This document shows, piece after piece, positions 1 to 64,000 of a stretch of DNA of 64,000 nucleotides. The notes under the pieces are model-generated. The model was not told the DNA's origin, made no database searches, and saw only the letters and a list, made by a program, of their open reading frames with translations. How positions within the stretch are numbered: position 1 is the stretch's first letter; every line of letters begins with the position of its first letter. The DNA lies in NCBI GenBank assembly GCA_963758295.1, contig CAVWUU010000001.1:288001-352000 (forward strand), given 5' to 3'. The translations under genes were made by a program, and so were the position numbers. This stretch comes from Candidatus Eremiobacteria bacterium. GTDB lineage: Bacteria; Vulcanimicrobiota; Vulcanimicrobiia; Vulcanimicrobiales; Vulcanimicrobiaceae.

Positions 1-342
1 CGATTTGATTCGAGCGAGGAGTTCCTGTTCCACGAACGGTTTGATGAGATAATCATCAGCGCCGCTGTCGAGGCCGTTCACGCGATCCTCAACGGCGTCA
101 CGCGCGGTGAGCATGAGAATCGGCGTCTGGATCTTGTTTTCTCGAGCGGCCTTGGTGATCTCGAACCCGTTGCGCTTCGGCAGTCCGATATCGACGATGG
201 CGGCATCGTAAATGCCCCGGAGCAGGTAGTCCAGACCGGTTTCACCGTCGTGCACGACGTCGACCGCGTACTTTCTCGATTCCAGCATCATACGAACGGC
301 GCCGGCAACGGGCAGGCTATCTTCGACGATCAGAATGCGCAT
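1..342 (-). CDS. OmpR/PhoB-family response regulator (N-terminal receiver domain; gene runs off the window edge)
   Basis: Manual translation from ATG at 342: MRILIVEDSLPVAGAVRMMLESRKYAVDVVHDG...IVDIGLP...ILMLTARDAVEDRVNGLDSGADDYLIKPF. Classic REC motifs. AAAGGA RBS upstream. Confidence 0.9.
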   Translation of the reverse strand, partial: MRILIVEDSLPVAGAVRMMLESRKYAVDVVHDGETGLDYLLRGIYDAAIVDIGLPKRNGFEITKAARENKIQTPILMLTARDAVEDRVNGLDSGADDYLIKPFVEQELLARIKS

Positions 343-356
343 CGATATTTCCTTTC

Positions 357-1484
357 TCATAGCTTCGGCGGCCAGGGGAATCCTACTGTCACCGCTCCGC
401 CGAAATGTCCGTCGCCGCCGATGGTTTGGACTTGTTGGAGCAAGAAGCGCGCGTGCGGCGTGATTTGGAAAGCGCCGTAGTAGACGATGTCACGCAGAAT
501 CGCGGGGTTTGCGGACGCGTCGTAGCGGATGCCGACGTACGAGTGGGGCGTGGGATAGAACTTCGCGCGAAGGTAGCCGCCGCTGCTCCCGACCGCCGTT
601 CCGAATCCGTCGGCGTCGGCGTCACGTCCGAACCATTGTTCGCCCTGCAATTCGAAGCGGCCGAACTGTGCTCGGGCATAGAGGCCGCCGCGCTCGTAGA
701 AATCGTCGAATTGGCGTCCGCCGGTCAGCAGGACGTTCCGGTCTCCTTCGAGCGCTTCGAAGCCGGCAGTGACGCCTTTGGCGATCGGACCGGAAACGAA
801 AAGACCGGCTTCCGGAGTAACGGCATTGCTCGTTTCACCGGTGGGAACGGGAATGCCGCCGTACGGTGCGCCTTTGAATTCGGCGAGGTCGGCAACGAGA
901 TGGATTTGTGTTTGGCCAACGGTGCGAAATGCCTCGACGCCCCAGCGCGGCGACGACAAAGGCAAATCGTTCAAGCCTACGTGCGTACCGTAATAGCCGT
1001 ACTGCTGCAAATCGTCAAGGCGCTGTCCCGGCGACTGCGGTAACGGCAGCTCGAAAAGTCCAAGACGATAAAGCGACTGGGTGTGCGCATTGTACGTCGC
1101 CACGTAGCCCATATAGAGCCCCGACGGACCGCCCGCGGCTCCCAAGTTGTAGTGTACGAACGCACTGATTTTCCCGATGTCCGCGTTGCTCAGGATTACG
1201 CCGCCGGGTTGAAACCGCCGCTGGCCCACCGGCGACTGTTCGTACTCAACTTGATAGCGCAGAGCTACAAGCGTAGTTCCGTGTTTAGGCGCAGGAAGCC
1301 GGTAGCCGTGGTCCCGGAACGAACGGCCGAAAGCATTCAGTTCGGGCAACACACTGTGGCATGCTTCGCATTGCAGCCGGTAACGTTGTGCGAAGATTGG
1401 AATTGCCTGCGCGCGTTGCATCGTCAGAACTTCAAAAAAAAGCGTGAAGTCCAAGAGCGCGATGAGTAGAGATCTATTGCGCAT
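357..1484 (-). CDS. Cyc2-like fused monoheme cytochrome c / outer-membrane beta-barrel protein
   Basis: Signal peptide, then AQA-IPIFAQRYRLQCEACHSVLPELNAFGRSFRDHGY, matching the Cyc2-type N-terminal pattern (PxFA..CxxCH..PxL..FGRxF..GY). The remainder has alternating amphipathic, aromatic-rich beta-strand character. Confidence 0.7.
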   Translation of the reverse strand: MRNRSLLIALLDFTLFFEVLTMQRAQAIPIFAQRYRLQCEACHSVLPELNAFGRSFRDHGYRLPAPKHGTTLVALRYQVEYEQSPVGQRRFQPGGVILSNADIGKISAFVHYNLGAAGGPSGLYMGYVATYNAHTQSLYRLGLFELPLPQSPGQRLDDLQQYGYYGTHVGLNDLPLSSPRWGVEAFRTVGQTQIHLVADLAEFKGAPYGGIPVPTGETSNAVTPEAGLFVSGPIAKGVTAGFEALEGDRNVLLTGGRQFDDFYERGGLYARAQFGRFELQGEQWFGRDADADGFGTAVGSSGGYLRAKFYPTPHSYVGIRYDASANPAILRDIVYYGAFQITPHARFLLQQVQTIGGDGHFGGAVTVGFPWPPKL

Positions 1485-1941
1485 CGATCTCGCCCCGCAT
1501 CATGCCGCTGTAGTGATAAAAGCAGCCGTAGAGATACACGCCGGGCCGATCTACGAGAAAGACCTGCGAGGTCTGGCCGGCCTGAAGCGATCCCGAACTC
1601 CAGCCTTGCGATGAGACGGTGTTGACCGAACTGGGAGACGTTGCCGAGAAGCCGAGCGGCGAAGCCTGCGGGAACGTAGTGCCCACCACCATCGAAGCGG
1701 TATGCACCGTGTTGTCAACGTTGACGAAGCGCACGCCGCTGCCCACAGGGACGGAAGAAACGTCGGGCGAGAACCCGAGGGCGAGACCCGCCGGTGTTTG
1801 CTGCGCGCCGAACGCCGATAAGCTGACGTCGATCGTAACGACGTTTGAAACGTTCTGGTTGCTTCCGCCTGCGGGCGTTACGCCGCCCGGCGTGCACGAT
1901 GCGACGGCCCAAACTAAAAGCGCTGCGACAAGACGCCTCAT
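1474..1941 (-). CDS. Cupredoxin (plastocyanin/azurin-like blue copper) lipoprotein
   Basis: Lipobox-like VASC. Upstream His (VHTAS) and C-terminal GVYLYGCFYHYSGMM supply the type-1 copper Cys-x2-His-x4-Met ligand set. Confidence 0.85.
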   Translation of the reverse strand: MRRLVAALLVWAVASCTPGGVTPAGGSNQNVSNVVTIDVSLSAFGAQQTPAGLALGFSPDVSSVPVGSGVRFVNVDNTVHTASMVVGTTFPQASPLGFSATSPSSVNTVSSQGWSSGSLQAGQTSQVFLVDRPGVYLYGCFYHYSGMMRGEIDAQ

Positions 1942-2474
1942 CGCGGCACCGCGCGAAAAACGTCATCGCTGAGGTCCGGCGAGGCAAGCAAGGTCTGCGC
2001 TAACTCGCCGCGAGCATTTAAGACGTAAACGAAGGTCGTATGCATTTCCGGAACTCCGTCGGAGCCGCGCTCCGCGACGACATTGAAGCGGCGCATGAGC
2101 GCGTGAATCGTTGAGGGATTGCCGCTCGCCAGCAGCCATCGCGGCGAACGGGCATCGAAGCGTTTTGCCAGCGCGCGCATTGTAGCGGGCGTATCGTGCT
2201 CCGGATCGAGCGTTAACGTGAGAAAGCGGACGTTCGCGGAGCGGGCTCGCGGATCGCGCGAAGCGGTTGCGATTTGTGCGTCGATCAGCGGACACGCATC
2301 GGTGCAGCGCGCGGCCACGAAGGTTACCACCACCGGCTCACCGCGCAGATCGTTCAGCGTAAACGCGTTGCCTTGCTGATCGATGAGCGGTTCTTGCGCC
2401 AATGCGCTCGGGGCAAGGACGGCGAGCGCTATTGTTGCTGCCGCCGTCCAAGCCATGCGATGAATCGCGAGCAC
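1938..2474 (-). CDS. SCO1/SenC family copper chaperone
   Basis: CTDAC (CxxxC) motif, TLDPEHDTP motif and conserved His (MHTT). N-terminal signal peptide. Confidence 0.9.
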   Translation of the reverse strand: MLAIHRMAWTAAATIALAVLAPSALAQEPLIDQQGNAFTLNDLRGEPVVVTFVAARCTDACPLIDAQIATASRDPRARSANVRFLTLTLDPEHDTPATMRALAKRFDARSPRWLLASGNPSTIHALMRRFNVVAERGSDGVPEMHTTFVYVLNARGELAQTLLASPDLSDDVFRAVPR

Positions 2475-2475
2475 G

Positions 2476-3015
2476 TTAGGGGTACGGATTGCCGCCGCCG
2501 CTGCCGCCCGTGCCGTTTCCGCCGCCGCCGGTGCCTGCGCCCTGCGCGGATGGACGTGCGGTTTGCCAAAGGCCGCCGAACTCGGTCAATCCGTTGCCCT
2601 TGTTGTCACCGGCGGCTTTGTCGCCGACGTACCCATACAGCGGCCAGCCGTTGAACGCCCATTGCAACGTTCCGTCGCTGCGCGTGATGAGCGTAAATCC
2701 GGCCGGCGCGACGGTTCCTGCGGGAGCCGTGTAAGGCGGCCAAACCCCGGTGCATCCGTTTGCACTCGAGCAGTTTGATTTGTTCGTGGTGTCCGCTTCG
2801 AAAAGGTACAGCGTCATGCCGCCGGACGTGACGAACCCGATCGAGCCGGCAACTTGCGCTTTTTGTGGGGTTGAAGCGGGCGTACCGCCGCCACCGCCCG
2901 GATTGTTGCCGCCCGGATTGGGGTTCACGCCTCCGCCGCCGCTGCTGCTTCCGCCGCCGCCGCATGCCGCCAGCGCAATGCACAGAACTACGCTCGGTAT
3001 AGTGAAAATTCGCAT
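2476..3015 (-). CDS. COG4315-type secreted-repeat lipoprotein (Lipoprotein_15)
   Basis: Lipobox LAAC, Gly-rich linkers, GMTLYLFEAD...C...C..VWPP and RSDGTLQWAFNGWPLYGYVGD...G...W repeats. GGAGG RBS. Confidence 0.85.
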   Translation of the reverse strand: MRIFTIPSVVLCIALAACGGGGSSSGGGGVNPNPGGNNPGGGGGTPASTPQKAQVAGSIGFVTSGGMTLYLFEADTTNKSNCSSANGCTGVWPPYTAPAGTVAPAGFTLITRSDGTLQWAFNGWPLYGYVGDKAAGDNKGNGLTEFGGLWQTARPSAQGAGTGGGGNGTGGSGGGNPYP

Positions 3016-3048
3016 GTGTGTTTCGAACCTCCAGATTGGTATGGCTCG

Positions 3049-3080
3049 AAACTACGCGGCACGTGTGAAAAAAGTATAAA
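3049..3080 (-). promoter_or_regulatory. Putative promoter of the lipoprotein-SCO-cupredoxin-cyc2-like operon, with 11-bp-spaced direct repeats
   Basis: AT-rich island in GC-rich DNA. Minus strand reads TTTATAC-n4-TTCACAC, followed 8 nt later by TAGTTT (-10-like). Confidence 0.35.
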
Positions 3081-3084
3081 TTTT

Positions 3085-3906
3085 TTAATGAGGAGCGGCG
3101 ATTGCGTCGCGCAATTGAATCGCAAGCTCGCGCAAAGACGAATCGTCCGTGGCGTCTTTTGCGGCGCGATCGAAGGCTGCCCGTGCGCCGGTGCGGTCGC
3201 CGTTATGCAGCAGCACGGTCCCCATTGCAAATCGCGCGCGTGCGTATGCCGGGGAAAGTTGCACGGCCGCGGTAAATTCGCGAAGCGCTTCGGCAAAATG
3301 CCCGCTCTGTGATTCGGCAACGCCCAAGTCGTAGTGCGCTACGGCGTATTGAGGATCGTTTTGCAGCAACTTCGAAAAATCTGCGCGTGCCGTTGCCGGA
3401 TCGCCGCCGTGCAAGGCGACCAGACCTCGCGAATAGAGCGCCCGGGCCGAATCGGGTGCGATCGCGATGAAGCGATCGGCGATTTTTCGCGCATCCGCCA
3501 AATCCCCGCTTGCAAGATCGACCGCGATAAGATTAGCCATTGCCGCGAGAAAACCGGGATCAAGATCGAGCGCGCGATGAAGCGACTGCGACGCGCCGGT
3601 ATTTTCACCAAGCTGCGCCTGCGCGATCGCTAGATCATACCATGCACTCGAGCCTTCCGGCTCGGGCGGATTCATCGCAACGGTTGCGAGGAATTCCGCG
3701 CGCGCTTTGTTCCAATCGCGCGCATCGATCGCGGCGAGGCCGATGTGAAATCGCTCGGCGGCTGCGCGCGCAACGGCTTGCCGGCGCAATTCAGGAATCG
3801 ACGTTGTGGAAGGAAGCGGTTTAGCCGTTTCGTACTGCGCGCGCGCGTTTACGAGGTTCGCGCCGACAGCTAGAGCGAAGACCGCAATCGTGAGTGAGAA
3901 ACGCAT
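3085..3906 (-). CDS. Secreted tetratricopeptide-repeat protein
   Basis: Start reassigned to MRFSLTIAVF (signal peptide). Multiple TPR units, e.g. AWYDLAIAQAQLG, AHYDLGVAESQSG. Confidence 0.85.
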   Translation of the reverse strand: MRFSLTIAVFALAVGANLVNARAQYETAKPLPSTTSIPELRRQAVARAAAERFHIGLAAIDARDWNKARAEFLATVAMNPPEPEGSSAWYDLAIAQAQLGENTGASQSLHRALDLDPGFLAAMANLIAVDLASGDLADARKIADRFIAIAPDSARALYSRGLVALHGGDPATARADFSKLLQNDPQYAVAHYDLGVAESQSGHFAEALREFTAAVQLSPAYARARFAMGTVLLHNGDRTGARAAFDRAAKDATDDSSLRELAIQLRDAIAAPH

Positions 3907-3910
3907 GCGT

Positions 3911-4168
3911 TTAATGCGAATCGACCAAGGGCAAATCCGCGCCGGTCGCAGACTTCGCGGCCGCCGCCTTTTCGGGCTTGCACTCCCATCCGACGCGGCC
4001 TTTTTCGTTGATCGGACCGAGTAGCGCCGGCGTGTCGGACGGCAGCAGGGCGTTCGCGTCAATCGTGCTCACCGATCCCGCGGCGGCAAAGCCCGCGCGC
4101 AGACTTGCCGCTCCGAGAAGCAGCAAGCCGGCTAACATGATTCGGGAAAGGGCACGCCTTGACATCAC
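3911..4168 (-). CDS. Small hypothetical exported protein
   Basis: 85-aa ORF with signal-peptide-like N-terminus that fills the gap before the TPR gene. TATAAT immediately upstream. Confidence 0.6.
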   Translation of the reverse strand: MMSRRALSRIMLAGLLLLGAASLRAGFAAAGSVSTIDANALLPSDTPALLGPINEKGRVGWECKPEKAAAAKSATGADLPLVDSH

Positions 4169-4198
4169 CTCGATTATAGCCCAAGTTCTGAAGAATCG

Positions 4199-5920
4199 AT
4201 GAACCGCGCTGCCGTCTTGTTGCTCGGGCTAGCGTTGCTGGGCGATGCGCCCCAGGCTTCGGCCCTCATTGCCGGGACGGTGCGGGACCAGCACGGCTCG
4301 CCGGTGGTCGCTGCCCGAGTTGCTCTCTTTTCCGGCGGCAAAGAGGTCGCCCGCGCTGTGTCGGCCTCCGACGGGACGTTCGCGGTTACCGGCGTGCCGG
4401 CCGATGCGGCGAGCATCGACTGCGATTTCTGCGAGCCCGTGCGTAAAACGATCCCGGACGACGGGATTTTGGTCGTGTTCGTACGGCGTAACGACGCCGT
4501 GACGAGCCGTTCTCCAACCCACGCGGACGTTGCCGCATTGCCGTACGCGTACGTCGAATCAACGCTCTCGCTCACGCCGTTCGTGGTTCTTAGCCAGTCG
4601 GCACGTCTTTATCCCGGTCCGCAACTCAGCGACCGGCGCAATTCTGGGACCGGCGGTCTTTTCGTCCTCAACGGCGTTCCGGATTACGATATCTCCGCCA
4701 ATATCTCGCCGTATCTTACGATTCCCGAACGCGATTTTTCGGACGTTTCGATCCAGCGCTCGAGCGATGCATACCTCTATGGTGACACGTCCAATGCCGG
4801 AACGTTCGTTGCGAGTACTACCGATGGATCGCCCTTTGCCTCCGCCGGGAGTGGGGTCGCATTTCGCGCGGCTCAAGCCGATCCAGCACTGCAGAGCAGT
4901 GCGGCGGTTTCAGACGACCGCGGCAGCGACGATCGCACGCGTGCCGACGGCAACGTGTCACTTGCGGTGCCGAACGGCTTGGTGAACGCGACGCTCGGGG
5001 CTGGACAGATCGACGCTTCGTCCGGCGCTGCGACGCTCGACTCGGAATTTTCTTCCGTGCGACTGTCCGTGCAACGCACGAGCGGCGTCGATATTACCGG
5101 CTCGTTAGTAGCGGATCGCGGAACGTATTCTTACGACTCGCCCGTGTACGACGAGGAAAGCACGTGGAGCGACGTCGACGCGCGCGGATTGATTCGTTCG
5201 CACGCGGACGTAGCGCCGTTCGCTTTGGTCGAGTTCCGGCGAAGTACGGCCCAAAGCACGCTCGGCCAAGCGCGCTTCGAAACGGGGTTCGCGATCGACC
5301 GTCCACATTGGAACGTCGTCGCAGCGCTAGGGAGCGACCAAGTTTCGTACGCGCCGTATGCCGGCGCCCCGGGAGCCCGAACGACGACGCACGACGACGT
5401 GTTTTCAACTGCATGGACGCCATCATCAAACATGTCGTGGGAGGCCAGCGTATCGAACGGCTACGTGCTGCCGGTCTTTACTTCGCTTTACGCTCCGCAG
5501 TCGCGGGCGCCGTACGTCCCATCGAATGCGACGCTCGAGTCGACGCTAACGTTGAGCGACGCACGCCGCGCACGATTCGAACTGACGGCGTTGCGTTTTA
5601 CGAGCGAAGGCGGTGAGGCTAGCGGAAGCGCGGGTGCATCGTTGGCGTGGCAGTTCACGCCGCAATTGAGCGTGCGTACATGGCTGCTTCGGATTGCCGA
5701 CAACGAGCAAGGCGCCGCCGCGGTCGGCTCGACCTGGTTCACCTACGATACCGGTGCATTGCGTATCGACGCCATCGTTCGGCGCGATTTGCGCGATTCG
5801 CAAGCCGACGCGCATCTCGATTTTTCCGTTTCCGGAAATATCAGTGGCCGGTTGCGCTGGTTCGCCGGATCGGAACGACGCAACGGCAGCCGTGCCGTCG
5901 ATGCGGGGCTACGGCTTTGA
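4199..5920 (+). CDS. Outer-membrane beta-barrel with carboxypeptidase-regulatory-like N-domain (divergent TonB-dependent receptor-like)
   Basis: Signal peptide; IAGTVRDQHGSPVVAARV..SDGTF domain; plug-like VLNGVP...YLYGD motif; C-terminal beta-signal-like AGLRL. Confidence 0.65.
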   Translation: MNRAAVLLLGLALLGDAPQASALIAGTVRDQHGSPVVAARVALFSGGKEVARAVSASDGTFAVTGVPADAASIDCDFCEPVRKTIPDDGILVVFVRRNDAVTSRSPTHADVAALPYAYVESTLSLTPFVVLSQSARLYPGPQLSDRRNSGTGGLFVLNGVPDYDISANISPYLTIPERDFSDVSIQRSSDAYLYGDTSNAGTFVASTTDGSPFASAGSGVAFRAAQADPALQSSAAVSDDRGSDDRTRADGNVSLAVPNGLVNATLGAGQIDASSGAATLDSEFSSVRLSVQRTSGVDITGSLVADRGTYSYDSPVYDEESTWSDVDARGLIRSHADVAPFALVEFRRSTAQSTLGQARFETGFAIDRPHWNVVAALGSDQVSYAPYAGAPGARTTTHDDVFSTAWTPSSNMSWEASVSNGYVLPVFTSLYAPQSRAPYVPSNATLESTLTLSDARRARFELTALRFTSEGGEASGSAGASLAWQFTPQLSVRTWLLRIADNEQGAAAVGSTWFTYDTGALRIDAIVRRDLRDSQADAHLDFSVSGNISGRLRWFAGSERRNGSRAVDAGLRL

Positions 5921-6201
5921 TTCGAGCCAGTAGTAGTTGCGCATAATTTCGTCAGCCCATTGCGGCCGGCGCGCGGCGGTTTCGACATCGTCTTGGCTCA
6001 TTTCACGTAACTAAAAGATCACTGCGAGGTGCGAAAGCCCGACCGGTGTCAAGGTGACCGGCTGAAGTTTTTCCATAGTTGCTATTCCGAGAATGACGAG
6101 AGAAAGGAGCGTTCCGCCGATGTAGTGACCGCTCTGCGTTGCGAAGATCCCGTCGAGCAACATATAGCCGCCGGCAAGCAATGCGCATAGCCGTGAAATG
6201 G

Positions 6202-6230
6202 AACGGCCCGCCGGATTCCGGCGGGCCGTT
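6202..6230. terminator. GC-rich hairpin just downstream of pnp (probable intrinsic terminator)
   Basis: Perfect 13-bp inverted repeat AACGGCCCGCCGG-att-CCGGCGGGCCGTT, 8 nt after the pnp stop. Confidence 0.7.
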
Positions 6231-6238
6231 TTGGCGAG

Positions 6239-8518
6239 TTAGTCGTCGCGACGTCCTTGTGGACGGCGGCGGCGGCGCATCGGCGGTGCACCTTCGCCTT
6301 CAGGAGCGGGGCTTGCGTTTTCGCGCGGTGGGCCTGAATCTTCGCGCGATTCACGGCGCGGACGGAATTCGCCGTTGCCGCTGGGGCGCGCGCCGTTTTC
6401 ACCGCCGGCCAGCAGCGCCTTGTGAGAAAGATTCAAGCGTCCTTGCCCGTCGACTTCCATCACTTTGACTTCCAGCGAGTCGCCGACGTTGACGACGTCT
6501 TCAACCTTGCCGACGCGTTCGAGCGCGAGCTGGCTGATGTGGACGAGGCCTTCCTTGCCGGGAAGAATCTCGACGAACGCGCCGATCGGAATGATCCGTT
6601 TGACGGTTCCGTTGTACCTCTCGCCGACCACCACGTCTTTGGTGATGTTTTCGACGATCGTCTTGGCTTTATCGCCGCTTTCACCGTCGAGTGACGTGAT
6701 GAAGACGGTGCCGTCGTCCTCGATGTCGATCTTTTCGACGCCGGTGTCTTGGATGATCTTGTTGATGACCTTGCCGCCTGGCCCGATCACGTCCTTGATC
6801 TTGTCCGGGTTGATCTTGATGACGATCATGCGCGGCGCGAACTTCGAGAGTTCCTTACGCGGCTCGGAGATCGACTCGTTGAGCTTTTCGATGATGAAGA
6901 AGCGCGATTTTTTCGCCTCGGTCATCGCTTCGCGCATGATGTCGACCGTGATGCCCTGGACTTTGATGTCCATCTGAATCGCGGTGATGCCCTTCTTAGT
7001 GCCCGCGACCTTGAAGTCCATCTCACCGAGCGCGTCTTCCATGCCTTGAATGTCCGTCAGGATCGCGTATTGCTTTCCTTTGAGAATCAAGCCCATCGCG
7101 ACGCCCGCGACGTGTTCTTTGATCGGTACGCCGGCGTCCATCAGCGCGAGCGACGAACCGCAGACCGACGCCATTGAAGATGAGCCGTTGGACTCGAGCA
7201 CTTCGCTCATCAAACGCAGCGTGTACGGGAACTCTTCCTTCGGCGGGAGCACCGGGATGAGCGCACGCTCCGCGAGCGCTCCGTGACCGATCTCGCGCCG
7301 GCCGGGGCCCCGCATCGGACGCGTTTCCCCGACCGAGAAGGGCGGGAAGTTGTAGAAGTGCATGTAGCGCTTGTCTTCGAGCGCGACGATGCCGTCCAAG
7401 CGCTGCGCATCGCTCGTCGAACCGAGCGTTGCGGCGGTGAAGACCTGCGTCTGTCCACGTGTGAAAACGCCCGAACCGTGAACGCGCGGCACGTAGTGCA
7501 CCTTCGTCCAAATCGGCCGGATTTCGTCGGGCTTGCGGCCGTCGGGACGAATTTTTTCGTCGACGACCATCGTGCGAAGCTCGTCTTCTTGCATGCCTTT
7601 GATGATCTTCGAGAAGTCTTTGCCGTAGGCGCCGCTCTCGAGCATCGTCTTGATTTCTTCGTCTTTTTTGCCGCAACGCGCGATCGCTTCGTCGACGCTG
7701 AGGGCGCCGAGTGCGTCCTCGCGCGCGTGCTTCTCTACTACGCGCATCGCTTTGGCGACGTCTTTGACGAACGTCTTGCGCACCCACTTCTCGAGGTCGG
7801 CGTTGACCTTGCGAAGCGGATATTCGCGCTTGGCTTTACCGGTTTTTTTCGCGAGCTGATCGATCGCTTTGACGATCTTCTTGATTTCGTTATGTGCGAA
7901 CTCGACGGCACCGAGGAACTCTTCCTCGGAGATTTCGTCGCCGCCGCCTTCGACCATCATCACTGCGTCGGCCGTGCCGGCGATGATGATGTCCATTCCG
8001 CCGGTTACATACTGCGGAAGCGTGGGGTTGCAGATGTAGTTGCCGTCTTCATCGCGGCCTACGCGCACTGCGGCAACCGTCTTATCGAACGGAATGTCGG
8101 AGAAGGCTAAGGCTGCGCCCGCTGCACAAACGCCGAGCACGTCGGCATCAAGTTCGGGATCGATCGAAAGCACCGTCGCGACGATTTGCACGTCGTTGTG
8201 GAAGCCTTCGGGGAAGAGGGGACGGATCGGGCGGTCGATTTGACGCGAGCTGAGCACGGCGTGCTCGGGCGGACGCCCTTCGCGCTTGATGTAGCCGCCG
8301 GGAATTTTGCCCGCAGCATACATCTTTTCTTCGAAGTCACACGTGAGTGGGAAAAAGTCGATGCCTTCACGAGGCTTCTCGGAGGCAGTGACGGCGCAGA
8401 GCACGACATTTTGGTCGCCATAGCGGATCAGCGCGGAGCCGTTTGCTTGCTTCGCGAGTTCGCCGGTTTCGATGACCATCGTGCGCCCGCCGACCGTAAG
8501 GGTCACGGATTCGGGCAC
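6239..8518 (-). CDS. pnp: Polyribonucleotide nucleotidyltransferase (PNPase)
   Basis: ETGELAKQANG, FFPLT, RREIGHG, SEVLESNGSSSMAS, DFKVAG motifs plus KH and S1 domains. GTG start with AGGAG RBS. Confidence 0.98.
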   Translation of the reverse strand: MPESVTLTVGGRTMVIETGELAKQANGSALIRYGDQNVVLCAVTASEKPREGIDFFPLTCDFEEKMYAAGKIPGGYIKREGRPPEHAVLSSRQIDRPIRPLFPEGFHNDVQIVATVLSIDPELDADVLGVCAAGAALAFSDIPFDKTVAAVRVGRDEDGNYICNPTLPQYVTGGMDIIIAGTADAVMMVEGGGDEISEEEFLGAVEFAHNEIKKIVKAIDQLAKKTGKAKREYPLRKVNADLEKWVRKTFVKDVAKAMRVVEKHAREDALGALSVDEAIARCGKKDEEIKTMLESGAYGKDFSKIIKGMQEDELRTMVVDEKIRPDGRKPDEIRPIWTKVHYVPRVHGSGVFTRGQTQVFTAATLGSTSDAQRLDGIVALEDKRYMHFYNFPPFSVGETRPMRGPGRREIGHGALAERALIPVLPPKEEFPYTLRLMSEVLESNGSSSMASVCGSSLALMDAGVPIKEHVAGVAMGLILKGKQYAILTDIQGMEDALGEMDFKVAGTKKGITAIQMDIKVQGITVDIMREAMTEAKKSRFFIIEKLNESISEPRKELSKFAPRMIVIKINPDKIKDVIGPGGKVINKIIQDTGVEKIDIEDDGTVFITSLDGESGDKAKTIVENITKDVVVGERYNGTVKRIIPIGAFVEILPGKEGLVHISQLALERVGKVEDVVNVGDSLEVKVMEVDGQGRLNLSHKALLAGGENGARPSGNGEFRPRRESREDSGPPRENASPAPEGEGAPPMRRRRRPQGRRDD

Positions 8519-8608
8519 GGTTACTCCTAGATTTTTCTAAGTTGCTCTTTTTTATGAACCGTGCCCGGTTCGGGAAGGCGCCGCGCTGCCCCTGGTTTGG
8601 GGATGGCG

Positions 8609-8977
8609 CTACCGCGGCTTTCCCCACGTCTTGGCGGACGCGATATCGAAGACGATACAGGGTTCGCTGCCAAGCACCCAAGCGTCGTGACCCGGAGGAA
8701 TGGACATCGCCTCGCCCGCCGTCACGTCCGCCGTCGTGCCGTCATCGCCCTCAATGTGCATGCTGCCCGAGATCACGTACCCGAAGTGGGAAAGCGGGCA
8801 GCTTGGCGTCTCAAGCACGCTTAGCAGCGTTTCCGACCACCGCCATCCCGGGTTGAACGTTCCGCGCGCGACCTCGCGGTCGCCGATGGTCACGATATCG
8901 ATCTTGCCGTTCGGAATGGCGCGTGTTTCGTCCGGACGATCGAAGGATTTGTGCTCGATCGAGGTTGCGACTGCCAT
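8609..8977 (-). CDS. Cupin-domain protein
   Basis: SFDRPDETR..GK, PGWRWS, C...H.GYVISG, IPPGHDAWV pattern. GGGAGG RBS. Confidence 0.85.
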   Translation of the reverse strand: MAVATSIEHKSFDRPDETRAIPNGKIDIVTIGDREVARGTFNPGWRWSETLLSVLETPSCPLSHFGYVISGSMHIEGDDGTTADVTAGEAMSIPPGHDAWVLGSEPCIVFDIASAKTWGKPR

Positions 8978-9112
8978 AGAGCACCTCCCGCGAGCATTAC
9001 GCCCGCTTACAGTTCAGTCGTTCATCGAGCGTAGCACAAATTGCCCCAGCAACACGGTGCCGCCGTTTTATGGGACCGTGCTAGCGCCCGCAAGCCGCTT
9101 GGAAGTCAATCT

Positions 9113-9574
9113 TTACGGAGATGGCGCCGGCGACGGAGCCGTCCATGACGTTCCATCCGCATATTTGACTGCTGCGATCGCGCAGTAAGCGGATCCCGCG
9201 CCGATCGGCGAAACGGCCGGGTCGAGACGGAACTTGTGATGGATCGCTTCGCCGGGTGAAAACGTTCCGGAATCCTTGACGGATTGGACGACTCGATCGT
9301 GCTCGATCAGCGCGACGTCAATTTCTTTTGCGGCGATTTTGGCGTCGTTCGTAAAAGAAAAGCGCAGCACCGAGGGATCTCCGAGCGTCGTGCTCGTGGA
9401 TCTTTCCGTTCCCATGGTGTTGGCCGTCGAAGTCGGCGCATCGCTTTTCCCGAAATGCGGCGTGCATTCGGTGACGGTTACATTCGAGTCGGGCGTTTGG
9501 CGCTGTTGATCGGCCATCGCGATAATCGGCGCAGCTAGTCCGCAGAACAGAGCGAGAACGAAGAGTCGACGCAT
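9113..9574 (-). CDS. Hypothetical secreted protein
   Basis: Start MRRLFVLALF with GGGAGG RBS. Signal peptide; two Cys; C-terminal VKYADGTSW. Confidence 0.7.
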   Translation of the reverse strand: MRRLFVLALFCGLAAPIIAMADQQRQTPDSNVTVTECTPHFGKSDAPTSTANTMGTERSTSTTLGDPSVLRFSFTNDAKIAAKEIDVALIEHDRVVQSVKDSGTFSPGEAIHHKFRLDPAVSPIGAGSAYCAIAAVKYADGTSWTAPSPAPSP

Positions 9575-9630
9575 GCATACCTCCCAATGTATTGCAGGCG
9601 ATTCGCGCATCGTGCGGGGAAGCCCGCTCC

Positions 9631-11346
9631 ATGAGACGCCGTTTAATCACTCCGCTCCTGGCGCTGCTGTGCTTTACCCAATCACTAGCCTCGCCATCGG
9701 TGCCGGCAACCGCCGCGCACGCGATGGTTGTTACGGAGCAGCGTCTTGCGTCGCAGGCAGGCTTGGACATTCTCGAACGCGGCGGCAACGCGGTCGACGC
9801 GGCCGTTGCCGTTGGATACGCGCTCGCGGTCGTCGATCCGTGTTGCGGGAACATCGGCGGCGGCGGTTTCATGTTGGTGCGCATGCACGATGGGCGCGAG
9901 CGGTTTATCGATTTTCGTGAAAAGGCTCCGCGGCTCGCTACGCCCGCCATGTATCAAGACGCGGAGGGAAACGTCGTACCGGACCGTTCGCGCAAGGGTT
10001 GGCTTGCCGTCGGTGTTCCGGGAACGGTGATGGGATTCGATCGTGCGCTGCGCGAGTATGGAACGATGTCGCGGCCGGCCGTCATGGCTCGTGCAATCGC
10101 GCTGGCGCGCGACGGATTCGTCATGCAATCGGGCGATTTAATTCCGTTTGCGGGCGCAGAAACGGAAGGGTATAGCGGCGCATATGGCTTTGCGAAACAG
10201 CCGAAGGTGCGAGCGATTTGGATGCCGCGTGGCCGCTATCCGAAAGCCGGCGACCGGATCGTCCAAGCGGATCTCGCGCGGACGCTTTCCACCATCGCTG
10301 CCGGCGGCCACGAGGCGTTCTATCGTGGGCCGATCGCGCAGACCATCGTTAGGGAAAGTCAAAAGCATGGCGGAATTCTCACGGCCGAAGATTTTGCGGG
10401 GTACACTATCGGCGAAAGCGCGCCGCTGCATTGCTCGTATCACGGGTATGAAATCATTTCGGCGCCTCCGCCCAGTTCCGGCGGCGTGACGCTATGCGAA
10501 ACGCTCAACATTGTTTCGCCGTATCCGTTCGCGGCTTGGGGATGGCATAGCGTGCGTGAGGCGCACTACCTTGCTGAAGCAGAACGCCGCGCGTATGCCG
10601 ATCGCAACGCCGATCTGGGCGATCCGGCCTTCGTAAAAAACCCGATAGCGCAACTGCTCGATCCGTCGTACGCAGCGCGCTTACGCGCCGGAATTGCTCC
10701 GATGCACGCGACGCCCTCCAAAGACGTCAGGCCGGGTGTCGCGGTTTCCGTGCATGAAAACGACGACACGACGCATTTCTCCATCGTCGACAAAGACGGC
10801 AATGCGGTGGCCGTGACTTATACGATCAACGATTGGTTCGGTTCGGACGTCATTGCCGGCGATACCGGATTTTTCCTCAACGACGAAATGGATGATTTCA
10901 CCTCGAAGCCGGGTGTTCCGAACATGTACGGGCTCGTGCAGGGCGTCCGCAACGACATCGAGCCGAAGAAGCGGCCGCTTTCGTCTATGGCGCCGACGAT
11001 GGTGCTGCGCGACGGCAAAATTGCGATGGTTACCGGCAGCCCCGGTGGCTCGCGGATCATTACGATCACGCTTGAAACGATCCTCAACGCGGTCGACTTC
11101 GGCATGAACGTGCAGCAAGCGGTAGATGCGCCGCGCATGCACATGCAATGGCTGCCGGATGAAATTGAGTACGAACCGGGCGCTTTCGCCGGCGATACGG
11201 TGAAGGCGTTGCAGAGTAACGGCTATACCCTTAAAGAAATCCCGATGTGGGGCTCGGCACAAGCCATTTGGATCGATGCGAAGACCGGCATCCTTTACGG
11301 CGGGACCGATCGGCGTCATCCAGCCGGCGCCGCCATCGGATACTGA
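9631..11346 (+). CDS. ggt: Gamma-glutamyltransferase
   Basis: GGNAVDAAVA, IDFREKAP, TTHFSIVDKDGNAV (catalytic Thr), LNDEMDDF, RPLSSMAP, GSPGGSRI. Signal peptide from ATG 9631. Confidence 0.97.
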   Translation: MRRRLITPLLALLCFTQSLASPSVPATAAHAMVVTEQRLASQAGLDILERGGNAVDAAVAVGYALAVVDPCCGNIGGGGFMLVRMHDGRERFIDFREKAPRLATPAMYQDAEGNVVPDRSRKGWLAVGVPGTVMGFDRALREYGTMSRPAVMARAIALARDGFVMQSGDLIPFAGAETEGYSGAYGFAKQPKVRAIWMPRGRYPKAGDRIVQADLARTLSTIAAGGHEAFYRGPIAQTIVRESQKHGGILTAEDFAGYTIGESAPLHCSYHGYEIISAPPPSSGGVTLCETLNIVSPYPFAAWGWHSVREAHYLAEAERRAYADRNADLGDPAFVKNPIAQLLDPSYAARLRAGIAPMHATPSKDVRPGVAVSVHENDDTTHFSIVDKDGNAVAVTYTINDWFGSDVIAGDTGFFLNDEMDDFTSKPGVPNMYGLVQGVRNDIEPKKRPLSSMAPTMVLRDGKIAMVTGSPGGSRIITITLETILNAVDFGMNVQQAVDAPRMHMQWLPDEIEYEPGAFAGDTVKALQSNGYTLKEIPMWGSAQAIWIDAKTGILYGGTDRRHPAGAAIGY

Positions 11347-11786
11347 TGACGAAAAGCGTTTCATTGCTCGCGGTTTGCGAACTCGCGAACACCAGCGGCA
11401 CGGGTTGCGCATGGTGCGGCAAAGCGCTGCCTAAGCGCCGCCGCACGTGGTGCAGCGATCGTTGTTCCAAGGCGTTCTGGACGAATCACTGGTGGTCGCT
11501 CGCGCGCCGCGCAGCAAAGCGCCGCGACAAGTACCGCTGCAAACGCTGCGGTCACGTGCCGCCCAAACGCAACACGACCGAATGGCGCAAAACGCGCAAA
11601 ACCGCGCGCTTGGAAGTCAATCACATCGCTCCGGCCCTCGGCAAACACGGCACACTTAGCTGCGTTCATCACTTGGTCAATCTCGAAACGCTCTGCGTCA
11701 CGTGTCATAAAGCCGAAACGAGCGCTCAATCCAAGTCAGTGAGAAGAGACTCGGTGGCACGTTCATCGGCCCTTGAAGTGAAATAG
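11346..11786 (+). CDS. HNH endonuclease with N-terminal zinc finger
   Basis: CAWC..CSDRC zinc finger, RRDKYRCKRCG, EVNHI...NLETLCVTCH. ATG overlaps the ggt stop (TGATG). Confidence 0.75.
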   Translation: MTKSVSLLAVCELANTSGTGCAWCGKALPKRRRTWCSDRCSKAFWTNHWWSLARRAAKRRDKYRCKRCGHVPPKRNTTEWRKTRKTARLEVNHIAPALGKHGTLSCVHHLVNLETLCVTCHKAETSAQSKSVRRDSVARSSALEVK

Positions 11787-11967
11787 TCCTCGCGTACGCA
11801 CTGAACCACGGAGAAGAATTCCAAGCATTGCTAGCAGAGCGCACCCGATTCACCTCAGTAGCCGAATCCGGAGAGACGTGCATCCCGAACGGCGGAAACA
11901 TGGACGACCTCGGCGCCCGGCCGCCGGAAGTTCCCGACATCACCGCTAGGTGCGAGGGCGCTGGTTT

Positions 11968-11976
11968 TGGTATAAC
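11968..11976 (+). promoter_or_regulatory. Extended -10 promoter element, probable leaderless start for transketolase
   Basis: TGgTATAAC lies 7 nt before ATG 11984, with no SD in between. Confidence 0.5.
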
Positions 11977-11983
11977 CCGGCCT

Positions 11984-12841
11984 ATGCAGAGCCTTTCCCC
12001 TGAGCGCCGTAAGGAGCTCGAACTTAAGGCGAACGACGTCCGTGAGGGCATCATTCGCTCGCTTCTTTCCGCCGGCTCCGGCCACTCCGCCGGATCGCTC
12101 GACATGGCGGATATCTTCACGGCGCTCTACGGCGCCGTCATGCGTCACGATCCGCAAAATCCGGAGTGGCCCGAGCGCGACCGGTTGCTGCTCTCCTGCG
12201 GACACATTACCCCCGTGCGTTATTCGGCGATGGCGAACTTCGGCTACTTTCCGGTTGAAGAGCTCTTGACGCTGCGCAAATTCGGATCGCGCCTGCAAGG
12301 CCATCCGGAACGCGTGAAAATGCCGGCGCTCGAAACCACGTCGGGTCCGCTCGGCGAAGGGCTTGCACAGGGCACTGGTATGGCGCTGGGCGCGAAGCTC
12401 GACAAGAAAGATTGGCGCGTATACGTCGTGACGTCGGATGCGGAACACCAATGTGGCCTTCATTGGGAAGCCATGATGACGGCCGGCAAGTTCAATCTCG
12501 ATAACTTGACCTGCATTATCGATCGCAACTTCATTCAAATCGACGGCAGTACCGAAGACGTCATGCCGCTCGAACCGCTCGCCGACAAGTACCGCTCGTT
12601 CAATTGGGAAGTGCTTGAATGCGACGGCAACGACATCGCGGATTTCGTCGCGACCGTTGAAAAAGCCAAAGCGGTCAAAGGCCGCCCCCAAGTGATCATC
12701 GCGAACACCGTTCCGGGCAAGGGCGTCAGCTATATGGAAGGCGACTACACCTGGCACGGCAAGCCTCCGAACAAAGAGCAAGCCGACGAAGCGCTGCGCG
12801 AACTGCGCGAAAACCGCGAAAGGATCCTGGCCAATGCCTAG
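11984..12841 (+). CDS. Transketolase, N-terminal (TPP-binding) subunit
   Basis: SGHSAGSL, RDRLLLSCGH, LQGHP, SGPLGEG, TPP motif SDAEHQCG..WEA..IDRN. Confidence 0.93.
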   Translation: MQSLSPERRKELELKANDVREGIIRSLLSAGSGHSAGSLDMADIFTALYGAVMRHDPQNPEWPERDRLLLSCGHITPVRYSAMANFGYFPVEELLTLRKFGSRLQGHPERVKMPALETTSGPLGEGLAQGTGMALGAKLDKKDWRVYVVTSDAEHQCGLHWEAMMTAGKFNLDNLTCIIDRNFIQIDGSTEDVMPLEPLADKYRSFNWEVLECDGNDIADFVATVEKAKAVKGRPQVIIANTVPGKGVSYMEGDYTWHGKPPNKEQADEALRELRENRERILANA

Positions 12842-13847
12842 CACGGACGTACTCGATCAAGCCGCGCAGGCAATGCATCTCGTGGATTACCGCGATGCCG
12901 CCGCGTTGAAGCAGCTGCCCACGCGCAACGGTTTCGGGGAAGGCCTCATCGAAGCGGGAAATCGCAATTCGAACGTGATGGCGATCTGCGCGGATCTCGC
13001 GGAATCCACGCGCATGGAAGGCTTCAAGAAAGCCCATCCGGCGCAGTATCTGGAAATCGGCGTTGCGGAGCAGATGCTCGTGGCAATGGCCGGCGGTCTA
13101 GCGGCGATGGGCAAAGTGCCGTGGATTGCTTCGTACGCAATGTTCAATCCGGGCCGCTCGTGGGAGCAAGTCCGCACCATCATGGCGCTCAACGAAACCA
13201 ACGTGAAGATTGCGGGCGCCCACGCCGGCGTCTCCGTCGGCCCAGACGGCGCAACGCACCAGGCAATCGAAGACATCGCGATCATGCGCGTGATTCCGCA
13301 CATGATGGTCGTCGTGCCGTGCGACGCCATTCAAACGAAGAAAGCTACCCTCGCGCTTTCCGAGAAGTTCGGGCCGACGTATCTGCGCTTCGCGCGCGAA
13401 AAATCAGCGATCGTCACGACGGAAGAGACGCCGTTCGAGATCGGCAAGGCGCAGACGTTCCGTGAAGGCAAGGACGTAGCGATCGTTGCATGCGGCATTC
13501 TCCTGTACAACGCTTTGATTGCGGCGGAAGAGCTTGCGCGCGAGGACGGCATCGAATGCCGCGTCGTCAACAACCACACGATCAAGCCGATGGATGAAGC
13601 GGCCGTAATTGCCGCGGCTCGTGATTGCGGAAGCGTCGTCACCGTCGAAGAACACCAAGTCCACGGCGGCATGGGTTCACGCGTTGCGGAAATTCTCGCG
13701 CAGAATCAGCCGGTGCCGATCGAGTTTATCGGCGTGCACGACCAGTTTGGACAGTCCGGCGATCCAATCGAGCTAATCGAGCACTACGCAATGGGCACGA
13801 AGGCGATTAAAGATGCCGCACGGCGCGCGTACAAGCGCAAAGCCTGA
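12834..13847 (+). CDS. Transketolase, C-terminal subunit
   Basis: ADLAEST, GVAEQ, GPDGATHQAIED, YLRFAR, TIKPMD, VEEH motifs. Overlaps the upstream subunit. Confidence 0.93.
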   Translation: MPSTDVLDQAAQAMHLVDYRDAAALKQLPTRNGFGEGLIEAGNRNSNVMAICADLAESTRMEGFKKAHPAQYLEIGVAEQMLVAMAGGLAAMGKVPWIASYAMFNPGRSWEQVRTIMALNETNVKIAGAHAGVSVGPDGATHQAIEDIAIMRVIPHMMVVVPCDAIQTKKATLALSEKFGPTYLRFAREKSAIVTTEETPFEIGKAQTFREGKDVAIVACGILLYNALIAAEELAREDGIECRVVNNHTIKPMDEAAVIAAARDCGSVVTVEEHQVHGGMGSRVAEILAQNQPVPIEFIGVHDQFGQSGDPIELIEHYAMGTKAIKDAARRAYKRKA

Positions 13848-13865
13848 AAAGTGACTTGGGTTAAG

Positions 13866-13901
13866 AAAAAAAGCGGGAAGAGATTCCCGCTTTTTTGTTT
13901 T
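13866..13901. terminator. Intrinsic terminator after the transketolase genes
   Basis: AAAAAAAGCGGGAA-gaga-TTCCCGCTTTTTT hairpin with A and T tracts. Confidence 0.85.
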
Positions 13902-13977
13902 CGGCAAGCCGCCGCTGGGTAAGAGCGCAAGTAATGTCCCGTCGTCGATGCTTTATCGAAGCGGCTGTTGCCGTTAG

Positions 13978-16362
13978 ATGATTCCGTACATCGATAAGAA
14001 TGCAATCGTTGAAGCGAGTGCCGCGCAAGCGCATCCGCTTCTAGACGCGTTGCCTTTGCACGTCTGGATCCTCTCCGAAGACGGCGCGCCGGTTTTTCTT
14101 AACAAACATTGGCAGCAGTATAGCGGGCTCGAGCCGGCTGCGGCGCCATTGCTGCCTCAGACGCTGATTCATCCCGACGACGTCGATGCGGCGATGATCG
14201 CGGCGTACTCCGACCAGAGCAGCGAGCACGAGTTTCGCTTGCGCCGGGTTGACGGCGTCTATCGATGGCACTTCGTGCGTTGGCAAACCATTGCATCGAG
14301 CGACGGCGGCGAAACGTTCCGGCTCGGCACGGCGATAGACATTCACGATCAAGTGCTCGGGCGCGAAGAGCGAGACCGTCAGCTCCACGTAGTTGCCGAA
14401 GCGATTCCGGACATCGTGTGGTCGATACGCGCCGACGGGGTCCAAGACTACGCTAACGAGGCGCTGGCGCGATATTCCGGGATTCCCCTCGAGGAAACGA
14501 TCGGCTCGGGTTGGAGCCGCGTAGTGCATCCGGAAGATCTGCCGCAGGTCCTGGATTTATGGACGCGGGCGCTTCACAGCGGTGAACCGTTCCAAATGGA
14601 GTACCGTCTACGGCGGCATGACGGCGCTTACCGTTGGTTCGTCGCCCGTGCCCGTCCTATACGCGATCGTGAAGGAAGCGTCGTTCGCTGGTTCGGGACG
14701 TCGACCGATATCGACGAGCAGAAACGGCTGGTTCAAGAACAGCAGTATCTGGCGCAGCTAAGCGACGTGTTGAGCACGTCGCTCGATCTCGATGCGACGC
14801 TTGCCCGAATCGCTCGAATCGGCTTGCCGATGCTTGGCGATTGGGCCCAGCTCGATCTGCTCGACGAATCCGGAGAGCTTTACACTGCCGTTGAAGCGCA
14901 TGTCGATCCGGAGATTCATCGCTCGTTCTCGCCCGCGCGCAGCCGCCGCGCATTGCGGCTGAGCATGCTCGCCCCATCGCGTGACATCACGCGAACTGCT
15001 AAGGCTCAAATTTTCAACGAGCTTCCCCAGCGGTCGCTCGACGCGGTGGTGACAGACACCGAAGAGCGCAAACTCTATCGTCGCGCGGGCTTCGAATGCG
15101 CGCTTTTCGTGCCGCTCGTAGCTGCCGGAAGCACCATCGGCTGCATTACGTTCGTGCGGGCCGACTGCGCAGAACCGTACGAGTCGAAGATGCTTCCTTT
15201 CGCGGAAGAATTTGCGCGGCGCGCAGCACTTGCAATCACGAATGCGCGCGTCTACGAACGCGAACATCGCGTCGCGCAAACAATGCAATCGGCGTCGTTG
15301 CCGAGGGCGTTGCCGGAAGTTCCCGGCATCCAACTCAATGCGGTCTACGTTCCCGGACAAAACGACGCGCAAATCGGCGGCGACTGGTACGATGCGTTCC
15401 GGCTCAAAGACGGCCGGCTCGTGCTTTCCATCGGCGACGTTGCCGGCAGCGGTTTGGACGCGGCTGTGACCATGAGCAACATGCGGCAGATCATCCGAGG
15501 AACCGCGCAAGTCCATGCGGATCCGTTGCTGATGTTGAACGCCGCCGATCGCGCGTTGCGTTTGGAAGATCCACACCGCTTCGTCACTGCTTTCGTCGGT
15601 GTTTTCGATCCGATTGCGGGTGAGCTGGTCTATGCGAGTGCCGGACATACGCCTCCGCTGGTGCGCCGCGCAGACGGCCAAGTCGTGGAATTGCTTTTCA
15701 GCGATTTGCCGCTCGGGCTTCGCGATCGCGCCGAAGCTCAATCGCAGACGGCGAAGCTCGAGGCCGGAGACCTGTTGCTGCTGTACACCGACGGACTCAC
15801 GGAGTCGTCGAGAAATTTTGCCGCCGGATTCACCGCGCTCGATAACGCACTGCGTGCGCCGGAACTGAACGAAAGGGCCGACCCCGCCGCCTTCTTGCGC
15901 GACCGGTTGTTGGCCGGAGGGACGCGCGACGACGTTGCCATTTTGACGTTGCGCGTCGGGGAGCCGGCCGTGCGCCGGCGCTCGGTAACGCAGTGGCATT
16001 TCGACGCGCTTTCCGGGCAGTCGTTATTCCAATTGCGGAAAGAACTCGCCGAGTTGCTTTCCTCGATTACAAAAAGCGCCGATGCGTTGTTGAACGCCGA
16101 GTTAGTGCTTGGTGAGCTCGCGGGCAACGTCGTGCGTCACGCGAGCGGCGCGGTCGACATTATTCTCGACCTCGGCTCGCGCGATCCGGTGCTGCATATT
16201 GTCGACGAAGGGCCGGGCTTTGCCCGCGCCCCGATGCTCCCAAGCGATATCCTGAGCGAGTCGGGCCGCGGCCTTTTCATCGTCGCGCAAGTAACGCGTG
16301 AATTCAGCGTGGCGAGGCGAAGCGGGCGCGGCAGCCACGCGCGCGCGGTTCTGTCGGTGTAA
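13978..16362 (+). CDS. PAS-PAS-GAF-SpoIIE(PP2C) phosphatase with C-terminal HATPase (anti-sigma kinase-like) domain
   Basis: Two PAS/PAC domains (HPDD/HPED..RLRR.DG.YRW), GAF, IGGDWYD, IGDVAG, YTDGL, RDDVA, then ELAGNVVRH..DEGPG..ESGRGL. Confidence 0.9.
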   Translation: MIPYIDKNAIVEASAAQAHPLLDALPLHVWILSEDGAPVFLNKHWQQYSGLEPAAAPLLPQTLIHPDDVDAAMIAAYSDQSSEHEFRLRRVDGVYRWHFVRWQTIASSDGGETFRLGTAIDIHDQVLGREERDRQLHVVAEAIPDIVWSIRADGVQDYANEALARYSGIPLEETIGSGWSRVVHPEDLPQVLDLWTRALHSGEPFQMEYRLRRHDGAYRWFVARARPIRDREGSVVRWFGTSTDIDEQKRLVQEQQYLAQLSDVLSTSLDLDATLARIARIGLPMLGDWAQLDLLDESGELYTAVEAHVDPEIHRSFSPARSRRALRLSMLAPSRDITRTAKAQIFNELPQRSLDAVVTDTEERKLYRRAGFECALFVPLVAAGSTIGCITFVRADCAEPYESKMLPFAEEFARRAALAITNARVYEREHRVAQTMQSASLPRALPEVPGIQLNAVYVPGQNDAQIGGDWYDAFRLKDGRLVLSIGDVAGSGLDAAVTMSNMRQIIRGTAQVHADPLLMLNAADRALRLEDPHRFVTAFVGVFDPIAGELVYASAGHTPPLVRRADGQVVELLFSDLPLGLRDRAEAQSQTAKLEAGDLLLLYTDGLTESSRNFAAGFTALDNALRAPELNERADPAAFLRDRLLAGGTRDDVAILTLRVGEPAVRRRSVTQWHFDALSGQSLFQLRKELAELLSSITKSADALLNAELVLGELAGNVVRHASGAVDIILDLGSRDPVLHIVDEGPGFARAPMLPSDILSESGRGLFIVAQVTREFSVARRSGRGSHARAVLSV

Positions 16363-16371
16363 TCGAACAAC

Positions 16372-16411
16372 AGAGAAAGAGCCGGTTCAGATGAACCGGC
16401 TCTTTCTCTTT
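16372..16411. terminator. Bidirectional intrinsic terminator between the convergent SpoIIE gene and rpsO
   Basis: Long inverted repeat AGAGAAAGAGCCGGTTCA-ga-TGAACCGGCTCTTTCTCT. Confidence 0.85.
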
Positions 16412-16428
16412 ACTTTTCGAGCTTGCGC

Positions 16429-16698
16429 TTAGCGGCGCAGACCCAGATCCGCGATCAGCGAACGATAACGCTCGAGATCTTTCTGCTGCAGGTAGCTGAG
16501 CAGACGGCGACGCTGGCCGACCTGCAAAAGCAGGCCGCGGCGGCTGTGATGATCCTTCTTATGGATCTTCAAATGATCGGTGAGCTGATTGATCGACGCT
16601 GTAAGTATAGCGATTTGAACTTCGGCCGAACCGGTATCGTTGGTTCCGCGACCGTACTTGGCGGCGATCTCCGCCTTTTGTTCCTTGGTAAGAGGCAC
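16429..16698 (-). CDS. rpsO: 30S ribosomal protein S15
   Basis: GTG start with [20 protein letters not shown]...[12 protein letters not shown]...RRRLL.YL...LGLRR; 89 aa. Confidence 0.98.
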
Positions 16699-16728
16699 GA
16701 ATAGAACTCCTTGTGCAGGATAGACTCG

Positions 16729-16765
16729 GCCGGACTGCAGGGCACGCCCCGTGCTCCGCTCCGGC
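16729..16765 (-). promoter_or_regulatory. Structured rpsO 5' leader (candidate S15 autoregulatory RNA)
   Basis: Extended hairpin GCCGGA/GCGG/GCACG-ggg-CGTGC/CTGC/TCCGGC between a TGgTACGAT -10-like element and the RBS. Confidence 0.4.
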
Positions 16766-16826
16766 GACCGGCGTATCGTACCAAAGAGCGCTAAGCCGTG
16801 CAACCCGGCCAAAGTCGCTTCCGCGC

Positions 16827-17210
16827 CTATTCCTCGTCGCGCACGGGAGTGGGCTTGCCGTCCGGCCCGATGGCCACGAAAACGAAGCGGCCGACCGTGG
16901 AGAGCCGGCGCTCGCCGCTCGTGGGATGCTCGGCCCACAGCTCCACTTCCACGGTGATCGACGTGCGGCCGATGCGATCGACCCGGGCGATGGTTTCCAC
17001 GAATTCGCCGGCGCGAATCGGCTGCTTGAAATCGATGCGATCCACCGAAGCGGTCACGACAGTCTTGCGGCAGCTGCGCATGGCCGCAATCGACGCGACC
17101 ACGTCCATCATGGCGAGCGCTTTTCCGCCGAAAAGCGTGCCGTAATGGTTGGTTTCATGCGGAAAGACGATTTCGGTGCGCCGCTCGACGATTTGTTCGG
17201 TTTCGTTCAT
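16827..17210 (-). CDS. Acyl-CoA thioesterase (hotdog fold, YciA-like)
   Basis: [15 protein letters not shown]...MD...VVTASVD.IDF..PI..G...GRTSI. Confidence 0.92.
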
Positions 17211-17295
17211 GACGGCGTCACTGATTCGCGGCGGCGCCGGGCGCTCATGCCCAGCGGGCGCGGCGGCTTTTTCTGCGAATCGGTGTAACTCTATC

Positions 17296-18213
17296 ATGCA
17301 AGCTCAATTCGATGAAGCGACCCGCGAAGGCATCGCTGTTGCGGAACCGTTGATCCGTCCGTACATCCGGCGCACGCCGTTGCTCGACGTCGACGGCGTT
17401 GCCGTGAAAGTCGAATCGATGCAAGTGGCCGGGTCGTTCAAAGCACGCGGTGCCTTTACAAATATGCTCGCGCGGCAAATCCCAAGTGCAGGCGTCGTCG
17501 CAGCATCCGGGGGCAATCACGGCGCGGCGGTTGCGTATGCGGCAAAAAGGCTCGGCGTTCCGTGCAAGATCTTTATCCCGGAGGTGTCATCGCCCGCGAA
17601 AGTCGAGCGAATCCGTTCGTACGGAGCGGAGCTTGTAATCGTTCCGGGTACGTACAGCGACGCATACGCGGCAAGTCTGGTAGATGCAGCCGAGTCGGGC
17701 GCGTTGCAGATTCACGCGTTCGACTCCGTTGAAACGATCCTTGGCCAAGGGACGATTGCAAAAGAAATCGAGGAACAAGCTCCGCATCTCGACTCGCTGC
17801 TTGTTGCGGTCGGCGGCGGCGGATTGATTGCCGGCATCGCGACGTGGTTCGGAAAGCGGATGCGCGTCGTTGCGGTCGAGCCGGAAGGCGCGCCGACGCT
17901 TACGCACGCCGTAACCGCAGGCGCACCGATCGATGCACCGACCGGCAGCATTGCCAACGATTCGCTTGCACCGCGCCGAGTCGGCGAACGCGTCTACGAA
18001 ATCTTGAAGCGCTCGCTCGACCGCGTCGTTTTGGTAAGCGACGAAGAAATTCGCGCGGGACAAACAGCCTTATGGGAAAAAGCCCGAATCGTTGCGGAGC
18101 CCGGCGGAGCTGCAGCATACTGTGCATTGTTGGCGGGAAAATACCGCCCCGAAGCCGGCGAACGCGTCGGCGTCGTTGTTAGCGGCGGAAATACGGTGCT
18201 TACATGGATTTAA
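17296..18213 (+). CDS. PLP-dependent threonine/serine dehydratase family protein
   Basis: RRTPL, KVESMQVAGSFKARG (PLP Lys), ASGGNHG, VGGGGL, SGGN. Confidence 0.92.
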   Translation: MQAQFDEATREGIAVAEPLIRPYIRRTPLLDVDGVAVKVESMQVAGSFKARGAFTNMLARQIPSAGVVAASGGNHGAAVAYAAKRLGVPCKIFIPEVSSPAKVERIRSYGAELVIVPGTYSDAYAASLVDAAESGALQIHAFDSVETILGQGTIAKEIEEQAPHLDSLLVAVGGGGLIAGIATWFGKRMRVVAVEPEGAPTLTHAVTAGAPIDAPTGSIANDSLAPRRVGERVYEILKRSLDRVVLVSDEEIRAGQTALWEKARIVAEPGGAAAYCALLAGKYRPEAGERVGVVVSGGNTVLTWI

Positions 18214-18971
18214 GGATTCGCGAACGCGTGGCACTCGTTACCGGTGCGAGTGACGGCATCGGGAAAGCGGTCGCGCTTACGCTTGCCGCGGAAGGCGTGA
18301 AGCTCGCGGTCGCGGCGCGCCGTTTGGAAAAGCTCGAGGCCGTTGCATCCGAGGCACGCTCCGCGGGCGCTATTGACGCCCGCGCGTTCGAACTCGATCT
18401 GAACGATGCGAGCGGCATTACTTCAATGCTCGAACGAGTGCGTTCCACATTTGGCGCGGTCGACATCCTCGTTGCTAACGGCGGCGGCCCCAAACCCGGT
18501 ACGTATACGCAAATGCAACTCGAAGATTGGGATTGCGCCTATCGCGGACAGCTTCGCAGCATGGTGGAGTTGGTGAACGGCGTGTTGCCGTCGATGCGCG
18601 AACGCCAATGGGGACGGATCGTCGCACTTACGTCTTCATCGGTAAAGCAGCCGATTGGCAATCTCGTGCTTTCGAATAGCTTTCGTGTCGCGTTGGTCGC
18701 GGCGCTAAAAACATTGTCGCTTGAGGCGGGGCGAGACGGCGTTACGGTAAACGCGATTGCCACGGGACGCGTGCTCACCGACCGGCTTCGTCATCTCTAT
18801 CCGGACGAAGCGGCAATGCAGGAGGCGGCAGGGCAAGATATTCCGCTCGGACGGGTGGCGACGCCGGAGGAATTTGCGCCGATGGTGGCGTTCTTGTGCA
18901 GTGAGCCGGCGCGTTACGTCACTGGCCAGACGATTGCCGTCGACGGCGGGATGATTAAATCGTTATTCTAA
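18204..18971 (+). CDS. SDR family oxidoreductase
   Basis: TGASDGIG, DILVANGG, LSNSFR (atypical active site), IPLGR, VTGQTIAVDGG. Confidence 0.92.
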   Translation: MDLRIRERVALVTGASDGIGKAVALTLAAEGVKLAVAARRLEKLEAVASEARSAGAIDARAFELDLNDASGITSMLERVRSTFGAVDILVANGGGPKPGTYTQMQLEDWDCAYRGQLRSMVELVNGVLPSMRERQWGRIVALTSSSVKQPIGNLVLSNSFRVALVAALKTLSLEAGRDGVTVNAIATGRVLTDRLRHLYPDEAAMQEAAGQDIPLGRVATPEEFAPMVAFLCSEPARYVTGQTIAVDGGMIKSLF

Positions 18972-19219
18972 AGGAGCGTTTGCAGCTCGCCCAATGACGC
19001 GTCGAGATCGCCTTTTGTCTTGAGGGAATCGAGCGAAGATGCGATACGCTCGGCTAAATCTTGTGGAAGTTCGAGCACGACCTTTCCGGCAAGCTCTGCA
19101 TCGAGTTGTTCGATGGCGCGTTTTGCCATGTTCGCTTGTCCGAAGGAGTAAGCGTGATGCGAGGCGTTGCCAAGCAGATCGAGCTCGGACTTTAACCAGG
19201 ATCGATACTCACTGATCAT
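18968..19219 (-). CDS. Hypothetical small helical protein
   Basis: 83-aa ORF MISEYRSWLKSELDLLG... with protein-like composition. It fills the space between the SDR and Rieske genes. Confidence 0.6.
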   Translation of the reverse strand: MISEYRSWLKSELDLLGNASHHAYSFGQANMAKRAIEQLDAELAGKVVLELPQDLAERIASSLDSLKTKGDLDASLGELQTLL

Positions 19220-19541
19220 GCCGGAATTCATTCGCGTTGCGCATGCGGCAGCCGTGCCGCCCGGAAAAAGTTCCACCGTCATAGCAGGTCGCTACGAGGT
19301 CGCGCTCTTTAATGTTGAGGGGACGATCTACGCGCTCGAGAACGCCTGTCCGCACCAAGGCGGCCCGCTGGCCGACGGGTACCTCGAGGGGCCGCTCGTC
19401 ACGTGTCCGTGGCACGCTTGGTGCTTCGACGTGAAAACGGGCAAAATGACCCTCGGCGATTTTGCTGTCGTGCCTCGTTTTGAGGTTCGCGTCGAAGACG
19501 GCAGCATTTTCGTCTCCACCGAGCCTCTCGAGGAAGTATGA
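19218..19541 (+). CDS. Rieske [2Fe-2S] ferredoxin
   Basis: NACPHQGGPL...VTCPWHAWCFD..TG. Confidence 0.92.
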   Translation: MPEFIRVAHAAAVPPGKSSTVIAGRYEVALFNVEGTIYALENACPHQGGPLADGYLEGPLVTCPWHAWCFDVKTGKMTLGDFAVVPRFEVRVEDGSIFVSTEPLEEV

Positions 19542-20041
19542 ACGATCAACCGGCTTGGGATGGGCGCTTAGGTACCGCCGGCGGCCCTGCATTCGGCTCC
19601 GCGCTCTCGACCTTTGCGGCCGAACGCGACGTGAGCCACGGCCGCCTCGCCGAAGCGACCGGCCTGCCGCTCGAAACCGTCGCCGCCGTCCTGGCGGGAA
19701 CTCAACGAATCGGCATTTCGGCGCTCGCGCGTTTAGCGCAAGCGCTGCGTGCACGGCCGATCGAGTTCTTGCAGAAGAGCGCGATCTTATCGCTCGATGC
19801 CTACGCCTTCGGGCTCGATCCGCTTTATTTTTTGCCCGAGGGACCGGTGCGTTACGACGCGCGCATTTACATGCGCGAGATCAATCCGCGCCACCAAGTT
19901 CCCGAAGGCGACATGACCAAGCGCAATCCGGCGCTGAAGGGGCTTGCGGAGGACGAGGTGCTCGATCCGCTCGGAAAACTCGAAATTGAACTAGCCTACT
20001 TGCTTCGTGCAGCGGTGCAACACACGGGTGGGACACTCTAG
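19538..20041 (+). CDS. XRE-family helix-turn-helix protein with uncharacterised C-domain
   Basis: SHGRLAEATGL....AAVLAG....LARLAQAL HTH pattern. ATGA overlap with the Rieske gene. Confidence 0.7.
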   Translation: MNDQPAWDGRLGTAGGPAFGSALSTFAAERDVSHGRLAEATGLPLETVAAVLAGTQRIGISALARLAQALRARPIEFLQKSAILSLDAYAFGLDPLYFLPEGPVRYDARIYMREINPRHQVPEGDMTKRNPALKGLAEDEVLDPLGKLEIELAYLLRAAVQHTGGTL

Positions 20042-20066
20042 CCCGGGGAGCGAATCCGCGGAGACG

Positions 20067-20630
20067 ATGCAAGGACTCGATGGCAAGCGTATCGCCGCGC
20101 TGATCGGCGATGGATTCGAAGAAGCGGACCTGATGGAACCGCGCAAGGCATTAGAAGATGCCGGTGCGATCGTGACCATCGTCGGGATCGACGAGCGTTC
20201 CCGGCAGAAGATTCAAGGGAAGCGCGGACTGGAGAATGGCCAGACGGTGCGAGCCGAAGAGCTCGTGGCCGACGTGACCGCCGAAGATTTCGATGGCGTG
20301 CTTATTCCGGGGGGAACCTCGCCGGACCACATTCGCACCGATAAGGAAGTGCAGCGTTTCGTTCGCGAGTTCGATTCGGCCAAGAAGCCGATGTTCTCGA
20401 TCGGACACGGGGCACAGGTGCTTATTTCGTCGCAACTCGTTCGCAGCCGTCAAATTACGGGCGCGCACTCCATTGCCGACGACATTCGCAATGCCGGCGG
20501 ACTCTATCGCGATCAGCCGACGGTGCAAGACTCCAACTGGGTCAGCACCCGCGGCGGCGAAGACATGCCCCAATTCAACCGCGCGATGCTGGAGAAACTG
20601 GCCGCATCAGGAGCGGCACAAGCGGTTTAA
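20067..20630 (+). CDS. DJ-1/PfpI family protein (nucleophile Cys replaced by Gly)
   Basis: GKRIAAL..DGFEE..L..P, FDGVLIPGG..PD..R, SIGHG in place of ICHG, DIRNAG, DSNWVS.R. Confidence 0.88.
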   Translation: MQGLDGKRIAALIGDGFEEADLMEPRKALEDAGAIVTIVGIDERSRQKIQGKRGLENGQTVRAEELVADVTAEDFDGVLIPGGTSPDHIRTDKEVQRFVREFDSAKKPMFSIGHGAQVLISSQLVRSRQITGAHSIADDIRNAGGLYRDQPTVQDSNWVSTRGGEDMPQFNRAMLEKLAASGAAQAV

Positions 20631-20652
20631 GCTGCCTGGGAAATCCAGTCAT

Positions 20653-20687
20653 AAAAGAACCGCGCAACGGCGCGGTTCTTTTGTTTT
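20653..20687. terminator. Bidirectional intrinsic terminator
   Basis: AAAAGAACCGCGC-aacg-GCGCGGTTCTTTT between convergent genes. Confidence 0.85.
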
Positions 20688-21345
20688 AAATCGGGTCGTG
20701 CCGGGCGAGTGCCTCGCCATATTGTCGTAAGGCGAAGAAGCCGACGAGCGAGCAGAACAATACTTCGCTCGCCACGCCGATTGCGTCGCCGGCGTGCGTG
20801 ACGAACGCATCGCCGTATACGGCCAAAACATAGCCGATTGCGGCCGTCGCACACGCAAGAGAAACGTAGAGCCATCGCGTTGCGCGCGATCGGATCGTTG
20901 CGTTCAAAGCGACGAGCGTGCTCGCGAGCACGCAAAACAGCACGAGTGCAAAGAATGCCGGCGGGGCCGCAAAACCGCTGAGAAACTGCGCGAACCAATA
21001 AACGAGCGCTGCGAGAAACGCGGCGATCGCCGGAACGATCGCTTTCGCGCGCGCAAGCTCGCGGCCAAAGAGCGGGGCGCTTTGCTCGGTGATGTCGAGC
21101 ATCATGTGCCGCCCCGGACCTTGCAGCAGCGCGATCGAGATGCCGATGGCGCCGCAGAAAAACATCGGTCCGGCGAGCCATACGCTTCGGGTTGCTAAAT
21201 CGGCGCCCATCGGGTCGGTGACCGCCATGATTCCATGCGGTTGGATGAAGGCAACCACTGCGGCCGTAGCGGACGAGAAGAGTAACGTCCGCCTTTCCGC
21301 GCGCAAGCGTCCGCCCACGATCGCACGCAACGCTCTGAGCGTCAT
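20686..21345 (-). CDS. Integral membrane protein (ABC-2 permease-like)
   Basis: About 6 hydrophobic segments; SAPLFGRELARAK resembles the ABC-2 permease loop. ATGA-coupled to the upstream ATPase-like gene. Confidence 0.6.
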   Translation of the reverse strand: MTLRALRAIVGGRLRAERRTLLFSSATAAVVAFIQPHGIMAVTDPMGADLATRSVWLAGPMFFCGAIGISIALLQGPGRHMMLDITEQSAPLFGRELARAKAIVPAIAAFLAALVYWFAQFLSGFAAPPAFFALVLFCVLASTLVALNATIRSRATRWLYVSLACATAAIGYVLAVYGDAFVTHAGDAIGVASEVLFCSLVGFFALRQYGEALARHDPI

Positions 21346-21914
21346 ACGTGCTGCGCCTCGCGCGCCGGGGCATATGCGGCAGCCGTTTCGCGGTCGACGT
21401 GCGTCGAAAAAATTGCGCAACCGCGTGCGGCCTCTTTGATGGCCTGCGCGTGTGAAGGCGACGGCCGATCCAGTACCAGCAGCGCCGGCGACGGTAACAA
21501 CGCTGCAACGACGGGATAGGCGAAGGCTTCGTGCAAGCTGCTGAGCCGTTCTAATAGCAACGTTGCATGCGCGTGCGCTCGAACCGGATCGATATCCCAA
21601 AGCGCCGCGCGATAGGCGATGTAGCGTGCGAAGGAGCCCGCCGCGAGAACCAACGGGTCGTGCGGAACAAATGCAGCGATGCGCTTACAATGCACCGGCT
21701 GCACGCGCGGATCGAATTCACCGACGAGCACGTTGCCTTGCGAGCAACGCGCGAGTCCCGCGGCCATCATTGCCACCGCGTTAGCTTCGCGCCCGGTGGC
21801 GCAGAGCCGCGCGACGTGCGTTCCCGGATCGACGTCGAGAGTGGTAGGCGGCACAACGACTTCGCCGCTTCTCAGGAAGCTCGCATCGCGCATGCGCAAA
21901 ACGGGCGCGCTCAC
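21342..21914 (-). CDS. Degenerate ABC ATPase-like protein
   Basis: ABC-fold remnants (LDVDPG, MAAGL...GNVLV, FVPHD, PALLVLDRP, FSTH) without Walker A or the LSGGQ signature. Confidence 0.6.
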   Translation of the reverse strand: MSAPVLRMRDASFLRSGEVVVPPTTLDVDPGTHVARLCATGREANAVAMMAAGLARCSQGNVLVGEFDPRVQPVHCKRIAAFVPHDPLVLAAGSFARYIAYRAALWDIDPVRAHAHATLLLERLSSLHEAFAYPVVAALLPSPALLVLDRPSPSHAQAIKEAARGCAIFSTHVDRETAAAYAPAREAQHV

Positions 21915-23014
21915 TCCACGAATTCCAAACGCGAATTGGGCCGGTCCGGGCGGCCCACTTTATGGCATTCGCGCCAAACGCCGTCGCGCTGCAGCGAAAC
22001 AATGTCTGCGGTGAAATCGAAACGTCCGGAGCCGGCAAAGAACGCGCTGCCGACGGCGTACGCGTCTACCGGCACGCTCTTTCGTTCGAATTCGGCGATG
22101 CGCTCGGGCGTAAATCCCCCGCTAGCGACAATTTTCACCTTCGTGAAGCCTTCGGTATCCAATGCGGTACGCACGTTCCACACCAGGCGCGGATTCACTC
22201 CGGTCGGCGAAAACGTCCCCATTTGGTTCCAAATCGAACGATCCACCAGTGTGCCCGACGTATCGAGACGCACGCCCCATAAGCGGTCGCCGAGCGCGCG
22301 CGCAACTTCGAGGCTCGTTCGCACGCAGTCGTTTTCGAAGTCGACGAGCGAAATAACGGCGACGTTTGGATCGGTAAGTTCGGCGAATTTTTTCGTAGCG
22401 AGCACCGTGTCGCCGCCATAAGCGGCAATGAGCGCGTGCGGGACCGTCCCCATGCCCCGGGCGCCCCACCATTCGGCGTTGGCGTCGGTCGAAACACCGA
22501 GCGCACCGGAGATATAGGCGGCGTATCCGTCGCCGGTCTGGACCAGATGGTGGTCGAACCGCGCCGGAAAGAACAGAACCGTTTTTCCTTGCGCCGCCGC
22601 CACGATGGCGCGGGCGTTCGAAGCGATGCGCGTCCGTCGCGAAAGAGCGCCCAGGTAGGGCGTTTCCAGATGCGCGAACAGGCCATAGTCGCCCTCGATC
22701 GTCATGACGGTCTCGTACGGCGACACGGCATCGCCGTCGTGGAGGGCGCGCACCTTGAGCTGCCCCCAGCCGTCCTCCCAGGTCCCGTTGACGGTTCGGC
22801 CGCTGCACAGTCTCAAGATCGCCAGTGCCTCATCGATGCCGCATAGCACGCCTTCGGTTCGCTGGAACACCTGCATTTTGACGACCGGATGGTAATCGTC
22901 GAGTTCTAAAATCGCCCGCGTCCGATTGAAGTACGTGTCCGAGTAGTAACCCGCGCGCATCTTCTCGACCGGGAGATTGAAGATCGAAGGATCCAACCGT
23001 TTAGACGCCATCAT
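21911..23014 (-). CDS. Nicotinate/quinolinate phosphoribosyltransferase family protein
   Basis: YSDTYF, GTVPHALI (phospho-His motif), LVDFEND, GVRLDTS, IVASGG, DAYAVGS, DFTADIV, KVGR. Confidence 0.85.
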   Translation of the reverse strand: MMASKRLDPSIFNLPVEKMRAGYYSDTYFNRTRAILELDDYHPVVKMQVFQRTEGVLCGIDEALAILRLCSGRTVNGTWEDGWGQLKVRALHDGDAVSPYETVMTIEGDYGLFAHLETPYLGALSRRTRIASNARAIVAAAQGKTVLFFPARFDHHLVQTGDGYAAYISGALGVSTDANAEWWGARGMGTVPHALIAAYGGDTVLATKKFAELTDPNVAVISLVDFENDCVRTSLEVARALGDRLWGVRLDTSGTLVDRSIWNQMGTFSPTGVNPRLVWNVRTALDTEGFTKVKIVASGGFTPERIAEFERKSVPVDAYAVGSAFFAGSGRFDFTADIVSLQRDGVWRECHKVGRPDRPNSRLEFVE

Positions 23015-23049
23015 AAGGTCAGTTCGGCCGGGCCGCGAAGAAATCCGCG

Positions 23050-24780
23050 ATGCTCGATAACGCCGCAATCGCCCGCAAGCTTCTCGAGATCCGTACGCTC
23101 ATGGAGATGGCCGGCGAAAGCTTTTACAAATACATGGCGTTCGAAAAGGCCGCCGCGTCGATTGAGAACGCCCCTCCGCTGCGCGATATCATCGTGGCCG
23201 GAGAGCTGCTGAACCTGCCCGGCGTCGGAAAGTCGATCGCCGTCGTCGTCGCGCAACTCGTTGAAGGCGGCTCCGCGGAGGCGTTGGAGTCATTGCATCA
23301 ACGCTTCCCACCCTCCATCATGGAGGTGCTCGGAGTCAGCGGAATCGGCACGAAGACCGCGGGAATGCTTTGGACCGACTATCAGATCGGCTCGCTCGCC
23401 GATCTCGAAGTCGCTATTGCGAGCGGTGCGCTCGAGGGTGTCCCGCGCCTCGGGCCAAAGACGATCGACAATTGGCGCCGCGGCATTCTTGCTTACAAAG
23501 GACGCCAGAAACGAACGCCGCTTGCCCGTGCATTGAAGGTTGCGCATGAAGCGATGGAGTTTTTGCGAGCCGGGCCGGATCATCACCGATTGACGTTCGG
23601 CGGAAGCGTGAGGCGGCAAGAAGTAACGGTCGGCGACGTCGACTTGGTGTGCACTGCTTCGGATGCCGCTGCAATCACCGCGTATTTTGCGACGTGGGAG
23701 CGCGCGCATGCGATCCTCGCCGAGGGGCCGACCAAAACGAGCGTCTGGCTCGAGAACGGCTTGCAAATCGATTTGCGCGTGCTGCCCGATCACCTCTACG
23801 GAAATTTGCTGCAGCACTTCACCGGCTCGCGCGAACACAACATCAAACTTCGCGAGCACGCCGTTCGGAAACAGCTTCGGGTGAGCGAAAACGGCATCTT
23901 GAATTTGGAGACCGGCGACGTTATCGTTTGCTCGGAAGAACACGAAGTCTACGCGGCGCTGGGCATGCAATACATTCCACCTGAACTGCGGCTCGGTCTA
24001 GACGAAATCGATCTAGCGCGTCAAAACGCTGTACCGGAAGTCGTCGCTCTCGCCGACGTGCGCGGCGATTTTCACATGCATTGCACGTGGAGCGACGGCC
24101 GCGACACGCTGGAAGAAATGATTGCCGCGGCAGGCGCGCGCGGATATGATTACCATGCGATCAGCGATCATTCATGGGGCCGCGGAAAACGCTACGGACT
24201 CGATCCGCAAACTCTGCGCGAACAGCGCAAGCGCGTTGAAGAGCTCGGAAAGATGTACGGGATTCGGACCCTGTGCGCGAGTGAAGTTGATATTTTGCCC
24301 GATGGAGCTATGGATTATGACGAAGCCGTCCTCGCGGAGCTCGACATCGTCATCGCAAGCGTTCACTCGTCATTCAACCAGACCCGCGAAGAGATGACGC
24401 GCCGCTTGATTCGCGCGTGCGAGAATCCGTACGTCTCCATTATCGGCCATCCGACCGGGAGAATGCTCGAGGGATTCGGCGGTTACGAATTCGATTACGA
24501 TGCCGTCTTTGCGGCGGCCGCACGCACCGGCACGGCGCTTGAGATCGACGGCCAAGCTCTGCGTCTCGATTTGCCGGCACAACTTGCACGCCGCGCGAAA
24601 ACTTTTGGCGTGCGCTTCACGGTGGACAGTGATGCGCACAAAGTGGGAGATTTGTCGAACGTCGAGCTTGCGGTCGGCCAAGCGCGCCGCGCCGGACTCA
24701 CTAAAGAAGATATTTTGAACGCGCAGCCGCTGGACGACGTACTCGCGTTCGTCGCGCGCAAGCGAGGAGCGGCAGTTTGA
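23050..24780 (+). CDS. polX: DNA polymerase X / PHP-domain 3'-5' exonuclease
   Basis: HhH motifs (LPGVG, VSGIG), GSVRR...GDVDL, IDLR, HFTGS..HN; PHP domain DFHMH..SDG, SDH, HPTGR, DSDAH. Confidence 0.95.
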   Translation: MLDNAAIARKLLEIRTLMEMAGESFYKYMAFEKAAASIENAPPLRDIIVAGELLNLPGVGKSIAVVVAQLVEGGSAEALESLHQRFPPSIMEVLGVSGIGTKTAGMLWTDYQIGSLADLEVAIASGALEGVPRLGPKTIDNWRRGILAYKGRQKRTPLARALKVAHEAMEFLRAGPDHHRLTFGGSVRRQEVTVGDVDLVCTASDAAAITAYFATWERAHAILAEGPTKTSVWLENGLQIDLRVLPDHLYGNLLQHFTGSREHNIKLREHAVRKQLRVSENGILNLETGDVIVCSEEHEVYAALGMQYIPPELRLGLDEIDLARQNAVPEVVALADVRGDFHMHCTWSDGRDTLEEMIAAAGARGYDYHAISDHSWGRGKRYGLDPQTLREQRKRVEELGKMYGIRTLCASEVDILPDGAMDYDEAVLAELDIVIASVHSSFNQTREEMTRRLIRACENPYVSIIGHPTGRMLEGFGGYEFDYDAVFAAAARTGTALEIDGQALRLDLPAQLARRAKTFGVRFTVDSDAHKVGDLSNVELAVGQARRAGLTKEDILNAQPLDDVLAFVARKRGAAV

Positions 24781-25604
24781 TTCAAACGCAAACGATCGGC
24801 ACGCCGGACGGCGCTTGCACGGGTGTTCGTTTCGCAGGTTCACGGGGGCCCGCGTTGGTCTTCGTGCACGGCGTGGGATCGACAGCCGCCATCTGGGATC
24901 GGCAGCTCGAAACCTTTAGCGATCGTTTCCGCTGTGCGGCGATCGAATTGCGAGGAAACGGCGTACCGAAACCGGAGCCTGATCCCTCGCTTATCACTCG
25001 CGAGGGTTATGCGACCGACGTGCTGGCGGCTTGCGACGCGCTGGGAATAGACCGGTTCACGCTCGTTGGCTGCAGTCTCGGCGGCGTCGTGGCGTTCGAA
25101 TTGTGGGGCCGCGCGCCGGGACGCGTCGAGGCGATGGCGATCGTCGGCAGCTTCGCGCGCTATCCTCACGCACAAGAGTACGCTGCGTCGATTCGAACGG
25201 GCGTCGAGCAAGCCGGATCCATGCAAGCATTCGCCGAGCTGCGTGCGGCTAAGATGGGCTTGCCGCCGGAGCGGCTTCGGGAGACGTTAGATCAAATGGC
25301 GTGCAAGCAAGTATCGTCATACTTGGCGGCGACGGATGCGACATGGACCGGCGATTTTTCCAAAATTTTGCCGATGATTAACGTACCGGTGCTGGTGATG
25401 TGTGGGAGTCGAGACGTCATCGCTCCGCCGGAGCTTTCGCGAGCGATCGCGAGCGGCATCCCCGGTGCTTCCTTGGAGCTCGTGCCTGAGGCCGGGCACG
25501 TAGCGAACGCCGATAATGCCGCCGCCTTTAACGAATTGCTTTCTGAGTTTCTCGAGACTGCGGTACTGCACGATGCCAACGGTTACTCCGCTTCCGGAAA
25601 ATGA
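24777..25604 (+). CDS. Alpha/beta hydrolase
   Basis: FVHGVG, GCSLGG nucleophile elbow, GSRD, AGH. TTGA overlap with polX. Confidence 0.88.
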   Translation: MIQTQTIGTPDGACTGVRFAGSRGPALVFVHGVGSTAAIWDRQLETFSDRFRCAAIELRGNGVPKPEPDPSLITREGYATDVLAACDALGIDRFTLVGCSLGGVVAFELWGRAPGRVEAMAIVGSFARYPHAQEYAASIRTGVEQAGSMQAFAELRAAKMGLPPERLRETLDQMACKQVSSYLAATDATWTGDFSKILPMINVPVLVMCGSRDVIAPPELSRAIASGIPGASLELVPEAGHVANADNAAAFNELLSEFLETAVLHDANGYSASGK

Positions 25605-28275
25605 ACCGGAACGATTAAAAGCGCTAGAGTCCTACCAGATTCTCGACACCCCCGAAGAGGCGGTGTACGATGCTTTTACGCGTTTGGCTCGTGAAATCAC
25701 CGGAACGAAAGGTTCGGCGATTTCGCTGATCGATCACGATCGCCAATGGTTCAAGTCTTCGAGCGGTCTCGACGTGCGTGAAACGCCGCGCGACATTGCC
25801 TTTTGCTCGCACGTAGTCGCCCAGGGCGAATCCATGGTTATTCCCGATGCGCGTGCAGACGCTCGGTTTTGCGAAAATCCCTTGGTAACGAAAGACCCGA
25901 GCATCCGTTTCTACGCCGGCGTGCCGCTGCTAAATCCCGAGGGGTTCACGCTCGGAACGCTTTGCGTACTCGACGACGAGCCGCGCGCGATTTCTTCCGG
26001 GCAACTCGATTCGCTCCAAGAATTGAGCCGGGTTATCGTCGGCGTTTTGGAAGGCCGCCGCCGCGTCCTTACGCTTTTCGATTCTGCCGGTATCGACGTC
26101 CTCACGGTCGACCCAAAAGATCACGTCATTGAATTCGCTTCGCGCGGCGCATGCGAACGGCTGCAGTACACCGAACACGAGTTGCGCGGAAAGCCGGTCT
26201 TCGATATCGTTACGGATCTCAGCCAAGAAGAAGTGCAACGGGTCGATGAGATTGCGCGGCGAGGCGAACTGACCGTTCGCGAAGTCCGCTTCCGTCGTCG
26301 CGACGGCACGACGTACCCGGTTGAAGTGCGCCTTGACATGACGGTCGAGCGCGGCGAAGAGCGCATGATGGTCATTGCGAGCGACCAGACCCGCCGCAAG
26401 GAACAAGAGCGCGAGATCCGCTTGCTGCTTGAAGCGGTTAACGTGGCAGGGGACGTCATTCTCGTCTATCGCGTTACGAGCGAGGGCGGCGTCCAGCTCA
26501 CGTACATGAACGACGCGTATGCGAAGCAGACGGGGTACACGTCGGCGGAAGCGATCGGTCGCGACCTGGACACGTTCCGGCAAGACATGCCGGACGATGC
26601 AGGTATGGTGAAGATCCGCGAGGCGCTCAAGCGCAATGTTGCCGCGCAAGCCGAACTCATCAGCTATCGCAAAGACGGCACCGCCTATTGGAATCAGGTG
26701 ACGCTCCATCCGATCGTCGGTGAGCGCGGCAGCGTTACCCATTGGATCTGCATCGAGCGCGACATTACCGAAGACGTGCAGCGTACGGCGCAGCTCGTTG
26801 AAGAGCACGATCGTCTTCTAGCGCTCACGCACGCGATGCGCCGCTTGTTCACCGCCTTAGATACGCGCTCGTTGACGGCGACGATCCGCGAAGTGGTACG
26901 CGAGCTCGTTCCGGCGAGCGCGCGCGTGCTCGCGGTTCAGGGACAGCGCGCTATAGAAGTGAGCGAGCTTGGCCGCGCGGACTGGAGCGATGCGTTCGAA
27001 GACGAACTCGTGCAGCGCGCGGTACGCTATCAGATGCGTGTGGTGCAGGAAGATCAGCGCCGGGCGGTCGCCTACGTCGGACGCTTTGGCGATACGCCCT
27101 ACGTGTTGGAATTGCGCACGCACGAAGCTCAGACGCTGAACAACACCGATTTCTTCGTGTTCGACTTGATCGCGGAGTACTTCGCGGTCGCTGCGCGCAA
27201 CGTAACGCTCTATAAAGAATTAGACGAACGCCGCAGTGCGGTATTGGAATTGAGCCAAACGAAGAGCGATCTTATCGCGATGCTGGCTCACGATTTCCGC
27301 GGCCCGCTCACGTCGATCGTCGGCTTTGCCGACTTGACCGGCGAAAGCGGCGCCGTCAACGAAGATCAAACCGAATATCTGAATACGATCAAGCGTTCCG
27401 CTATGCAGCTCTCGGATCTCGCGACCGACACGCTTACGCTTTCGCGCTTGGAACGGAATGAAGTAACGCTCCACGTCAATGACGTCGATTTGGGATCGCT
27501 CGTGCAAAATGTGATCGCTCATCAGGCCGACGGAAGATCGGTCGCATTGAGCGTCCACGGCGACACGCGGGTAAGCGGCGACGACGAACGTTTGCGCCAA
27601 GTCTTCGCCAATCTCATCGATAACGCGCTCAAGTATTCACCGGGCGGCAGCGCGCCGGAAGTCTCGCTTGACGGTTCGGAAGACTCCGTGACGGTTCGGG
27701 TACGGGACTTTGGCATCGGCATTCCGGCCGGCGAGCTTTCGCGGATTTTCGACCGCTTTTCGCGCGCGTCCAACGCCCGGAAGCTCAGAATTGCGGGAAC
27801 GGGCTTCGGATTGTTTCTTACTAAACAGCTGGTCCAGCTTCACGGCGGAACGATCGCGGTTGAGAGCGCCGAAGGCCGGGGCAGTATGTTCACGGTTACG
27901 TTGCCGCGACGCCTCGATCGCCGTGCGGGTCCGCGCACCGTCGTAGTGCTGGACCTTGAGCGCGACCGGTCTTTCCTTGGCTACGCCGTCCGCGAGGCCG
28001 GTTATCGGGTCGTGACGGCCGGCTCCTTGGAAGAAGTGCTTTCCGTTGCCGACGCCCAGTCGGTAGACGCGTTGATCGTTGCCGATGCCGAATGCCTTTC
28101 GAATACCGATGCGGCGCTTTATCGCGCGTTTACTCGCGAACGGAGCATTCCGTTGATCGCCGTGACGAACGACTCGCTTCCGAAGTTGGGCGCGACCGTT
28201 ACGCTACCGCAGCCGGTATTGATCGGCGATGTGGTGGCCGCTCTTGAAAACCTTGCGGTTCCGGCTACGCCTTAA
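25573..28275 (+). CDS. Multi-sensor histidine kinase (GAF-PAS-PAS-GAF-HisKA-HATPase) with degenerate C-terminal receiver-like domain
   Basis: PENEPERL...RFYAGVPL GAF, two PAS domains, AHDFRGPLT H-box, NLIDNALKY, DFGIG, GTGFGL. Confidence 0.92.
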   Translation: MPTVTPLPENEPERLKALESYQILDTPEEAVYDAFTRLAREITGTKGSAISLIDHDRQWFKSSSGLDVRETPRDIAFCSHVVAQGESMVIPDARADARFCENPLVTKDPSIRFYAGVPLLNPEGFTLGTLCVLDDEPRAISSGQLDSLQELSRVIVGVLEGRRRVLTLFDSAGIDVLTVDPKDHVIEFASRGACERLQYTEHELRGKPVFDIVTDLSQEEVQRVDEIARRGELTVREVRFRRRDGTTYPVEVRLDMTVERGEERMMVIASDQTRRKEQEREIRLLLEAVNVAGDVILVYRVTSEGGVQLTYMNDAYAKQTGYTSAEAIGRDLDTFRQDMPDDAGMVKIREALKRNVAAQAELISYRKDGTAYWNQVTLHPIVGERGSVTHWICIERDITEDVQRTAQLVEEHDRLLALTHAMRRLFTALDTRSLTATIREVVRELVPASARVLAVQGQRAIEVSELGRADWSDAFEDELVQRAVRYQMRVVQEDQRRAVAYVGRFGDTPYVLELRTHEAQTLNNTDFFVFDLIAEYFAVAARNVTLYKELDERRSAVLELSQTKSDLIAMLAHDFRGPLTSIVGFADLTGESGAVNEDQTEYLNTIKRSAMQLSDLATDTLTLSRLERNEVTLHVNDVDLGSLVQNVIAHQADGRSVALSVHGDTRVSGDDERLRQVFANLIDNALKYSPGGSAPEVSLDGSEDSVTVRVRDFGIGIPAGELSRIFDRFSRASNARKLRIAGTGFGLFLTKQLVQLHGGTIAVESAEGRGSMFTVTLPRRLDRRAGPRTVVVLDLERDRSFLGYAVREAGYRVVTAGSLEEVLSVADAQSVDALIVADAECLSNTDAALYRAFTRERSIPLIAVTNDSLPKLGATVTLPQPVLIGDVVAALENLAVPATP

Positions 28276-29110
28276 TCCGCTCGGGCGCCGCATACACGTT
28301 CGCGCGATTCCCGCGCACGAATCCCAGGAGCGTTACATTGAAGCGGCGCGCTAGATCGACCGCGAGGCTGCTGGGCGCGGAAACGGCGCACACAATGGGA
28401 ATGCGCGCAACGGCGGCTTTTTGTAATATTTCATAACTGGCGCGGCCGCTCACGAACATGATCGTCGACTCGAGGCTGCGGCGCTCGAGCATGGCCCAGC
28501 CGCTCAATTTATCGACCGCATTATGCCGGCCAACGTCCTCGCGAACGGCAACGGCGTTTCCGTTCCGATCGAACAGCGCCGCTGCATGAAGACCGCCGGT
28601 CAACGAGAATACGCGTTGCGCTTCACGCATGCGGTCGGGAAGTTCGTAGATCGACGCGATCGAAACGCGAACGCTGTCGTCAACCGGCGTTAATCCCGTC
28701 GCTTCCAACGCTTCGAGGTTGGCACGTCCGCATAGGCCGCACGAGCTATTCACCGTGAAGTGACGTTCGAAGCGTTCCATCGGCGGGAGCGACGGGGAGC
28801 GCAGCTCGACGTTTACGATGTTGTAGCGCTGCTCTTCATCGAGGGCGGGATCGATGCAGTACGTAATGCCCGCAAGCTCTTCCGCCGAAGCCACAACCGC
28901 TTCGCTGCGCACGAATCCCGCCGCGAGTTCGAAGTCGTTGCCCGGAGTTCGCATCGTGACGGCAAGGCTTTGCATCTTGCCGCCGGCTGCGAGGCGCAAC
29001 TCCAGGGGCTCTTCCGTGACAACCGCGTCGAATTTCTTCGAAGCTCCGCTGCCTTCGTAGGCGTCGAGTGTAACGTCGGTCGTGCGGCCGGGACGCTCGG
29101 CGTTCATCAC
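28265..29110 (-). CDS. fdhD: Formate dehydrogenase accessory sulfurtransferase FdhD
   Basis: EEPLEL, TMRTPG.D.ELA.GF, SSCGLCG, TGGLHAAA, EDVGRHNAVDK, SAPSSLAV. Confidence 0.95.
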   Translation of the reverse strand: MMNAERPGRTTDVTLDAYEGSGASKKFDAVVTEEPLELRLAAGGKMQSLAVTMRTPGNDFELAAGFVRSEAVVASAEELAGITYCIDPALDEEQRYNIVNVELRSPSLPPMERFERHFTVNSSCGLCGRANLEALEATGLTPVDDSVRVSIASIYELPDRMREAQRVFSLTGGLHAAALFDRNGNAVAVREDVGRHNAVDKLSGWAMLERRSLESTIMFVSGRASYEILQKAAVARIPIVCAVSAPSSLAVDLARRFNVTLLGFVRGNRANVYAAPERIKA

Positions 29111-30093
29111 ACCGGTTGGCGAAACGCCGCACGTGGATCGCGCGCCGAATCTTTTCCCGCCTCGATCAGCGTCTCGCGAAAGACATAGCCTCCGGCGAGC
29201 GTCAATAGCGACGCCGTCACCGTTCGCACCGCGTCGAGCGGCTTTGGAAGCTTCAGGACGGCGCCGAAAAGATTCAATGCCATCGGTGCAAGCGTTCCCG
29301 CGAGAACGGTGTAACTTCGAAAACGCTCGCCCCGTCTTCCGGAGAACATCGGCCGCGCGTATGCGCCGCCGCGTTTCTCGAAATCCGAAAGTAACAAGAT
29401 TTCGAGAGCACCCGCGAACACTTCAAAGCGCTCGACCTTGGCAGCGGGTCCGTGATTGCCCTCGACCACCGCCAGCAGGTTGGAAAGCGCACATGCGCTC
29501 GCAACGCCGGATGCAACGCAAGCCGCGGGGATGTGGCGTTTCCCCGAAGCCCAAAACGGATTTGCCGTGGCTGAAAGCAATACGCCGGTGTAGCCGGAAA
29601 TAAATGCGCCGAGCGCCGCTTGGAGCTGCGTCAGCGGCGCCGGCGAAAAATGCCGCATCCAGCGCGGAATGACTTCGCTCTCCGCAAGCTCGCGCGTAAC
29701 GGTCGCGGTCGCAACACCCGAGTACGCGACAAGCCCCCACACGCCGAGCGACATGGGCGATTTGAATTTCACGATGCGCATCATGTTCAGAAAGCGCTCC
29801 GGACGCCCCAGATGCGAAATAAGCAGCGCCGGGTTTGCCGCCGCCAGCGCGAGCGACGTATAGCGCGCCGTACGCCGAAGACGGCGTTCCTCGGGCTTAT
29901 TGGGATCCGCGAGCATAGCGATGATGCCTAGACCGCCCATGATGCCACCGAGGAACAGATACGTCATCACGTTCCATTCCCAGTGCGGCGCTTTCAGTAA
30001 CGGCCGGTCGTAGTACGTCGGCGTTGCGGGAAAATCGTCGCGACGCGATTTCGCGCCATCAAAGGCTTCATCGGGACTCGGCGCGCTACGCAT
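29107..30093 (-). CDS. NrfD/PsrC family membrane anchor subunit
   Basis: KAPHW...YLFLGG, HLGRPERF, SPMSLG.W, YTGVLL..TA.P.W. Confidence 0.9.
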   Translation of the reverse strand: MRSAPSPDEAFDGAKSRRDDFPATPTYYDRPLLKAPHWEWNVMTYLFLGGIMGGLGIIAMLADPNKPEERRLRRTARYTSLALAAANPALLISHLGRPERFLNMMRIVKFKSPMSLGVWGLVAYSGVATATVTRELAESEVIPRWMRHFSPAPLTQLQAALGAFISGYTGVLLSATANPFWASGKRHIPAACVASGVASACALSNLLAVVEGNHGPAAKVERFEVFAGALEILLLSDFEKRGGAYARPMFSGRRGERFRSYTVLAGTLAPMALNLFGAVLKLPKPLDAVRTVTASLLTLAGGYVFRETLIEAGKDSARDPRAAFRQPV

Positions 30094-30931
30094 TGCGGAA
30101 CATCACCCATCCGGCAATCGCCAATCCGACTGCCGCGGCCGCTGCTGCCGTGTAACCCGCTCGTTGCCGTGTCGACGGCAGCACGGGCTCGGGCGGCAAG
30201 TTGTACGTTTCCGGTTTATCGGTTAGCAAGAAAAACGCGTTCAGCGGGCCGATTCCGCCCCCAACGTCGTCCGCGCCGTAAAGTGATGCTTCCACGCCGC
30301 GTGATTGCAACGTCTGTACGCGTTGCCTCGCATTTGCGCGCAACTCTTCGACGTCTCCGAATTGAATCGATTCGGTCGGGCAGGCCTTTGCACACGCCGG
30401 CGTAGTTCCGAGCTTCTGCCGGTCGTAGCAAAGCGTGCACTTCCCCGCGACGCCGCCGGAGTTTTGCAAGGCCGTGGCGTGTCCCTCGCGCCGCTCTTCA
30501 ACGAGCGAGGCCAGGTTGTAGTGCGTTCCGTTCGGGTCAAATTTTTCGATAAGATCGACCACGCCGAACGGACACGAAACGACGCAGTACCCGCAACCAT
30601 TGCAGACATCGGGCTGTATGAACACCGACTCGAATTCATTTCGAATGATCGCACCCGTGGGACATGCCTCGAGGCAGCCCGCATTCGTGCAATGTTTGCA
30701 GACGTCGCTGCTCATCAGCCAGCGGTCCTGAATGCCGGTTTCGGTGACGTTCATCTGTTCGACGAATGCCACGTGCCGCCACGTCGTGCCCGAAAGCTCC
30801 GAGGTGTTATCGTACGAGTTTCCCGTGAACGCGAAACCGTCGGACGGCAGTTCGTTCCACTGCTTGCATGCAACTTCGCACGCCTTGCACCCGATGCACA
30901 GCGTCGTGTCGGTGAAAAATCCGGTCGCCAT
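30086..30931 (-). CDS. Formate dehydrogenase iron-sulfur (beta) subunit, 4x[4Fe-4S]
   Basis: DTTLCIGCKACEVACK, CKHC...C...CP, CNGCGYC...CPF, KCTLC.DR...C...CP. C-terminal TM helix. Confidence 0.93.
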   Translation of the reverse strand: MATGFFTDTTLCIGCKACEVACKQWNELPSDGFAFTGNSYDNTSELSGTTWRHVAFVEQMNVTETGIQDRWLMSSDVCKHCTNAGCLEACPTGAIIRNEFESVFIQPDVCNGCGYCVVSCPFGVVDLIEKFDPNGTHYNLASLVEERREGHATALQNSGGVAGKCTLCYDRQKLGTTPACAKACPTESIQFGDVEELRANARQRVQTLQSRGVEASLYGADDVGGGIGPLNAFFLLTDKPETYNLPPEPVLPSTRQRAGYTAAAAAAVGLAIAGWVMFRNA

Positions 30932-33900
30932 TACGTCTGCGATGCTCCTTTGTCTTCACCTTGCATCTGTTGGTAACCGCGATGATGCTCCGCCGCTTCT
31001 TTGGCGTCGGGTTGTCCTTCGGGACGGCGCTCGTCCGCCGGGACCGGTTCGTCAACCTCATCGTAATGATACGCCGGACGGCGTCCGGGCCGGATGTTGC
31101 ATGTGAGCGTTTTGGATTCGTGAATCGAAACGTTCGGGTCGAGCGCGATCGCAATGAGCGCTCCGACGCTATCCCCACGCGCCAGCGCGACCATACTTCC
31201 GTAGTTGTACGGAATGCCGATTTGATGCACGCGCTTGCCTTTGCCGATGCGTAGCGGACGAAGCCGTCCGCTGACGAGCGCGCGAGCTTCCATATCGCCG
31301 AGCGCCGTCGAAATCGTCACCCAGCCGCCGTTAGTAATGCCTTTTTCGACCGCAAGCTCGGGGTTGATTTCCGCAAACGCGGCGGGCTGCAATTCCGCGA
31401 GCCACGGCACGTATCGCGTCATGATGCCGGACATCTCGGTGATGCGGTACGTCGTCATCACGTATGGAAAATTGGGGTCCACCGACTTGTTGTACGCATT
31501 GTCGTCACGCGTGTACGTGCTCAGCACGGGGTTGCTCTGCTGCTTGTAGAGCTCGTTTTCGACGACGGATTGCAGCGGCTCGTAATGCGCCGGAACCGGC
31601 GCGTCCTTTAGGCCGCTTGCGACGAAGAGATGCCCGCGGCCGTCGACCATCATGATGAAGGGATCGGAACCGGAATGAAAGTCCATCCCTTTTGCCTCGG
31701 GATTAGCCGGGGTTGACGGGGCCTTCGTCTTGATGAAATCCGGAACGTCCTTCCCCGTCCACTCGCCTTTGGTTTCGTCCCACCACACGTAACGCTTGCG
31801 TTCGCTCCAGGGGTTGCCTTCGGGATCGGCCGAAGCGCGGTTGTACAACGTGCGCCGGTTCGCCGGCCACGCAAACCCCCAATTCAGCGCGGTATATTCG
31901 CCGCTCGCGTCGCGGTTACGCGCGCGGTTCGTCTCCTTATCAGGACAGACGCCGCTGTAAATCCAACAGCCGCAAGCCGTTGAACCATCGTCTTTCAAGT
32001 CGGTGAAACCGGAGACCTGATCGCCCGACCCGGTATAGTAGCCGTTGATTTCCTGCAGCACTTTGAGCACCGACGGTTCGCCTTTTTCGCGCTCGTGCGG
32101 ATTCTCGTGTTCGTACTCCCAAGTCATATCGAGGATCGGCCGGTCTTTCGGGTCGCTCGAACCGGTATAAAGTTGTTTGAAGCGCTTGGCGAACCAGTTG
32201 AAATACCACGCGTCGCTCTTGGAGTCGCCGGCGGGCTCAACCGGCTTATCGTGCCACTGCAGCAGACGGCTCGTTTGTACCATCGTGCCTTCTTTTTCGA
32301 GAATCGTAGCCGCCGGTAAGAAGAAAACTTCCGTCGGAATTTTGGAAGGATCAGCCCCTTCACGCCGCCAGAATGAAACCGTTTCGTTGTCGTAGCTGTC
32401 GATGTTCACGACGAAGCGGCAGCGCTCCATCGCCGCCTTCACGAGCTTTGCGTTCTGCCCGGACGCGCCCGGGTTCTGCCCGATGACGAAATAGCCCTTA
32501 ACGGTGCCGTCCTTCATCGCGAATGTCGTGGGCAGCATGGAATGGTCGCCGGTGAGCTGCGGCAGATACTCGAAACAGTAGTCGTTTTCGGCCGTCGCTT
32601 TGTCGCCGTAATAAGCTTTCAACAGCGACACCATGTACTTCGGCGTATTGACCCACCAGCCGGTAGCCTTCGTATTCGTCTTCAAATACGCGGGCAGCGT
32701 CTGCTCATCGCGATGCATCGAGGGCATCGGCAAATACCCGGGCAGCAAATCGTACAGCGTCGGAACGTCGGTCGCGCCTTGAATGTTGGCATGGCCGCGC
32801 AAGGCCATGATTCCGCCCCCCGGGCGGCCGATATTTCCGAGCAGCAGCTGAAGCACCGCGGCCGTGCGGATGAATTGCACGCCGGCGGTGTGTTGCGTCC
32901 AACCTACGGCATACGCGAAAGCGGTCGTGCGTTCGCGGCCGCTATTCTTTGCGAGCGTTTCGGCGATACGCAGGAACGTTTCACGCGGCGTTCCGCATAC
33001 GCGCTCGACCATTTCGGGCGTATAGCGGGCGTAGTGGCGTTTGAGAATATTCAGGACGCAGCGCGGATGCTCCAGCGAGGGATCGCGGCGCACATGTCCG
33101 GTTTCGTCTTTTTCGAAAGCCCAAGTACTGGTATCGTAGACGCGTTTTTCCGCGTCAAATCCCGAGAAGACGCCGTCGAGGTCCTCAGTATCTTGGAACG
33201 ATTCCGAAACGATGTTCGATGCGTTGGTGTAGGCGGAGACGTACTCTTTGAAATAGGCGTTGTTGGCCAGCACGTAGTTGATGATGCCGCCGAGGAACGC
33301 GATATCGGTGCCGCTGCGGAGCGGCGCATAAATGTCGGCCACCGCCGACGTGCGCGTGAAGCGCGGATCGACGTGGATTATCGTCGCACCGCGTTCCTTC
33401 GCTTTCATTACGAATCGGAACGCCACCGGATGGGCTTCGGCAAAGTTCGATCCTTCAATCAGAATGCAGTCGGCGTTCTGGAGATCGGGAACCCACACCG
33501 TAGCGCCGCCACGGCCGAACGAGGTGCCCAGACCGGGCACCGTCGAGGAGTGTCATATTCGAGCTTGGTTTTCAATCGACACTACGCCGAGCGAACGCAT
33601 CAGTTTGCCGAGCATGTAATTTTCTTCCACGCCGAACGTTGCGCCCCCGAGCGACGCGATGCCAAGCGTGTGATTTACGCGTTTTCCGTCGCGTTCGCGA
33701 ACGAACGTTTCTTCGCGTGCCTCTTTCGTGAGCTGTGCGATGCGCTCGAGCGCCCACGGAAGCGGCCGGTCTTCGTAGCGATCCGAGAAGGGCGCGCGGT
33801 ATTTTACCGTCGTCCAGCGTTGATCGTTTACGGTGAGTCCGAAGAGCGCGGAGCCCTTCGGACATAAGTGTCCGGCGTTGATCGGGCTATCGGGATTGCC

Positions 33901-34119
33901 TTCGACGTCGAGGAGCTTTCCTTCGTCACTGACGTAGGCCAGCGTGCTGCATCCAACCGCGCAGTAGCAGCAAACGCTTGTTACGGCTTTGGCGCCGGAG
34001 ATGCGGCCCTTTAGTTCTTGCGTCCTTTTGGACGCGACGTTCGGCAGCATACCGACGCGTTCGGAAAAATCGAGGCCGTTGTGCGGAAAGACTCTGGTCA
34101 GATCGACCGTGGTTTTCAC
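30931..34119 (-). CDS. Formate dehydrogenase alpha subunit (FdnG/FdoG-like), selenocysteine-containing; the two track ORFs are one gene
   Basis: ORF 33553-34119 ends ENQARI-TGA and continues in frame as HSST-VPGLG into ORF 30931-33540. CCYCAVGC..CPKG Fe-S motif, ALRGHANIQG, GWTQH. Confidence 0.93.
33523..33555 (-). promoter_or_regulatory. In-frame UGA (Sec) codon plus bacterial SECIS hairpin
   Basis: UGA, 11 nt, then GGUGCCC-ggucu-GGGCACC stem-loop, at the position of the Mo/W-ligating Sec/Cys followed by His. Confidence 0.85.
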
Positions 34120-34149
34120 TATTCTTCTCCCGATAGCCCGAAGGCGCGT

Positions 34150-35493
34150 TTAGGCAGTGGCTCTTTCGGCGAGCGTTGGCGGCTTCTTCACGAAGAACGG
34201 AATGACCGAGGCAATCAAGAGCATAATCGCGACCGGCACCAGCGCGCCTGCATACGAACCCGTAACGTCGCGGACTTTCGCGGCGATGAACGGACCTACG
34301 ATTCCGCCGACGCCCCAAGCCGTTAAGATTATCCCGTAAATCTGCCCCATGTATCGCGTACCGAAAAAGTCCGCCGTGAACGAAGGCATCACGCCGAATC
34401 CGCCGCCGTAGCACAGGAGCACGATCGCGAAGTAAATGCCGACCGCGACGAATCCGCCGCTATGCGCCATTGCGAAGAAGATCACGGCTTGGATGAGATA
34501 CATGACGGTGTACGTCATTGCGCGGCCGATTCTATCGGAAACGGCACCCCAGAAAAAGCGTCCAAGACCGTTGAAGATCGCAAGCACGCCATAAACCTGC
34601 CCCGCCTGTGCCGGCGTCGCGCCCGTAAGTTCGGTGTAGATCGGCGCCGCATTCGAGATGATCAGAATGCCTGCCGTAACATTGAGGAAGAGCAGCAGCC
34701 ACAAGCCGTACAACTGCACCTGAGAAGCCGCTTCGCCGGGCGAGATTCCGGAGCTTTGGGCAACTACCGTTCCGGCCGTCTGGCCGGCAAGCGAATAATT
34801 TGCCGGCGGATTTTTTAGCGCAAAGGCGCACAAGCCGCCGATGATGATGAACACGATTCCGGAGACCGTGAAGAGCATCATGATTCCGTGCAACGATCCG
34901 CCGGGCAAGGCATACTGTGTCGGATCAAATGCAGTGTGCGCCTTTACGGCAGCAGCTTTTGCCGCGACGAACGCGCCGGCAGGCTTTGCCGCATTCTTAT
35001 ACGCGTCGAACCGCGTGATGATCTGATTGTAGACGAACGCGCCGAGACCGAAGCCCATCACGACCATCCCGCTTCCGAGGCCGCGCCGGTCGGGAAACCA
35101 CTTCGTGACCATAGCGACCGGCGTTACGTAAGCCATGCCGTTGCCGAGACCGCCGATCACGCCGTACGTAAGGTATAGCCACCATTTGCCGAGCGCTTCG
35201 GTACCGAGGCCGGCGAGCAGAACGCCCACGCCCCACAAGACGACGCCGACGATCGTTACCGTTCGGGGTCCGACACGGTCTTGCCAGCGGCCGCCGAAGA
35301 CGGCTCCGATTCCCAAGAAAAAGATCGCGAGCTCAAAAGCAAGCGTCGCGTCTTGTGTGGACCAGTTAAAGCCGGCAACGAATGAATTGGTGAACAGGCT
35401 CCACGAGTAGACCGTTCCGAGGCAAAGCATCACGACGACTCCGGCGAGCGCAATTGCCCACCGGTTGCCATGTACTGCGGGAGTCGAAGCCAT
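34150..35493 (-). CDS. OFA-family MFS transporter (oxalate/formate antiporter-like)
   Basis: NRW...LCLG.VYSWS, GGRWQDRVGPR, KWFPDRRGL..G..VMGFG, NGLGRFFWG..SDRIGR, YGGGF. CAGGAG RBS. Confidence 0.92.
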   Translation of the reverse strand: MASTPAVHGNRWAIALAGVVVMLCLGTVYSWSLFTNSFVAGFNWSTQDATLAFELAIFFLGIGAVFGGRWQDRVGPRTVTIVGVVLWGVGVLLAGLGTEALGKWWLYLTYGVIGGLGNGMAYVTPVAMVTKWFPDRRGLGSGMVVMGFGLGAFVYNQIITRFDAYKNAAKPAGAFVAAKAAAVKAHTAFDPTQYALPGGSLHGIMMLFTVSGIVFIIIGGLCAFALKNPPANYSLAGQTAGTVVAQSSGISPGEAASQVQLYGLWLLLFLNVTAGILIISNAAPIYTELTGATPAQAGQVYGVLAIFNGLGRFFWGAVSDRIGRAMTYTVMYLIQAVIFFAMAHSGGFVAVGIYFAIVLLCYGGGFGVMPSFTADFFGTRYMGQIYGIILTAWGVGGIVGPFIAAKVRDVTGSYAGALVPVAIMLLIASVIPFFVKKPPTLAERATA

Positions 35494-35745
35494 GTGCGTT
35501 CTCTCCTGAAAATTGCGCGCGCTTGCAAGCCCTAGCCGAATCATTGAACCTGGGTCGTACGGCCCCGGATGCGCGGCGAAGGCCGTTCTTAGGTTGGTTT
35601 CTCGAGCGTGCTCGCGACAAACGTAACTACTAGTATTACACCGAGGATTTCCCCGCGATAGACGTGTGCAAGCGTCGTCGCGATAATCGCGCAAGCCAAG
35701 CCGGCGGGCGCAGCGACCGAGCCTCCGGTTATAAAATCATAGGCT

Positions 35746-36465
35746 TCACGCAGGGCGTGCATGGCGAACCCTCATGATGACTACGAGGAGCGCAGCCACC
35801 GCGGCATAGGTGGCGATGAACGCAAAGAGCGTCGTATCGCCAAGCCACCATACGACGCCGAGTCCTTCGCCGGTCCAGAAGGTCCCGAGCGAAAGCAGCA
35901 TCAGGCCGACGACGCTCTTGATGAGGTTCTCCGGCACGCGCGCAAACGGGGCCCGCAGCAAGAACGCGGCAGCGGCAACGATCACCAGCGCAGCCGCTGC
36001 GCCGCCGGCGGACCACGCGACGAATTTGGGCGTCGAAGCGGCGAATGTAACGACGATCACCGCGACTTCCAAGCCCTCGACGAACACGCCTTGAAACGCC
36101 ACGAAGAACGCTTCGCGCTCGTCACGCCGGCGCAACTGCGCGACTTCCCGTTCGAAGATTTGCGTCTCGTCATGAAGCGCTTTGCGCCCCGCATACCGCC
36201 ACACGGCTTTACGTAACCACGCAATGCCGAAAAGCACGAGAAGCGGTCCAACGACGATTTCGATTCGTTGTACCGTCGCCGCCCGTGAAAGCAGCGGACC
36301 AAAAATTGCCACGAGTGCGACGAGGGCCAGCGTTGCGGCAATCGTGCCGTTTACGGCGGCTCGCCACCCCTGGGTTATTCCGACGGCAAGCACGATCGTA
36401 GCCGCTTCAACGAACTCTACCGCCGAAGCGAGAAACGTAGTTCCCGCCAAAATCCACGGATTCAT
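35746..36465 (-). CDS. COG4280-like membrane protein (FTR1/TMEM165-like ExxE motifs)
   Basis: FLASAVEFVEA.TIVLAVG, WLRKA..R..G.KA.HDE, VFVEGLEV, VPEN.IK..VG.ML...GTFW.GEG. Confidence 0.8.
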   Translation of the reverse strand: MNPWILAGTTFLASAVEFVEAATIVLAVGITQGWRAAVNGTIAATLALVALVAIFGPLLSRAATVQRIEIVVGPLLVLFGIAWLRKAVWRYAGRKALHDETQIFEREVAQLRRRDEREAFFVAFQGVFVEGLEVAVIVVTFAASTPKFVAWSAGGAAAALVIVAAAAFLLRAPFARVPENLIKSVVGLMLLSLGTFWTGEGLGVVWWLGDTTLFAFIATYAAVAALLVVIMRVRHARPA

Positions 36466-38709
36466 GGTTTTTGGTGCGTACCCGCAGCATGCGCCAGAAT
36501 ATCGTTACCAATTCGCGGATCGACCGCGTCGGCACGCGTTAGGTCGAGGCGATTGCTCACGGCGGCTTTATAGGCGGTTGCCGAGTTTAACTCGTTTACG
36601 TTTGTCGTTTCGCGCAGTACGTTGAACGGGGCGAGACGCTTCGTCGTTTGGAACGCATCGTACATCGGCGGGGCGACCGCATCGTAAATCGACAGCGGCC
36701 GCAATCCGAGCAGCAGCTCGATACTTCTCACGACGGAGCTCGTGGAGTAGTGTGCGTGATGAACGCCCGCGGCCGCATACGGCGACACGAGATAAAACGT
36801 CGTACGCTGGTCGTCGACGTGATCGGGACCGTTTTGTGCGTCGTCTTCGATAGCGAAGATCGCGGTAGTCGCCCAGTACGGGGAGTGTGACACGGCGTCG
36901 ACGATCCGGCCGAAGGCATGATCGTTTTGAGCGACGTAGGCGCGCGGCGTTAGCGACCCCGTCTTCGTGTAGTTTGTGTGGTCGTTGGGCAGCCGCACAA
37001 TTTCCAACTGAGGGAGATTGCGGTCGCGCACGAACTGCGTGAACTCGCGCGCCCACTCATCGACCGTGTTTCGTCACTCACGTTGTGTCGAAGCCGCGAT
37101 ACCGCGGATCGATGTGGTCTTTCAGGCCCGGCATCTGCGTGGTCTCCAGACCCGTGAGCGCCGGGATTGCGACGAATTCACCGTAATCGCGATAAGTAAG
37201 TCCCGCGCGTTTCGCGGCATCCCAAAGGTAACCGTTACGCGGAACGCTTGCAACGGCACCGTCTTCAAAATCGTACGTATCGCGGCGGCCGCCGTAACTG
37301 ACCGGCCAAAAGCGCTCCAGGTAGTCGTTCGCGAGAGCGGCCGTCGACCACGCGTGTCCGCTTGCGCTTACTTGCGCATCGGCGTACGTATTATCGAAGA
37401 TGCCGAAACGCTCGACGAGAGCGTGCTGATTGGGCGTCACCTTAGCACCGAACCAGGCAATTTGCGGATCGCCGTCAGCGCCCGCGACGTCGCCGAGCAC
37501 CTGATCGTAGGTACGGTTTTCCTTAATGATATAAATGACGTGCTCGATGGGACCGTGCGCGCGTAAGACCGTTTGCGCCGGAGCCGGAATCGGCGACGGC
37601 ATGTTTTCGGCGACTTGTTGCGAGCTTATAGCAGTGAACGCCGTGCGCGCAATCACGCGAACCGAACCGGTTAACAAACGGCCGACGTACGACGGGTCTG
37701 CTCCGCCGCGCGAACTCTCGAGATTCGGATTCGCGTGCGAATTTTCACCTTTGCCGTCGATGACATAGACGTTGTTCCGGTCAACGGCAACACCGTCCGG
37801 ATACCATCCGGCAGGCACGCGTGCAACGACGCGGTCGTTGCGAACCTCCGCGACCGCGTTCTCCGCGCCGAGTGAGACGTAAACCGTCCCATCGGCGGCA
37901 ATGGCAAGCGCGTTGGGTGAAGCGCCGGGACCTTGGGGCAAACCGACGTCGATGCGTTTCGTCACGGTCTTCATGCGTGTGTCGATTACATCGATGGAGT
38001 CCGCATCCGCGCATGCGACGTACACGCGCATGCCGTCGGGCGTAACAGCTAGTGCAGCCGGATGTAAGTCGACCGCAATTGTCTCGGCACTCCCGCCAAG
38101 TTTGATGAGGTTCCCGTTGCGGGTGAATCGGGACCCAATGGTCACCGTCGCGTCGCCACGGTTTGCAACGTAAATATTACCGTTGGCGAGCGTGACTGCG
38201 CCGGGATGAAGGCCGGTCTTCAGGGTGTTAGCGATATCGCTTTCGTTCGTCTCCCAGTACACGGTATTGTTGCCGTCGTTTGTCACAGCCAGGCTGCCCG
38301 ATTGCGCCGAAAGCGATGCCGGCCAGTTGAGATGCGACGCAACAGCAGCTACTTTCTTCGCTTTGAGATCGACTTGGAAAACGGCATTTGTATGGCCGCC
38401 CGCCACAAGCACGGCGTCGTTTCCGCGCCAAACCGGTATTCCAAAAGCGCCTTCGAGCGGGATAACGTTCACCGTGCTGAGATCCGCAACGCTAACGATT
38501 CGCAAAGCCGGCGGCATGTAGCCAGACTCTACGATTGCGAGCTTTTGGCCGTCGGGAGAAAGCGCGATCCCTTGCGGCATGGTGCCCGTTGTTGCGGCGG
38601 CGCCTTGCGGCAGCGAAATGCGCCATCCACTTGGGAGAAGCGTCGTGGTGCTTGCTGCCGCCGCGAGAAGCGCAACGGCCGAAGCTGCGATCAAGGCGAG
38701 TTTTCGCAT
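36462..38709 (-). CDS. Secreted YncE-like beta-propeller / phosphoesterase (alkaline-phosphatase superfamily) fusion, frameshifted near 37060-37085
   Basis: ORF 37078-38709 (propeller; HVIYIIKENRTYDQ; SASGH; YRDYGE) and ORF 36462-37031 (LPNDH, NDHA.G, EDDAQNGPDHVD) join if two single bases are restored (GAC ACA AAC GTG...ACA CGG GTC GAT GAG TGG). Confidence 0.85.
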
Positions 38710-38909
38710 TACCGTTCCTCCGTGGTTATGGTCGTTAATGGAAGAACACAGAGCCTAGGACGGCGCACGCAATCACTACTGCCCACGCCGGGACCTTCAA
38801 CGCGTGCACGGCGAGAAAAGCTGCAGCTGCGAGGAGCTACTGCAAGGAACGCGCCCCACGGCCCGGTCGCGGAGAGGTGCGCCATGGGCGAATCCGCAAC
38901 CTTCGGCCC

Positions 38910-39859
38910 ATGGAGCTCTCATCAACGATAGTGTTCGCGAGCGGCGGCTTCCGTCGCTACGACGAAGCCAAAGTCGGTCTTCTCACGCACGGATTGCAAT
39001 ACGGCACGGGTTGCTTCGAAGGCATCCGCGGCTACTGGGAACCGGCCGATAGAGAACTGTATCTCGTGCTGCTTCGCGCGCACTACGATCGGCTTAAAGT
39101 CTCCGCTAAAATCTTGATGATGGAGCTTCCGCACACCGTCGACGAACTGATCGACATTACCGTCGAACTATGCACGCGCAACAAATTCGAAACCGACATG
39201 TATCTGCGCCCGTGCATCTTCAAGGCGGCCGAAGATATCGGCGTGCGCCTTCACGGCGTGCCCGACGCGTTCGCGATCATCCCGGTTCCGTTCAAAAGCT
39301 ATCTTGGACATCGAGCAAAGGTCTAAACGTTTGCGTCAGCTCATGGCGCCGCGCCGACGACACCATGGCTCCGCCGCGCGCAAAGATCACCGGCCTCTAC
39401 GTCAACTCCGCGCTTGCAAAAACCGAAGCCGTGAACAACGGCTACGACGAAGCGATTCTGCTCTCGCACGACGGTCACGTCGCCGAAGGCTCGGCGGAAA
39501 ACATTTTCCTCGTGCGTCACGGAAAACTCTACACGCCCGATCCTTCGCAAAACGTGCTCGAAGGCTGCACGCGCCGCGCGATCATGGACATCGCCTGCGA
39601 TCAGTTCGGCATCGAAGTCGTCGAACGCTCGATCGACCGCGGCGAACTCTATTCCGCCGACGAAGTTTTCTTCACCGGTACCGCCGCGGGCATCGCCTAC
39701 GTTGCTTCCGTCGACCGCCGCACCGTCGGCGACGGCAAGATCGGCCCGATCTCACGTTCGCTGGCCGACTTCTATCAACGCGCGGTGCGCAACCGCGAGT
39801 CCGCTTACTCTTCCTGGCTCACGTCAGCGTACGCAAACAGCAACGCAGAGGCGGTGTAG
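38910..39859 (+). CDS. ilvE: Branched-chain amino acid aminotransferase, frameshifted near 39303-39320
   Basis: HGLQYG.G.FEG.R and YLRP in one frame; RAK..G.Y.NS, EGSAEN.F, LEG.TR, DEVFFTGT in another. Removing two extra bases gives YL-DIEQ-GLNV. Confidence 0.88.
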
Positions 39860-39885
39860 GCGCTGCCGCGATGCGGCGCATTCGC

Positions 39886-39917
39886 CCGTCCTTCGACAGG
39901 CTCAGGATGACGAAGGG
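39886..39917. repeat. REP-like intergenic palindromic element
   Basis: Minus strand GTCATCCTGAGCCTGTCGAAGGAC with a CCTTCG..CGAAGG stem between convergent genes. Resembles a widespread GTCAYCCTGAGC..GTCGAAGG repeat type. Single copy in this window. Confidence 0.5.
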
Positions 39918-40916
39918 CTACAAACCGCCGGAGGTTTCGGAGGCGGAGTTTTGCCAGTAGCGCACGTCGGGGGCGACCACTGCCGGAGTTGTCGCGAATT
40001 CGTTTAGGCCGGCGGTGTTGCGCCATGTTGCGAGTTGGCCTTCGTGAGCGAAGGTTAGCTTTGATAGCGAGCGGATGAACGTGCGGCCGATGGTTAGCGA
40101 CGGGAGGTGCGTCGTCATGACGGCGATCACGTACGGCGCTTCGTTTGCGTAGACGATGCCTACGTCGTTTAGCGTGTCGAAGAAGCTTCCCGTTTTGTGC
40201 GCGATCGGGACGTCGTCGGGAAGCGGTTCCGGGAGCAACGTGTTGATCTGATCGTCTTCCAGGATCGAGATCATTTGGTTCGAGGACCACTGGTCGACGA
40301 GTTTGCGGCGTGCCATTAGTGAAAGCAAACGCACCATGTCGGCGGGCGAGGAACGCAGTGTTTCGCGTACGGCCCAGTTCGACGTGCGCACGTCTTGCGT
40401 AAGGTGCGTGCGCTCGAGGCCGAGCGTGTACATCGTGCGGTTGATGCTGCGCAGACCCACGACGCGAATCAGCATGTTGGTCGCGGTGTTGTCGCTGATG
40501 TCGATCATCTTGGAGAGCAGATCGCTCACCGTCCACGTCGTGCCGACCGGTTCGTCGCAGAGATCGCCCGAGCCGTAATCTTTATCGCGCGGTAAGAGCT
40601 CGACGCGGTGCTGGAGATCGAATTTTCCGGCTTCGAGTTGACGGAAGACTTCAACCATGACCGGCACTTTGATCGTCGATGCGGCCGGCATGCTTGCGCC
40701 GGCGTTATAGCCGACGGAAAAGTTCGTCGAAAGATCGAGGATTTCGACGGCGCTCGATGCGGGGAATGTGGAAACGAGACGATGCAGCTCGCTGCGAAGA
40801 TGCGCTATCGGCGGCGGTATGGAAAGCGCGCGTGCCGGCATCCCGTTCGAACAGACGAGTGCAACCGCTACAGCGATGATCGCGAGCATGCGACGCATAC
40901 GTTTTGTATCGGCCAC
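39918..40916 (-). CDS. Serine hydrolase, class A beta-lactamase-like fold (probable PBP/DD-peptidase)
   Basis: ASTIK (SxxK), SDN and HKTG motifs with a signal peptide. No EPELN omega-loop motif. Confidence 0.85.
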   Translation of the reverse strand: MADTKRMRRMLAIIAVAVALVCSNGMPARALSIPPPIAHLRSELHRLVSTFPASSAVEILDLSTNFSVGYNAGASMPAASTIKVPVMVEVFRQLEAGKFDLQHRVELLPRDKDYGSGDLCDEPVGTTWTVSDLLSKMIDISDNTATNMLIRVVGLRSINRTMYTLGLERTHLTQDVRTSNWAVRETLRSSPADMVRLLSLMARRKLVDQWSSNQMISILEDDQINTLLPEPLPDDVPIAHKTGSFFDTLNDVGIVYANEAPYVIAVMTTHLPSLTIGRTFIRSLSKLTFAHEGQLATWRNTAGLNEFATTPAVVAPDVRYWQNSASETSGGL

Positions 40917-40952
40917 GTTGCACGGAATTGTAGCAGAACCGACGCTGAATCG

Positions 40953-41805
40953 CTAGTAAGGAACGCCGTCCGAGGCGGGTGCTCTCACCTTGCCCGTCAC
41001 CCCGACAAGCGCGATGAGCGCAGCCACATAAGGCAGACGCCTGCATCGCGTCGGGCGGCAGCCACGAAACGCGGCCTTGCAACACGAATTGCAACGCTTC
41101 GAAGAATCCGAACACCAGTGCGGCGGCAGTTGCGCCAAGGGGCGTCCAGCGTCCGAAGATCACCGCGGCAAGCGCAATGAACCCGCGCCCGGCCGTCATG
41201 CCGTCGGAGTACAGATTGAGCTCGCCGACGGAAAGGAATGCGCCGCCGAGTCCGGCGAGCGCACCGCTAGGAGCACCGCATAAGTGCGCAGTGCGAGCGG
41301 ATTCAAGCCGGCGGATTTCACCGCCGCGGGATTCTCTCCGCAGGCGCGCAGGCGCAGGCCCCATGGGGTTCGATACAAGAGCCAATGCAGTGCGCCGGCC
41401 AGAGCAAAGGCGGCGATCACGAGCCAGTAATAGTTTTGGCCGAGCGCAGCGACTTGACTGCTGGCGCCCGGCTGGTTAAAGATCAGCACCAGGCCGTACG
41501 CAGCGCCGCCGGCGCAAATCAGGTTGATGCCGGTGCCTGCGACGATCTGATCGACTTTGAACCGCGTTGCCGCGACGGCGAGGACGTAGCCGAAGAGCGC
41601 GCCGGCCAGCGATCCCCGCGACAAGCGCGAGGGCCGGACTCTGCGTGTAGTACGAAGCGATGACCGCACTGAAGGCTCCGGCCGCCATCATGCCTTCAAG
41701 GCCGATGTTGATGATGCCGGAGCGTTCGGAAACGACCCCGCCGAGCGCGGCGTACACGATCGGCGTCGCTTTGATGACCGTTAGCAGCGCCAGCGTCAAA
41801 AACAC
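40953..41805 (-). CDS. Nucleoside/purine-type ABC transporter permease 2, three apparent frameshifts
   Basis: Pieces in successive frames: ERSGIINIGLEG; VDQIVAG.GIN...TPWGLRLRACGENP; AGRGFIALAA.IFGRW; LPYV...APASDGVPY. Confidence 0.85.
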
Positions 41806-41811
41806 AGCCCG

Positions 41812-42843
41812 TCACGCCGCAATGCCCTCCGCGCGCGTCGCAACGTAGCGCCGTGCCGCCAAGATGAGAATGATCAATCCTTCGATCACGTGGATCGCAT
41901 CTTTGGGAACTTGCGCGCTCGCCTGCATCGACAAGCCGCCGGCTTCCAAAATCCCAAAGCCGAACGCCGCGACGCAGATCCACAGCGGATGAAGATCGCC
42001 GACGAGCGCGACGGCAATCGCCGTGAATCCGTATCCCGGCGAGAGTTGCGTGTTGAAGCGATGAAGTTCGCCCGTCACGATCGCGGCTCCGCCCATGCCC
42101 GCGATGGCGCCGGAAAGCGCTAAGGGGAGCCACGTCATGCGGACGATGTTGACCCCGTTGCGGCGCGCCGCTTCCGGCGCTTCGCCCGTGGCGCGCAATT
42201 CGTATCCGAATACCGTGCGGCTTAGGACGAAGTACAAAGCGGCCGCAACGGCGAGCGCGATGAGGATGGCAATCGAGAGCCGCGTATGGGGAATCAATGC
42301 CGGCAGCCAATACGCCGCCGGAAGCCACGCCGTTTCCGCACCGCTCGCTTCTGGACCGCGAAGCGGTCCGCTGACGAGGTCGAGCGTCAGATACGCGGCG
42401 ACGAAATTCAGCATCAACGTCGCGATGATCTCGTTCGCGTTAAAGCGCGCTTTCATCCAGCCGGCGATCCCGCCCCAAAATCCGCCGCCGATCGCGGCGA
42501 GGAGCGAAAAGAATGACGATGCCCGAGCGCGGACGGCACGTGCAACATCGGACCGACCACGCCCGCGAAGAACGCGCCCACCAGCAGTTGACCCTCTGCG
42601 CCGATGTTGAACAGACCGCGCGCGAAACGCAAGCGAAATGCCGAGCGCCGGGAAAAAGTAGCGCGGTCGTTGCGACGAGCGTTTCGCCGATTTGGTTCCG
42701 TCCGCCAAGCGAGCCGGCGATCAGGGCGGAGAAACCTTCGACCGGCGTCGTTCCGGCGACCATCATTGCGGCCGACATAAGCACGACGAATCAACGCACC
42801 GCACCGGCAGGACCCGGCAAATTTCCGCGAGCGATCGATTCAT
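41812..42843 (-). CDS. Nucleoside/purine-type ABC transporter permease 1, several apparent frameshifts in the 5' part
   Basis: GLFNIGAEGQ, ANEIIATLMLN, GYELRATG, GYGFTAIAVAL are spread over different frames. ATG 42843 overlaps the ATPase stop. Confidence 0.8.
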
Positions 42844-44267
42844 CGTCCGCCCGCCATCATGCGGCCGATGGCGCCGCGGTCGAGTGCTTCACGCGTCGAA
42901 GGTTCCGGCGATTTCGCCGCGATACATCACGAGAATGCGATCGGCGAGCGCTGAGAATTTCATCGAGTTCGAACGAGATCAAGAGAATCGCCGCTCCGTC
43001 GTTGCGCGCTTGAATCAATCGCGATTGAACGAGCGCCGCGGCGCCGACGTCGATGCCACGCGTAGGATTATACGCAAGCACGAAAGCCGGCTTGTCGATA
43101 AGCGCCCGTCCTACGACGAGCTTTTGCTGGTTGCCGCCCGAAAGCGTGCGCACCGGCACGTCGAGCGAAGCGGCGCGCACGTCGAAAAGGCGGCCGATGC
43201 GATCTGCATCGTTGCGAGCACGCGTGCGATCGAGGATTGTGCCGCGACGTAGTTTTGTTTCGTGCTGACGCCCAAGCACCGCGTTGTCGACGATCGACCA
43301 CGGCATCACCAAGCGCTTCACGATGACGGTCTTGCGGAATCACGCCGATGCCGCCGTCACGCTCAATGTGCCCGGTGAAGGCCAACATGCCGGTAAGTGC
43401 GTCGGCTAGCGTCGTTTGTCCGTTCCCCTCGACGCCCGCGATGCCGACGATTTCGCCCGCCGCCACGTCGAACGAAATGCCGGAAATTGCTGCGGATCCG
43501 CTGCCTGCACTTACGTCTTTCAGTGAAACACAACGCGCCTTTTCCGTGACTGCTCGCGCGGCAACGGCCGGAAGGTCTCCGCCGACCATTGCACGTGCGA
43601 TCTGGTCGATCGTCGTTGCCGCCGTTTCCATTTGTGCGACGATTTTGCCGTGCCGCATCACCGTAACATGCCTCGAGTACGAAAGCACTTCTTGCAGCTT
43701 GTGCGTGACGATCAGAATTGCCGTCCCGCGCTTGGCAAGTTGCGTGATGCTCGCAAAGAACGCATCGATTTCCGCGGGCGCTAGGGCTGCCGTCGGTTCG
43801 TCGAGCAGCAGGACGGACGGTTCGCGATCCAGTTCGCGAAGGAGCTCGACGCGTTGTTGGACGCCGACCGGGAGATCGTCGACAAACGCATTGGGGTCGA
43901 TCGCGAACCCGTTGCGTTCGGCTAACTCCCTAACGCGCAGGCGAGCGGCGTCGGCATCGATACGCCAGCCGCGTCTAGGTTCGCGTCCGAGCAATACGTT
44001 CTGCCACACACGCAGCCGCCCGACGAGTTCGAAATGCTGGTGAACGAGGCCGACCGTTCCGTTTGCATAAACCGTTCCGGCGTCCGGCGCGATCTCGCCG
44101 AAAGCGATGGCGGAAAGCGTCGATTTACCCGCCCCGTTTTCACCGACGAGCGCGTGTATTTCGCCGGGGCGCAGCGTAAGATCGACGCCGTCGACGGCGA
44201 CGACTCCAGGGTACGCTTTGCGAATTCCGCGCAGCTCGAGCGCAGTCGAGGGTGTGGCTTGAATCAT
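42840..44267 (-). CDS. Sugar/nucleoside ABC transporter ATP-binding protein (tandem NBD), frameshifted near 43315 and 42900-42960
   Basis: GENGAGKST, LDEPT, THKL, GVEGNGQ, then after a frame change LSGGNQQK and PTRGIDVG. ATGA overlap with the BMP gene. Confidence 0.88.
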
Positions 44268-45286
44268 ATCGGCGAAGGCGTCCACTTCGCGAGCGCTTCG
44301 CGAGAATCCGGAGGCATGATACGGCCGTCTTCGATCGCGCGCTGAATTGCCGCCAGCTTCGCGAGCCGCACGGCGCCGATGCTCTCGCGCGTGTAACGGA
44401 AATCGGTCAGGCCGACGGCATGTTGTTTCAAGCCGAGAACGATGTGTCCCGATAACGGCTTGCGCTGTTGAATGGCTTGTGCTACGTCGAACACGGCGAC
44501 GTCGACTTTTTTGACCATGGATGTAAGGACTTTTCCAGGCGCCAAACCGTCTTGGTCGCTATCCACGCCGATCGCATAAACGTTGTCGCGGTGCTTCACC
44601 GCTTCGATCGCGCCGAGTCCGGCTTTTCCGGCGGCCTGATAGATGATGTCGGCGCCGGAGTTCAAGAGCAAGTTGCTCAGCTCTTGGCCGGACGCCACAT
44701 CATCGAAGCTGCCGATGTACTTAACGTCGACGACGGTTTTAGGGTCGACTTCATGCGCGCCGGCAATGTATCCGGCTTCGAATTTCTGCAAGAGCGGAAT
44801 GTCCTGGCCGCCGAGAAATGCGATATGATGCGTCTTGCTCATCATGGCGGCTAAGGCGCCGGCAAGAAACGAGCCGTCCTGCTCGCGGAACGTTACTGAA
44901 ACGACGTTCGGGTCGTCGACCACCGCATCGATGATGGCGTATCGCTGCGATGGATTCTGCTTCGCAATTTGATCGAGATCGAGACTCATCAAAAAGCCGA
45001 TCGCGTAGATCATATCGACATGCAGGTTCGTGAGCGCGTCGAGATTGGGCTGGTAATCGGCGGCAGATCGCGACTGGAGCACTTGCACGTAGGCGTTGAG
45101 ATCCGAACGGGCGCGAACGAGTCCGCGGTAAGCGGAATCGTTGAAAGAACGGTCGCCTAAACCGCCCACGTCGGTGACCATGCCAAGCGTCAATTGCCCG
45201 GGTGCCGGAGCGCGACGGTGCATGCTGCAGCCGCTCGCGGCAAGAGCGAATACGACGGCCGTTAAAGCGACCAGCGCTTTCTTCAT
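44264..45286 (-). CDS. BMP-family ABC transporter substrate-binding lipoprotein
   Basis: Lipobox ASGC; TDVGGLGDRSFN, F.EQ.GSFLAG, GADII, IGVDSDQ, SMVKKVD. Confidence 0.93.
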   Translation of the reverse strand: MKKALVALTAVVFALAASGCSMHRRAPAPGQLTLGMVTDVGGLGDRSFNDSAYRGLVRARSDLNAYVQVLQSRSAADYQPNLDALTNLHVDMIYAIGFLMSLDLDQIAKQNPSQRYAIIDAVVDDPNVVSVTFREQDGSFLAGALAAMMSKTHHIAFLGGQDIPLLQKFEAGYIAGAHEVDPKTVVDVKYIGSFDDVASGQELSNLLLNSGADIIYQAAGKAGLGAIEAVKHRDNVYAIGVDSDQDGLAPGKVLTSMVKKVDVAVFDVAQAIQQRKPLSGHIVLGLKQHAVGLTDFRYTRESIGAVRLAKLAAIQRAIEDGRIMPPDSREALAKWTPSPI

Positions 45287-45340
45287 TAAAGGGCAGACTA
45301 CGACCCGAGGGAGCTGAAGCCTTTGAACGAAGCCGCGGGG

Positions 45341-45805
45341 ATGCAAGCACGAGACCTTCGTTCGGGCGCACCGCGACGTTGGACGGAAACGGCCGGCGGA
45401 ATCAATTGGCTGCCACGGCTCATCGACAAAACTCGCGCGGCGCACGCGGGTACGCTCGGCGCATACCTTTACGGCCAGTCGCCGGTCGACGCGTCGCTGC
45501 TTCACACCCTGGGACTGGGGCATACCGAGTTTGCGCGAATCGTTCTCCAGTCGCCGGACGACGAGGCTGTCGTTGCCGCGCTCGCAAGTCGCGATCCGGG
45601 CGCGCTCGTGCGGGCGCGGGCGTGGGGCGATAGCCTAAAACGCCGGCAGCGCTGGTTCTTGTTTGTACTTGATGTCGATGACGGGTATGCTGGCGGCATA
45701 TGGAAGCCGATAAAACCCGTGGTGAATCTGGCGGCCAACGGACTGACGTGGGCGATGAAACGATTGTGGCCCTCGAACGCGATCGAACGATCGCGAAGCC
45801 GGTAG
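45341..45805 (+). CDS. DUF5069-like hypothetical protein
   Basis: PR.......WLPRLIDK.RA...GTLG.Y.Y...P.D...L..LG pattern. Confidence 0.65.
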   Translation: MQARDLRSGAPRRWTETAGGINWLPRLIDKTRAAHAGTLGAYLYGQSPVDASLLHTLGLGHTEFARIVLQSPDDEAVVAALASRDPGALVRARAWGDSLKRRQRWFLFVLDVDDGYAGGIWKPIKPVVNLAANGLTWAMKRLWPSNAIERSRSR

Positions 45806-45831
45806 CGACGGTAAGAAATCCGTGGGGCTGG

Positions 45832-46923
45832 ATGACGGAGCAGCGCGTCACCTACGCACTGAAAGTCGTCCTTCTCATCGTCGTGTCGCTATATCTTGCG
45901 GGCATGATTTTGGGATTTCTCGGGCGCATCGCAAGCGTCGTCTACATTCTGATCGGCGCGATCTTCTTTGCGTATCTGATCTTTCCGATCGTCGACCGCT
46001 TGCACCGGCGCATGCCTTTAGCCGTTGCGATTCTCATCGTGTATCTTTCGATCGTGGTATTGATCGGCTTCGTCGGCTGGCTTGTCGTGCCGAACCTTTC
46101 AAACGACGTGAGCCAGCTCGCCCACAATTACCCGGCGATCCTCGCCAAGATCAACACGTTGATCAACGACCCGAAGAACCCGGTACTTTCTAAGCTTCCG
46201 ATTTCGCTTCGCGAAGAAGCCATCAAGCTTCCCGACGAAACGATAGCCTGGATACGCATACACGGCGCGGAAGCAACGGGTCACGCGATAACGATCGTCC
46301 TGAGCACGGCAGCCACCGTTGCAACGTTCGTCATCATCCCGTTGCTTGCCGCATATTTATTGCTTGACGTCGACCGGCTGCGAAACAGCGTGTTGCGAGT
46401 GGTCCCCACTTCACGGTGGGCCACCACGTTATCGTTCATCAGCGAAGTCGATCGCGTCATCGGCGGATTCATCCGCGGCCAACTGCTTGTTGCGGCCTGC
46501 GTCGGCGTCATGTTGACGATCGGGTTACTAATCTTGCACGTGCCGTATGCCTTCTTACTTGGATTGCTGGCGGCGGTCGGCGACCTGGTTCCCTACGTCG
46601 GCGCTGTGCTGACGTTCATCCCCGCGGTCTTTACCGCGCTGATCAACAACGGCTTCGTAAATGCGTTAATCGTTGCGCTGGTGTTTATCGGGATCTACGA
46701 GCTCGAGGGTCATATCATCGCGCCGGCGATCGTAAGCAGGCAAGTGGAGTTGACCCCGCTCTCGGTGCTTCTCGCCGTACTAGTCGGCGCGGAACTTGGC
46801 GGCATCATCGGCATGCTCGTAGCCGTACCGGTCGCGGGCGTACTTCGGCTGATCATCCTACGGGTGATTACCCGTCCAGCCAAGGCACCGGCGCCCCTTG
46901 GCGCGAACGAAAAGGCACCGTGA
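45832..46923 (+). CDS. AI-2E (PerM) family transporter
   Basis: FAYLI.P.V, YLLLD, GFIRGQ, VPYVG, EG.II.P, LGGIIG...AVP. Confidence 0.9.
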   Translation: MTEQRVTYALKVVLLIVVSLYLAGMILGFLGRIASVVYILIGAIFFAYLIFPIVDRLHRRMPLAVAILIVYLSIVVLIGFVGWLVVPNLSNDVSQLAHNYPAILAKINTLINDPKNPVLSKLPISLREEAIKLPDETIAWIRIHGAEATGHAITIVLSTAATVATFVIIPLLAAYLLLDVDRLRNSVLRVVPTSRWATTLSFISEVDRVIGGFIRGQLLVAACVGVMLTIGLLILHVPYAFLLGLLAAVGDLVPYVGAVLTFIPAVFTALINNGFVNALIVALVFIGIYELEGHIIAPAIVSRQVELTPLSVLLAVLVGAELGGIIGMLVAVPVAGVLRLIILRVITRPAKAPAPLGANEKAP

Positions 46924-47813
46924 GCACCACGGTTTCTTCAGCAAAAGCCGCACGCGTAGACGTGATCGGCGTTCCCATGGACCTCGGCGCAAGCCGTCGC
47001 GGCGTCGATATGGGACCCTCTGCGATCCGCTACGCGAAACTGCACGCGCGATTGCAAGAACTCGGCATCTCGCAATTGATCGACCACGGCAACCTTCAAG
47101 TGCCGATTCGTGAATCGATTTCCGACGTCGATCCGCAGGCGAAGTATTTTGCGATCATTCAAAGCGTTTGCGACGAGCTTGCAACGCTTGTGGAAGAAAG
47201 CGTGCGTTCCGGCGGTATGCCGGTCGTCCTCGGCGGCGATCATTCGATTGCAATGGGAACGCTTGCGGGACTGAAGCGCGCGCGCGGCGTCGCGCCGGGT
47301 CTCGTATGGATAGACGCGCATTCGGATATCAACAATCCGGAGAGTTCTCCGAGCGGAAACGTGCATGGGATGCCGTTGTGGTTCGCTTTGCGAAACGGCT
47401 TCGCCACACGCGAACGAACGGTGCAGATCGGCTTGCGCGACGTCGATGAAATCGAGAAACGCCTGCTGCGCGAATCGGGCGTGCGCGCATTTTCAATGAC
47501 CGATGTCGACCGGCTCGGCATGACGCGCGTGATGGAAGAAGCGCTCGCAATCGCCGGGGCAGACGACGGCTCGATTCACGTGTCGTTCGATATGGACGGC
47601 ATCGACCCGAGCGAAGCGCCCGGAACCGGAACGCCCGTCAAGGGGGGCCTGAGCTACCGCGAAGCGCATCTCGCCATGGAGATGCTGCACGAATCAGGGC
47701 AACTCGGGTCCATTGAAATGGTCGAAATCAATCCAATTCTCGACACGCGCAACCAGACGGCGGCGCTTGCCGTCGGCTTGATTTGCTCGGGCCTCGGAAA
47801 ATCGATTCTCTAA
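46920..47813 (+). CDS. rocF: Arginase
   Basis: GVPMDLG..RRGVDMGP, LGGDHS, WIDAHSD.N....SPSGNVHGM, SFDMD..DP, EINP. GTGA overlap. Confidence 0.95.
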   Translation: MSTTVSSAKAARVDVIGVPMDLGASRRGVDMGPSAIRYAKLHARLQELGISQLIDHGNLQVPIRESISDVDPQAKYFAIIQSVCDELATLVEESVRSGGMPVVLGGDHSIAMGTLAGLKRARGVAPGLVWIDAHSDINNPESSPSGNVHGMPLWFALRNGFATRERTVQIGLRDVDEIEKRLLRESGVRAFSMTDVDRLGMTRVMEEALAIAGADDGSIHVSFDMDGIDPSEAPGTGTPVKGGLSYREAHLAMEMLHESGQLGSIEMVEINPILDTRNQTAALAVGLICSGLGKSIL

Positions 47814-47853
47814 AATTCTCGATTTCGAAGGCGATTTGCGGCGAGCGGGTGCG

Positions 47854-48378
47854 ATGCGCCGGCTCGCCGAGTCGTATGCCGGCGTAGAACCCGCCGTTGC
47901 CTGCGCACATAAGATCGAAGCGGGCGACGCTTTTGCACTGGCAACGCGATTCGATTGCGATTGGGCGTATCGCAGCGGCACGGCGCTTTTCTGGCGGCGC
48001 GAGATTCGCGCGACCTCGGTTCACGAGCGGTTTCCGCCCTCGGCACCGCTTCGTCCCTTCGATCGCCGCGCCGTACTGCACGTGGAAGCGGAGCTGGACG
48101 GAAAACCGCTCGACTTCGTTGCTGCGACGCTCGGTGAAGAGCGCGCTTCATGTTTGCGCGACTTGCGCTTTCTCCGAAAGATGTTGCGCGTAACATACGG
48201 CTGCACGATCGCGTTCGTAGGAAATGCTGCGACGGTCCCAATCGGCTTCGCCGATTTGCGCTTCGAAACGAGGGCGCAGGGCGACTACAATTTGATCGTC
48301 GTGCGGCCTTCGCAGGCAACGCCGCCGCCGCAAACCGCCGGGTCCCACGAAGCGTCCGCGAGCATCGAACGAATCTGA
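47854..48378 (+). CDS. Hypothetical protein (possibly a degenerate exonuclease/phosphatase fold)
   Basis: Protein-like ORF between rocF and a convergent gene. Overlaps the next gene by 94 nt. Confidence 0.45.
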   Translation: MRRLAESYAGVEPAVACAHKIEAGDAFALATRFDCDWAYRSGTALFWRREIRATSVHERFPPSAPLRPFDRRAVLHVEAELDGKPLDFVAATLGEERASCLRDLRFLRKMLRVTYGCTIAFVGNAATVPIGFADLRFETRAQGDYNLIVVRPSQATPPPQTAGSHEASASIERI

Positions 48379-48992
48379 GTCTCGACCGCCGAGTCTACCG
48401 GCGGATCAAACGACACACTCTTGGTTTTACCGTCTTCCCCCACTGTAACGGTAAGCGTGGTGTGAATCTTCAACGCCGCCAGGGCCTTAAAGACCGAGGG
48501 ATCGAGCACCGGATCGGGCTGTTGCGCGCCAAAGGGCATGTAGCCGCCGACGTTCTCTCGCGTTTGCGTGGAGGCGACCTGTTCTTGCTGCGGCGTAGCC
48601 GGCGCGACCGGCGCGCCCGTGGCTTGCGTACGAGCGCCTACGCTGCCCGGAGTCTCTTGCGACGCCACGACAGGTGCGCGGCTGTTGTTCGTTGCGGCGA
48701 TCTGCTGCACACGGTGCGGAGCCTTTGCGGGTGCCTGGTGCGGGCGGGAACGCGCGATATGAACGATGGGCGCGCGCTTCGGAGCCACGGCAGCCGGCGG
48801 ATGCACGGCGGGACGCGGCGTCACGACCGCAATATGCGTTACATGCACGAAGGCAAGCGTTTCGATCGAAGGAGCTTCGCCGCGCAGCCAAGCGATCGTC
48901 GGCACGAAATACGCGCCGATCAGATGAAAAGCGAGTGACACAAGCAGTGCTTGGATCAACAACCGGTCAAGCCGCATCAGCGAGATGCCCAT
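48285..48992 (-). CDS. TonB-like membrane-anchored protein (SxxxH TM helix, Pro/Ala-rich linker, TonB-C-like end)
   Basis: LLVSLAFH TM, Pro-rich spacer, TVTVGEDGK..SV...W.PA. GGAGGGAG RBS. Confidence 0.65.
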   Translation of the reverse strand: MGISLMRLDRLLIQALLVSLAFHLIGAYFVPTIAWLRGEAPSIETLAFVHVTHIAVVTPRPAVHPPAAVAPKRAPIVHIARSRPHQAPAKAPHRVQQIAATNNSRAPVVASQETPGSVGARTQATGAPVAPATPQQEQVASTQTRENVGGYMPFGAQQPDPVLDPSVFKALAALKIHTTLTVTVGEDGKTKSVSFDPPVDSAVETQIRSMLADASWDPAVCGGGVACEGRTTIKL

Positions 48993-49071
48993 ACTCCCTC
49001 CGATGAGTTCCTAACGCGCGCCTCGCGCCCGCCGTGACGGATTGCGCCGTCTGAGCCGAGAAGCCCGCCTC

Positions 49072-49317
49072 ATGGATACCGATATCGTACTCTATCAGGC
49101 CGAATGGTGCCCCTATTGCGCGCGCGTCCGTGCAAAGATGACCGACATGTTGCTCGACTATAAAATCGTGAACGTCCCGCGCGACCATTCAGAACGTAAG
49201 GCCGTGAAAGAGCTCTTCGGCGTGACCGGTATCCCTTCGATGACCGACGGCGACGTGAAGATCGCCGACGACGACGACGCCATCATCGAACATCTCCAGC
49301 AGAAGTACCGGAAGTGA
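49072..49317 (+). CDS. Glutaredoxin / GST N-domain-like protein
   Basis: LYQAEWCPYCARVR, GIP, D...II..L. Confidence 0.9.
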   Translation: MDTDIVLYQAEWCPYCARVRAKMTDMLLDYKIVNVPRDHSERKAVKELFGVTGIPSMTDGDVKIADDDDAIIEHLQQKYRK

Positions 49318-49335
49318 CGCCCGTCCGGCCGATGA

Positions 49336-50095
49336 TTATACGAGCGCCACGGCGATCAGCGCGCCGGCCAGCGTAGCGGCCAAATTGACGCTGTCGTTTT
49401 GAATCCACGCAATGCCGCGGCGCACGCTCGTCGCAGCTCCGCACACGTGCGGGTTCGTCTCGCAGGTGCGCTCGCAGCGGGGACACCATCGCAGTGCCTG
49501 TGCGCTTGCGCCCAGGATCGAATCGAGGAACGCTCCGCAAACGCCGCCCAGAAAAACCGGTAAGAATGGTGCGACGCCGGCGATGGCGGCAATGAGTGCG
49601 ACGAGCGCCGCGCCGGCGAGTTCCGCCAGCGTCCCTTGCAGCGTCACGCCGCCCGAAAGACCGCGTTGCGAGCGGTCGCAGCGTGAGAATCGATCGCGGC
49701 AAGCCTCGGGCAAGCGTGCCGATTTCCGTGCCCCACGTGTCGGCCGAAGCAGCGGCAAAGGCACCCGCAAATGCAGCAGCCGCCGCGCCGAATCGCCACG
49801 ATAGCAGCAGGGCGAGCGCCGCAATTCCGCCATTGGCGAGCACTTGCCAAGCGTCGCGTGCGCCTTGCTTGCCGACGTCCACCAGATCCCGTTTTCGCGC
49901 CTTGCCGATTCTCGAGAGTATCGTCGAGGGCAGAAAGAACGCGAAGAGCACAGCCGTCGCCGGCCATCCGCCTATCCCGAACGTGATTGCGCCCACGAAA
50001 AATGCCGCAATCGCGCCGCTCGCGCTTAGCGCGCGAGCACGAAACGCGGCAGCCGCGATAAGAGCGGCGAGCGCAGTGCCGATCGCAATTTGCAC
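49336..50095 (-). CDS. DUF92 (TMEM19) family membrane protein, frameshifted near 49660
   Basis: K.GARD..QV.ANG and ADTW.TEIG, then after one extra base GLSGGVT..G, DS.LGA..Q, ND.VN. Confidence 0.85.
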
Positions 50096-50099
50096 GACG

Positions 50100-51618
50100 T
50101 TAAGCGTTGAGGGCCAGGTAGTGGTGCAGCGCTTCTAAGAGGCCGTCGGTGGTGTAAACCTCGGCGATGACGTCGACCTCGAGGCCCAATTCTTCGGCAG
50201 CCGCCGCCGTAATCGGACCGATACATGCGACGACTTTATCTTGCGCCGCTTCTCGCGGCGCGACGCCGCCTAGCATTTCCGCGAACCCATGAACGGTGCT
50301 CGCGCTCGTGAACGTAAGCACGTCCGCGCGTAGCGACCTTCGCCGCAAAATCGGGGTCGTTTTCGAAACTCGTCTTATACGCGGAGACGATCGTCGGTTC
50401 GCGTCCAGCGTCTTGGAGCATCTGCGGCAGCACGTCGCGCGCTTCTTGCGCGCGATAGATCAGAATGCGCTCCCCGTCCGCTGTCGCTTCGATCAGCGCG
50501 CGTCCCACTTCTTCGCTGATGAACGCTGCCGGAACCAGATCGGGGCGCAGACCGTTCGCCCGCAAGCGATCGGCGGTTTTGGAGCCGATCGCGGCCACTC
50601 GTGTCTTGCCGAAGTAGCGGGCGTCGGCGCCTAGTGAATGCAGGCGTTCGAAGAACGCGTCAACGCCGTTTTGCGACGTAAACACGACCCAACCGAACTT
50701 CGCGAGTTCGTCGATCGCGCGATGCGCTGCATGAATGTCGTCCGGCGGACCGACCCCGATCGTCGAAGCGAGAATTGGTTCCACGCCGCGCGAGTAGAGC
50801 GCTTGCGCGAACGCGTCCGCTTGATGCGCGGGACGGGTGATCAGCACGCGTTTTCCAAAAAGCGGCGAGTTATCGAACCAGCGCAGTTGTTCCCGAAGTT
50901 CCACGACTTCACCGATCACCACGATCGCCGGCGCCCCTAATCCTGCGCTCCGCGCGTCTTGCGCGATGCTTTGCAACGTGCCCGTAACCGTTCTTTGCGC
51001 GGGCCGCGTGCCTTCGGCAATAACCGCAGCCGGGGTCGAAGGCGAAAGGCCGTGCTGAACGAGGCGCTCCGCGATCGTCGCGAGATTGCCCATCGCCATT
51101 AAAAGCACGAGCGTGCGATGGGGATCCGCCAGCTTTGCCCAATCGATGCTTGATTCGGCTTTCTCGGGATCTTCGTGTCCCGTTGCCACCGTGAAAACCG
51201 GGTTGTAGTCGCGATGCGTGACCGGAATGCCGGCGTATGCGGGCGCCGCAATCGCGCTTGTAATGCCCGGAACGATCTCAAAAGCAATCCCCGCGTCGCG
51301 CAGGGCTTGCGCTTCTTCGCCGCCGCGCCCAAAAACGAAAACATCGCCGCCCTTCAAACGGACGACGTGTTTGCCGGTGCGAGCCTTTTCCACCATGAGC
51401 GCTTCGATGTCGGCTTGCGGCATGGCATGGTTTCCACCACGCTTTCCCACGTAGATCCGCTCGCACGACGGCGGGACCATATTTACGATCGGATCGCTTG
51501 CGAGCGCATCATAAAGCAGCACTTCGGCGCGGCGCAGAACGTCGGCTGCGCGCAACGTCAACAAGCCGGGATCGCCGGGGCCGGCGCCTACAAGCCAGAC
51601 GCGCCCAGGCTCACTCAT
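50100..51618 (-). CDS. cobA: Uroporphyrinogen-III C-methyltransferase / uroporphyrinogen-III synthase fusion (CobA-HemD), frameshifted near 50335
   Basis: VGAGPGDPGLLT, RLKGGD, VPGITS, then HemD LITRP, FTSQNGV, AIG..TA. The final FTSASTV..CIGPIT segment is in a shifted frame. Confidence 0.92.
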
Positions 51619-52948
51619 CGATGTCGGGTGCGAACGCGTGCGGCAGAAGCTCGGCGAAACGGTCCGCCAGATTCAAATCGAAAAGTTCGTCCAACATGCG
51701 CGCGTGCGAAAGCGCTTCCGCATGATTCGTCGTTGCTTTCTCTCGAATTTTCACGACGACGGAGTGCAGCAGCTTCGAAACGATCGTCATGGTCATGCCG
51801 GTGATCAGCATTTTTTCGCGCTCGGTTAAGTCCGTGCAGCGTGAGAAGAGCCGCTCCAGTTCGGCGACGCGAATCGTTTCGGCCTTTTGCGTAAGCGACG
51901 CAATTACGGGTACGGCCAACCGCGACTGATACCATGCGCTGAAGCGCGCAATAAACTCCTCGATGATTTCTTCGACTTGCGGGATCGCTTCGCGGCGCAC
52001 GTCGAGCTTCTCGTCTACGACGGACTTCAATCCGTCGACGTCGATAAGCGAAACGTTCTCCACCGTCGTAACCAACGGGTCCACGTCTCTGGGCACCGCG
52101 ATATCGATAAAGAAGACCGGGCGACCGGGACGGCGCGCCATGGCATCTTCCACGTGCGCTTTTGAAACAACGAAATGCGATGCACCCGTAGATGTGACCA
52201 CGATATCCGCAGCGGCAAGCGCGTCGGTTAGGCCCGGCATTTCGATCGCTTCGCCGAAGCCGACTTCCGCGATCAATTCCTGTGCGCGCGACATCGTACG
52301 GTTCGTCACGATGAGATTGTCGGCGCCTTCCTCGCGCAGCCGTCGCACGGCCGTGCGCCCCATCTTGCCTGCGCCGATAACGACGACGGATTTCTTGTTC
52401 AGCGTCCCGAGTCGCGCTTTTGCTGCTTCGATCGCGGCCGTCGCAATCGAAGCCGACTCGTCCCCGATGCGCGTTTGCGAACGGGCGTGTTTGCCGGCGT
52501 TGAGCGCTTCGCGGAAGAGCCGGTGCAGCGTTTTGCCGAGCGACTTTGCGTGCTGTGCCTGGATGTAGGCGTCTTTGACTTGACCGAGCACTTCGGCTTC
52601 GCCGATGACCATCGAATCGAGTCCGGTGGAAACGCGGAACAGATGATCGATCGCCTGGCGTCCGAGCAACGTGTAAAGATACGAGTCGAGGTCATACCGT
52701 TCGCGGACCATTCCGTGCCCGAAATTTCCGAGGAACGACTTGAGTTGCGCGACGCCCATTTCGTAGTCGTCGAGTTCGGCGTAAATCTCGAGGCGGCCGC
52801 ACGTCTGCAGCATGACCGCTTCTTTCACGGCGCTGTAGTCGTGCAGTGCCGTCAGCGCTTCGACGACGCGCGTTGCCGGGAATGCGTGACGTTCGCGGAC
52901 TTCAACCGGTGCCGTATGGTGCGAAAGCCCAAGACAAACTAGAGGCAC
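51611..52948 (-). CDS. hemA: Glutamyl-tRNA reductase
   Basis: GLSH.TAP...RE, TCGR.E.Y, HLFRV..GLDS...GE...GQVK, GAGKMG, DIAVPRD. Confidence 0.95.
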   Translation of the reverse strand: MPLVCLGLSHHTAPVEVRERHAFPATRVVEALTALHDYSAVKEAVMLQTCGRLEIYAELDDYEMGVAQLKSFLGNFGHGMVRERYDLDSYLYTLLGRQAIDHLFRVSTGLDSMVIGEAEVLGQVKDAYIQAQHAKSLGKTLHRLFREALNAGKHARSQTRIGDESASIATAAIEAAKARLGTLNKKSVVVIGAGKMGRTAVRRLREEGADNLIVTNRTMSRAQELIAEVGFGEAIEMPGLTDALAAADIVVTSTGASHFVVSKAHVEDAMARRPGRPVFFIDIAVPRDVDPLVTTVENVSLIDVDGLKSVVDEKLDVRREAIPQVEEIIEEFIARFSAWYQSRLAVPVIASLTQKAETIRVAELERLFSRCTDLTEREKMLITGMTMTIVSKLLHSVVVKIREKATTNHAEALSHARMLDELFDLNLADRFAELLPHAFAPDIDE

Positions 52949-53634
52949 TACGCGCGACGCTCCGTGACGCCCGAATCGACGCTAAGACGATGCGTCAAAA
53001 TCGACATTTCACCCGCAAGATCGATATTCCGGACGATCACCGGAGCGCGCAGCTGCAATGGAGCCGGCGCAAAGTTGAGGATCGCACGTACGCCGCAGCC
53101 CGCCAAGCGCTCGGCGGTTGCCTGCGCAGCGTTCGCGGGGACGGCCAGCACGCCGATGTTACACGCGGCGTCGTGTACTATGCGTTCCATTTCAGCGATG
53201 TCGTGTACGGTGATTCCCTGCCAGGCTTGACCAATCACGGACGGCGACCGGTCGAAAATGGCGGCAATTCGGAAACGGGCTTCGCGAGCCGTGATAAACG
53301 TCGCAAACGCGTGGCCGAGATAACCAAAGCCGACCACTGCGATTCGCCAGTCATGCTCCAATCCTAAAACCCAGGCGAGCTGCTCTACAAGCGGATTAAT
53401 CGCATACCCCTGGCCACGCCGCCCAAGGGGGCCCAGCGCCGAGAGGTCCTTTCGGATTTGCGTGCTCGTAATGGCGTGGCCAAGCAGCGCCGCAAGCCCA
53501 TGCGACGTAATGGTTTCCTTGCCGGTCGCTTGCGCTTCGCGCAGGGCGCGATGGTACGCATACAGCCGCGGGATCGCAACCGCGACTAACGGTTCGGCGA
53601 CGGGCGTTGCGGCAGACGCCTTCGGATCGATCAT
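52948..53634 (-). CDS. rex: Redox-sensing transcriptional repressor Rex
   Basis: RL..Y.R.L, QIRKDLS..G..G.RG.GY, VGFGYLG, LAVP, ILNFAP. Confidence 0.93.
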   Translation of the reverse strand: MIDPKASAATPVAEPLVAVAIPRLYAYHRALREAQATGKETITSHGLAALLGHAITSTQIRKDLSALGPLGRRGQGYAINPLVEQLAWVLGLEHDWRIAVVGFGYLGHAFATFITAREARFRIAAIFDRSPSVIGQAWQGITVHDIAEMERIVHDAACNIGVLAVPANAAQATAERLAGCGVRAILNFAPAPLQLRAPVIVRNIDLAGEMSILTHRLSVDSGVTERRA

Positions 53635-54932
53635 CGAGCGGCGGCGCGAATCTCGCTCAAAGCTTCGTCTGCAGCGGTAAGTGTCGTTTCGACGTCTCGC
53701 GTCGTGTGCGCGCTTGAAACAAATCCCGCTTCGAACTGCGAAGGCGCAAGGTACACTCCGCGATCCATCATGCTGTGGAAGAACCGGCCGTAAAGTGCCG
53801 TGTCGGCGGTCATCGCGCTTTGTAAATCGACCACCGGACCTTCCGTGAAGAAGAAGCCGAACATCGAACCGGCGGAAGCGACCGCGTGCGCAACGGCGTG
53901 CTTGGCGAAGATTTCGTGCAGGCCTTCGGCGAGCAAATTCGTCATCACTTCGAGCCGTTCGTACAACGTCGCGTCCTCACGAATCAGTTTCAGCGTAGCA
54001 ATGCCGGCCGCCATCGCAAGCGGATTGCCCGAAAGCGTACCCGCATGAAAAACGGGACCTTCGGGGGTGAGATAATTCATGATTTCGGCGCGTCCGCCGA
54101 ATGCGCCGACCGGAAGACCGCCGCCGATGACTTTTCCGAGCGTCGTAAGATCGGGTGCGATGTTCTCGCGTTCTTGCACGCCGCCGCGCCCGACGCGAAA
54201 GCCCGTCATGACTTCGTCGAAAATCAAAACCGATTTATTGCGCGTGCACAGCTCGCGCACCGTTTGCAAGTACCCTTCACGCGGCAGGACAAGGCCCATG
54301 TTGCCGACATACGGCTCGATGATAACGGCGGCGATTTCCTCGCCATACGTTTCGAACGCGTCGGTCAATGCTTGCGCGTTGTTGTAGTCCACGACGATTG
54401 TGTCGCCTGCGGCGCTCTTCGGGATTCCCGGAGAGTTCGGAACGCCGAGCGTTAGCGCGCTCGAACCCGCGGATATCAAAAACGCGTCTGCAGCACCATG
54501 GTAGCAGCCGGCGAATTTTACGATTTTATCGCGCCGCGTGTAGCCGCGTGCAAGGCGAACGGCGTTCATCGTGGCTTCCGTGCCGCTGGAGGTGAAGCGC
54601 ACTTTTTCGATGCTCGGGACCATCGCTACGATGAGTTCCGCCAGCTCGCTTTCGGCTTCGGTCGGCGTGCCGAACGAGCTTCCGCGGGCGGCAGCCGTTT
54701 GAATCGCTTTTACGACCGCCGGATGAGCGTGTCCAAGAATGAGCGGACCCCACGAAAGGACATAATCGATGTACTCATGGCCATCTATGTCCGTAATGGT
54801 TGCGCCGGCGCCCTGTTTCATGAAAACCGGCGTACCCCCAACGGCTTTAAAGGCGCGGACGGAAGAGTTCACGCCGCCGGGAATGACGTTTTTCGCGCGA
54901 GCAAAAGCCGAGATCGAGCGTTCGAAGTTCAC
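53631..54932 (-). CDS. hemL: Glutamate-1-semialdehyde 2,1-aminomutase
   Basis: PGGVNS.VRAF, SWGP, SGTEA, FDEVMTGFR, GKVIGGGLP, AGTLSGNP, PSQFE. Confidence 0.97.
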   Translation of the reverse strand: MNFERSISAFARAKNVIPGGVNSSVRAFKAVGGTPVFMKQGAGATITDIDGHEYIDYVLSWGPLILGHAHPAVVKAIQTAAARGSSFGTPTEAESELAELIVAMVPSIEKVRFTSSGTEATMNAVRLARGYTRRDKIVKFAGCYHGAADAFLISAGSSALTLGVPNSPGIPKSAAGDTIVVDYNNAQALTDAFETYGEEIAAVIIEPYVGNMGLVLPREGYLQTVRELCTRNKSVLIFDEVMTGFRVGRGGVQERENIAPDLTTLGKVIGGGLPVGAFGGRAEIMNYLTPEGPVFHAGTLSGNPLAMAAGIATLKLIREDATLYERLEVMTNLLAEGLHEIFAKHAVAHAVASAGSMFGFFFTEGPVVDLQSAMTADTALYGRFFHSMMDRGVYLAPSQFEAGFVSSAHTTRDVETTLTAADEALSEIRAAAR

Positions 54933-55513
54933 GCGAGTCCTTTCGACTCCGGTTCGCCGATTCGTTCTAAATCGGCTTCGGTATTGACGTTGCTGAAATA
55001 ACGCGGAGGCATCGGTATGTGTCTCGCGCCGAGCCTTTCGATGATTCCATGCATCGAATAGCGTCCTTCGGCCAGGGCTTGCGTTGCTTCCCGGAGCAGC
55101 GCCTTTCGCAGGTAGAGGCCCGCTAGCGGCTCGGCTCGGCCCTCATGCTCCGGCACGGCACATCGATCGCCGGGCTGCCATGCCGCGAGCAGCGCGTCCA
55201 AGACCTCGAGCGTGACTCCCGGCGCGTCTCCCGCAACAGCGAAAATCAGCTCCTCCCCGATCGTGGCGGCCGCAGTCGCAAGTCCCCCGAGCGGCCCGCG
55301 TTCCGGCAATTCGTCAATGATGAGCGGGCATGGCAGCGCATCGGCAAGCGATCGGGAAAACGAAGCATTTACAGAAACATAGACCGGGTTGCGCCCGGCG
55401 ACGTGTTGGTACACGGCCAAGAGCAACGGCGTGCCGCGTAGCGGACGTTCCAATTTCCTTGGAAAACGGCGGGCTTCGCCGCCGCCGAGGATGACGATCG
55501 CTACGCCGTTCAC
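54929..55513 (-). CDS. mobA: Molybdenum cofactor guanylyltransferase
   Basis: ILGGG..RRF..K, GPLGG, D.P, EPL..LY, F.NVNT..DL. Confidence 0.85.
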   Translation of the reverse strand: MNGVAIVILGGGEARRFPRKLERPLRGTPLLLAVYQHVAGRNPVYVSVNASFSRSLADALPCPLIIDELPERGPLGGLATAAATIGEELIFAVAGDAPGVTLEVLDALLAAWQPGDRCAVPEHEGRAEPLAGLYLRKALLREATQALAEGRYSMHGIIERLGARHIPMPPRYFSNVNTEADLERIGEPESKGLA

Positions 55514-55516
55514 CGG

Positions 55517-56485
55517 CTAGCCTCCGTGGCGCCGCGCATACTCTTTTGCGAAGTACGTGATGATGATATCTGCGCCGGCACGCGTGAAACACACGAGCAA
55601 CTCGTCGATCGCGCGGTCGCCTTCGAGCCAGCCGTTAGCGATTGCGGCCTGCATCATCGAGTATTCGCCGCTCACGTTGTACACCGCAATCGGCGCCGTA
55701 AATTCGTCGCGCGCCGCGCGCACGATATCGAGATACGGAAGGCCGGGCTTCACCATGATAACGTCTGCGCCTTCGTCAAGATCGAGCGCCATTTCGCGCA
55801 ACGCTTCCCGTGCGTTCGGCGGATCCATTTGGTACGTGCGGCGGTCGCCGGATTGCGGCGTCGAGCCGGCGGCTTCGCGGAACGGCCCATAAAAGGCGGA
55901 CGCGTATTTTGCGCTGTAAGCCATGATCGCTACGTCGGTATAATCGCGGGCGTCGAGTGCGCAACGTAGCGCGCCAACGCGGCCGTCCATCATATCGGAA
56001 GGCGCAATGACGTCGACACCAGCTTGCGCATACGTGATCGCGGTGCGAACGAGCAGATCCACCGTCTTGTCGTTGTCCACGTCGCCGCGCTCGTTGACGA
56101 TTCCGCAGTGACCGTGATCGGTGTATTCGCAATTGCACAAATCTGCAATAACGAGCATTTCGGGGAGCGCTTTTTTGATTTCGCGAATCGCGCGTTGCAC
56201 GACGCCGTTCGAATCGTAGTTGCTTGACGCCACCGCATCTTTAAATTCGGGAATGCCGAAGAGCAGCACGCTTTTTACGCCAAGCGAAAAGAGCTCTTGC
56301 GCTTCTCGAACGGCGCCGTCGACGGTAAAACGGTCGACGCCCGGCATCGAAGAAATCGGACCCGCGTCACTTTCCCGTGCGACCACGAAAAGCGGCTGCA
56401 CCAATTGATCGACGCGCGTTTGATATTCCCTAACGAGCGCGCGTAAGACGGGCGTGCGGCGAAGCCGCCGGGGACGAACGTTCAT
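55517..56485 (-). CDS. hemB: Porphobilinogen synthase (Zn-type)
   Basis: RPRRLR, DLCNCEYTDHGHCG, APSDMMDGR, YSAKYAS.FYGPFR, MVKP, YNVSGEY. Confidence 0.97.
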   Translation of the reverse strand: MNVRPRRLRRTPVLRALVREYQTRVDQLVQPLFVVARESDAGPISSMPGVDRFTVDGAVREAQELFSLGVKSVLLFGIPEFKDAVASSNYDSNGVVQRAIREIKKALPEMLVIADLCNCEYTDHGHCGIVNERGDVDNDKTVDLLVRTAITYAQAGVDVIAPSDMMDGRVGALRCALDARDYTDVAIMAYSAKYASAFYGPFREAAGSTPQSGDRRTYQMDPPNAREALREMALDLDEGADVIMVKPGLPYLDIVRAARDEFTAPIAVYNVSGEYSMMQAAIANGWLEGDRAIDELLVCFTRAGADIIITYFAKEYARRHGG

Positions 56486-58369
56486 TTACTGGCCTAAATG
56501 CTCCGCAATGAGGGCGACAAATGCTTCGACCGAAGCTTCGGGCGCAATGAGGTCGGGCGCGAATCCCGCTTCACGTGCGGCATTTCCGGACTGTGGTCCC
56601 ATAGCCGCTACTGCGGGGCGCGGTTGGAATTCGCGAAGATTTGGAAGGTACCGCGCGGCGGCCGCGACGGACCCGCTCGACGGAAAGATCAGCATATCGG
56701 GCCGGCGTGAAACGTCGCTCGAGCCGTTGCCCGGCTGCAATTCGACAACGTCGACGCCGCGGAGCCGCAATTCTGCGGCAATGCGGCTCGGCCGGTCCTG
56801 GCTGCGCGCAAGGAAGACGAGTCGCGCGCCGTTATTTCCGGCGTGCGGCGCAAGCGATTCCGCAATCGCCGTGCCTAGCGCTTCGGCCTCTTCAACGGTT
56901 TTCACGGGCCTTTCGAGCCGTTCGCGCACGATTTGGTTGCGGCCGGTAAGTGCAAAGGCCGCGTGAACCGTCATGTTCTCACCGATGAGCTGCGCGTGCA
57001 CGCCGAGCGGCGCGTTGCAGCCGGCACGCAGATTGCGAAGAGCAGCGCGCTCGCACGCGACGCACAACTCCGTTTCAGCATCGTTTATTACCGCGCGGAG
57101 CTTTTCTGAGAGGGCCGTTTCATCGGCGCGTGTTTCTATCGCCAACGCCCCTTGCGCCACCGCCGGGACCATCGCCTCGACGGAGAACGGCACCGTGTGC
57201 GTTGCGGCAACGCGCAGCCGGTTGAGGCCCGCCATCGCGAGCACGATCGCGTCGTATTTGCCTTCGCGAAGCTTGCGCAGACGCGTGTCGACGTTGCCCC
57301 GGATATCTTCGTAGCGCAAATCCGGACGCAGCGCTTCCAATTGCGTGCGCCGGCGCAAACTCGAAGTGCCTACCACTGCGCCTGCCGGCAGATCGCCGAA
57401 CGAGGCATAGCGCTCGCTGCAGAAGGCGTCGCGCGGATCTTCACGTTTGGAAATCGCGGCGAGCTGCATGTCGGGTTCCAACACGCCGGGCAGATCTTTG
57501 CATGAATGCACGGCGTAATCGGCGCGCCGGTCGCGTAACGCGATTTCGAGTTCTTTCACAAAAACGTTCATACTGCCGATCGCTGCAACGGGCCGGTCTT
57601 GAACGCGGTCACCGGTCGTGGTGACGTTGAGAATGGTGGTTGCAATGCCGGCCTCGGCGAGGCGCGCCGCAACGGTGCGCGTTTGCGTCATGGCAAGCGC
57701 ACTCGCCCGCGAAGCGCAAATGACCGCGCCGGTTCGCTTCTCAATGCCGCCGTGTTCTACGCGCTGGATCATCGCTTCGACGGTGTGCTCGCCTTCAATC
57801 GGGTCCATCGCGGATAAATCTTCTACCGGCAATTCGGCCAGTTCGCGCAACACCGCTGCGCGCCGTTCTTGCGGCAGGACGGCCTGAACGTACGCGCGCA
57901 TGCGCGCCAAGGTTTGCGCGGCGGCCGCGTACTTTGCATCGAAACGCTCGCCGAGTTCGCGCGCAAGCCGTTTCGAAAAGGCCGGCGTGCTGCCGCCCGA
58001 GTCGACGCTGAACGTCAGCTCGCCGACGCGAACCGTTGCCTGCATTGTGAAATCGCCGTTTTCCGGTGACGTCGCGTCGCAAGCCAGAATGCCGGCCGCC
58101 CGCGCATCGCGCACGACTCCGTCGTTAACAGCCGGGTCGCCGGTCGCCGCGATAACCAGAGAAACACCCTTCACGTCCGAGGCTTCATACGCGCGGCGTA
58201 ACAGCTCGGACTTGGGATCGAGCGCTTCGATCTTCGGATCGATTTGGGGAGCAACGACTCGAAGGCGGAAGCCGGCCGCGAGAAGCGCTTCGGCTTTACG
58301 CAGCGCAACATTGCCGCCGCCGGCGATCAGCGCTTGACGGCCTTGCGTTCGAAGAGCGATTGGAAGCAT
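56486..58369 (-). CDS. hemC: Fusion: precorrin-2 dehydrogenase (SirC/CysG-N) + hydroxymethylbilane synthase (HemC) + partial HemD-like domain
   Basis: N-terminal GGG.VA.RK...AAT.D...N; middle SR.S.LA..Q, FVKELE, AVHS.KD, GTSSLRR, RGNV.TRL, AGC..P; C-terminal IFPSSGSV..AAMGP....A. Confidence 0.9.
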   Translation of the reverse strand: MLPIALRTQGRQALIAGGGNVALRKAEALLAAGFRLRVVAPQIDPKIEALDPKSELLRRAYEASDVKGVSLVIAATGDPAVNDGVVRDARAAGILACDATSPENGDFTMQATVRVGELTFSVDSGGSTPAFSKRLARELGERFDAKYAAAAQTLARMRAYVQAVLPQERRAAVLRELAELPVEDLSAMDPIEGEHTVEAMIQRVEHGGIEKRTGAVICASRASALAMTQTRTVAARLAEAGIATTILNVTTTGDRVQDRPVAAIGSMNVFVKELEIALRDRRADYAVHSCKDLPGVLEPDMQLAAISKREDPRDAFCSERYASFGDLPAGAVVGTSSLRRRTQLEALRPDLRYEDIRGNVDTRLRKLREGKYDAIVLAMAGLNRLRVAATHTVPFSVEAMVPAVAQGALAIETRADETALSEKLRAVINDAETELCVACERAALRNLRAGCNAPLGVHAQLIGENMTVHAAFALTGRNQIVRERLERPVKTVEEAEALGTAIAESLAPHAGNNGARLVFLARSQDRPSRIAAELRLRGVDVVELQPGNGSSDVSRRPDMLIFPSSGSVAAAARYLPNLREFQPRPAVAAMGPQSGNAAREAGFAPDLIAPEASVEAFVALIAEHLGQ

Positions 58370-58380
58370 GGGTTTCTCGG

Positions 58381-60030
58381 ATGAGTTCCCCGCCCGCGCG
58401 CCAAACACCGTCACCCCATATGGAAAGACCCGCACGTGCGGCTTTTGTCGGCGTCGTCATTGCCGCGCTCATTACTCTCCCCGGACTGGGTGCGGGCACC
58501 CTTTGGGATAACAGCGAGACGGCTTACGGCGAAGTCGCCCGCGAGATTCTCCTGACCCACGATTGGGTCGTGATGCATCTCAACGGGGCAGTGTGGTTCG
58601 TGCAGCCGCCGCTCTACTTTTGGATTGCCGCCGCTTCGGCGCTGGTCTTTGGGGTTACGTCGTTTGCATTTCGCCTGCCGGCCGCGCTTGCGACGATCGT
58701 AATGGGCGGGATGACGGGATACGCCGTTGCTCGTCAGGCGGGCACGCGAATCGGGGTTTACGCAAGCGCCATTCTTTCGAGCTGCCTGATGCAAGCGATC
58801 ATCGGACGGCTTGCAATCATGGATGCCCTGCTCGATCTTGCGGTCGCTTTTGCGATTTTTTGGTGGTTCCGGTGCCTTGAGTCGGGGCGCGACCGGTATT
58901 TCGTCTTTGGCTGGATCGCGGCGGCGCTCGGTTTTCTTGCGAAAGGGCCCGTCGCACCGGTTATCGCGTTGCTCGTAATCGTGCCTTTCGCGTGGTGGAA
59001 TTCGCGCGCGGAATCGATGAGGCTTCCCTCGGTACGCGCGTGGCTGTGGGGTTGCGCCATCACGGTTCTAATCATTGCCCCGTGGCTCGTCGCGGTAGGG
59101 ATCCATTCCGGGCCGCACGCGCTGATCGAACTCATCGGCCACTACACCGTTGGACGCTACACGGGCGTGATCGAAAACCAGTCCGGGCCGTTTTGGTATT
59201 ACCTTCCGGTGCTGATCCTTGGGTTCTTTCCGTGGATTGCGTTTTTGCCGATGGCCGTTGCGTACGGAATCCGCCAACTGCGTTCGCCCGAAACCGATCC
59301 GGCGATCGCGCGGCTGTGGCGCCTAGCGTTCTCGTGGATCGTTTTACCGCTGGTTTTCTTTAGCTGCGCGAAAACGAAGTTACCCAACTACATCGCACTC
59401 GAGTTCCCGGCGCTCGCGCTTGCAACTGCGTTATATTTTGACAGCGTCGTTCGCAAAGGCCGTAGCCGCTCCGCCATCGTGTCGGCAGCAAGCGTTCCGG
59501 TCTTTATCGGTCTCGTCGCGATTGCCATTGCCGTTTTCGTGCGTGACAACCGCCTTGGCGCGGTCGCCGGCAACGTCGTTCCCGATCTTGCCGTTATGGG
59601 CAGCATCATTTTCGCGGGCTCGTTGTTGACGGCAGTCCTGCTCGGCTTCCGGCGAACGGTTGGTCTTGCGCCATATGCGCTCGCCGTTGCGACGCTGATT
59701 TCGATGGACATTCTTGCAACGGTAGCGCTTCCACACGCCGAAGCGTTCAAGCCGATTCCACACCTCGCAAAAATCATCGATGCGAACCGCAGGCCCGGCG
59801 ATGCCGTAGCGATCGACGACTATCACGGCGGGAACGCGTTGATTTTTTACACCGAGCCGCGCGTATATGCATTACGTAAACAAGTTGCGTGTTCGCATGA
59901 ACGCGTATGGGTCGTAGAACCGAAGAAACGAAGCTCACCCGATCCTACGTTCGGCCGTAAACGCACGAAGCAAGCCGAGTGGGCAACCGCGGCGCTCTAC
60001 CTGATCGACGGGCCGCCCTGTAAGTCTTAA
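58381..60030 (+). CDS. ArnT/PMT-family (GT39/GT83-like) membrane glycosyltransferase
   Basis: LWD..E..Y...AREI...DW, PPL..W, RLP, LAKGP, TKLP.Y. Many TM helices. Start could also be 58420. Confidence 0.88.
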   Translation: MSSPPARQTPSPHMERPARAAFVGVVIAALITLPGLGAGTLWDNSETAYGEVAREILLTHDWVVMHLNGAVWFVQPPLYFWIAAASALVFGVTSFAFRLPAALATIVMGGMTGYAVARQAGTRIGVYASAILSSCLMQAIIGRLAIMDALLDLAVAFAIFWWFRCLESGRDRYFVFGWIAAALGFLAKGPVAPVIALLVIVPFAWWNSRAESMRLPSVRAWLWGCAITVLIIAPWLVAVGIHSGPHALIELIGHYTVGRYTGVIENQSGPFWYYLPVLILGFFPWIAFLPMAVAYGIRQLRSPETDPAIARLWRLAFSWIVLPLVFFSCAKTKLPNYIALEFPALALATALYFDSVVRKGRSRSAIVSAASVPVFIGLVAIAIAVFVRDNRLGAVAGNVVPDLAVMGSIIFAGSLLTAVLLGFRRTVGLAPYALAVATLISMDILATVALPHAEAFKPIPHLAKIIDANRRPGDAVAIDDYHGGNALIFYTEPRVYALRKQVACSHERVWVVEPKKRSSPDPTFGRKRTKQAEWATAALYLIDGPPCKS

Positions 60031-60060
60031 TGCCGAACTTTCGTTGTTCGGAATATCGGA

Positions 60061-60098
60061 AAAGGAAGAGCGGCGCATTACTGCGCCGCCCTTTTCTT
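60061..60098. terminator. Bidirectional intrinsic terminator
   Basis: AAAGGAAGAGCGGCGCA-ttac-TGCGCCGCCCTTTTCTT between convergent genes. Confidence 0.75.
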
Positions 60099-60117
60099 CG
60101 GTAACGATTTTGGAGCG

Positions 60118-61533
60118 TTAGTGACCGGACTTATTGTTCGACGTGAGCGCCGTAATAACGTTGGCCACGTTCGGCGATCCGAGGCCGGTCGGCATGTCGT
60201 AGCCCGGCCCGGCGTTTTCGGCTGCCTCACCGAGGAAGCCGTTCGATCCCGACGTGACGTCGTGAAACACGGAGCTGTAGGCGCCGTTACGGGCAGCTTT
60301 GTACAACGTGTCGTTCACGAATCCGAGCGGATGGCCCGCGGCTTGATTCGCAAGAGTGATGATGCCGGCCCATTGCGGTGCACCGGCGCTCGTGCCGCCG
60401 ACAAAGTATAGCCCCGGCTGTTTGGGCGAGTTGAAGCTCTCCGCAACCAGCACCGCGGTGTAAATGCCCGCGTTATAGCTAACGTCGGCGACTTCGCGGG
60501 AATCCGGATGGAAGAAGCTCTGCTGGTATGGAGGGGCCTTGAAGATGACGCTCGGCGCGCCGCCCGTTGCTCCGGCCTGGGGACCGTACGCGCAGCCCAG
60601 CGGACACTGTGCGGGATCGCTGTCGTTCCAAACGGTTTCGCGTTGGTAGGCGCCCGTATCGCTGATGAAGAGCGACGTGCCGCCGACGGATAGCACCGAC
60701 GGGTCCGACGCGGGGAACTGCGCCGTCAGGGTACTGTTGCCGTTCGTTGCGCCGTCGTCGCCGGCGCTAGCAATCATCGTGATGCCCGCGGTTGCAGCCT
60801 GCTGGAAGAGCGCATCGGAGTGTTGCAGGTGCAGGTTGTGCACGCCGCCCGGAATTGCCGGTTCACCCGCTCCGAAGCTCATCGAAACGACGTTGCCCGG
60901 ATGGTTGTTCACGGCATAGGCTTCCACCGCTGCGAGGTCGGAACCGCGATTCGTCGGCGCGATCAGCAGATCGATCGTCGCTTTCGGCGCAATCGCATGC
61001 GCCCACTCGACGTCGAGCGACGTTTCGCCGGCCCACCCGGACATGGTCGCCGGATTGAAGGCGGCGGGCTGGCCCGCCGGATACATGATGTTGAGCGTGG
61101 GATCGGGCAAGCCCATCACGCGATCGAAATAGGCGAGATCTTGCTGAATCGTCGGGCTTCCGTATGCGTCAATGATAACGATCGTCTGGCCCGAGCCGTC
61201 GTAGCCGGCAGGAACGTTGTACGCGCTACGCATTTCGGCCGGCGTATAGCACGTCAGGCCGTAGACCTGGATGCAAACCGAAGGGGGCGGCAGAGCGTTC
61301 GCCGAGACGTTTCCGCTCGCGTTGAACGGCCGGGTCGGCGGATTGGCATTGTATTCGAAGTCCCCGTCGTTGGTCGCCGTCGTATCGGCGGCTTTGAAGC
61401 GCGACCCGGCGGTCGACTTGCCGGCGCTTGCGGTGGTGCCGTCCGTTTGCGGGGTTACGGATCCGCCGCCCGAGCATGCGGCTAATATCGAGGCTGCCAA
61501 TACCGCGGCAGCGGCTTTTGAAGAAATAGGCAT
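60118..61533 (-). CDS. S53 (sedolisin/kumamolisin) family serine peptidase lipoprotein
   Basis: Lipobox LAAC; ETSLDVE (Glu-x3-Asp), ASAGDDG, VGGTSAGAP (catalytic Ser), GYD..TGLG Ca site. Confidence 0.92.
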   Translation of the reverse strand: MPISSKAAAAVLAASILAACSGGGSVTPQTDGTTASAGKSTAGSRFKAADTTATNDGDFEYNANPPTRPFNASGNVSANALPPPSVCIQVYGLTCYTPAEMRSAYNVPAGYDGSGQTIVIIDAYGSPTIQQDLAYFDRVMGLPDPTLNIMYPAGQPAAFNPATMSGWAGETSLDVEWAHAIAPKATIDLLIAPTNRGSDLAAVEAYAVNNHPGNVVSMSFGAGEPAIPGGVHNLHLQHSDALFQQAATAGITMIASAGDDGATNGNSTLTAQFPASDPSVLSVGGTSLFISDTGAYQRETVWNDSDPAQCPLGCAYGPQAGATGGAPSVIFKAPPYQQSFFHPDSREVADVSYNAGIYTAVLVAESFNSPKQPGLYFVGGTSAGAPQWAGIITLANQAAGHPLGFVNDTLYKAARNGAYSSVFHDVTSGSNGFLGEAAENAGPGYDMPTGLGSPNVANVITALTSNNKSGH

Positions 61534-61668
61534 TCACGACCCTTTGATGAGAGTGCTGGACAAGATCTCGCGACCGGACATACGTCGGCCGTGGGCGGGC
61601 CTCTTAGGGCTACTTTAGTCTGAAGCCTGCTAATAATCGCGAAAATCTTAACTTTTGCCTAACAAAGC

Positions 61669-61704
61669 AGACGGGCGCCACCTTTCGGCAGCGCCCGTCT
61701 TTTT
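61669..61704. terminator. Intrinsic terminator after the cytochrome b/c gene
   Basis: AGACGGGCGC...GCGCCCGTCT-TTTT inverted repeat. Confidence 0.7.
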
Positions 61705-61725
61705 GTCCGGAGAGATCGAGAGTTC

Positions 61726-63210
61726 TTAGGGAACGTCGGCGGCTTTGACGGCCGAAGCCTTGTTGTTGCCGATCGAGCCGCGGATGTAACTAACGACGTC
61801 CGCGATGTCCTTTTTCGAGAGGCTGGCTTTCCACGGCGGCATTTGCGCGCCGTAGGTTTGACCCATTACGGCTTGTCCGTGCAGACCGTTTTCGACGACG
61901 TTGATCACGGCTTTCGGATTGCCGGTCACGAACGGATTGTTCGCAAGCGGCGGAGCGACGCTGGGCTGGCCTTGGCCCGTCGCGCCGTGGCAGCTCGAAC
62001 AATTGGTCGCAAAGACGTGCGAGCCGTTGGCGTTCTCGGAAGCGGCACCGCCGCCGCCGGCAACCACCGGGCCCGTGCCGTTGCTTTCGCCGCCCGAATT
62101 CGTCGTCGCGGCGAGAACTTGGCTCTCGCTTTGCGACGGCGGTCCGGCCGCGATCTTCGATTGAATGTTGGCCTGCGCGTAGAACGACAGACCTACAATC
62201 GCGACGAGGATGATGGTCGTGATCAGCAAGATCGCGGCGCGCGATGCGAACGAACGCGTCAAGCTGCGATCGAGCCACGGAAGCAGCAGCACCACGATGA
62301 TGCCGATCGTCGGCACGATGATGGCCGCGAGCAGTTCCGGGAACGGACCATTGCCGAGGAAGAGCGGTACGAGGTTCAGCAAGCCGAACAGCGACAAGAA
62401 ATACCACGCCGGATACGGCACGAACTGCGAGTTCGTGGGATCGGCCTTGGCGTCGAGGAACGGCGGAGCGATGAACGCGAGCGCGATGATGATCAGGAAT
62501 ACGACGAACGACGCGAACGCATCCATGAACATCTGATCCGGCCAGAAACGTCCGGGGCGCAGTTCGCGCGGGTCGCGCGCAACCGGGCCGGCCGGGCCGT
62601 TGTGGCGGAAGATTGCGAGGTGAGCGCCCACGAGCGCAACGAGCGCTGCGGGCATCAGCCACACGTGCAAGCCGAAGAAGCGATTGATGGTGTTGGTGCC
62701 CATCGTTCCGCCGCCCTGCGCGATGTTCTGCAGGAGGCCGCCGCCCGGCGGAAGACCCGCGATGTTTAGCGACACCTGCGATGCGAAGTACGCGTCCATG
62801 TCCCACGGCAACAGGTAGCCGGTGAGACCGAGAACGAGCGTTACGACGAAGAGCAGAATGCCGACGATCCACTGCAGTTCGCGCGGCGATTTATATGCGC
62901 CCCAAACCAGCACTTGAAGCAAATGCAGGAAGACCAGCGCGATCATCGCCGACGCGCCCCAGTAGTGAACCGAGAGCAAGAAGTGCGTGAACGGATTGAG
63001 ATAAATTGCGCGCGTCGATTCCCATGCCGTAGCGGCCGAGGGCGCGTAGAAGAACGTTAGGAAAATACCGGTCGTAATCTGCAGGATCATCGCGAACAAA
63101 GTCGCGCTGCCGAAGACATACCAATAGCTAGCGCCGCCCGGGATATCTTCCGTAAGGAAGTCCTTCGCCATCGAGAGGAACCCAGTGCGTGATTCGATCC
63201 AGTTAAGCAT
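61726..63210 (-). CDS. Rieske/cyt b complex cytochrome b subunit fused to subunit-IV-like region and C-terminal cytochrome c
   Basis: YVFGS, Q..TG.FL..FY.P, VHYWGAS...LH, PREL.W..G, TGYLLPWD, RFFGLH...H, P.WYF, then CSSCHG...MP. Start ATG 63210 with AAGGAAGG RBS. Confidence 0.93.
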   Translation of the reverse strand: MLNWIESRTGFLSMAKDFLTEDIPGGASYWYVFGSATLFAMILQITTGIFLTFFYAPSAATAWESTRAIYLNPFTHFLLSVHYWGASAMIALVFLHLLQVLVWGAYKSPRELQWIVGILLFVVTLVLGLTGYLLPWDMDAYFASQVSLNIAGLPPGGGLLQNIAQGGGTMGTNTINRFFGLHVWLMPAALVALVGAHLAIFRHNGPAGPVARDPRELRPGRFWPDQMFMDAFASFVVFLIIIALAFIAPPFLDAKADPTNSQFVPYPAWYFLSLFGLLNLVPLFLGNGPFPELLAAIIVPTIGIIVVLLLPWLDRSLTRSFASRAAILLITTIILVAIVGLSFYAQANIQSKIAAGPPSQSESQVLAATTNSGGESNGTGPVVAGGGGAASENANGSHVFATNCSSCHGATGQGQPSVAPPLANNPFVTGNPKAVINVVENGLHGQAVMGQTYGAQMPPWKASLSKKDIADVVSYIRGSIGNNKASAVKAADVP

Positions 63211-63227
63211 CGTGTTCGGATCCTTCC

Positions 63228-63905
63228 TTACGATTGGTACGAGATGACGACGCGATCCGGCTGGGAGGCTTTGTAGCGGACCCACATGATTTCAGCGGCT
63301 CCGTTCGCTTCGCGCAACGGCAACGGATCGAGACCGCGTGGCGCCGGTCCGGCGAGATGTTCGCCGTCGATATTGAACTGCGATCCATGGCACGGGCACG
63401 CGAACTTGTTGCCGCTGTCGTCCCACAAGAAACGGCATCCGAGATGCGGGCAAATCGGGCTGAAGATAACGAAGTTCATATTGACGACGTTGTAGTCGAC
63501 GTCGGCCTTGCCGTTCACGTAAAGATCGGGGCGCGCTTTTTCGAATGCCGACTGATCGGCGACTTTGATGCCCCAGACGTATTCCTGAGACGTCTGCTCC
63601 GGAAGATACGAATCTTTGGACTTCAAGTTGAACGTAAGCTTAACGGGCTTGTCCGTCGCGGTCTGCAGCTCTTTGAGCTCGTCGGCGGTGAGCGGTGCCC
63701 AGTTTCCCGAGCCGCTGCCGCCCGTCGGCAGCAGTGAACCGACGATCGGGATCACGAGCCCGACGCCAATGATGCCGCTAAGCGTCAGCGTCGCTTTGGC
63801 CATGAACGACCGCCGGCTGATTTCCTCAGCCGTGCCCGGGTCGTCGTAGGCACTAAGAATTTTACGCGAGCCGCCTTCAAACGCGCCCGCAGCTTGTTTG
63901 GACAA
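63228..63905 (-). CDS. Rieske iron-sulfur subunit of quinol:cytochrome c reductase
   Basis: Tat-like SRRSFM plus TM helix; CPHLGC and CPCHGSQF boxes; GPAPRGL. TTG start with GGAGAG RBS. Confidence 0.93.
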   Translation of the reverse strand: MSKQAAGAFEGGSRKILSAYDDPGTAEEISRRSFMAKATLTLSGIIGVGLVIPIVGSLLPTGGSGSGNWAPLTADELKELQTATDKPVKLTFNLKSKDSYLPEQTSQEYVWGIKVADQSAFEKARPDLYVNGKADVDYNVVNMNFVIFSPICPHLGCRFLWDDSGNKFACPCHGSQFNIDGEHLAGPAPRGLDPLPLREANGAAEIMWVRYKASQPDRVVISYQS

Positions 63906-64000
63906 AGTTCACTCTCCGGAAGTCTGATTTGGGACTAGGCCGCTAGCCCTTTTCCCAAGGATTGTAAGGCCGCCCTCTTCATATAGGCGATGACCAAGTT

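Follow-up and report, generated by a model that had tools for sequence, protein, structure and literature searches.

The closest described relatives of the locus reported here are the Cyc2 cytochrome-porins, defined by a precursor of at least 365 aa, the N-terminal motif AXPXFAR[Q/K][T/Y] and a 16-strand OprO/OprP-like barrel (Keffer et al. 2021). EPR indicates two axial ligands for the Cyc2 haem, and AlphaFold 3 models give it one. Homologues have already been published from the phylum Eremiobacterota and, according to the accessible portions of two reports, serve there and elsewhere as markers of iron oxidation (PMC8357290, PMC13594681). In Acidithiobacillus, the rus operon (cyc2-cyc1-cup-coxBACD-rus) encodes its cytochrome-porin together with a cupredoxin. 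Here we describe an Eremiobacterota locus in which a distant relative of iron-oxidising Cyc2 is paired with a plastocyanin-like cupredoxin.

The window analysed is a stretch of 64,000 nt of contig CAVWUU010000001.1. The first-pass annotation had proposed a module at positions 1-3090 with five minus-strand genes packed at 14 nt or less. All five ORFs are present (Table 1), with one 1-nt gap and overlaps of 4, 11 and 4 nt, and the genes and their motifs stand. The proposed extent does not, as the unit runs past both ends to take in a kinase, a TPR gene, a small gene and a divergent TonB-receptor-like gene. The kinase is the cognate partner that had been expected beyond the left edge. The 84-aa small gene is probably the first gene of the transcript, and the start codon of the divergent gene lies inside the 4173-4203 box. 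As a lead only, atlas neighbours of the divergent product carry Plug and CarboxypepD_reg domains (score 0.93). A search of window positions 1-8600 against Rfam gave no match. No sigma-70 consensus promoter was found in positions 9900-16000 of L001, a range that stops short of the 4173-4203 site.

Table 1. Features of the haem-porin locus, in window positions except where contig positions are given.
Feature	Position	Strand	Details
Histidine kinase, 305 aa	contig 286760-287677		past the window's left edge, after the regulator; PF00512+PF02518
OmpR-family response regulator, 5' half	1-360	-	PF00072+PF00486; full gene 228 aa, contig 287674-288360
Cyc2-like monohaem cytochrome-porin, 375 aa	357-1484	-	predicted mature start 1403; CxxCH 1356-1370
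Type-1 copper cupredoxin lipoprotein	1474-1941	-	lipobox VASC; His...Cys-x2-His-x4-Met
SCO/SenC copper chaperone	1938-2474	-	PF02630, 75.5 bits, E 5e-21; CxxxC and His in sequence
PF03640 (COG4315-type) lipoprotein, variable slot	2476-3015	-	78 bits against a cut-off of 24.4
Second direct-repeat box, upstream of PF03640 lipoprotein gene	3059-3080	-	score 14.1 (model trained on other sites); exact pattern match
Exported TPR protein	3085-3906	-	Pfam TPR families
Small gene, 84 aa	3911-4165	-	hydrophobic N-terminus; no Pfam or NCBIfam match
Conserved promoter	4173-4203	-	two 11-bp direct repeats 4182-4203, then TATAAT -10 element 4173-4178
TonB-dependent-receptor-like outer-membrane protein, 573 aa, divergent	4199-5920	+	PF13620 over cut-off

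An AF2 model of the 375-aa protein (pLDDT 93) gave a barrel of 16 strands and one short extra strand, with OprP as its nearest structure (2o4v; Z 23.3, rmsd 3.1, 284 residues aligned). The modelled fold equals the architecture that Keffer et al. give for Cyc2, in keeping with the initial expectation of a beta-barrel with an N-terminal haem domain, and the length of the precursor is also in the Cyc2 range. A single CxxCH, to which haem would be attached, occupies mature positions 12-16 and is invariant among 148 aligned sequences. Ala at -1 of the signal peptide cleavage site and the residues P20 and L22 (PxL, four residues past CxxCH) were found in all 49 orthologues. CxxCH and PxL of the N-terminal motif noted at first hold, but the published strict form PXFAR[Q/K][T/Y] does not: the porin reads AIPIFAQRY, and the strict form occurs in 0 of 49 orthologues (40 FAQRY, 9 FAERY) and 0 of 119 database homologues. 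The deviation looks derived, because the tree places two FARQY paralogues within the sister clade. Unusually, this copy has Asp and Glu within the hydrophobic stretch of its signal peptide, as in 2 of 104 relatives; this may be real or an assembly error, and four DNA sequencing runs checked for it contained short or diverged pieces only. Pfam returned weak matches to Porin_O_P and Cytochrom_C, there was no NCBIfam match up to an E of 1, and sequence searches of the PDB found nothing significant. OmhA (6qvm) weakly matched the porin N-terminus (E 0.49), a likeness with no tie to a ligand in the accessible portions of PMC7829351 and PMC9250108. Co-folding of porin, haem and cupredoxin scored 0.01 against a mark of 0.32 and bears neither way.

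Cyc2 references were collected by a motif scan (matches listed only) and given cluster labels by taxon; the characterised proteins themselves are not among them. The 67 references among the matches listed form a clade at support 1.0, and 19 of them a clade at UFBoot 100, with the porin outside each time. The porin branches apart from both the Zetaproteobacteria/Gallionellaceae and the Acidithiobacillus reference sets (clusters 1 and 2, labelled by taxon), which stand for the two clusters with Cyc2PV-1 and A. ferrooxidans Cyc2. It sits among FARKY-type proteins (the Cyt572 motif), which were found with a porin-derived query in a tree without a Cyt572 sequence. The haem-domain profile aligned to Cyc2 references with an hhalign probability of 96-98%, and the barrel, with the first 45 residues removed, gave about 0 bits against cluster-1 and cluster-2 references (hhalign E 0.14 and 0.07).

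The cupredoxin has the type-1 copper fold and ligand set. Plastocyanin, pseudoazurin, auracyanin and AcoP were among its top fold matches, and His65, Cys125, His128 and Met133 of the mature chain, which would bind the copper, are invariant in 48 aligned orthologues. Its PF00127 score was 18.7 bits, under the 21.2 cut-off. The ligand loop is Cys-x2-His-x4-Met (x3 in 3 distant loci), which rules out rusticyanin, with its Cys-x4-His-x4-Met. Two apparent cupredoxin-porin fusions (P0122 and P0125) were rejected and are taken as frameshift artefacts, since both are missing the end that bears the copper ligands and still have a signal peptide inside the chain. Literature searches found no relevant paper on COG4315 and none joining Eremiobacter with cupredoxin.

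Of the 132 genomes sampled from the class, 92 carry a porin orthologue, and neighbours were surveyed at 48 loci, with about 6 kb per side as the contig allowed. The predicted linkage to cupredoxin is conserved throughout: in 48/48 loci from three families, the gene immediately upstream of the porin encodes a cupredoxin, and this is the only partner present in every gene arrangement. As a conserved unit, the five-gene set did not survive. SCO occurs in 32/48 loci, 25 of them with the same position and strand as here, and the COG4315 lipoprotein in just 6/48, while a second kind of cupredoxin lipoprotein occurs in 20/48. The regulator-kinase pair and the TPR gene are each found in 37/48 loci, the 84-aa gene in 33/48, and the divergent receptor-like gene, sharing the promoter region, in 35/48. 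Neither cyc1 nor coxBACD was among the recurrent neighbours at these distances. Each paralogous Cyc2-like clade is paired with its own exported partner. In one clade, YceI lies directly behind the porin in 29/30 loci, with a multicopper oxidase next in 5; at other paralogue loci, a multicopper oxidase is directly behind the porin in 13/22, though in one of these it is a remnant of 75 aa.

Two-component control, suggested at the outset, gains support from a direct-repeat box. A promoter model was built from 22 aligned sites of relatives with the 4173-4203 site left out of training, and that site nevertheless had the highest score in the whole genome. The box also occurs in the gap after the TPR gene in 11/37 loci against 1/777 controls, and 117 sites were counted against 7 in controls. 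From these sequence patterns, an OmpR-type direct repeat, to which the regulator would bind, is predicted to mark both promoters here and a wider set of genes for exported proteins. This regulon is new in this analysis. Exported lipoproteins dominate the predicted regulon. Targets include three HiPIP genes, AhpC/TSA genes (two identified by Pfam, one more by its likeness to them), cupredoxins, YceI and a further two Cyc2-like genes, and most are exported proteins without a known redox role. The possibility that the box is simply the ribosome site and start codon of the divergent gene was rejected, because held-out copies occur where the divergent start codon is absent. Many weak genome matches to the box overlap start codons. 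The best NCBIfam matches of the regulator and kinase were RppA/RppB, both under cut-off, and no equivalog reached its cut-off for either protein.

We consider it evenly balanced whether the unit is an inducible conduit that carries electrons from haem to copper within the envelope; in that reading, electron movement across the cell envelope is the probable role of the haem-porin. The reductant, small and dissolved, would enter the 16-strand pore, where the c-type haem that plugs its periplasmic side would accept a single electron. Judged by homology, Fe(II) is the first candidate, with Mn(II) or reduced organic shuttles possible. From the haem the electron would move on to the type-1 cupredoxin, which is held by a lipid anchor and would be copper-loaded by SCO, and then reach oxygen through a haem-copper oxidase. 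Acting at the direct-repeat box, the two-component pair would activate this transcript along with further exported proteins, and the conduit would be an accessory (mixotrophic or protective) activity rather than the core of lithoautotrophy in these mostly RuBisCO-lacking bacteria. This conduit is suggested by the Cyc2 fold, the invariant cupredoxin, the clade-specific exported partners, the redox genes among box targets and the presence in the genome of CcsA, ResB and three loci for subunit I of haem-copper oxidases, one of them fragmented. The oxygen-reducing multicopper oxidase at paralogues would point to oxidation as the direction. Counted against it are the barrel's unlikeness to cluster-1 and -2 references, the mostly non-redox targets, the atypical signal peptide and the finding of no oxidase subunit among the targets inspected.

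FtrABCD exemplifies cupredoxin-assisted iron uptake, and the porin and cupredoxin might likewise change the oxidation state of Fe or Cu so that the metal can be taken up or buffered, with the receptor-like protein taking part. The one to three cupredoxins and SCO per locus, the receptor-like gene at the common promoter region and the SCO and multicopper oxidases adjoining paralogues would fit such metal handling. We nonetheless regard it as unlikely, given that the 48 loci share no conserved inner-membrane permease, that the box targets inspected included no gene for a copper ATPase or for efflux, and that regulator and kinase fall far below CusRS/CopRS-type cut-offs (TIGR01387, 185 against 279 bits; TIGR01386, 112 against 293 bits). 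No copper ATPase exceeded its cut-off in this incomplete genome. The periplasmic metal-binding sensor domain of CusRS/CopRS is replaced in our kinase by a loop of about 25 aa between two hydrophobic stretches, in which 31 aligned kinases have no conserved His, Met or Cys. So short a loop would suit a kinase lacking its own sensor domain, to which haem-porin and cupredoxin might report the envelope redox state, with the regulon of mostly exported lipoproteins, peroxiredoxin-family genes included, as an envelope-stress response. That the porin-cupredoxin pair stands without two-component genes in 11/48 loci, including all 10 of the most distant family, counts against this sensing role, which we hold to be quite improbable.

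Very unlikely, in our judgement, is dedicated Fe(II) respiration supporting lithotrophic growth as in Acidithiobacillus. It would agree with the Cyc2 architecture and with mine-site Eremiobacterota being called putative iron oxidisers in the accessible portions of PMC8357290 and PMC13594681, but cluster-3 function is the most uncertain of the family (Keffer et al.), and the porin lies outside the cluster-1 and cluster-2 references. Full-length RuBisCO occurs in 7/92 carriers of the class against 11/39 non-carriers, a comparison in which kin are not independent and 44 carriers are one genus, and none was found in this 82%-complete genome. With RuBisCO so rare among carriers and no linked oxidase, iron lithotrophy is unsupported. 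The likeness to the rus operon drawn in the first-pass annotation is not supported: no Cyc1 or oxidase genes, no rusticyanin, a separate branch and carriers mostly without RuBisCO.

A broader reading, which we think somewhat unlikely, would join these observations. Eremiobacterota Cyc2-like haem-porins would have expanded into clades, each with its own periplasmic acceptor (cupredoxin, multicopper oxidase or YceI). The present clade would be an outer-membrane counterpart of cytochrome f/plastocyanin, in which cleavage of the signal peptide frees an N-terminal amine to serve as sixth ligand of the haem, and a dedicated two-component regulon would switch on copper-based electron uptake in abundant, mostly RuBisCO-lacking soil bacteria. 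If so, the amine would also be the second axial ligand of Cyc2 proteins generally, a question that one experiment can answer. Independently of that, since the clade occurs in so many genomes mostly without RuBisCO, iron-oxidation calls based on Cyc2 should not be taken to mean lithotrophy. The clade offers a defined test system, with a fixed redox partner, for the least understood side of the Cyc2 family, and the predicted regulator box points to the inducing condition. Eremiobacterota are common and abundant in soil.

Like Mariprofundus Cyc2PV-1, Ghiorsea Cyc2TAG1_1, A. ferrooxidans Cyc2 and Leptospirillum Cyt572, the porin has a signal peptide, one N-terminal CxxCH, the PxL that follows and a 16-strand OprP-like barrel. 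It differs in having FAQRY/FAERY for FAR[QK][TY], a mature chain of 348-362 aa in its clade against 376-491 in the Cyc2 references among the matches listed, a fully supported separate clade, a barrel sequence without detectable likeness to clusters 1 and 2, and a fixed cupredoxin partner, for which a match, even weak, was present in just 3/80 Cyc2 reference loci. The box shares the geometry typical of OmpR/PhoB-family regulons, with a pair of half-sites spaced 11 bp apart and the -10 element close downstream. A literature search found no paper describing a regulator that it matches. Compared with the rus operon, the unit likewise encodes a cytochrome-porin with a cupredoxin, but has neither the dihaem Cyc1 nor oxidase genes; its cupredoxin is a lipoprotein with a shorter ligand loop than rusticyanin (Cys138-His143-Met148), and SCO and the two-component pair are features of its own. 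In cytochrome f, the N-terminal amine binds haem. The porin's mature N-terminus, IPIFAQRY, has five consecutive residues in common with that of Arabidopsis cytochrome f (YPIFAQQNY), a likeness of short motifs that may be convergence or chance. A Pfam cytochrome f search with the porin gave no match, a literature search found no paper on the N-terminal amine as a Cyc2 haem ligand, and the link to cytochrome f is absent from those portions of the literature that were available; the proposal of a cytochrome-f-like N-terminal haem ligand, which is testable, is new here. Cytochrome f and the porin differ in fold and membrane, and the partner cupredoxin resembles plastocyanin in both fold and ligand loop.

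The sequence and a Pfam check confirm the first-pass annotation of the five open reading frames at the left end of the window, including how they are spaced and which motifs they carry. The OmpR-family regulator gene runs on past the left edge, where it overlaps the gene of a 305-aa histidine kinase, the cognate kinase that had been sought there. This kinase is not a CusS-type sensor, and a periplasmic metal-binding domain is absent from it. The host is assigned to the Eremiobacterota (Vulcanimicrobiota) by the names of close homologues and by atlas clusters. The acidic signal peptide of the window's porin is either a genuine variant or an assembly error; among 104 relatives, two carry an acidic residue in the hydrophobic stretch. 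Elsewhere in the source genome (G000), the fragmentation of ResB and of one haem-copper oxidase subunit I, the latter adjoining cbb3-like cytochrome genes, suggests frameshift errors in the assembly.

The 375-aa porin is built like Cyc2. An AlphaFold2 model based on a 148-sequence alignment (pLDDT 93) predicts a small helical CxxCH domain followed by a 16-strand barrel with a short additional strand, in agreement with the expected beta-barrel with an N-terminal haem plug. Foldseek matched the model to porins throughout, and OprP ranked first in a wide structure search (Z 23.3, rmsd 3.1, 284 aligned; next row 22.0). A helical haem domain with an OprP-like barrel is the architecture given for Cyc2 in the accessible text of Keffer et al., whose defining motif is PXFAR[Q/K][T/Y]. 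The orthologues in relatives depart from this motif with FAQRY (40/49) or FAERY (9/49), so we do not count the porin as a tested member of Cyc2; Fig. S8 and the figshare alignment of Keffer et al. may list motif variants. Cyc2 references were collected by a FARQTG motif scan of named genomes, which gave at least 121 stretches, 80 with flanks, and 67 full-length proteins that were used. In a tree of 168 sequences that took in 25 of the 49 orthologues, 43 of 54 paralogues (other Cyc2-like clades of the phylum) and the 67 references, the references formed one clade (support 1.0) holding a Zetaproteobacteria/Gallionellaceae group and an Acidithiobacillus sequence. A separate clade (support 1.0), on the other side of the tree amid FARKY-type proteins, held the orthologues, and a 45-sequence IQ-TREE run reproduced this split. 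The initial claim of Cyc2 likeness thus stands for architecture but not for the strict motif. In profile comparisons, the haem domain ties the orthologues to the references (probability 96-98%); with the barrel alone, the orthologue profile showed no link to two reference sets (E 0.14 and 0.07), which still matched each other over the barrel (E 2e-14). The high scores of the orthologues with FARKY-type proteins involve some circularity, that set having been retrieved with the window porin as query. The porin is probably on the cluster-3 side of the family, the cluster described by Keffer et al., in the text available, as most uncertain in function.

A full-length porin orthologue (E at most 2e-51) occurs in 92 of 201 genomes of the phylum, and a partial one in one more; all carriers belong to the class, which has 132 genomes in the sample, with none among the phylum's 69 other genomes. 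The 92 carriers include the source genome and the unpublished G128, which enters only this count and the RuBisCO comparison, and loci were read for 48 of the 91 others. The proposed cupredoxin linkage was borne out in all 48, the cupredoxin gene lying directly upstream of the porin (one frameshifted, one cut by a contig end). Linkage had also been proposed for SCO, which is present in 32 loci. The COG4315 (PF03640) lipoprotein is missing from all but six. The two-component pair and a TPR gene occur in 37, a divergent TonB-receptor-like gene in 35, a small gene in 33 and a second cupredoxin type in 20; in the most distant family (ten loci) the porin and cupredoxin pair stands alone. Because the other partners are kept in only part of the 48 loci, porin and cupredoxin form the conserved core. 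The cupredoxin His, Cys, His and Met are invariant among aligned orthologues.

Two 11-bp direct repeats and a TATAAT, aligned in 22 relatives, lie in the 33 bp that separate the small gene from the receptor-like gene. Because the receptor's start codon shares bases with one half-site, this box was tested on held-out sites. The box model ranked the window's own site top in the whole genome. In the 170 nt that follow the TPR gene, it detected a box at 11 of 37 loci versus 1 of 777 controls; the other 26 had none there, some of them having it one gene further on. Across 34 hand-picked genomes, the exact 16-nt pattern gave 117 matches versus 7 for the reversed pattern, about 36 of the 117 lying at the operon, whose own sites had gone into the pattern; it occurred in 23 of 26 carriers versus 1 of 8 non-carriers. 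Among the 65 off-operon boxes read (of about 81), 60 were outside called genes and 43 had a same-strand start 10-250 nt downstream. The targets are mostly exported proteins, part of them propeller-type and unclassified lipoproteins and stand-alone PF03640 genes, and they also include HiPIP, AhpC/TSA, cupredoxins, YceI and other Cyc2-like genes. Genes for copper efflux, an oxidase or carbon fixation were not seen among the targets read. From its family and from co-occurrence, we infer that the OmpR-family regulator binds the box.

Coordinates of features in the window, the source genome (G000, contigs C1-C4) and individual loci (L numbers)
Location	Feature	Remark
Window 1404-1484 (-)	Porin signal peptide	Asp and Glu within hydrophobic stretch, beside eight-T run
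Window 61729-63905 (-)	494-aa cytochrome b-like gene, one CxxCH, adjoining Rieske-like gene	Labels read from sequence; CcsA and ResB genes follow just past right edge
C1 354771-356010 and C4 410916-412148	ResB and one haem-copper oxidase subunit I	Each in pieces
C1 674340-675725 (L080 5641-7092)	Second Cyc2-like gene, FAHRY type	Then last 75 aa of multicopper oxidase; adjoins DUF1800/DUF1501
C2 266140	Exact box match	Before 132-aa exported protein; homologues beside divergon in L040, L045, L047
C1 266424	Exact box match	Before 392-aa lipoprotein
C3 154133	Exact box match	In gap within run of large exported proteins
L259 366-644, L286 347-619, L289 329-601	HiPIP genes	Directly behind box, three genomes
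L093 1739-3408, L101 1684-3431, L275 650-2097, L128 3421-6474	Further Cyc2-like types	One then monohaem cytochrome c; one behind cupredoxin with box; one of 638 aa before small multicopper oxidase, resembling protein P0224 with its added cytochrome c domains
L136 572-3707	Acidithiobacillus cyc2	Then two dihaem cytochrome genes; no oxidase within stretch

In cytochrome f, the N-terminal amine is a haem ligand. An N-terminal ligand is likewise a candidate, put forward tentatively from sequence, for the orthologue clade. All 49 orthologues have Ala 12 residues before the first Cys, with the mature start predicted 11 residues before that Cys. The same Ala is found in references (15/15 and 50/52), paralogues (52/54) and distant matches (31/33); Pro-to-Cys spacing was preset by selection for the references and paralogues, and the Ala was free of it. 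The porin's mature start matches the cytochrome f sequence given in PMC2291561 over five residues, and Edman sequencing of Cyt572 began at that very position, according to the accessible part of PMC13741234. His41 as sixth ligand is a real rival, being conserved in 92% of orthologues alongside His84 (80%) and His287 (96%); none of these columns is common to the paralogues. In neither the cluster-1 references nor the FARKY set did a second His or Met column reach 70%; the cluster-2 set has one Met column at 87%. Counting against the amine, EPR of a cluster-1 Cyc2 found two axial ligands that its authors, in the text available, assigned to His or Met (PMC13692758). Published AlphaFold 3 models have only one ligand.

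Fifty-two paralogous loci were read, from many more matches (190 of them unlisted). YceI lies directly behind one clade (29/30 loci) and a multicopper oxidase, nearly always with a lipoprotein-type N-terminus, behind 13 of the remaining 22; the source genome's own paralogue has its oxidase partner reduced to a remnant. The 80 reference loci, searched with our queries, gave three weak cupredoxin matches, one YceI and no multicopper oxidase, and because they are nearly absent there, these pairings look lineage-specific. Cyc2-like genes of two clades repeatedly have DUF1800/DUF1501 genes nearby (loci L071, L074, L076-L079, L080 and L088).

With CcsA, ResB and haem-copper oxidases all encoded in the source genome, electrons could pass from haem to oxygen; the genes for these proteins lie apart from the operon. 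Within the class, 7 of 92 carriers versus 11 of 39 non-carriers have full-length RuBisCO; kinship among the genomes, with 44 carriers from a single genus, makes these counts descriptive only. This distribution still argues against a lithoautotrophic core role for the module, and iron lithotrophy is unlikely.

Cyc2-like genes with a proposed iron-oxidation role have been reported in Eremiobacterota in the accessible text of PMC8357290 and PMC13594681, whose supplements may identify the paralogue concerned; the main text on the cultured representative (PMC9758169), as far as accessible, does not mention Cyc2. In the open papers searched, we found no description of the box, of an amine ligand or of the pairing with a cupredoxin. 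The suggested parallel with the Cyc2-rusticyanin pairing of Acidithiobacillus is not supported: the copper-ligand loop of rusticyanin, in the material available, is unlike that of the window cupredoxin, for which structure matches predict a plastocyanin-like fold. The gene order of the rus operon was taken from the accessible part of PMC10654088. The module is genuine, conserved and regulated, an envelope redox unit with a putative substrate and a variant of the Cyc2 kind.
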